Below are positions 1 through 20,000 of a stretch of 20,000 nt of DNA, piece by piece. Origin of the DNA: an uncultured virus (IMG/VR IMGVR_UViG_3300025018_000154). Taxonomy: Duplodnaviria; Heunggongvirae; Uroviricota; Caudoviricetes. The position numbers and the translations under genes are program-made. The stretch is taken from IMG/VR virus record IMGVR_UViG_3300025018_000154, one strand, 5' to 3'. Numbering within the stretch: the first letter of the stretch is position 1; the number at the start of each line of letters is the position of its first letter. The notes under the pieces were generated by a model, which was given only the letters and a program-made list of their open reading frames with translations, was not told where the DNA came from and did not search any database.

Positions 1-77
1 AAAAGCCCTGTAATCAGAAAGGCGACATAGATTCCCTTGGCAGCTCCAAGCGGGTCGTCGTCATCGTCGTCGTTCGT
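1..77 (-). CDS. 5' part of a probable small membrane protein, running off the window edge; apparent ACG start
   Basis: SD AAAGGAG (84-90), then CCCATC-ACG; frame reads (T/M)NDDDDDPLGAAKGIYVAFLITGL; in-frame TGA at 90-92 leaves no canonical start. Confidence 0.4.
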
Positions 78-111
78 GATGGGCTCCTTTCAGGTGCCCG
101 TCACTATGGCA

Positions 112-396
112 TCAAGCACGGTCGATCACCAGCCCCAGAACGCTATCCCGGCGCAGCCTTTCGATGGGGAAGTGCCAGTAGTCCGGGGTCATGGTCCCCA
201 CGCTCGTCCAAAGGAGCGAGATGCCCAGCACCGAGCCCCCCGGGCCGTGCGTCAGCTTGCCGCCGGTCACCCGTCCTTCCCCGAAGTAGTCCAGCACACC
301 CTCGCTCGTGTCGATCAGGTGGACGTGCTTGCTCCGCAGGAAGCGGAGGACGCCCGCGAGCACGATGCCCGCGAGCTTTTCCTTCAGCCAGTTCAT
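112..396 (-). CDS. hypothetical protein, 94 aa (MNWLKEKLAGIV...)
   Basis: ATG overlaps the ACP stop (ATGA coupling); C-terminal part of track ORF 112..822. Confidence 0.7.
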   Translation of the reverse strand: MNWLKEKLAGIVLAGVLRFLRSKHVHLIDTSEGVLDYFGEGRVTGGKLTHGPGGSVLGISLLWTSVGTMTPDYWHFPIERLRRDSVLGLVIDRA

Positions 397-632
397 GCCA
401 GCCTCCGTTCGATCTCGGCCGCCATTTCCGCGATCTTCACGGACTCGTCGGGCCGGTAATCGTGCAGGACACCAGCCCCCCAGCGATCCTCGAACATGAG
501 CTGGACTTCCACGGCGTCGAGGGAATCCAGCCCCAGCTCGGCAAGGGTGGTCGTGCCGGTCGGGGGCACGTCCAAAGGAAAGGCCATCGACACCATGTCG
601 ATGATCTCTTGTTCGATCTCGGGTTGCTTCAT
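393..632 (-). CDS. acpP: acyl carrier protein / phosphopantetheine-binding protein, 79 aa
   Basis: Acidic 79-aa protein with LGLDSLDAVEVQLMFEDRWG (phosphopantetheine Ser motif); ATGA overlap with thyX stop. Confidence 0.85.
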   Translation of the reverse strand: MKQPEIEQEIIDMVSMAFPLDVPPTGTTTLAELGLDSLDAVEVQLMFEDRWGAGVLHDYRPDESVKIAEMAAEIERRLA

Positions 633-1546
633 GTCGGTTCTCCCAGAGCTTTGTGGAACGCGGCGCGCTCGCGGTCGGACACGCCGTCGATGGAGAGGGT
701 GGGTGGCCCCATGTCTTCCGAGAAGTCCCGCAGCTCGGCAAGGTATGCCCGGAGCGCGACCATCTCCTGCCGCGAGAACGTGTGGGATTCGAGCCGGTAG
801 TCCACGAAGGCTTCCCAGACATCGGGCAGCCACTCTTCGACGATCCGGCAGATCACGTTCGCATAGTCTCTGATCTCCTTCTGGGCGTGCGGGTCGGCGC
901 GCAGGCGAAGGAAGTGCAGGAGGTTGTGCAGGTTCACCTTCCAATACCACTCGGTATAGATGCCCAGCGGCAGGACTTCCCGGGCCGTCTCGCGGGCGAG
1001 GTCCAGATCGTTCTCGTCGATCAGGTCGGCGTAGGTCATGTAGGCCGAATCATAGGCCCGGGCCATGCCGCGCCGGATCACCTTCTTCTCGTCCGCGTCA
1101 TACTCCCCGGCGCGGCCCTGCTTGTTGGTCTTGCTCTGCGGGGCGAGGTCGTCAGGATGCGGCAGGTGGAACTCGCTGCGCAGGATCGAGTAGCGCGCGG
1201 AGTATTCGTTCACGCTCGCCGTCCGGTGCCTGATCCACTGCCGAGCCACGAAGACGGGCAGCTTCACGTGCAGCTTGATCTCGCACATCTCGAACGGCGT
1301 GGTGTGCCAGTGCCGCATGAGGTAGCGGAGCAAGCCCCGGTCGCTGCTGCGGCTCTCGGTGCCCTTGCCGTAGCTGACACGGGCTGCCTGCACGACCGCG
1401 CCTTGGTCGCCCATGTAGTCGATCAGGCGGATGAAGCCGTGATCGAGCACGTATTCCGGGAGGCCAAGGCGGGAGTCCATCGCGGGGACGGACGGTCTGG
1501 TGATGGTCTCGAATTGGGGGGCATCGCCCTCGAAGTCTTTGTTCAT
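629..1546 (-). CDS. thyX: flavin-dependent thymidylate synthase ThyX
   Basis: VVQAARVSYG, HTTPFEM, ARQWIRHRTASVNEYSARY (ThyX RHRx7S motif), LRADPHAQKEIR. Confidence 0.97.
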   Translation of the reverse strand: MNKDFEGDAPQFETITRPSVPAMDSRLGLPEYVLDHGFIRLIDYMGDQGAVVQAARVSYGKGTESRSSDRGLLRYLMRHWHTTPFEMCEIKLHVKLPVFVARQWIRHRTASVNEYSARYSILRSEFHLPHPDDLAPQSKTNKQGRAGEYDADEKKVIRRGMARAYDSAYMTYADLIDENDLDLARETAREVLPLGIYTEWYWKVNLHNLLHFLRLRADPHAQKEIRDYANVICRIVEEWLPDVWEAFVDYRLESHTFSRQEMVALRAYLAELRDFSEDMGPPTLSIDGVSDRERAAFHKALGEPT

Positions 1547-1809
1547 ATCGGTCTCGCAAGATCAGGGAAGGTCGCAGCCTTCGTGTGCTTCGTCAGTTCG
1601 TTGTAGGCGGCCGGGCCGACGAAGAGGGTGCCGTCATAGTAGAGGCCCCCTCCTGCGCGCTGCACGGCCTCCCAGCGGGGCGACACGGGCGTCCGGTGGG
1701 TCTGCCCGGGCCGCCACGGCCGGGAGAACAGGCGCTCCCGCCACGACCGCTTCACGGGCAGAGGCGGATGCACCACCACGATCCGAACGCCGGGCGGGAG
1801 CAAGGCCAT
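1543..1809 (-). CDS. phage hypothetical protein, 88 aa (KRSWRERLFSRPWRP motif)
   Basis: ATG at 1807-1809 overlaps the upstream TGA; stop overlaps the thyX start. Confidence 0.7.
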   Translation of the reverse strand: MALLPPGVRIVVVHPPLPVKRSWRERLFSRPWRPGQTHRTPVSPRWEAVQRAGGGLYYDGTLFVGPAAYNELTKHTKAATFPDLARPI

Positions 1810-2267
1810 CAGACCAGCTCGGCCGAGAGCACCGCCGCAGCGCCACCCTTCCGCTTGCCCTTCATGGCGTCCATCTTCGCCGTGTGCAGCGCGCTCTTCT
1901 CGGTGCGGCGCTGGTGCTGGCGGTAGACCTGCCGGGTCATCGGCTCGGGGTTCTCCGCAGGCTCCCGCCCGGCGAGGAACTGGATCACACGCTTCTTGTT
2001 CACGACGCTGCCGTGCCGTTCCCGGGGTGCCTTGTATTCGCGCTTGCGCATGTCCCACGCCTTCTTCTCGCGGACGTGTGCAGGCAGCTTGGCCGGGGAG
2101 ATGGCCGCCTTGAACTGGTCGAGGTTGCGCTTCAGCCAGCTCCGCTTGTCGGACACGCGCATCTTGCCCCAGCCTGCGGGGGCGATTCCGGCTTGCTCGA
2201 ACTCGGCCTTCGTTTCATCCAGCTCTTTGCCGGTCAGGCCGTCGAGGTCTTCGGGTTTATAGTCCAT
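1809..2267 (-). CDS. hypothetical basic protein, 152 aa (MDYKPEDLDG...)
   Basis: SD AAGGAG 7 nt before ATG at 2267; fits the operon. Confidence 0.75.
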   Translation of the reverse strand: MDYKPEDLDGLTGKELDETKAEFEQAGIAPAGWGKMRVSDKRSWLKRNLDQFKAAISPAKLPAHVREKKAWDMRKREYKAPRERHGSVVNKKRVIQFLAGREPAENPEPMTRQVYRQHQRRTEKSALHTAKMDAMKGKRKGGAAAVLSAELV

Positions 2268-2290
2268 GAGTCTTCTCCTTGGTTTACGAT

Positions 2291-2692
2291 TCAGTCGTGG
2301 GTGCCGCGCACGTGTTCGATGGCCTTTCCCGGCGCGGCCGTGCGCCAGTCGGGCCAGTCGCGCAGCTCGTTCTTGCCCTGCTTTGCGACGATCATCTCGA
2401 CGGCCTTGGCGGCCACCTGATCGAAAGGCAGGTTCGGGTTGGCCGCCGAGATCGCGCGGGTCAGCCCGTCGATACCGAGGATCGCCACGTCGGTCCACTC
2501 TTCGGCGGCCTCCATGTGGGTGTGGAAGTCGGGCTCTTCGCCCGGGTTGCCGTCGTTCTCGGCGTAGACCTTGGCGACCTCGCGCAGCTCCTTGCCTACG
2601 TGGTCGATCACGCCCTCGGTGCGCGGACCCGGGCCGAACGTGGCGCGGGAGAACGCCGCTTGGCGGGTCAGGTGGGTGACAAAATCAGTCAT
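2291..2692 (-). CDS. DUF550-family dATP/dGTP pyrophosphohydrolase (MazG-like)
   Basis: FSRATFGPGPRTEGVIDHVGKELREV...EEWTDVAIL...KNELRDWPDWR...AIEHVR signature. Confidence 0.85.
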   Translation of the reverse strand: MTDFVTHLTRQAAFSRATFGPGPRTEGVIDHVGKELREVAKVYAENDGNPGEEPDFHTHMEAAEEWTDVAILGIDGLTRAISAANPNLPFDQVAAKAVEMIVAKQGKNELRDWPDWRTAAPGKAIEHVRGTHD

Positions 2693-3599
2693 CGTCTTGC
2701 TCCTTCAGCATGGCTTCGATGTCGGTCCAGCGGTGACGGACGCCACGCAGCAGGGCCTTGTTCTCGCGCTCCTTCTCCTGCGCCCGGGACCATGCGTCCT
2801 CGTCGATCAGGGGTTGGATCGCGTCTTGGATCAGGGCGACCACGACCGACGGTTCGAGGGCGTCCAGCTCCCAGCTCGTGCGGCCGTGCCGGGCGATGTA
2901 GTCGGCGGCGCGCGAGTCGGTGATCTTGGCTGGGTTGGGCGGCGGCCGGTAGCGGTCGATCTGGTCCCGGTTGAGGGCGATGCGGTTGACCTCGACGCGC
3001 TCCCCGGCGAACAGACCGAGCCGGTCGTGGTTGTCCCGGGTCATGTCGATCCCCGAAGGGTCGTGGTCGCCAAGGTGGATCACCAGCGGGGTCTTCCCGT
3101 TGTCAATCTGCGCTTGGAACCGCTTACCGGAGCGGTAGGCTTCCGAGGCGGACAGGTAGCCCTTGCAGGCCATGTAGGGCACCCGGAGCGGGCCGCACGC
3201 GCGCTGGACCACGTTCGAGAGGGCTTCCTTCTCGACCCAGACCTCGACGTAGTAGTCCTGCTCGGCCCAGAAGTCGGCGGCATACTCGCTCGGGAGGTCA
3301 CGCAGAATCTCGTCGATGCTCTCTTCGATCAGCCACGGCTTGACGCCCCGGCCGCGATCCTCGATCCCGTCCCACGGCAGCAGCCCGGCCATGCGGGCGT
3401 CCGTGACGAGCCCACCGAGGCGCTTGTAGCTCTTCTCGCTGTTCTCGATGATGTCCCGGGAGACGAACTGGTAGTAGAGCTGGCGCAGGGTCAGGACGTA
3501 GCCCTGCCCCTCGTAGTCCGTGATGATGTCCTCGGCCAGCTCGATCAGGCGCTTGGAGTCTCCCCGGAAGTTCTTCTCGACGAATTGCTCGTAGTGCAT
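2685..3599 (-). CDS. Topoisomerase VI subunit A / Spo11-like TOPRIM protein (Mini-A type), no B subunit in window
   Basis: TLRQLYY (winged-helix catalytic Tyr), VEVWVEKEAL, KGYLSAS, HLGDHDPSG (DxD), RIALN, WELDAL. Confidence 0.8.
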   Translation of the reverse strand: MHYEQFVEKNFRGDSKRLIELAEDIITDYEGQGYVLTLRQLYYQFVSRDIIENSEKSYKRLGGLVTDARMAGLLPWDGIEDRGRGVKPWLIEESIDEILRDLPSEYAADFWAEQDYYVEVWVEKEALSNVVQRACGPLRVPYMACKGYLSASEAYRSGKRFQAQIDNGKTPLVIHLGDHDPSGIDMTRDNHDRLGLFAGERVEVNRIALNRDQIDRYRPPPNPAKITDSRAADYIARHGRTSWELDALEPSVVVALIQDAIQPLIDEDAWSRAQEKERENKALLRGVRHRWTDIEAMLKEQDDD

Positions 3600-3600
3600 G

Positions 3601-3949
3601 TCAGCTCTCCTTCACGGGCTCGATTGGGCGCGTCACGGTCACTCCGATGCTGGGCGTCAACACCATCGGCACCGTCCTGACCGGCGGGGCCTTGGGCACC
3701 GTCCTTGCCGTCAACGCCATCGGCACCGTCAGCACCATCCTGACCGGCGGGGCCTTGGGGGCCTTGCGGACCCGGTGCGCCGTCCTGACCAGCAGGGCCT
3801 TACGGGCCGGTCGGTCCAGCGGGGCCTTCGGGGCCAGTGTCGCCGCAGAAGAACGGCGGGTTCGGCGTGTTGCACGAGTTTCCGCCGGTAGCAAAGGCCG
3901 GGCTCGCGAGAAGCGCAAGGGCGGCGAAGAGGGAGGTCATTTTCAGCAT
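3601..3949 (-). pseudogene. secreted collagen-like (Gly-X-Y) protein gene with a nonsense codon and a truncated or frameshifted 3' end
   Basis: ATG 3949 with SD AAAGGA: MLKMTSLFAALALLASPAFATGGNSCNTPNPPFFCGDTGPEGPAGPTGP*GPAGQDGAPGPQGPQGPAGQDGADG...; TAA at 3800-3802 sits in a GP(Q)G triplet run. Confidence 0.8.
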
Positions 3950-4059
3950 GGTTCATTCCTTTTGCTGGGTTTCAGGTGCCCGACCGAGGCGGGTGGGATT
4001 TTCCCCGGCCGGGCGTCGAGGGGATCAAGGCTTTGCAGTCCAATCACCCCCCGATTCGT

Positions 4060-5202
4060 TTACCACTCGGCCAGATCGAGCAGGTTGCCGCCCCGGCGCT
4101 CGACGCCCACGCGGTCGTCCTGATTCTTGATAGACTTGGCGTAGGCGGTCACGCCGGTCACGGCATCCCAGAGGGTTTCGATGGGGCGGCTCTCTTCCCG
4201 CAGGTGGGCTTCCTTCGCGCCGTTGATCTCGGCCATCGTGAACTTCCGGTCCTTCAGGAACTTCGTCAGGTCGTCGTCCACGCGCTTCTGCTGCGCGATC
4301 TGGATGGTCTTCTCGACCGGCGCGGCCGCTGCGTTGGCGTAGTCCTTCAGGACCGGCACGATGTTCTCCATCCAGCGGTCAGGGGCACCGCTCGTGTGGC
4401 GCAGCCTGATCTCCTTGAAGCCCTGCGCGCCCCAGACGATCCGGTTGGAGCAGGCGTAGTCGAAGAGGAAGAACGCGGCCCCGAGGGACTGGCTGCCGAC
4501 CTCGGAGTTCCAGACGAAGAAGCCCCGGGCGAGCGACCCGCCCTTGCCGTCACGGCGGTTGTCCATCTCGACACGGTTGGTCTCGTCCGCAAGGAAGATG
4601 AACATATCGCGGTCGGATGCGTAGAGCGTGGTGTTGTCCTTCGTGATGTTCACCTGCTGGCCGAACTCGCCCGGCACCCGGAAGTCCCCGGTGCGGCCGT
4701 CACCGAATTTGCCCATGAGCATACCGATGATGTCGTTGTTCCAGACGCGGCCGTAGTTCGGGCCGGTGGCGGCGCGGAGCTGCACGTGCTGGCCGACCTG
4801 CGAGAAGTCTTCGCCCGGCGCGGTGATGTCCACGTCGTTCACGGTGCGCAGGACGCCGATCTCCTGCACGTCGCGGTGAAACTGCATCCCGTAGTTGAGG
4901 GCGTCAGCGGCGAGCGGTGCGGGCAGCTTGCGCAGGTAGGAGGCCGGGGCACTGACGAGCGAGGCGAGCTGACCGAACGAGTAGTGCGTCGGGTCGATGT
5001 AGCCGTTGGAGCCTTCGATGGTCAGGCCGCGAGTCGGGTTGGCGGGATGGGGCGTGAAGCGCACCTTGCGGTTCGTGATGACGTTCTCGACCGAGTTCTC
5101 ACGGCTGGCGTCTGCCATTGCCTTCATCGACGGGAGGTCCAGAAAACGCTCGTCGGCCGGGCGCTTCATCCACTGTTCGCTGCACTGCATAAGGGTAGTC
5201 AT
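4060..5202 (-). CDS. DUF932-family protein, 380 aa
   Basis: QWMKRPADERF, LRAATGPNYGRVWN, TTLYASDRDMFIFL, RGFFVWNSEVGS, ACSNRIVWG, TLWDAVTGVTAYA. Confidence 0.85.
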   Translation of the reverse strand: MTTLMQCSEQWMKRPADERFLDLPSMKAMADASRENSVENVITNRKVRFTPHPANPTRGLTIEGSNGYIDPTHYSFGQLASLVSAPASYLRKLPAPLAADALNYGMQFHRDVQEIGVLRTVNDVDITAPGEDFSQVGQHVQLRAATGPNYGRVWNNDIIGMLMGKFGDGRTGDFRVPGEFGQQVNITKDNTTLYASDRDMFIFLADETNRVEMDNRRDGKGGSLARGFFVWNSEVGSQSLGAAFFLFDYACSNRIVWGAQGFKEIRLRHTSGAPDRWMENIVPVLKDYANAAAAPVEKTIQIAQQKRVDDDLTKFLKDRKFTMAEINGAKEAHLREESRPIETLWDAVTGVTAYAKSIKNQDDRVGVERRGGNLLDLAEW

Positions 5203-5262
5203 GAGCTTGAGTCCTTTTCAAAGGGGTTCTGCTGGACCGGAGCTTCGTGCCCCGGTGACAGA

Positions 5263-5291
5263 CAGATAGACTACCCCCGGTGGACAATCAA
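5263..5291 (-). promoter_or_regulatory. putative phage promoter TTGATT-N17-TATCTG (copy 1)
   Basis: TTGATTGTCCAC...GTC-TATCTG; same element at 10153-10181 and 11976-12004; A-tracts upstream. Confidence 0.7.
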
Positions 5292-5331
5292 GTGGTCATG
5301 ACCAACTTTTTTCCAAACCATCTGGTTTTTC

Positions 5332-5367
5332 GGCGCGGCGAACCGGGAATCCGCCGCGCTATTTTTT
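5332..5367 (+). terminator. GC hairpin followed by a T-run on the + strand (possible antisense-oriented terminator)
   Basis: GCGCGGCG-N11-CGCCGCGC then TATTTTTT. Confidence 0.4.
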
Positions 5368-5403
5368 GCGGGGTTTTTCTATTTTACCCCTATTTTCATT
5401 GGC

Positions 5404-8400
5404 TTACCCGCAGGAAGACCAACCGCAATCCACGCAGGAAGAGCACCCACTTTCCCGCTTGAAATTGTAGCCGCCGCAGTTCGGACAGGGCTTCCCCTTG
5501 ACCTCGAAAGCCATCTCCGGGATGGGCATCTCGGCCAGAGAGGGGTCAACCCGGAGCGCCTTGACCGGCTTGGTGATTCCCCCAACGTCCATGTGTTCGA
5601 GCAGCTTGGTCCCGATGGCCGCGAGCGTGGAGGGCTGGTAGCCCCGCTTGCCCCAGAAGCCGCCGGTCGAGGACGAGTGGATGCGCCTGAAGTCCTCCGC
5701 GATGAAGCGGGCCTCGCCCCGGCGCATCACGGCCGAGACCGTCCGGGCGATCCCGACCATCCATTCGTCGTGCGCCGGGTCGCTCGACCGCAGGAATATC
5801 TCGAAGGGCCGGGTGACGCCGTTCTCTGTGATGTCCGAGACGGTCAGGTAGACCGCCTTGTTCGAGCCGACCTTGATCTTGTAGGTCGTCCCGGACAGGG
5901 CCTCGGGTCGCTGGATCAGGTCGCCCTCGTCCCGGTCGAGTTCGAGGTTGGCCTTGGCAAAGCTCGCGGCCTGCGCCTCGATCTCTTCCGGGGACATCTC
6001 GTATTCCCGGGCTGCCTCGATCAGCTCGTCCAGATCGGGCTTCTCTTCCTTCGGGGGATCGACGGACAAGACGGAGCCCGTGACATCGTTCGGCCGGTAG
6101 GTCGTGCAGCCCTTGCAGCCCGTGTCATACGCCTGATCGTAGACTGCCTTGAAGTCCTCGAACGAGATGTCCTCCGGGCAGTTGATCGTCTTCGAGATCG
6201 ACGAGTCCACGTGGCGCTGGGCGGCTGCCTGCATGATGACGTGCTCGTGCGGCTTCAGCTCTTGGGCCGTCACGAAGTAGTCGGGCAGGGGCTCGTCGCC
6301 ACGCAGCTCGCGCCAGAGCTGGACGGCATAGTCCACGACCTCTTCCTCGGTGCGCGTGCCGTCCTTCTGCAAGACCTTGCGCTTGTAGGCGAGGGCGAAG
6401 ACCGGCTCGATCCCGGAGGACACGTTGCCAGCGTAGAGCGAGATCGTCCCGGTCGGCGCGATGCTGGTCAACAGGGCGTTGCGGATGCCGTGCTCGCGGA
6501 TCGCGGCCTTCACGTCGTCAGGCATGGTCGAGGCGTGGGTGCCGTCGGCAAGGAACTTGTCGGCATCGAAGAGCGGGAACGCCCCCTTCTCCTTTGCCAG
6601 CTCGACCGAGGCCCGGTAGGCTTCCACGTCGATCAGGCGCATCCACTTGTCCAGCCGCTCGGCAGCCTCTTCCGTGCCATAGCGCAGGCGGACCATCATG
6701 AGTGCGTCGGCCACGCCGGTCACGCCCAGCCCGATCCGGCGCTTGTTCTCGGCCTCTTCCTTCTGCTGGGGCAGCGGGAAGTTCGAGACATCGACCACGT
6801 TGTCCATCATGCGGACGGCCGTGTGGACGAGCTTCTTCAGGCGGTGGGAATCGAGCCCGGCGTTGTCCGCGAACGGCTTGTCGATAAGCCGGGCCAGATT
6901 GATCGAGCCGAGCAGGCACGCGCCGTAGGGAGGCAACGGCTGTTCGCCGCAAGGATTCGTAGCGGCGATGGTCTCGACGTAGTTGAGGTTGTTCGCCTTG
7001 TTGATCCGGTCGATGAAGATCACGCCGGGCTCGGCATAGCCGTAGGTGGATCGGAGAATCGTGTCCCAGAGTTCTCGGGCGTTGACGACCCGGTGGACGT
7101 AGCGCGGCAGGCCGTCTCCGTCCCGGCCGGTGCTCCCCAGATGATCCAGAATCTCGGTATTCAGGCCAGAGTGCGGGCCGGTAGCAGGCGGCTCGACATG
7201 GACAAGAGGCCAGTCTGCATCCGACCGAACCGCCTTCATGAAGTCGTCTGTCACCAGCACGCTCATGTTGAACATGCGCAGGCGCGCGGCGTCCTGCTTG
7301 GCGGTGATGAAGTCTTCGATGTCCGGGTGGTCGCAGCGCATGGTCGCCATCATGGCTCCCCGTCGTGATCCTGCGGACATGACCGTTCGGCACATGGCGT
7401 CCCAGCAGTCCATGAAGGTCAGCGGGCCGGAGGCGTCCGCGCCGAGCTTCTTGACCAAGGCACCCTTCGGCCGGATCGGGCTGAAGTCGTAGCCGATGCC
7501 CCCGCCCTGCTGCATGGTCAGAGCCGCTTCCTTCAGCATCGAGAAGATGCCGTCCATCGAGTCGGGGATCGTCCCCATCACGAAGCATTGCCCCGTGTGG
7601 ATGCCGAGATCGAGTTGCACCGAATCCGTCGAAAGAACACGAGGACAATAGACCGGCTCCGGGTCCGCATACGACCCAATCTCGATAACTTCCCAGCCGG
7701 GTTCCGACGCCACGAAGTTCGCAAGATGCTTGGCAAGAAGGAAGTCATCTTCGGTCATCGTCCAGCGGTGGAAGCCGACATTGAACAGCGGTTTGTTGCG
7801 AGGCCCAAGATTGGTCTTCGTAGGTTGCGCCGTAGCGAAGGAAACCTCCATCCCGGCAATCGCACCGAACTTGCGAAGCCATGCGAGTTCTTCTTCCCCG
7901 CAGGAAAGAATGGCCTTCATATCACGGGCACAAACGCTGCCATCCGTGGCGAGCCAGCCACGAAGAAAGCCCGTGAGGTATTCGACATTGTGGGTGATCG
8001 AAGACGGGAGAGCCTTCAGATCAAGACGAATACCCGTAAGACGAACGAGGGGGTCCCCGTCGAAACTGGGCGGTTCCGTAATAGCGACACCCGGATGCGA
8101 ATCGAAGAACTCGATAAGATCAGCCTTGTCCCCGCAGAGGCGGATACGGAACGAACGAAGGCCCTCGGTGTTGGTGGATTCCAAAGAGCCATCACCGTAG
8201 ATCAGGCCGTGGGCAACTCCGAGACGGTAGGACGGGCAGTCTTCGACTTCCTTACGGCGGACGAACTTCAACTTGTCCCCAGCGGCGAGTTGTTCTGTGG
8301 TTTTCTCAGAACCGTCGGCCATGACCCAGCGATGCCCAGCAGTCGCCCGGATCGTCTTGCGCTTCCGACGATTATATCCGCCTGCGAGAATGACATTCGC

Positions 8401-8799
8401 CACGGGCTGTTCTCCGAACGAGTTGATCGGAGCAGCAATCCATTCGCCGTTCCCGTCGAGAACATGGACGTTCATGCCCGCGATCTCGCCAATCTGCACG
8501 AGGCCGTGTTCTTTCGTCAGAATCGTCGTGTCGGCAGCGAGGCAGTTGAACAAGGTCACACTGCGCCCGGTGCCCGCGCCTGCGGTGATCCGCCCGGCGG
8601 GGAGATACTGGAAGTCTTCGAGCGCCTTGTAGAACTCGTCCTCGCGCTCGATGTCGAGCCCTTCCGGCTCGGCCAGCGCCCCGGCGATCCTGCGCCACGT
8701 GTCCTCGACGGTCTGGTCAACCGGCGTGCCGTGGTTGTCCTTCAGGCGGTATTTCATATCCCAGATTTGCTCGGAGATAGGAGCAGAGAAGCGTGTCAT
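5404..8799 (-). CDS. nrdJ: class II (AdoCbl-dependent) ribonucleotide reductase with intein, C-terminal TSCPD-like and Zn-ribbon domains
   Basis: [81 protein letters not shown]...[10 protein letters not shown]. Confidence 0.96.
7588..8544 (-). mobile_element. 319-aa intein with LAGLIDADG homing endonuclease in nrdJ, ending in Gln
   Basis: Starts [10 protein letters not shown] (Cys86); ATAGHRW block [10 protein letters not shown] and [12 protein letters not shown] motifs; PVYCP block F; ends GIHTGQ/C; codon usage differs from the exteins. Confidence 0.92.
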
Positions 8800-8832
8800 G
8801 ATTTTCCCTCATATTGATTCGACCCGGCCAAC

Positions 8833-9042
8833 CTACGCCATATGTAGCGGTCGGGACAGCTTCAGTTCATCCAGCGCCTCGTCAACGTCGAGAGGCCAGA
8901 CCGACCAATCCAACCGCTCCGCAGAGATCAGGTGAATAGGCATCCCGCGCCGGATGGGGGCGACGGGTTTCTCGGCGCACGCCTTGCAGAGCCCGTCGTC
9001 ATCACGGCGGGCTCTGCGGGCGCAAGATCGGCACTTCTTCAA
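8833..9042 (-). CDS. small Zn-finger protein (CRSC...CKAC), 69 aa, probable TTG start
   Basis: TTG overlaps the HD gene stop (TTGA); two CxxC pairs. Confidence 0.6.
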   Translation of the reverse strand: MKKCRSCARRARRDDDGLCKACAEKPVAPIRRGMPIHLISAERLDWSVWPLDVDEALDELKLSRPLHMA

Positions 9043-9563
9043 GGCTGAATCCGTGCGAGCTGAAGCAGCTCCTTCAGGCGGTCTTCCGAGATCGGCGGCA
9101 TGGGCTTGTTCCACGGGGCCGGGGCGTTGCCGAAGACCCAGAGCCATTCGACCGTCTCGGCCGCCTTGTCATACTGGTGGACCAGCTCTCGGGTAGATCG
9201 GGCCGGGTAAGCGCGCCCCCGGGCCGCGCAGATCGCCCGGTCGAGGCCGTCTTCGATCCGGTGGAGCACGTTGGTTTCGTAGGAGATCAGCGACTTGATC
9301 GGACCCGGAATGTCCCCGGTGATCGCCTCATGGTCGTCGTGGTGCAGGCACCAGTCGATGACCTCTTCCCGTTCGTTCATCTCCTGCGCCAGTAGGGCGA
9401 CGAGATGGCGGTGCTGGTGGACGGTCAGCGCCCTCGGGTCGTTCGACCAGCGGTGCATGATCCGCAGGCGATCCTCGATAGCCCGTAGGTCGATCTGACC
9501 GGGGCAGGGGTTCATGATGTCGCGAATCAAAGACTTCCCGACTTGGAGGCAGTAGACCTTCAT
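9039..9563 (-). CDS. HD-domain 5'-deoxynucleotidase / dNTP hydrolase (YfbR/YfdR-like)
   Basis: HRW...TVHQH...CLHHDDHEAITGDIPGPIK...YDK; ATGA overlap at 9560-9563 (alternative start 9569). Confidence 0.8.
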   Translation of the reverse strand: MKVYCLQVGKSLIRDIMNPCPGQIDLRAIEDRLRIMHRWSNDPRALTVHQHRHLVALLAQEMNEREEVIDWCLHHDDHEAITGDIPGPIKSLISYETNVLHRIEDGLDRAICAARGRAYPARSTRELVHQYDKAAETVEWLWVFGNAPAPWNKPMPPISEDRLKELLQLARIQP

Positions 9564-9907
9564 TTCCATTCCTTCAGAGCTGCGAAAGCCGCGCCGCAGC
9601 CCTCTTCGTCAACTTGCGTTTGAATGTCCTTCATCGCCTTATCCACGGCCGCCTTCAAGGCGTGGTGGAGCCAGAAGCCGATCCTGCGGCCCGTGGAGTG
9701 GCCCCCTGCACCCAGATAGGTCATGTCGGTGTAGTAGTAGCGGCCGACCTCCGAGGTCGCGTTGAGTGCGGCCTTCGCGGCGTCCATGTTGGCGTAGTCG
9801 ATGGGGCCGGAGAGAGACTCGGGGGTCTTGTGGTAGTCCCAGACCTCGCCCTTGTATTCCAGCAGCTTGCCGTCCATCGGGCCACCGATGATAAGTCCTC
9901 TGTTCAT
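9560..9907 (-). CDS. hypothetical protein with IGGPMDG motif, 115 aa
   Basis: ATGA coupling on both sides; GGPxDG motif common in small phage proteins. Confidence 0.75.
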   Translation of the reverse strand: MNRGLIIGGPMDGKLLEYKGEVWDYHKTPESLSGPIDYANMDAAKAALNATSEVGRYYYTDMTYLGAGGHSTGRRIGFWLHHALKAAVDKAMKDIQTQVDEEGCGAAFAALKEWK

Positions 9908-10128
9908 TGTGCGTGCTCCGGGCAGGTGAATGTGGTGCGGCGGACAGTCCAGCCCCGGCGCTTGGCGATGTTGTGGAGAACTTCGGGCGGCTTGCGCTTG
10001 CCGCAGATGACGACCTCGACCGTGTTCTGGCAGCTCTCGCAGGAGCACGGGAGGACGTGAAGGCGCTGGGTTCCATCGCCAACGCGACGGACGGTTTCGA
10101 CGATGCCAGGGTATGATGCTTTCCGCAT
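9904..10128 (-). CDS. small Zn-binding protein, 74 aa
   Basis: CESC ... RGWTV...TCPEH; SD GAGGAG. Confidence 0.75.
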   Translation of the reverse strand: MRKASYPGIVETVRRVGDGTQRLHVLPCSCESCQNTVEVVICGKRKPPEVLHNIAKRRGWTVRRTTFTCPEHAQ

Positions 10129-10152
10129 GATGGACTCCTCTGTCTACCGCAG

Positions 10153-10181
10153 AACATAGAGGCCCTGCGGTAGACAATCAA
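10153..10181 (-). promoter_or_regulatory. putative phage promoter TTGATT-N17-TATGTT (copy 2), overlapped by a 12-bp inverted repeat
   Basis: TGTCTACCGCAG (10141-10152) / CTGCGGTAGACA (10165-10176). Confidence 0.7.
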
Positions 10182-10183
10182 GC

Positions 10184-10633
10184 CTAGATTGGCACTTTCT
10201 GCGAGATCAGGTCTTCCCAGCTCGGCCGCAGGACATTGCCCGGGTCGAACTGGATTGCCGTCAGCCCCACACCGAAGGGGTCTTGCGACCCGGGCGCGGT
10301 CTTCTCGAAGAGCTGGCAAGCGATCACCCCGGGCTGCTCCCGAAGCAGCGTCTCGATGGGGGTCTGCGTGACCTCGCAGTAGCGCACCAGCTTGTCCAGC
10401 TCGTCATAGGTGGACGTAGAGAACAGCCGGGGCTTCCGGGCCGAGCGGATCGAGAAGAGGCCCCAGCGGCCACGAGAGGCGTTATCTACGGCGTGCGGGA
10501 GGCTGTTGACGATCTCGACCGGCAGCTCGTCCACCGGCACGGCAAGACCATATTGCGGGTTCCTGCCGTCCGGGCCGGGCGACGGCTCGGTCAGGGACAG
10601 ATAGTTCATGCGGGATACGTGGAACTCGATCAT
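10184..10633 (-). CDS. hypothetical protein, weakly similar to DUF2815 / gp2.5-like ssDNA-binding proteins
   Basis: RMNYLSLTEP..DGRNPQY, FSIRSARKP, GVGLTAIQF echo DUF2815 motifs; no acidic tail. Confidence 0.5.
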   Translation of the reverse strand: MIEFHVSRMNYLSLTEPSPGPDGRNPQYGLAVPVDELPVEIVNSLPHAVDNASRGRWGLFSIRSARKPRLFSTSTYDELDKLVRYCEVTQTPIETLLREQPGVIACQLFEKTAPGSQDPFGVGLTAIQFDPGNVLRPSWEDLISQKVPI

Positions 10634-11193
10634 TCGGGCATGTCCCCTATCAGGTCGCCAGCTTCCTCCGGGATGCGGGCGAGTTCGGACTGGTAGTGGT
10701 CATGCTCTTCCTGCCACTGCTCGAACGCGGCCCAGCCATCCGGGTTGGACTCGTCGTCGCCCTCGGGCTCTTCCATCTCGTCGGGCTCTTCAAGGTCGGT
10801 CAGCTCTTGGGCCAGCGTATCCAGCTCGTCCGCGATCCGCTCGGCCTCGTTGGCCCGGTTCTCGATCATCTGGCCCGTGTCGCCCTGCTGAAGCCCCTCC
10901 GGCATGTTGTCGAAGTTGTTCTGGGCCTCTTCCCCGATCTCGCGGATCGCCTCGGCCGCAGCGGTGATCGCCTCGGCGTCCTTGTCGCCGCGCTCCCATT
11001 CCTCCTGCATCCCATACCACGCCTGCTTGAACGGCGAGCTGGTAAGCTGGCTCTGGGTGAAGGGGGTCTTGGACCGCATCACCTTCGACGAGCGAGGCCC
11101 CGTCTTCATCTTCGTGTAGTAATACATCTCGCCCTTGACGATCCCTTGGTTGGGATAGTCCTTGCGGGCTTTCACGTGCTTCACTCTGGGCAT
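10630..11193 (-). CDS. phage hypothetical protein with a basic N-terminal and a very acidic helical C-terminal half
   Basis: 187 aa; KARKDYP..GIVKGEMYYY; FDNMPEGLQQGDTGQMIENR. Confidence 0.8.
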   Translation of the reverse strand: MPRVKHVKARKDYPNQGIVKGEMYYYTKMKTGPRSSKVMRSKTPFTQSQLTSSPFKQAWYGMQEEWERGDKDAEAITAAAEAIREIGEEAQNNFDNMPEGLQQGDTGQMIENRANEAERIADELDTLAQELTDLEEPDEMEEPEGDDESNPDGWAAFEQWQEEHDHYQSELARIPEEAGDLIGDMPE

Positions 11194-11195
11194 AG

Positions 11196-11405
11196 TCAGG
11201 AGTCCTTCTTCAGTCGGTTGAGAATTGCTTCACCACGGAAGCGGGCGTAGTCGGGGCTCTTGTCCTCGAACTTCACGCGCAGCTCGCCGTAGTCGATGGT
11301 TTCGTCAGCACCCAGCTCGTGAGCGATCTCCCGGGCGCGCTCGATCTGGTCGGCCGGGACTTCCTCTTCGCTGAAGGTGATCCACACGTCGGTCTGGAAT
11401 TGCAT
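11196..11405 (-). CDS. hypothetical protein, 69 aa (MQFQTDVWI...)
   Basis: SD GGGGAG before ATG 11405. Confidence 0.7.
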   Translation of the reverse strand: MQFQTDVWITFSEEEVPADQIERAREIAHELGADETIDYGELRVKFEDKSPDYARFRGEAILNRLKKDS

Positions 11406-11459
11406 GTCGCTCCCCTTTTGGTGCGGCCCGGAAGGCAAAACCCTCCGGGCGGATTCGTT

Positions 11460-11939
11460 TCAGAGGAACCGGATCGAGTATTCGTCGGCTTGGCAGAGGT
11501 CGAGGGCGGCCTTGGCCGCGTCCTTCTTCGTGCCGATGGTCACGGTCTCGACGATGCCATAGCAGGTGGGCAGCTCGACGTTCGCCATTGCGGTCAGGCT
11601 CTCCCCACCACGGCCGTTGACGATCAGGAAGGCGGCCCGGTTCGGCGCGAGCGCCCCGGCGATGGACCAGAGCTTGCCGTCCTTCTCCGCATCGCGCTCG
11701 GACAGCTCGCGGTCCTTGACCATGATCTCGGTCATGATGCTGGCGGCAGAGAGGGTGGGGGTTTCGTTGCGGGCGCAGACGGCGCGGACTGCCTCTTGCA
11801 CACCCTTGCCCTCGGCTTGGGCTTCGAGGAAGTGGACGCACCACATGAACGGGCGGCCCGTCGTCTGGGCCAGCTCTTCGGCGCGGGTCATCGAGATCAT
11901 CGGGCCGGGGGTCACGGTCTCTACGGTCTTGTCGGTCAT
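11460..11939 (-). CDS. hypothetical protein, 159 aa (MTDKTVETV...)
   Basis: SD GGGAG before ATG 11939; first gene after promoter copy 3. Confidence 0.75.
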   Translation of the reverse strand: MTDKTVETVTPGPMISMTRAEELAQTTGRPFMWCVHFLEAQAEGKGVQEAVRAVCARNETPTLSAASIMTEIMVKDRELSERDAEKDGKLWSIAGALAPNRAAFLIVNGRGGESLTAMANVELPTCYGIVETVTIGTKKDAAKAALDLCQADEYSIRFL

Positions 11940-11975
11940 CTTCGGTCTCCCGGGGCGGGAATCGCCCTCGCCAGA

Positions 11976-12004
11976 GAGATAGACCACCGCGAGTAGACAA
12001 TCAA
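11976..12004 (-). promoter_or_regulatory. putative phage promoter TTGATT-N17-TATCTC (copy 3)
   Basis: TTGATTGTCTAC...GTC-TATCTC. Confidence 0.7.
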
Positions 12005-12009
12005 TAGGG

Positions 12010-12080
12010 GTCGCTCAACTTTCGTCGCTCAACTTTTGGCGATTCCTAGAATCAGATTCGTTTGCGCGGATTCGTTTGCG
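12010..12080. repeat. short direct repeats GTCGCTCAACTT x2 and GATTCGTTTGCG x2
   Basis: Copies at 12010/12024 and 12055/12069, upstream of promoter copy 3. Confidence 0.75.
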
Positions 12081-12219
12081 TGCGAGGGGGTCTGGAATGA
12101 GAAGGGCCGGTCAAGGCTCCCGCGCCCTAGACCGACCCCCGCGTTATGGGACTAACGCTGCCCTCTCCTGACAGGCCCGTGACCTCGGGTTCGCCCTATC
12201 GCCTCGGATAGTAGCGCGA

Positions 12220-12690
12220 TCAGGCTGGATCGGCAAGTCTGGTGCGATCTGCTCGGCAAGCGTCGATGTCGAAAGCTGCGTTGAGCTGGCGAACCCCTGC
12301 CCACTGCTGGCGACAGTAAAGGGCCAAGGTCAAGTCGAGCCGTTGGGCCAAGCTGGCGTTCTCTGGGGACGGGACTTCGGCAATGCGCTGGGCGGCGAAG
12401 AGCATAAGGGTCTCGCACTCTGCGACGTGGACCGGAAGGTGGGAAGTGAAGTTGTTGGCGCAGTAATCGAGCGCAGCGTTGATCTCGGCCAAGGTCGTTC
12501 GTTCCGAGAGGTTGGCCGGGAAGCTCCGAATCACCCCGGAGTCGATGACCCGGGCTTGGTCGGCCGTGAGCGGGTTGTCCGTGATGGTCTCCCAGAGGTC
12601 TTTCGGCGTCGGGAACATGACCACCGTGGCAGTCATGATTGCAGCAAAAGCGTGAGAGATCATTCCGTTCATAGTTAAACCATTTGCCAT
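12220..12690 (-). CDS. hypothetical exported or membrane-anchored protein, 156 aa, 4 Cys
   Basis: SD GGAG; hydrophobic N-terminal segment; own promoter. Confidence 0.7.
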   Translation of the reverse strand: MANGLTMNGMISHAFAAIMTATVVMFPTPKDLWETITDNPLTADQARVIDSGVIRSFPANLSERTTLAEINAALDYCANNFTSHLPVHVAECETLMLFAAQRIAEVPSPENASLAQRLDLTLALYCRQQWAGVRQLNAAFDIDACRADRTRLADPA

Positions 12691-12783
12691 TTGTGTCTCC
12701 GGGGCTTTCCCATCTCACCGCTCGCAATGGCCCCGGGGGCTATGCGCTCGGTCGGTCGCCGCGCTGGCGGACCTTGGCGCTAA

Positions 12784-12812
12784 GACATACGCGAGCTTGG
12801 GTTGCCTGTCAA
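12784..12812 (-). promoter_or_regulatory. sigma70-like promoter TTGACA-N17-TATGTC
   Basis: Consensus -35 with 17-bp spacing upstream of 12220..12690. Confidence 0.65.
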
Positions 12813-12821
12813 AGCCGCCGG

Positions 12822-12894
12822 AAATTTTGAACGGGCCAGACTCCCGAAGTAGTGGCGAAAAAATTTTGAACGGGCCAGACTCCCGAAGTAGTGG
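12822..12894. repeat. perfect 34-bp direct repeat x2 (AAATTTTGAACGGGCCAGACTCCCGAAGTAGTGG)
   Basis: 12822-12855 and 12861-12894, 5-bp spacer. Confidence 0.95.
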
Positions 12895-13016
12895 AGCGGC
12901 GGGTCCGTGCGCTTGCAGGTAGAACTCTTGATCCGGGCGCACCGTTCCCTCTCGCGGGTGGATCGGCCGCGCGATTCGCAAGATTCCGCCGTTCACGGGA
13001 CGTTCCGGGAACATCG

Positions 13017-13092
13017 CAACCCATTGGAATCGTTGACGGAATCCGGCCCCCCGGGGGCGATCGCACGCGGAACGGCCCGCAACCCGTTGAAA
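13017..13092. promoter_or_regulatory. two IHF-like sites (CAACCCATTGGAA, CAACCCGTTGAAA)
   Basis: Resemble YAANNNNTTGATW; at 13017 and 13080. Confidence 0.4.
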
Positions 13093-13134
13093 CTAAACGG
13101 TTTTTCGCGTTCCGGGGGCGAAAACCGCCCGCCG

Positions 13135-13420
13135 GGCCGCGATCCGGGCCAGCTCGGCCGCCGGGGGCGAGGGCGAGGGCCGCCAGCTCGGCCGCGATCC
13201 GGGGCGAGGGCGTGGGCCAGCTCGGCCGGGCGTCATGAGGGGGCGAGGGCCGCCAGCTCGGCCGGGCGTCATGAGGGCCGCCAGCTCGGCCGCCGTGGGG
13301 CCGCCTTCAGCTCGGCCGGGGGCGAGGGCGTGGGGCCGCCTTCAGCTCGGCCGGGGGCGAGGGCGTGGGGCCGGGCGGACGTGCGAACGCCCCCGGCGGG
13401 CGGCCGAGGGCGTGGGGCGG
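13135..13420. repeat. left G-rich modular repeat block (AGCTCGGCC x7, GGGCGAGGG, GTCATGAGGG)
   Basis: Non-coding; same word set as 19375-19950. Confidence 0.85.
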
Positions 13421-13422
13421 AT

Positions 13423-13448
13423 ATGAAAACGCCCCCGGGCCGGGGGCG
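13423..13448 (-). terminator. intrinsic terminator ending the island operon
   Basis: CGCCCCCG-3 nt-CGGGGGCG followed by TTTTCAT on the minus strand, just after the stop at 13463. Confidence 0.65.
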
Positions 13449-13462
13449 CGGGGGCGTGGGTT

Positions 13463-13681
13463 TCAACGGCGGCCGGTTTTTCGGTCTAACTCTTCAGACG
13501 GCCCTGGCCGGGCCAGATAGGTGACGCCCGCGACAAGGGCGAAGGCGAGGGCGTGCGGGGGTCCTTTCCAGAATAGCGCGACGGCGGCCGCGAGGGCGAA
13601 GGCGAGGCAAAGGAAACGGGCCGCGCCCTCGGCCGCCATATGCCCCCGCAACCGGGCGCGCGTTCGGTTGCGTTCCGTCAT
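13463..13681 (-). CDS. small two-helix membrane protein, 72 aa
   Basis: ATGA overlap; FLCLAFALAAAVALFW and ALAFALVAGVTYLA. Confidence 0.7.
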   Translation of the reverse strand: MTERNRTRARLRGHMAAEGAARFLCLAFALAAAVALFWKGPPHALAFALVAGVTYLARPGPSEELDRKTGRR

Positions 13682-14814
13682 GCCGGGAACCGTTCAACGC
13701 CCGCGCCCTCGCAAAATGCCGCCCGGGCGTCCGCGTCCGGGTAGAAAATGAAGGGCGACTCGTCGCCTTCAGCAAGGCGGGCACGCTCGGCCATAAGCTC
13801 GGCCCGGGCCGCCAGCTTGCCCCGGATCGCCTCGCAAAAAATAGCGTGAGTCCGGGGCATTTCCTCGGCCGTTGCCGCGTGCAATCTGTTTTGACGCAAT
13901 GCCGCCAAAACCTCGGCCCGGATCGCCGCGAGGCGTTCGCCCGCGTCCGCCCACGCGGAACCGGCCCCCCATGCGGTTTTATATTCCCGTTCCGCCTCGG
14001 CCACGGTTTCGGCCATGCTATCGGCCCGGCGGGCGCAATCCTCGGCCGCCTCTTCAGCGTCCGACTCCTCGCGGCCCTCGGCCACAACGGCGGCCCGCAT
14101 GTCGAATTGCGCGCCCCCTTGGCAATCGTCGCCTAACCGCCAGCCCGGAACAAAAACCGCCCGGCCGTCGCGCCCGCGCAACTGGCCCACGACTCCCACG
14201 ATAAGCCCGGAACCGTCGCGGAACGACTCGCCGTGCGGGTTGTCATAATATCCCGTATGGCCGAGGCGGGCGAGGGCGTGGGCGTCGCGGATATTGCGAA
14301 CCGTGCCGCCGTCATAAAGGGCGAAGAATTGCCCGCCCTTGTCGCCCGCCGCCATATGCCGGGGGCCGCCCTCGCCTTGCCAGAATCCCGCGCCATAATC
14401 CGGCCCGGGGGCCGCGCATAGATTGCGAAGGCGGGCAACCTCGGCCCGGGCGCGGGCGTGCCGCCGTTCGGCCATGTCATAGGCCCCGGCGGCCGCCGTT
14501 ACCGCTTGCGCGGCCGCCTCATATGCCGGGCCGCCCTCGCGGGCCAGCGATTGCGCCGCGAGCTTTGCCGCGTTCGATTCCTCGCGGGCGTGATCGCGGG
14601 CGACGGCCGAGTCTTCATACTCGGCCCGGGCGTCGCGGAACGCGGCAAGGTTCGCCCGCGCCTTGTGCAAGGCATAGGCGGCCGCGCCTTTCCCGTCATG
14701 GGGCGAGTCGTATCGCTGGCCCATGAAGGCGGGCAAGGGCGCGGCCGTCTGAAGGGCGGACGCGGGGGCCGGGAACGTCCGGGCGCGGGCAAAGGCGGTT
14801 GCGAGGTTTTCCAT
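13678..14814 (-). CDS. Ala-rich hypothetical protein, 378 aa (MENLATAF...)
   Basis: SD GAAGGA before ATG 14814; globular core HTGYYDNPHGESFRDG...VGQL...FVPGW between helical segments. Confidence 0.8.
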   Translation of the reverse strand: MENLATAFARARTFPAPASALQTAAPLPAFMGQRYDSPHDGKGAAAYALHKARANLAAFRDARAEYEDSAVARDHAREESNAAKLAAQSLAREGGPAYEAAAQAVTAAAGAYDMAERRHARARAEVARLRNLCAAPGPDYGAGFWQGEGGPRHMAAGDKGGQFFALYDGGTVRNIRDAHALARLGHTGYYDNPHGESFRDGSGLIVGVVGQLRGRDGRAVFVPGWRLGDDCQGGAQFDMRAAVVAEGREESDAEEAAEDCARRADSMAETVAEAEREYKTAWGAGSAWADAGERLAAIRAEVLAALRQNRLHAATAEEMPRTHAIFCEAIRGKLAARAELMAERARLAEGDESPFIFYPDADARAAFCEGAGVERFPA

Positions 14815-14910
14815 AGTGAGTCCTTCAGGTTGTGCCCCGGGGGGCGGGTTGTCGCCTCTCATGAGGGCGGGAACGGGGGCGGGTTGTCCGCCCCCTAACC
14901 GGCCGTCACG
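14815..14910 (-). repeat. conserved structured intergenic element, copy A
   Basis: TGACGGCCGGTTAGG-hairpin-TTCCCGCCCTCATGAGAGGCGACAACCCGCCCC..GGGGCACAACCTGAAGGACTCAC-ATG. Confidence 0.85.
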
Positions 14911-15028
14911 CCTTGCGGGCGTAGTATATCCAACGGCCCCCGGGCGATTGCCGCCGGGCGTTGTCAGAATTGCGGAGTCCGCCCCGTTGCCGCCAGCTCG
15001 CGGCCGTGATGCGAGTCCAGCCGGTCAC
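14906..15028 (-). CDS. small protein, 40 aa (MTGWTRITAASWRQRGGLRNSDNARRQSPGGRWIYYARKA), not in ORF track
   Basis: GTG overlaps the upstream TGA (GTGA); fills the gap to element A exactly. Confidence 0.6.
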   Translation of the reverse strand: MTGWTRITAASWRQRGGLRNSDNARRQSPGGRWIYYARKA

Positions 15029-15174
15029 GCCTTGCACGCTCGCGAGCTGGCGGCATATGAGGCGGACGAGTCGGCCGCGTTATATTCCCGGGCGAGGCGG
15101 AACGCCTCGGCCATTGTCTCGGCCGAGTCCACGGTTTCAACGTCGCGGCCGTCATGGCGATTCACGTATGGCAT
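15025..15174 (-). CDS. small protein, 49 aa (MPYVNRHDGRDVETVDSAETMAEAFRLAREYNAADSSASYAASSRACKA), not in ORF track
   Basis: SD GAAAGGACTCACA-ATG, the same type of leader as neighbouring genes. Confidence 0.75.
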   Translation of the reverse strand: MPYVNRHDGRDVETVDSAETMAEAFRLAREYNAADSSASYAASSRACKA

Positions 15175-15228
15175 TGTGAGTCCTTTCCTGAAGGGGGGCC
15201 GCCCGGATCGCCCGGGCGGCCGGTTGCG

Positions 15229-17148
15229 TTAGGCGTGGGCGCGGGTTTCGGTTGTATCGGCCGGGGCCAGCTCGGCCACGCCTAACCGTTCCGCAAGGGC
15301 GGAAACCTCGGCCCACGCGATCCGGTGGCAACCGGCCCGGAATCCGCCGTCGGATTCTACCCGGTCAATTCGGAATTGCCCGACAGGAAGAGTCCGGCCG
15401 TTCGCTTGCCACGCCTCGCCCTTGTCGCGGCACGCCTTCAGGAACCGGAACGCCCGCAAGGCGTGGGCGAGGGGCACGCGCGCCCCTTGCGAGGTTTCCA
15501 GCTCGCCCCCCGTGATCGCCCCGGCCGCGTCGCGTTCGACTCCGTTCGCCCGGATATAGGCGGAACCGTCGGGCAAGGCGCGGGGCGTATGGCGGGCCAG
15601 CTCGGCCGGAACGCGGCCGCCGTCGCGCCATATCCGCAACGCCTCGGCCCGGGCGCGTTCGGTTTCCTCGGCCGCGATCCGGGCAAGCTCGGCCCGTTCG
15701 GTTTTCTCGGCCGCCTTCAGCTTGTCCGCCAGCTCGCGGAACCGTTCGGGAGTCCATCCGGCAACGGCCCACGCCCCCGGGATAGGGTAAAGCGAACCGG
15801 GGCGGAAACCGGCCGAGGCATAACGCCCGGCCGCGCGCGCGCCCTCGGCCATAAGGGCGGCCCGTTCGCCCGGGTTGCCCTCGCCCGCCGGGATTGTCAC
15901 GGCCGCCCGGATTGCCGCCAGCTCGCGACGGCGGGCGGCCCGGGTTTCCGCCTTGCGGCAATCGTCGCCCACGGAGTCCAGCTCGGCCGCCAGCGTATGA
16001 AGGCGGGCCGCCAGCTCGGCCGGGTTGTGCCCCGCGATCCGGGCCGCCGGGGCCGCCCATGCGCCGCGCATGTCATCCGCCGGGATAAGGGCGGCCGCCA
16101 GCTCGCGCGCCTTATCCGCGCCCCGGTCAATATCATATGCGCCCCCGGGCCGGTTGCCGCCCGTTACCTTGACTCGAACCTCGCGCCCCTCGCGGAACGC
16201 CTCGGCCACGCGGACGCCCTCGCGAACGCCCGCAACCCGGCCTCGCCAGATTGCGAGTCGGTTCGCCCTCATGTCCGCCGCGTCAAAGGCGGGCAACGTG
16301 GCCCGGATCGCGGCCCGGACGGCGGACGCCTTGCGAACGCGGGCCACGTGCCCGGCCGCCTTGCCCGCCTTCATTGCGCGCAATATCTCGCGGCCCACGC
16401 TTTCCCATTGGCCCGACTCATATGCGACGGCCCCGCCCTTGCCCGCAACCCGGCGGGCGTCCGCCGTCATACGTTCCACAACCTCGGCCGGATTCGTCCG
16501 GGCGAACCTTGCGAGGGCCGCCAGCTCGGCCCGGGTTTTCGCCTTTGCCTTTTCAACGGCGGCACGCTCGGCCGCCTTGCCCGCCTTTGCCACAATGGCG
16601 GCCGCCCGCCGTTCCGGGTTGTCCGCTTGTGCCGCCTTCAAAACCTCGGCCACGCTGGCGGCAATGTCCGCCCGGCCCTCGGCCGAGGCGTTGCGCGGAT
16701 CGCCGGGCAGGTTGTCCGGTTTCGCAAAATGCGCGGCAAGGCGCGGCACGGCATAGCGGGCAACCTCGCGGGCGTTCGGTTCGCCATATTCCGACGGGAA
16801 ACAACCGGGATTCAGACGGGGCGAGGCATTGCGCAAGGCGTCCGCCAGAATCTCGGCCACGGGATTCAGGTTCGGAATCCAAACGCGGCCCCGGTGGCGG
16901 GTTGCGCTTGCCGCGTTTGAAACGTGCCGCGAGGTTGAAACGGAATAGGAGTCCGCATTGATAAGGGCGACGCCCACGCCCGCCGGATTGCCCGGGGCCG
17001 GGGCCAGATACGCCGCGACATAATGGCGGCCATATGAATAAAGGGCGCGGCCCTCAAAAAATAGATTCCCGTTATGCGAACGCCCCGACTCTTGCGAGAA
17101 TTGCGCGAAAACATGGGCTGTCATAGCGTTGTCAAATACCGTTGCCAT
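15229..17148 (-). CDS. large Ala/Arg-rich hypothetical protein, 639 aa
   Basis: Globular N-terminus (FEGRALYSYGRHY...INADSYSVSTSRH) and C-terminus (ETSQGARVP...VGQFRIDRV...AGCHRI); SD GAAGGA. Confidence 0.85.
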   Translation of the reverse strand: MATVFDNAMTAHVFAQFSQESGRSHNGNLFFEGRALYSYGRHYVAAYLAPAPGNPAGVGVALINADSYSVSTSRHVSNAASATRHRGRVWIPNLNPVAEILADALRNASPRLNPGCFPSEYGEPNAREVARYAVPRLAAHFAKPDNLPGDPRNASAEGRADIAASVAEVLKAAQADNPERRAAAIVAKAGKAAERAAVEKAKAKTRAELAALARFARTNPAEVVERMTADARRVAGKGGAVAYESGQWESVGREILRAMKAGKAAGHVARVRKASAVRAAIRATLPAFDAADMRANRLAIWRGRVAGVREGVRVAEAFREGREVRVKVTGGNRPGGAYDIDRGADKARELAAALIPADDMRGAWAAPAARIAGHNPAELAARLHTLAAELDSVGDDCRKAETRAARRRELAAIRAAVTIPAGEGNPGERAALMAEGARAAGRYASAGFRPGSLYPIPGAWAVAGWTPERFRELADKLKAAEKTERAELARIAAEETERARAEALRIWRDGGRVPAELARHTPRALPDGSAYIRANGVERDAAGAITGGELETSQGARVPLAHALRAFRFLKACRDKGEAWQANGRTLPVGQFRIDRVESDGGFRAGCHRIAWAEVSALAERLGVAELAPADTTETRAHA

Positions 17149-17248
17149 ATCGTGAGTCCTTCAGGTTGTGCCCCTATCCGGGGCGGGTTGTCGCCTCTCA
17201 TGAGGGCGGGAAGGGCGGCCCGTGGGGGCCGCCTAACCGGCCGTCACG
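17149..17248 (-). repeat. conserved structured intergenic element, copy B
   Basis: Same linkers as copy A; hairpin stem/loop sequences differ. Confidence 0.85.
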
Positions 17249-18092
17249 TGACGGGATGGAACCGGGCCAGAATTGCGGCCACGTCGCCCGCTAGGGCCGT
17301 TTCCAGTATCTCGGCCGCGTCCGCCGCGTGATTGCGGGCGGTATCGGAGTCGCCATAATGGGGCGCGCGGATCGCCGCGAGGGCCGCCCGCATTGCCTCG
17401 CGGGCCGCGTTGCGTTCGCTTTCCATGTCCGCCAGCTCGCGAACGGCCGCCGTGCGGGCGTCGGTTGCCTTGTCGGTTTCCTCGGCCCCGAGTCTCTTCA
17501 GCTCGGCCCCGTTGTTCCCGCCCGGGGCGGCCGCGTCGCTGGTGGCATGATAAAACGCCCCGGGCCGGGCATGGAAAACCGCGCGCCATGCGTGCCCGCC
17601 CACGCCCTCGGCCGCGTCGCGGGCGTTAGTCGCGGCATGGTCCGCCAGCACGCCCGCAAGGGCCGCCATTGCGGTTTTCAGGTGCGACGCCTCGCCCTTG
17701 CTAGGCGCGGGGCCGAGGGCGGCCGCGAGGGCGCGGGCGTTGTCCGGTTTCGCGAGGTTTTCCCGGATCGCCTCGGCCGGATTGAGGCGGCCGAGTCCTA
17801 TGTCCGCGAGGGCGCGGCCGAGGTTGTCGGGCGTCGCCTCGCGGATAAGGCGGGCCAGCTCGGCCGCCGGGGGCATTGCCTCGCGTTCGGCACGCTGGCG
17901 GGCGTTGAGTCCGTCAACCTCGGCCGCGAGGCGGGAAAGCTCGGCCAGTGCGATCCGGGGGCCGTCGCCCGTTCCATCCTGAAGGGCCGCGACAAGGGCG
18001 GGCATAATCCCGGCCCACGTGGGCGCGATATTGAGAGTCGCGGCCGTGGGCGAGCTATCGGCCGGGCCGGTCAATTTGATTCGGGTTTCCAT
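17244..18092 (-). CDS. Ala-rich helical hypothetical protein, 282 aa (METRIKL...)
   Basis: SD GAAAGG before ATG 18092; IAPTWAGIMPALVAALQDGT...AELSRLA segment. Confidence 0.8.
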   Translation of the reverse strand: METRIKLTGPADSSPTAATLNIAPTWAGIMPALVAALQDGTGDGPRIALAELSRLAAEVDGLNARQRAEREAMPPAAELARLIREATPDNLGRALADIGLGRLNPAEAIRENLAKPDNARALAAALGPAPSKGEASHLKTAMAALAGVLADHAATNARDAAEGVGGHAWRAVFHARPGAFYHATSDAAAPGGNNGAELKRLGAEETDKATDARTAAVRELADMESERNAAREAMRAALAAIRAPHYGDSDTARNHAADAAEILETALAGDVAAILARFHPVT

Positions 18093-18093
18093 G

Positions 18094-18207
18094 TTATAAC
18101 CTTTCCAGAATTGCCGCGAACGCGGGCAGGTAAGAGATTGAGGCATAAAGGGCGGCCCCGATTGCGGCGAAGGCGAGTCCGTCGCGGATAAGCCCGGGGC
18201 GGTTCAA
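18094..18207 (-). CDS. small membrane peptide, 37 aa (MNRPGLIRDGLAFAAIGAALYASISYLPAFAAILERL), not in ORF track
   Basis: TTG overlaps the upstream TGA; ends 1 nt before the next ATG; one hydrophobic helix. Confidence 0.55.
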   Translation of the reverse strand: MNRPGLIRDGLAFAAIGAALYASISYLPAFAAILERL

Positions 18208-19229
18208 CGGTTCGCCCACGTGCAAAGGGCCATGAGGGCGGCAACGCCCCCGGCATATGCCGCGACGGGATAGGCGAGGGCGAAGGCGCGGGCGGTTTCG
18301 ACATAGGAGTCCAGCGTGCCCGGGGCCGCGTGAAAATGCCCGGCGGCAATCTCGGCCGAGGCGGGCGAGGCGAGGGCGAGGGCCGCGAAGCCGGCGGCAA
18401 CGCCCGCCCGGGCCAGAGTCCAGCGTCCGCCGGGCTGGCGGGTTGCGACAACCTCGCGGGCGTCCGGGGCCATATCGGCCGCCAGCTCGGCCACGGTTTC
18501 GCCGTCCGCCGTGGCAATCGCAAGGGCGAGGCGTTGCCCCTCGGCCGTCATGGGGGCGCGATACTCGGCCGGGCGAACCTGAAGGGCGAAGGCGGCCGCC
18601 AGCTCGGCCGGGATTGCGCCCGCCTTCAGCTCGGCCACGTGGGCCACGATACGCGCCCGGGCCGCCAGCTCGGCCGCCTCGCGTCCGGTTGCGGTTGCGA
18701 TCCGGCGGGCCAGCGAACGCCCGGCGGATTCAAGGGCGGGCACGCTGGCCCGCATGGCGGCCGCCATGACGGCGGAAACCTCGGCCGGGGCCACGGGGGC
18801 CAGCTCGGCCGCAAGGGCGGCACGGCGGGCGGCCCGGATCGCGCGGCACGTTGCGGACGCCTTGAACGTGGCAAAGGTTGCCGCCTCGGCCGTTTCACGG
18901 TTCGCAATCTCGCGGGCGAGGGCGCCGCGTTCCTCGGCCGCCAGCTCGGCCGCCGTCATATCCGACAACCCGGCCCCGGCCCGGACATAGGCGCGAACCT
19001 CGCGGGCCACGGCGGCCCCCGTGGGCGATCCGGCAAAGGTTGCCACGGTTGCGCCATTGATTGCCGCCAGCGTGAAAAGCCCCCGGCCGAGGTAAGGGCG
19101 GGAAAGCGTCGCGGCCGGTTCGCCCTCGGCCGTGCATAGAGTCGCGTGGGTTTCATTGTCCGCCATGACGCGCGCCCGGGGGGCGAGGGGGGCGAGGTTT
19201 TCAAGGCGGGCGGTTGCGAGGTTTTCCAT
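18204..19229 (-). CDS. Ala-rich hypothetical protein, 341 aa (MENLATAR...), C-terminal hydrophobic segments
   Basis: First gene after the 19314-19341 promoter; SD GAAGGA. Confidence 0.8.
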   Translation of the reverse strand: MENLATARLENLAPLAPRARVMADNETHATLCTAEGEPAATLSRPYLGRGLFTLAAINGATVATFAGSPTGAAVAREVRAYVRAGAGLSDMTAAELAAEERGALAREIANRETAEAATFATFKASATCRAIRAARRAALAAELAPVAPAEVSAVMAAAMRASVPALESAGRSLARRIATATGREAAELAARARIVAHVAELKAGAIPAELAAAFALQVRPAEYRAPMTAEGQRLALAIATADGETVAELAADMAPDAREVVATRQPGGRWTLARAGVAAGFAALALASPASAEIAAGHFHAAPGTLDSYVETARAFALAYPVAAYAGGVAALMALCTWANR

Positions 19230-19267
19230 ATTGCGAGTCCTTCAGGTTGTGCCCCGGGGGGCGGGTT
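19230..19267 (-). repeat. 3' part of the intergenic element, copy C
   Basis: AACCCGCCCCCCGGGGCACAACCTGAAGGACTC identical to copy A. Confidence 0.85.
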
Positions 19268-19313
19268 TCGGGGCCAGCGGGCGAATCGCCACGCCGCAAC
19301 CCCTTGCCCCCGG

Positions 19314-19341
19314 ATTATACATGCGCGGCCGCCATTGGCAA
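19314..19341 (-). promoter_or_regulatory. sigma70-like early promoter TTGCCA-N16-TATAAT
   Basis: Perfect -10 in very GC-rich DNA, at the head of the island operon. Confidence 0.7.
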
Positions 19342-19396
19342 CCCACGGGCCACAATGCGCGAACGCGCCCGGCGGGCCGTCATGAGGGGGGCACGT

Positions 19397-19470
19397 GGGC
19401 CATGCGATCCGGGGGCCATGCGATCCGGGGGCCATGCGATCCGGGGGCCATGCGATCCGGGGGCCATGCG
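19397..19470. repeat. 16-bp tandem repeat GGGCCATGCGATCCGG x4.6
   Basis: CATGCG at 19401, 19417, 19433, 19449, 19465. Confidence 0.95.
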
Positions 19471-19694
19471 CCAGCGGGAGTCGCATGGCGGGCACGCTCG
19501 GCCGAGGGGGGCACGGGATAGGGGCGGAACCGTGGGCGGGATTCCATCTGGCGGAATTGAGGGGGGCGAGGGCGTGGGCCGGGGGCCGGGTTGCGGGGCG
19601 TGGGCCAGCTCGGCCGAGGGGGCGAGGGCGGGGGCGTCATGAGGCGGGGCCAGCTCGGCCGCGTCGCCCGGCATGGGGGCACAAGGCGAGGGGG

Positions 19695-19746
19695 CGGAAC
19701 CGTGGGCCGGAACCGTGGGGCGGAACCGTGGGCCGGAACCGTGGGC
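19695..19746. repeat. 13-bp tandem repeat CGGAACCGTGGG(C/G) x4 (fifth copy at 19525)
   Basis: Starts at 19695, 19708, 19721, 19734. Confidence 0.95.
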
Positions 19747-19853
19747 GTGCCCGGGCTGGCGGGCGTGGGGCCAGCTCGGCCGAGGGCGGGGCCGTCATGA
19801 GGGGGCCGGGGCGCGTGCCCGGGGGGCCGTCTATCGGGGGGCCGTGGGGGCCA

Positions 19854-19949
19854 GCGTTCCCGCCTTTACCGCCGTTCCCGTGGGGCGAGGGGGCGGGCAA
19901 TCATGGGGGCCGTGGGGCGGGCGTTCCCGACGTTACCGCCGTTCCCGTG
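19854..19949. repeat. 29-bp imperfect direct repeat GCGTTCCCGnnnTTACCGCCGTTCCCGTG x2
   Basis: 19854-19882 and 19921-19949, each preceded by GGGGGCCGTGGGG. Confidence 0.85.
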
Positions 19950-20000
19950 ACCGCTCGGGTCCTCCCCCGCCTGCTGGGTCGTCCGGGGGGTGCGCGGAGC

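What the first reader, a model, noticed from the sequence alone, without database searches (positions are those of the whole stretch)
12950..19950. Sharply bounded ~7 kb island written in a restricted DNA vocabulary: candidate defence-invisible first-injected segment
Seen (manual counts, 13.1-19.95 kb): GCAG/CTGC ~2 times, GACC/GGTC ~6, CACC/GGTG ~5, GATG/CATC ~6, GTAG/CTAC ~3. The GC-rich words would be expected dozens of times each, and all are abundant in 1-12.9 kb. Genes comply with odd codons for such GC-rich DNA (TAT, CAA, CTT). Several of the banned words (GACC, GGTC, CTCC, CTGC, GGTG, GGAG) reappear in the last ~50 nt, so the right edge is ~19,948. One promoter-to-terminator operon reads inward from that edge. 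Established: T5 first-step-transfer DNA is poor in restriction sites, and adenine-containing words like these occur in many type I/IIG/III and BREX targets. Inference: a genome end or terminal repeat purged of whole classes of sites and encoding unknown takeover or anti-defence proteins.
Basis: partly seen in the sequence, partly recalled or inferred. Interest (0 to 1): 0.9.

Follow-up and report, generated by a model that had tools for sequence, protein, structure and literature searches.

The report
Word-purged early operon of a phage
A 7 kb early-gene block of an environmental phage has been almost emptied of about twenty short DNA words that fill the rest of the genome, most likely so that host DNA-cutting defences cannot recognise it before the phage has made its first proteins.

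Summary
Between about 12,990 and 19,948 the window has GC 0.72 against 0.63 to the left. GCAG/CTGC occurs 2 times against 173 in the left 12.9 kb, and a third of the expected distinct 6-mers are missing. The depletion affects both strands and the non-coding parts. It survives a null that keeps every protein and every codon count (52 observed, 313 expected). The island is one minus-strand operon, from a near-consensus sigma-70 promoter (19,341-19,314) to a terminator (13,449-13,429). It encodes six proteins of no known family, upstream of the nucleotide-metabolism genes of a siphophage syntenic with Synechococcus virus S-ESS1. Homologous blocks in S-ESS1, Erythrobacter phage R16L, a 97% metagenomic relative and 14 further contigs show the same kind of island. 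All are 3-14 times enriched in GAGTC/GACTC. Six-base palindromes are avoided genome-wide, so the island adds only the asymmetric-word purge. Best reading (about 0.5): selection against defence recognition words is concentrated on early-exposed DNA, a principle shown experimentally for T7-like and T5-like phages. A genome end or terminal repeat is not supported. Contigs run on past 20,000, contig depth is not doubled, and true termini could not be mapped.

The parts
12825..12894 (+). Two exact 31-nt copies (12,825-12,855 and 12,864-12,894, 39-nt period) just outside the inner edge of the island. The element is conserved in S-ESS1 and in the 97% relative. It is a candidate control element of the next (middle) operon.
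   Evidence: 2 matches, 0 expected in 200 shuffles; also found in L001 and L008; one search shows the S-ESS1 copy
12990..13428 (.). Non-coding inner flank of the island, written in the restricted vocabulary. It holds four overlapping tandem arrays with periods of 34-42 nt (13,148-13,460).
   Evidence: public contigs break here in 4 of 4 runs
13429..13449 (-). Terminator-like hairpin (9-bp stem, 8 G-C pairs, T-rich tail) that closes the operon
13463..13681 (-). 72-aa hydrophobic protein, the last gene of the operon
   Evidence: no family above Pfam's cut-off
13678..14814 (-). 378-aa protein (phrog_8188, function unknown). Its start is MENLATA. The AlphaFold model shows long helical hairpins plus a small beta domain.
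   Evidence: no PDB fold match (best Foldseek E 0.026, TM 0.2)
14813..14920 (-). Copy 1 of a repeated intergenic unit: GC hairpins followed by the ribosome site AAGGACTCAC and ATG
   Evidence: (family D16: 14,813, 17,149 and 19,230)
15025..15174 (-). 49-aa ORF with the same AAGGACTCAC ribosome site
   Evidence: no Pfam family
15229..17148 (-). 639-aa protein (phrog_7247, E 1.8e-63), conserved over its full length in 12 aligned homologues. It has an N-terminal beta domain, a long helical middle and a C-terminal alpha/beta domain.
   Evidence: no Pfam, NCBIfam or PDB sequence match; fold searches gave only generic helical matches
17149..17243 (-). Copy 2 of the repeated intergenic unit
17244..18092 (-). 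282-aa helical protein (300 aa if it starts at 18,146); the N-terminus matches phrog_22670
18204..19229 (-). 341-aa Ala-rich protein with a hydrophobic C-terminus; first gene of the operon; starts MENLATA
19230..19267 (-). Copy 3 of the repeated unit (leader and ribosome site of the first gene)
19314..19341 (-). Sigma-70-type promoter TTGCCA-16-TATAAT (11 of 12 matches)
19342..19948 (.). Non-coding outer flank in the restricted vocabulary. It holds a 16-nt repeat x4.6 (19,397-19,470), a 13-nt repeat x4.3 (19,691-19,746) and a 61-nt repeat x2 (19,822-19,949). The edge at 19,948 is a mosaic junction in natural populations.
   Evidence: loose ends at 19,947 (run X3) and 19,920 (run X23)
12990..19948 (.). 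The whole island. GC is 0.72. About 20 asymmetric 4-mers are depleted 5- to more than 50-fold on both strands. GAGTC/GACTC occurs 34 times (4.9 per kb against 1.2 per kb on the left).

Best explanation
The island is the host-RNA-polymerase-driven early operon of a siphophage related to S-ESS1-type (Casjensviridae) phages, probably one that infects alphaproteobacteria. Its double-stranded sequence is kept under strong and continuing selection against a set of short asymmetric words. These words have the size and shape of type I half-sites and of type III, IIG and BREX cores. This DNA must survive and be transcribed while no phage counter-defence protein yet exists. The rest of the genome is protected later, either by products of this operon or by later entry. 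That rest therefore needs only the genome-wide avoidance of 6-bp palindromes (type II sites). Shown here: the purge itself, its independence from protein and codon composition, its strand symmetry, its maintenance in recent evolution, its conservation among relatives, and the early-operon anatomy. Inferred: that nucleases are the selecting agent, that the segment is exposed first, and that its proteins are counter-defence or takeover factors. The GAGTC enrichment may reflect use of a word that is always methylated in these hosts (a subset of the CcrM target GANTC). That is an inference only.
For: (1) 15 words occur 52 times against 313.5 expected (minimum 268 of 300) when proteins and codon counts are kept. 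(2) Both orientations are depleted, and non-coding parts have 3.5 per kb against 116 per kb, so the constraint acts on duplex DNA and not on RNA or protein. (3) Synonymous choice moves towards both A/T (TAT, CAA, GTT) and G/C while GC3 falls from 0.88 to 0.77. That is word avoidance and not a one-way mutation bias. (4) Continuing constraint: the 288 substitutions separating the window from a 97% relative make 41 banned-word differences, against 143 +/- 11.5 (minimum 112 of 500) for random substitutions of the same spectrum. (5) The whole phage avoids 6-bp palindromes: median observed/expected is 0.10 for 31 palindromes in the left region and 0.19 for 19 in the island, against about 1.0 for non-palindromes. 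CCGCGG, GGGCCC, GCCGGC and GGCGCC occur 0-1 times in both regions. GTAC occurs 0 times in either region. The phage is therefore demonstrably shaped by restriction. (6) The context-level depletion profile is shared with the island of Erythrobacter phage R16L (Spearman 0.43, n=127) but not with the window's own left region (-0.10). CACC, GACC, ACCC and CATC recur among the most depleted words in 6-9 of 10 further relatives. (7) Anatomy: TTGCCA-16-TATAAT promoter, terminator, and a position upstream of the dNMP phosphatase, RNR and ThyX genes on the same strand. (8) Published experiments: a type I motif (AGAG N6 GTG) restricts Murciavirus only when it lies in the first-injected region (PMC12455610). 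T5-like phages resist type I, II and III systems if the sites lie outside the terminal repeats (PMC10644984, abstract).
Against: No terminus could be mapped, and nothing shows that this segment enters or is exposed first. Contigs continue beyond both edges and contig depth is not doubled. The host and its restriction motifs are unknown, so no banned word is tied to a real enzyme. None of the six proteins matches a known anti-defence family or fold. The restriction also affects GC-only words, and each relative over-uses its own long words, as a repeat-generating process would produce. Some relatives (L061, L039) freely use CTGC/GCAG, so the banned list is not universal. A core shared by phages with presumably different hosts is unexpected if the motifs were strain-specific. 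T5 FST DNA shows no such signature.
Confidence: 0.5

Rival explanations
1. Self-immunity to a nuclease conserved in the lineage. An early phage-encoded (or widely conserved host) endonuclease of low specificity destroys DNA rich in the common mixed words, that is, the host chromosome. This feeds the phage's nucleotide-salvage genes. The DNA that is present while the nuclease acts must lack its target words, as has long been asked of T5 FST DNA during A1-dependent host DNA degradation.
For: A core of banned words is shared by islands of phages from different sources. The banned words are among the commonest mixed words of the rest of the genome. The island's tetranucleotide signature is almost uncorrelated with its own genome (0.17, against 0.84 between the two halves of the left region). 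dNMP phosphatase, class II RNR, ThyX and a dATP/dGTP pyrophosphohydrolase follow directly downstream. The T5 FST region also carries a dNMP phosphatase and the host-DNA degradation gene A1 (annotation).
Against: No nuclease domain or fold was found in any island protein. The rest of the phage genome is full of the words and would need separate protection. The banned list differs among relatives.
Confidence: 0.15
2. Cryptic simplicity by molecular drive. Slippage and short-patch gene conversion among the many dispersed and tandem repeats spread a few favoured words, and the missing words are a by-product without any selecting nuclease.
For: 50 direct-repeat families and 31 inverted pairs lie in 7.5 kb, with tandem arrays at both flanks. 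Long words are hugely over-used (CAGCTCGGCC 23 times; GGCCGAG/CTCGGCC 57 against 11.4 under the codon-aware null). GC-only 10-mers are as restricted as mixed ones. Each relative has its own favourite words. The island diverges faster and in patches (5.2% against roughly 0.1-1.3% in the flank). The substitution test cannot separate conversion from selection.
Against: The proteins are conserved over their full length at 38-70% identity. Conversion between unrelated codons should therefore be selected against, yet words expected 30-50 times from the codons themselves are absent. The context-level profile is shared between islands whose proteins are only about 48% identical. Codon choice changes in both directions.
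Confidence: 0.15
3. A functional motif array. The island is shaped mainly by positive selection for dense GAGTC/GACTC (CcrM-type methylation or protein-binding sites) and other bound words, for example to time early transcription by methylation state or to titrate a host factor. Under this reading the depletion is secondary.
For: GAGTC/GACTC is enriched in the island of the window, of S-ESS1, of R16L and of 15 of 15 further loci (5-14 per kb against 0.5-3 per kb), with no overall strand preference (325 vs 287). In the coding parts it occurs 24 times against 12.2 +/- 2.3 under the codon-aware null. Four ribosome sites embed GACTC. GcrA activates promoters through certain methylated GANTC sites (PMC4647560, passages read).
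Against: 34 sites occupy 170 nt of 6,958 and cannot explain the loss of some 20 unrelated words. The flanks of the sites do not fit the YGAKTCK preference (Y at -1 in 19 of 34, K at +1 in 16 of 34). GATTC/GAATC is not enriched in the window (2.44 against 2.39 per kb).
Confidence: 0.1

Closest known systems
Leading (first-injected) region of Autographiviridae: T7 gene 0.3 region and Murciavirus (PMC12455610)
   Same: It is an early, host-polymerase-transcribed, highly variable segment that encodes unknown or anti-defence proteins. Restriction motifs count only there, and selection is concentrated on that sub-genomic segment.
   Different: In those phages single motifs were lost in a podovirus with proven stepwise entry. 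Here about 20 four-base words are removed almost completely from 7 kb of a siphophage-type genome, entry order is unknown, and no Ocr-like protein is recognisable.
T5/BF23 first-step-transfer DNA (terminal repeat, pre-early genes, injection stop signal)
   Same: It is a multi-kb pre-early block with unknown small proteins, a small membrane protein and repeat arrays at its inner end. Resistance to type I, II and III systems depends on sites lying outside it (PMC10644984 abstract). The homologue of the 639-aa gene lies in phiCbK's 10.3 kb terminal repeat.
   Different: T5 FST shows no comparable loss of vocabulary (650-715 distinct 6-mers per kb in 0-9 kb against 674-757 beyond). The island shows no doubled depth. 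No A1 or A2 relatives were recognised, and the dNMP phosphatase lies outside the island.
Genome-wide avoidance of palindromic restriction sites in phages
   Same: The window as a whole shows it strongly.
   Different: The island adds non-palindromic, strand-symmetric four-base avoidance confined to one operon. The discussion of PMC12455610 says genome-wide analyses found such avoidance uncommon for type I and III systems.
Cryptically simple DNA (scrambled short repeats; concept recalled, no paper read here)
   Same: A few short words are over-used in scrambled order, tandem arrays are present, and the proteins are low-complexity and Ala-rich (24% Ala).
   Different: The region encodes proteins conserved over their full length, and its missing words are partly shared with distant relatives after control for codons.

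Membership tests
Defence-motif-free leading region (T7/Murciavirus type) | The segment is the first DNA to enter, and the genome has fixed ends | not testable with these tools
   Only contigs were available, not raw reads. No whole genome is held. terL is not in the window.
Defence-motif-free leading region (T7/Murciavirus type) | Recognition words are depleted in the segment relative to the rest of the genome, beyond composition | tested here: met
   The actual host motifs are unknown, so this is met at the level of words and not of named enzymes.
Defence-motif-free leading region (T7/Murciavirus type) | Transcribed at once by host RNA polymerase | tested here: inconclusive
   A near-consensus sigma-70 promoter heads the operon. 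No expression data exist, because 0 of the 24 listed runs are on record as RNA.
Defence-motif-free leading region (T7/Murciavirus type) | Encodes anti-defence or takeover proteins | tested here: inconclusive
   Six proteins, none in Pfam or NCBIfam above cut-off. The PHROG families matched have no known function. No convincing fold match was found.
T5-type first-step-transfer terminal repeat | Long direct terminal repeat (double copy number) | tested here: inconclusive
   Contig depths in the island equal those of the flanks in 4 of 4 runs (for example X23: 23.7-28 against 26.5 and 24.2). Depth is one figure per contig and no reads were available.
T5-type first-step-transfer terminal repeat | Pre-early genes A1, A2 and dmp inside the segment | tested here: not met
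   The island proteins matched only PHROG families of unknown function and no Pfam or NCBIfam family above cut-off. The dNMP phosphatase homologue is at 9,039-9,569, outside the island.
T5-type first-step-transfer terminal repeat | Repeat-rich injection stop signal at the inner end | tested here: inconclusive
   Tandem arrays at 13,148-13,460 and a conserved double repeat at 12,825-12,894 occupy the equivalent position. Their function is untested.
S-ESS1-like (Casjensviridae) siphophage | Shared gene order and homologous genes | tested here: met
   The order ThyX, DUF932, RNR, dNMP phosphatase, island genes is the same on one strand in both. The RNR genes share 74% DNA identity. Structural genes are not in the window.

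The most novel reading that the evidence does not exclude
A widespread clade of environmental siphophages, probably of alphaproteobacteria, carries a conserved stealth cassette. It is an early operon rewritten at the level of duplex DNA so that whole classes of asymmetric recognition half-sites are absent. It is built instead from a small set of safe words, including always-methylated GAGTC. It is bounded by repeat arrays that act as entry-pause and control elements. It encodes a new set of counter-defence or takeover proteins. This would mean that combinatorial type I, type III and BREX specificities select against half-sites rather than whole motifs, and that stepwise genome entry is common outside T5 and T7.
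Probability: 0.3. Interest if true: 0.85.

Novelty: new variant of a known kind. Interest (0 to 1): 0.72.

Why it matters
If the reading holds, the island is the clearest genomic footprint so far of defence pressure acting on a sub-genomic, early-exposed segment. It is also far stronger than anything seen in the model phages. It would give a sequence-only way to find first-exposed DNA and candidate anti-defence genes in uncultured phages, by scanning for local collapse of k-mer vocabulary. It would supply six conserved unknown proteins to test. It would also supply a list of avoided words that predicts the recognition repertoire of defence systems in groundwater and marine alphaproteobacteria. 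The conserved GAGTC enrichment links phage early regions to GANTC (CcrM-type) methylation in a way I did not find described in the searches.

Tried and rejected
- **Source record.** An exact 36-mer from the window's end was not found in viral, genome or metagenome contigs. No whole genome is held, and the record behind L008 could not be searched. What follows base 20,000 was therefore not read.
- **Amino-acid or codon-usage explanation.** Rejected.
- **GC-biased gene conversion.** Rejected, because GC3 falls (0.88 to 0.77) while GC1 and GC2 rise.
- **Assembly or sequencing artefact.** Rejected. The same island appears in an independent 97% contig, in 24 runs of 21 studies, and in the isolates S-ESS1 and R16L.
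- **Chi-like oriented motif.** CAGCTCGGCC occurs 23 times on one strand and 0 on the other. Overall strand skew of words equals that of the left region. The word reads Ala-Glu-Leu-Ala in frame, and relatives favour other words. Not pursued as the main explanation.
- **Adenine-only purge.** GC-only 10-mers are restricted too.
- **T5 as a quantitative precedent.** Its FST DNA is not vocabulary-poor.
- **Island at contig ends as evidence of termini.** In 11 of 12 contigs of 45 kb or more, the gene lies within 6.2 kb of a contig end. Public contigs break at the island's repeats in 4 of 4 runs, so this is read as assembly breakage.
- **Doubled depth.** Not seen, but only contig-level depths were available.
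- **Function of the proteins.** For the 639-aa protein: PDB sequence search 0 hits, Foldseek best E 0.31, VIA-align only generic helical matches with Z at most 9.6, and the Atlas returned only viral hypothetical clusters. For the 378-aa protein: best PDB sequence E 0.13 and Foldseek best E 0.026.
- **GcrA motif fit.** The flanks of the GAGTC sites do not fit.
- **Substitutions near GAGTC.** They lie closer than random positions (median 29 nt against 51 nt), but they are clustered in patches, so this is not counted as evidence.
- **Earlier findings of this scan.** None.


Full report
**What is in the window.** All credible genes lie on the minus strand. From 1 to about 12,700 they have ordinary high-GC codon structure (GC3 0.81-0.91). 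They encode ThyX (629-1,546), a dATP/dGTP pyrophosphohydrolase (2,291-2,692) and a protein matching a PHROG family annotated as DNA topoisomerase (2,685-3,599). They also encode a DUF932 protein (4,060-5,202), a class II-type ribonucleotide reductase (5,404-8,799) and a dNMP phosphatase (9,039-9,569). Gene order and sequence match Synechococcus virus S-ESS1, a 60 kb member of the Casjensviridae. At about 13,000, GC jumps from 0.63 to 0.72.

The left 12.9 kb has 173, 210, 124, 143 and 87.
- AAGT and ACAC are absent. About 20 strand-symmetrised 4-mers are down five-fold or more relative to the left region.
- The 6,850-base stretch has 977 distinct 6-mers against 1,445-1,555 in equal lengths of the left region, and 2,889 distinct 8-mers against 5,001-5,318.
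- The edges are sharp. The words thin out between 12,960 and 13,030 and return at 19,949, with nine occurrences in the last 52 bases.

**It is not composition.**
- Permuting synonymous codons among the five larger island genes keeps every protein and every codon count. This gives 313.5 occurrences of 15 words (minimum 268 in 300 trials) against 52 observed.
- Re-drawing codons from the left region's usage gives 393.
- Both orientations of each word are depleted. The 1,446 non-coding bases of the island carry 3.5 per kb against 116 per kb on the left.
- Codon choice moves both ways (TAC to TAT, CAG to CAA, GTC to GTT). Alanine rises to 24% of residues, GC1 and GC2 rise, and GC3 falls.
- This is avoidance of words in duplex DNA. 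It is strong enough to bend both codon use and amino-acid composition.

**Anatomy.** The island is one operon.
- A TTGCCA-16-TATAAT promoter (minus strand, 19,341-19,314; 11 of 12 matches) heads it.
- The genes follow at 18,204-19,229, 17,244-18,092, 15,229-17,148, 15,025-15,174, 13,678-14,814 and 13,463-13,681.
- A strong hairpin terminator at 13,449-13,429 closes it.
- A repeated intergenic unit (GC hairpins plus AAGGACTCAC-ATG) precedes three genes.
- Both non-coding flanks are tandem-repeat arrays written in the same vocabulary.
- Just outside the inner edge lie two exact 31-nt copies (12,825-12,894), conserved in S-ESS1 and in the 97% relative.

**The proteins are real but unknown.**
- The 639-aa protein matches phrog_7247 (E 1.8e-63) and aligns over its full length with 12 homologues at 38-70% identity.
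- The 378-aa protein matches phrog_8188 and has 26 non-identical homologues.
- Neither has a Pfam, NCBIfam or PDB sequence relative.
- AlphaFold models (pLDDT 83 and 76) found no convincing fold match.

**It is a family trait.**
- S-ESS1 (55.1-60.4 kb) and Erythrobacter phage R16L (0.1-6 kb) carry homologous blocks with raised GC and lowered 6-mer diversity. In R16L, ACAC occurs 0 times against 17 expected, ACCG 1 of 68, ACCA 1 of 34, CATC 2 of 47, GACC 3 of 50 and CACC 3 of 47.
- A metagenome contig 97% identical in the 639-aa protein has the same purge: 2-14 banned words per 500 bases inside the island against 48-68 outside.
- Fourteen further loci show milder islands.
- Island-versus-rest 4-mer ratios correlate among five phages at 0.41-0.64.
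- After control for proteins and codons, the window's island still correlates with R16L's island (0.43) but not with its own left region (-0.10).
- The island's tetranucleotide signature correlates with its own genome at only 0.17, whereas the two halves of the left region correlate at 0.84.
- The list is not universal. L061 and L039 use CTGC/GCAG freely, and GGCC, CTAG and CATG go opposite ways in the window and R16L.

**A second hallmark.** GAGTC/GACTC is enriched in every island examined.
- The densities are 4.9, 7.1 and 10.2 per kb in the window, S-ESS1 and R16L, against 1.2-1.6 elsewhere in those genomes.
- In 15 of 15 further loci the density is 5-14 per kb against 0.5-3 outside.
- There is no overall strand preference, and the word is enriched twofold over the codon-aware null.
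- GAGTC is a subset of GANTC, the CcrM target of Alphaproteobacteria (PMC3287173, abstract seen in the listing).

**The constraint is still acting.** Across 5,565 aligned island bases, the window and its 97% relative differ at 288 positions. That is 5.2% divergence, patchy, against roughly 0.1-1.3% in the flank. These differences create only 41 banned-word differences, where random substitutions of the same spectrum create 143 +/- 11.5.

**Context of restriction avoidance.** The whole window avoids 6-bp palindromes.
- Median observed/expected is 0.10 in the left region and 0.19 in the island, against about 1.0 for non-palindromes.
- CCGCGG, GGGCCC, GCCGGC and GGCGCC occur 0-1 times in each region. 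GTAC is absent from both regions counted.
- The phage is therefore visibly shaped by type II restriction everywhere. The island alone adds the asymmetric words.
- This division is what one expects if early products neutralise systems that read asymmetric sites (type I, type III, BREX) but not type II enzymes.
- Experiments in other phages show the principle. [quoted passage not shown] T5-like phages resist type I, II and III systems when sites lie outside the terminal repeats (PMC10644984, abstract).
- Removal at the four-base level would fit avoidance of type I half-sites, which recombine into many specificities. That step is my inference.

**What is not supported.**
- The segment is not shown to be a genome end or a terminal repeat. 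In four independent runs the island is broken into small contigs at its repeats, but a 47.8 kb contig continues past 20,000. The island's contigs have the same depth as the flanks.
- Only contigs were available, so termini cannot be read.
- The outer edge is a mosaic junction. Two runs carry different sequence immediately outside 19,920-19,947.
- In 11 of 12 long contigs the gene lies near a contig end. Assembly breakage at the repeats explains this most simply.
- T5's FST DNA shows no comparable vocabulary loss.
- The restriction also affects GC-only words at 10-mer length. A repeat-spreading process therefore contributes, or may be the whole story. I give that rival 0.15. I also give 0.15 to self-immunity against a lineage-conserved nuclease, and 0.1 to a primarily motif-driven (GAGTC) design.

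**Verdict.** The finding is real, reproducible and unusually strong. The best explanation is a known principle (defence-motif avoidance in early-exposed DNA) in a new and extreme form, in a new phage group, with a new conserved companion signal (GAGTC) and six unknown conserved proteins.

Noticed in passing
window 7,591-8,537 (inside the RNR gene 5,404-8,799, minus strand): An in-frame stretch of about 947 bp lies between the RNR N-terminal domain (residues 7-79) and the barrel (405-901). It has lower GC (0.58) and no Pfam match, and it is absent from the 97% relative L008. It is probably an intein-type insertion.
   Followed up: partly
window 12,825-12,855 and 12,864-12,894: Two exact copies of a 31-nt element lie just outside the island. 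The element is conserved at the DNA level in S-ESS1 (about 55,170-55,250) and in L008, although the surrounding sequence is not. It is a candidate middle-gene promoter or operator, and it contains a GAGTC.
   Followed up: partly
whole window: GTAC is absent from both regions counted (about 43 expected in the left 12.9 kb). CTAG is rare, and nearly all 6-bp palindromes are avoided inside and outside the island.
   Followed up: yes
window 14,813-14,920, 17,149-17,243 and 19,230-19,267: A repeated intergenic unit: two GC hairpins with ACAA loops, then CCTGAAGGACTCAC-N-ATG. Two genes begin with the same seven residues, MENLATA.
   Followed up: partly
window 12,990-18,575 against L008 1-5,745: The island is 5.2% diverged from its closest relative, against roughly 0.1-1.3% for the adjacent genes. 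Replaced patches lie at 14,990-15,240 and 13,740-13,990. Substitutions lie nearer to GAGTC sites than random positions do (median 29 nt against 51 nt), but they are not independent of one another.
   Followed up: partly
L008 9,039-9,811 against window about 9,663-9,681: The relative carries about 770 bp that the window lacks, between the dNMP phosphatase gene and the next ORF.
   Followed up: no
window 19,397-19,470, 19,691-19,746 and 19,822-19,949: Three different tandem repeats (16 nt x4.6, 13 nt x4.3, 61 nt x2) lie upstream of the early promoter. They are iteron-like, so they may be binding sites of a regulator or an origin.
   Followed up: no
runs X1-X24: The stretch is held nearly complete by 24 runs of 21 studies labelled aquifer, groundwater, hot-spring and cold-spring metagenomes. 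The phage is therefore widespread in subsurface and spring waters.
   Followed up: no

Follow-up and report, generated by a model that had tools for sequence, protein, structure and literature searches.

In the 20,000-nt window, that is, the whole stretch of DNA that was analysed, a short word is repeated on one strand towards one end. This word is most likely the way in which the phage spells Ala-Glu-Leu in a word-stripped genome end of 7 kb, and it is probably not a signal. With a probability of about 0.7, the motif is a by-product, and the block containing it is the T5-like, restriction-poor, first-entering end of a cos phage.

The repeated word and the word-purged block

Exact GCCAGCTCGGCC was found 18 times on the plus strand and never on the minus strand, in agreement with every position reported in the sequence-only reading, which had described a strictly polar motif. 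The AGCTCGGCC core is present 28 times on the plus strand of the window and is absent from the minus strand; 26 copies are located at 13151-19773 and only two earlier, at 1816 and 10219. Sixteen copies lie in genes of the minus strand (13796..18951), all of them in frame as Ala-Glu-Leu (GCC GAG CTG/CTT). As had been noticed, the main context is AELA (11 of 16), the other five being AELK (twice), AELD, AELS, and AELM, and ten copies fall outside the six called genes, seven at 13151-13352 and three at 19607-19781. Two of the latter three read AEL in a Pro-rich ORF of 119 aa (19315-19674), which was judged spurious. CAG/CTG is indeed rare in the block (87 vs 251 expected), and other frequent 8-mers of the flanks are likewise one-stranded (10/0 and 8/0). 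Motif pairs were detected in at least 119 stretches of viral contigs, and among the 86 loci measured more than one copy per kb was reached only in two close strains, L124 and L125, and in an unrelated contig (L008/L009) with ten motif copies among the matches listed.

The word-purged terminal block extends from 13091 to 20000, has a GC content of 72%, and is enriched in GANTC and CGGCCG. In these cos-proximal 6.9 kb, 84 of 512 five-mers and 52 of 64 six-base palindromes are absent. The absent five-mers, a set defined on the block, occur about 100 times per kb leftward of it, for the last time at 13090. The word rules are sharp, with AGGCC found twice vs 40.5 times expected and CGCCGA never vs 12.9 times. 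GAGCTC and CAGCTG are missing from the whole window. While the genome as a whole avoids palindromes only, asymmetric words are also purged in the block: from a list of 12 asymmetric restriction five-mers, compiled from general knowledge, nine are strongly reduced, GACGC and GGATC are not, and CTCAG is uninformative. About a third of the testable five-mers (109 of 304) occur at less than 0.2 of their outside rate, so that the purge may not be specific to restriction sites; such a specificity is suggested by the palindromes and by this list.

The block is no assembly artefact, because L124 and L125, independent contigs of 97-98.5% identity, both contain it, as do contigs of all four sequencing runs compared. 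Differences between close relatives avoid the absent words: 9 of 191 differences to L124 create a block-absent five-mer vs 29% expected from simulation, 4 of 72 if only synonymous differences are considered (20.6 expected), and 2 of 33 for L125 vs 26%. The block vocabulary was thereby shown to be under continuing constraint, and in this respect the proposal that selection acts on the DNA of the region was borne out. In the homologous terminal blocks of five relatives, S-ESS1, R16L, L127, L130, and L135, these words are found 34-75 times per kb vs about 90-130 elsewhere, and the vocabulary of the present block is the lowest or near-lowest among those measured. No such block was found in L129, L131-L134, and the pCB2051-A record, and it is weak in L136.

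A sigma-70-like promoter directed inward from the end (19314..19341, minus strand, 11 of 12 consensus matches) and an intrinsic-terminator-like hairpin closing the transcription unit of the block (13429..13449, minus strand) are predicted from consensus matches only. Between them, all on the minus strand, are genes for an Ala-rich protein of 341 aa (18204..19229, six motif copies, no family match), for 282 aa (17244..18092, three copies, N-terminal match to phrog_22670), for 639 aa (15229..17148, six copies, phrog_7247), and for 378 aa (13678..14814, one copy, phrog_8188, homologue in S-ESS1), an ORF of 63 aa (14964..15155) in place of which unrelated sequence is found in L124 and three runs, and, as the last gene of the block, a hydrophobic ORF call of 72 aa (13463..13681). 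An identical 21-nt element including the ribosome-binding site and GANTC is located immediately upstream of three genes, at 14818, 17154, and 19235 (span 14818..19255, minus strand). Homologues of the 639-aa protein are present at the ends of S-ESS1 and R16L and in the terminal repeat of phiCbK. A confident model predicts two beta-rich end domains with long helices between them, for which no PDB match was obtained at E<=0.001. The block proteins gave no match in Pfam, PADLOC, or PDB folds and matched uncharacterised phage proteins only; no anti-restriction gene was identified in the block, and Rfam searches of 12-20 kb yielded no match. Non-coding repeats on the plus strand are found at both sides, an inner array just past the terminator (13148..13352, seven motif copies) consisting of 26-36-nt units of block words, one unit more in L124, and end-proximal repeats (19380..19800, three copies) consisting of four 16-nt units and of 13-nt units.

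Null models and spelling of the motif

Plain codon usage was rejected as an explanation of the motif, synonymous recoding with the codon usage of the block giving a mean of 1.5 and a maximum of 5 coding copies in 300 runs vs 16 observed. A null forbidding the absent five-mers alone was also rejected, accounting for only 2.6 of the 16. When an order-5 word model was fitted to the block after masking of the motif, it predicted 14.3 of the 16 coding copies; near-copies of the motif remain in that same block, which was counted against the preferred reading. An order-4 model gave 10.7 copies, and a model of the rest of the window gave 2.7. A null combining five-mers and six-mers predicted 13.1 of 16 and is circular; therefore the order-5 model was relied on instead. 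The motif count thus greatly exceeds a simple null, but does not exceed a null into which the word rules of the block are built. Ala-Glu-Leu itself is still in modest excess, with 16 occurrences where composition predicts 2.4 and dipeptides predict 9.5 (p=0.03), an excess that is smaller in relatives (6 vs 1.3 in S-ESS1, 1 vs 1.7 in R16L). This excess and the ten copies in non-coding arrays are left over by the preferred reading. Dipeptide excess tracks the frequency of out-of-frame DNA words (rho 0.50, 85 pairs), and defence pressure probably reaches dipeptide usage too.

The spelling is narrow in this phage and different in others. All 75 copies of GCCGAG in the block, counted on both strands, follow a G, and Ala-Glu is written GCCGAG in 50 of 58 cases. 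S-ESS1 (21 of 23) and phiCbK (35 of 38) use GCCGAA, R16L uses GCGGAA (21 of 23), the AELAA repeats of S-ESS1 are written without AGCT, and GGCCGAGCT was not found in the blocks of S-ESS1, R16L, G001, and phiCbK. In close strains, the 270 motif sites compared show 7 changes where the background rate predicts 6.9; three of 12 copies are lost in the 98.5%-identical strain L125, and gains are seen too. The motif itself as a selected signal, as had been suggested, is not supported: it is predicted by general word rules, its spelling differs in relatives, its sites change at background rate, and replichore skew is lacking in likely host-type replicons. The simpler explanation that had been set against a signal, AELA usage combined with local duplication, largely holds, except that the spelling is fixed by the word purge and not by codon usage alone. 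With Ala-Glu nearly always appearing as GCCGAG after G and Glu-Leu as GAG CTG/CTT, Ala-Glu-Leu, common in the helical Ala-rich early proteins of the block, therefore collapses to one spelling, and because all block genes are on one strand, the word is polar. Short duplications may carry block words, the motif included, into the non-coding flanks.

Genome end, entry order, and methylase sites

The window closes with a cos-like 12-mer (19989..20000, plus strand), which differs at one base from the cos overhang annotated in Hafnia phage Enc34, and the assumption that the region is a genome end is thus supported. In phage Chi, the Enc34 12-mer is located between terminal block and primase gene. 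Judged by its cos end and Chi-like gene order, the phage appears to be Casjensviridae-like, structural and terminase genes being outside the window. Gene order matches S-ESS1, and the present end has the 12-nt cos, terminal genes, and word depletion in common with Casjensviridae right ends (Chi, Enc34, S-ESS1, RcMcDreamy of cluster RcD). The available text of PMC8601537 mentions repeat sequence and diversity at the right ends of cluster RcD. Block transcription is directed inward from the end here as in S-ESS1 and G001, but toward the end in Chi, Enc34, Sano, and R16L.

By analogy with the packaging rule of lambda, the block would enter the cell first and would have to be expressed while the remaining genome still lacks protection, and recognition words of many host restriction-type systems, asymmetric ones included, would therefore have been lost. 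T5-like phages are cut only where sites fall in first-transferred DNA, according to the accessible part of PMC10644984. The first-step-transfer DNA of T5 and BF23 (Tequintavirus) resembles the present block as a terminal early block of 7-10 kb with a repeat-rich inner boundary, in phages for which restriction should count mainly in that DNA (PMC10644984; 10.1101/866236, both as far as accessible). Restriction-type sites are rarer in the present block than in the remaining sequence, as would be expected of such a region. In contrast to the long terminal repeats of T5 and BF23, this phage has a cos end, as its close relatives do, and no long direct terminal repeat, its purge is far broader than a site list and reshapes codon pairs, and sites of the host methylase are in excess; injection in two steps is conceivable by analogy. 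Plasmid leading regions are also first-entering DNA with altered, GC-rich composition, but show no consistent palindrome depletion in the available text of PMC13478746, whereas depletion of asymmetric words is strong here. In the literature covered, mostly main texts of non-subscription articles, descriptions of the motif, of a purged Casjensviridae end, or of methylase-site enrichment in it were not found.

GANTC, the CcrM site, occurs 7.1 times per kb in the block vs 3.4 outside, and 34 of 44 AGT/ACT triplets are within GANTC vs 14 of 188 outside. Enrichment of GANTC was detected in eight such blocks (p<=3e-4). In Chi (9.2 vs 4.5) and Enc34 (7.1 vs 3.6) it is the Dam site, GATC, that is enriched, an enrichment that is borderline in ZCSE8 (p=0.05) and not significant in Smarc5 (p=0.1). 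The switch may help to assign the host clade of uncultured Chi-like phages; the rule did not hold for phiCbK (p=0.09) and Leszy, two phages of alphaproteobacterial hosts that do not belong to this group, GANTC being enriched in neither. Synechococcus as host in the S-ESS1 record was counted against the preferred reading. The awkward adenine contexts that are left could have been placed within GANTC, the site of the conserved orphan methylase (CcrM) of the host, where restriction enzymes of such hosts might not easily make use of them.

A tentative extension is that Chi-like cos phages possess an epigenetically camouflaged entry segment, comprising the first 4-7 kb and purged of restriction-type words, and staged T5-like entry. 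Adenine contexts would be placed in housekeeping methylase sites, GANTC in CcrM hosts and GATC in Dam hosts, overlapping target sites would arrive pre-blocked, and the conserved direct-repeat pair at the inner edge could pause injection, or hold back later expression, until the early proteins have acted. It was counted against the preferred reading that virion DNA can be incompletely Dam-methylated (10.1101/2020.10.05.325894, accessible part). For relatives in culture whose host is known, e.g. RcMcDreamy on Rhodobacter capsulatus, it can be put to the test whether cos phages inject in stages and use methyl shielding. On the preferred reading of a restriction-poor entry end, what looked like a signal marks the extent to which defence pressure can reshape this end, codon pairs included, and the words lacking from it may reflect the target sites of restriction-type systems in the host population.

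Alternative explanations and the inner boundary

The motif or a longer unit could be a lineage-specific binding site of a phage or host protein, with a role in protection, in translocation, or in pausing injection, which selection has spread over genes and flanks. The Ala-Glu-Leu excess over the dipeptide expectation, the seven copies clustered at the inner edge, and repeat arrays at the inner edge of relatives would fit. This is nevertheless unlikely, as array units differ among relatives, motif sites change at background rate with copies lost even in L125, and a better-conserved element is present at 12829-12894.

Similarly, it is improbable that the block originated separately as an early cassette prone to repeats, with words resulting from mutation, duplication, or DNA-physical selection (A/T clustered apart from G/C) and not from restriction pressure, the motif still being a by-product. 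In favour of this, all 17 blocks are poor in mixed strong/weak dinucleotides (O/E 0.75-0.92 vs 0.96-1.05), the purge is very broad, and the block diverges much faster than its neighbour (191/5317 vs 15/6578 sites in L124). However, the rules are sharp and word-specific, each lineage bans different words, and whether GANTC or GATC is enriched depends on the host group. Six-base palindromes are avoided window-wide, which suggests restriction pressure.

That the motif attenuates AddAB in a Chi-like manner and thereby protects the entering end, as proposed earlier, is very improbable. Like the RecBCD/AddAB sites of E. coli (GCTGGTGG) and Caulobacter (GCGGTGGT; PMC5443536, available text), the motif is a short, polar, repeated word, strictly so at a genome end; phage Chi has three GCTGGTGG at the inner boundary, all on one strand, and nineteen GCTGGCGG, a candidate Chi variant (10.1101/2020.08.13.249359, as far as available), lie on the minus strand here. 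The suggested leading-strand skew was not observed: AGCTCGGCC gave 8/8, 16/13, and 15/12 leading/lagging copies in samples of 400, 400, and 280 kb from Ruegeria and Rhodobacter chromids and G028, replicons that may not be those of the true host, and no sub-word was skewed. Replichores were set by the KOPS switch, GC skew being too noisy for orienting host segments, and G058 without a clear switch was left out. In the same samples GCGGTGGT is skewed (19/5, 38/28, 24/12), and the block contains no copy of it. The 47 ten-mer matches in two chromids are spread about evenly over both replichores, the 12-mer and its reversed control have similar frequencies in the alphaproteobacterial genomes that were searched, and host-genome O/E values (order 4) of 0.9-2.2 for the 9-mer and 1.1-1.6 for CAGCTCGG are as expected of a common codon string. 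GCTGGCGG is unskewed in hosts and, by the Chi polarity rule, points away from the end. Boundary GCTGGTGG sites drop to one in ZCSE8 and none in Smarc5 and Enc34, and the motif, unlike Chi sites, is not kept in related phages and is frame-tied in genes. A programmed single-strand nick site, as in T5 or phiKMV-like phages, is hardly credible: the one-strand distribution would fit, but the copies are fully frame-tied, limited to one block, and not conserved in relatives.

Arrays of GGGCAGGG at the boundaries of G001, L130, and S-ESS1 pointed to KOPS, a reading rejected for this phage, whose block contains only two consensus KOPS. The best candidate for a true cis-signal, as judged by conservation, is a direct-repeat pair just outside the block (12829..12894; 27 nt twice, period 39 nt), which is retained at the same boundary in three of three aligned phages, including S-ESS1 and G001. 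Other repeat families are found at the corresponding boundary in Chi, Enc34, R16L, Sano, and Bacata.

Restricted vocabulary of the terminal block

From 13091 to the window end the vocabulary drops: this terminal block (13091..20000) contains 428 of 512 five-mers, and a stretch of the same length from the left part contains 481. ACAC is missing (35 expected), CTGC is found three times and CACC six times (90 expected for each). Of the 64 six-base palindromes 52 are missing from the block, mostly from the entire window too, and asymmetric words, including GCAGC, GGGAC, AGGCC and CGCCGA, are lost in the block only. The whole window is devoid of 50 of the 64 palindromes, of GTAC and of nearly all CCWGG; CGGCCG is the main palindrome tolerated, and its frequency is raised five-fold in the block.

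This constraint holds out of sample, in two contigs, L124 and L125, which are 97-98.5% identical to the window. Differences creating a five-mer absent from the block amount to 9 of 191 in L124 and 2 of 33 in L125, versus 29% and 26% in simulations; for synonymous L124 differences the figure is 4 of 72, with 20.6 expected. The block diverges much faster than adjoining DNA (191 of 5317 versus 15 of 6578 sites in L124), and it is present on independent contigs too. These comparisons show the block to be a real, word-restricted terminal segment under constraint.

In other phages, block limits follow the annotation where the phage is named, and the word profiles at the remaining loci. The five-mers absent from the block occur at 34-75 per kb in the ends of S-ESS1, R16L and the phage sequences L127, L130 and L135, all with sharp edges, versus about 90-130 per kb elsewhere. 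The drop is weaker in the ends of G001, RcMcDreamy and phiCbK and the block is weak in L136, while word profiles revealed none in L129, L131-L134 and the pCB2051-A record. A literature search turned up no report of a Casjensviridae phage with a block of this kind. In T5 the first-entering DNA is already known to be poor in sites, and the terminal block, likened to it, is a real and striking form of a known phenomenon.

By the lambda packaging rule, the right-end block would enter the cell first. The selective agent is probably a restriction-type defence, as an analogy with T5-like phages suggests: these escape cutting unless sites fall in the first-transferred DNA (PMC10644984). No protective protein was identified among the block proteins in Pfam, PADLOC and PDB fold searches.

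A polar motif spelling Ala-Glu-Leu

The sequence-only reading had counted the motif GCCAGCTCGGCC 18 times on one strand, and these counts were reproduced (18 on the plus strand, none on the minus strand), as was the polarity of the core AGCTCGGCC, with 28 copies on plus, none on minus and 26 of the 28 right of 13.1 kb. The ten non-coding copies it had noted are located in two non-coding arrays. All 16 coding copies read Ala-Glu-Leu in frame on the minus strand.

That this motif is the block's spelling of Ala-Glu-Leu was shown by several comparisons. In the block, all 75 occurrences of GCCGAG, both strands counted, have a G in front, and GAGCTC and CAGCTG are excluded. From codon usage alone 1.5 coding copies would be expected, and from the five-mer ban alone 2.6, versus the 16 observed. 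With the motif masked, a Markov model of the block yields 14.3 of the 16 at order 5 and 10.7 at order 4, and the model yields 2.7 when trained on the left part; this evidence is strong, though not fully independent, because the training DNA is the same block and contains near-copies. Ala-Glu is spelled GCCGAG in 50 of 58 cases in this block, GCCGAA in S-ESS1 (21 of 23) and phiCbK (35 of 38), and GCGGAA in R16L (21 of 23); the S-ESS1 block has tandem AELAA peptides yet no AGCT at all. Distant protein homologues are rich in Ala-Glu-Leu as well (for example P0008, 5 versus 0.5 expected). What this spelling leaves unaccounted for is an excess of the tripeptide itself: no other is so over-used (16 observed, with 2.4 expected by composition and 9.5 by dipeptide usage, p=0.03). 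Dipeptide bias, for its part, follows out-of-frame DNA word frequency (rho 0.50, 85 pairs).

The motif had also been proposed as a Chi-like AddAB signal, a nick site or a protein-binding site. Other common 8-mers in the non-coding flanks are equally one-stranded, changes at motif sites (7 of 270) match the background expectation (6.9), and copies have been both gained and lost; all signal readings together are unlikely. The leading-strand skew expected of a Chi-like sequence did not appear for AGCTCGGCC (8/8, 16/13 and 15/12 by replichore) in the three replicons sampled, all from outside the phage's own host: two chromids, from Ruegeria and Rhodobacter (400 kb each), and an alphaproteobacterial chromosome (280 kb). 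In the same three, GCGGTGGT, the Caulobacter chi (PMC5443536), is skewed (19/5, 38/28 and 24/12); KOPS is no independent control here because the replichores were defined by the KOPS switch. No GCGGTGGT was found in the block. Across 60 published genomes of alphaproteobacteria, the motif 12-mer and its reversed control are about equally frequent. As a side observation, an unrelated 8.4-kb viral contig (L008/L009) harbors ten one-strand core copies and no low-vocabulary block.

Just outside the block, a 27-nt direct-repeat pair (12829 and 12868; 12829-12894) is conserved in S-ESS1 and G001, and other repeat families occupy this position in Chi, Enc34, R16L, Sano and Bacata. Among candidate cis-signals, whether operator, origin or injection-stop element, this pair would rank first, ahead of the motif. 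The five boundary repeats of Salmonella phage Chi (L146:5302-5573) include three GCTGGTGG Chi sites, all of them on the same strand; ZCSE8 has one such boundary site, Smarc5 and Enc34 none. KOPS-type GGGCAGGG occurs in tandem arrays at the inner block edge in L137:5236-5397, L130:14024-14148 and the S-ESS1 ends (L003); in the window a near-word of it, GGGCGAGGG, is distributed 14 to 1 by strand.

Methylase sites in terminal blocks

Seventeen blocks were compared for methylase sites, L129, L131-L134, pCB2051-A and L136 being left out, and enrichment in terminal blocks proved real. GANTC is enriched (p<=3e-4) in eight: the window phage, S-ESS1, R16L, L127, L130, L135, G001 and RcMcDreamy, among which R16L and RcMcDreamy alone have a recorded alphaproteobacterial host. 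AGT/ACT triplets lie within GANTC in 34 of 44 cases inside the block versus 14 of 188 outside. S-ESS1 (L003/L143), recorded from Synechococcus, resembles alphaproteobacterial phages in gene content and in its GANTC-rich end. GANTC is not enriched in the blocks of phiCbK and Leszy, which have alphaproteobacterial hosts, and those of Nazgul and Bacata display no clear methylase-site pattern.

In four enterobacterial phages, which are kin and hence not independent cases, GANTC is down and GATC, the Dam site, is up (Chi p=2e-5, Enc34 6e-5, ZCSE8 0.05, Smarc5 0.1). The cos-proximal block of Xylella phage Sano (L150:1-4400) contains 7.3 CCWGG per kb versus 2.6; most relatives are without any. Host and phage methylases are indistinguishable as the source, because several relatives encode their own. 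No methylase-site enrichment switching with host group was found described in the literature.

Methylated GANTC might shield overlapping sites. Methylation at GANTC is conserved across much of the Alphaproteobacteria, in whose genomes the site is under-represented (10.1101/2021.05.08.442635; PMC3925955), and Dam methylation of virion DNA can be incomplete, which counts against shielding (10.1101/2020.10.05.325894).

Phage identity, genome end and gene content

The window belongs to a phage. The genes for ThyX (thymidylate synthase), ribonucleotide reductase and DUF932 follow in the same order as in S-ESS1, a member of Casjensviridae. Its host is probably among the Rhodobacterales, since the best reductase matches in a plasmid collection are from this order (about 60% identity) and ThyX is nearest to that of Rhodobacter phages. 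The right genome end was assigned because the last 12 bases differ at one position from the annotated Enc34 cos overhang.

Six block genes point inward, with a sigma-70-like promoter in front of them and a terminator-like hairpin behind. An identical 21-nt element precedes three block genes (14818, 17154 and 19235), two of which start with the heptapeptide MENLATA; element and common start suggest duplication or a shared regulator. The class II ribonucleotide reductase (5404-8799) carries an insertion (approximately residues 87-405, about 320 in all) that is AT-richer and appears intein-like on inspection; this stretch is absent from the L124 alignment (window 7588-8537). An HD-family 5'-deoxynucleotidase (9039-9569), with a weak dATP triphosphohydrolase PHROG match, and a dATP/dGTP pyrophosphohydrolase (2291-2692) point to nucleotide-pool editing, which might go along with base modification.
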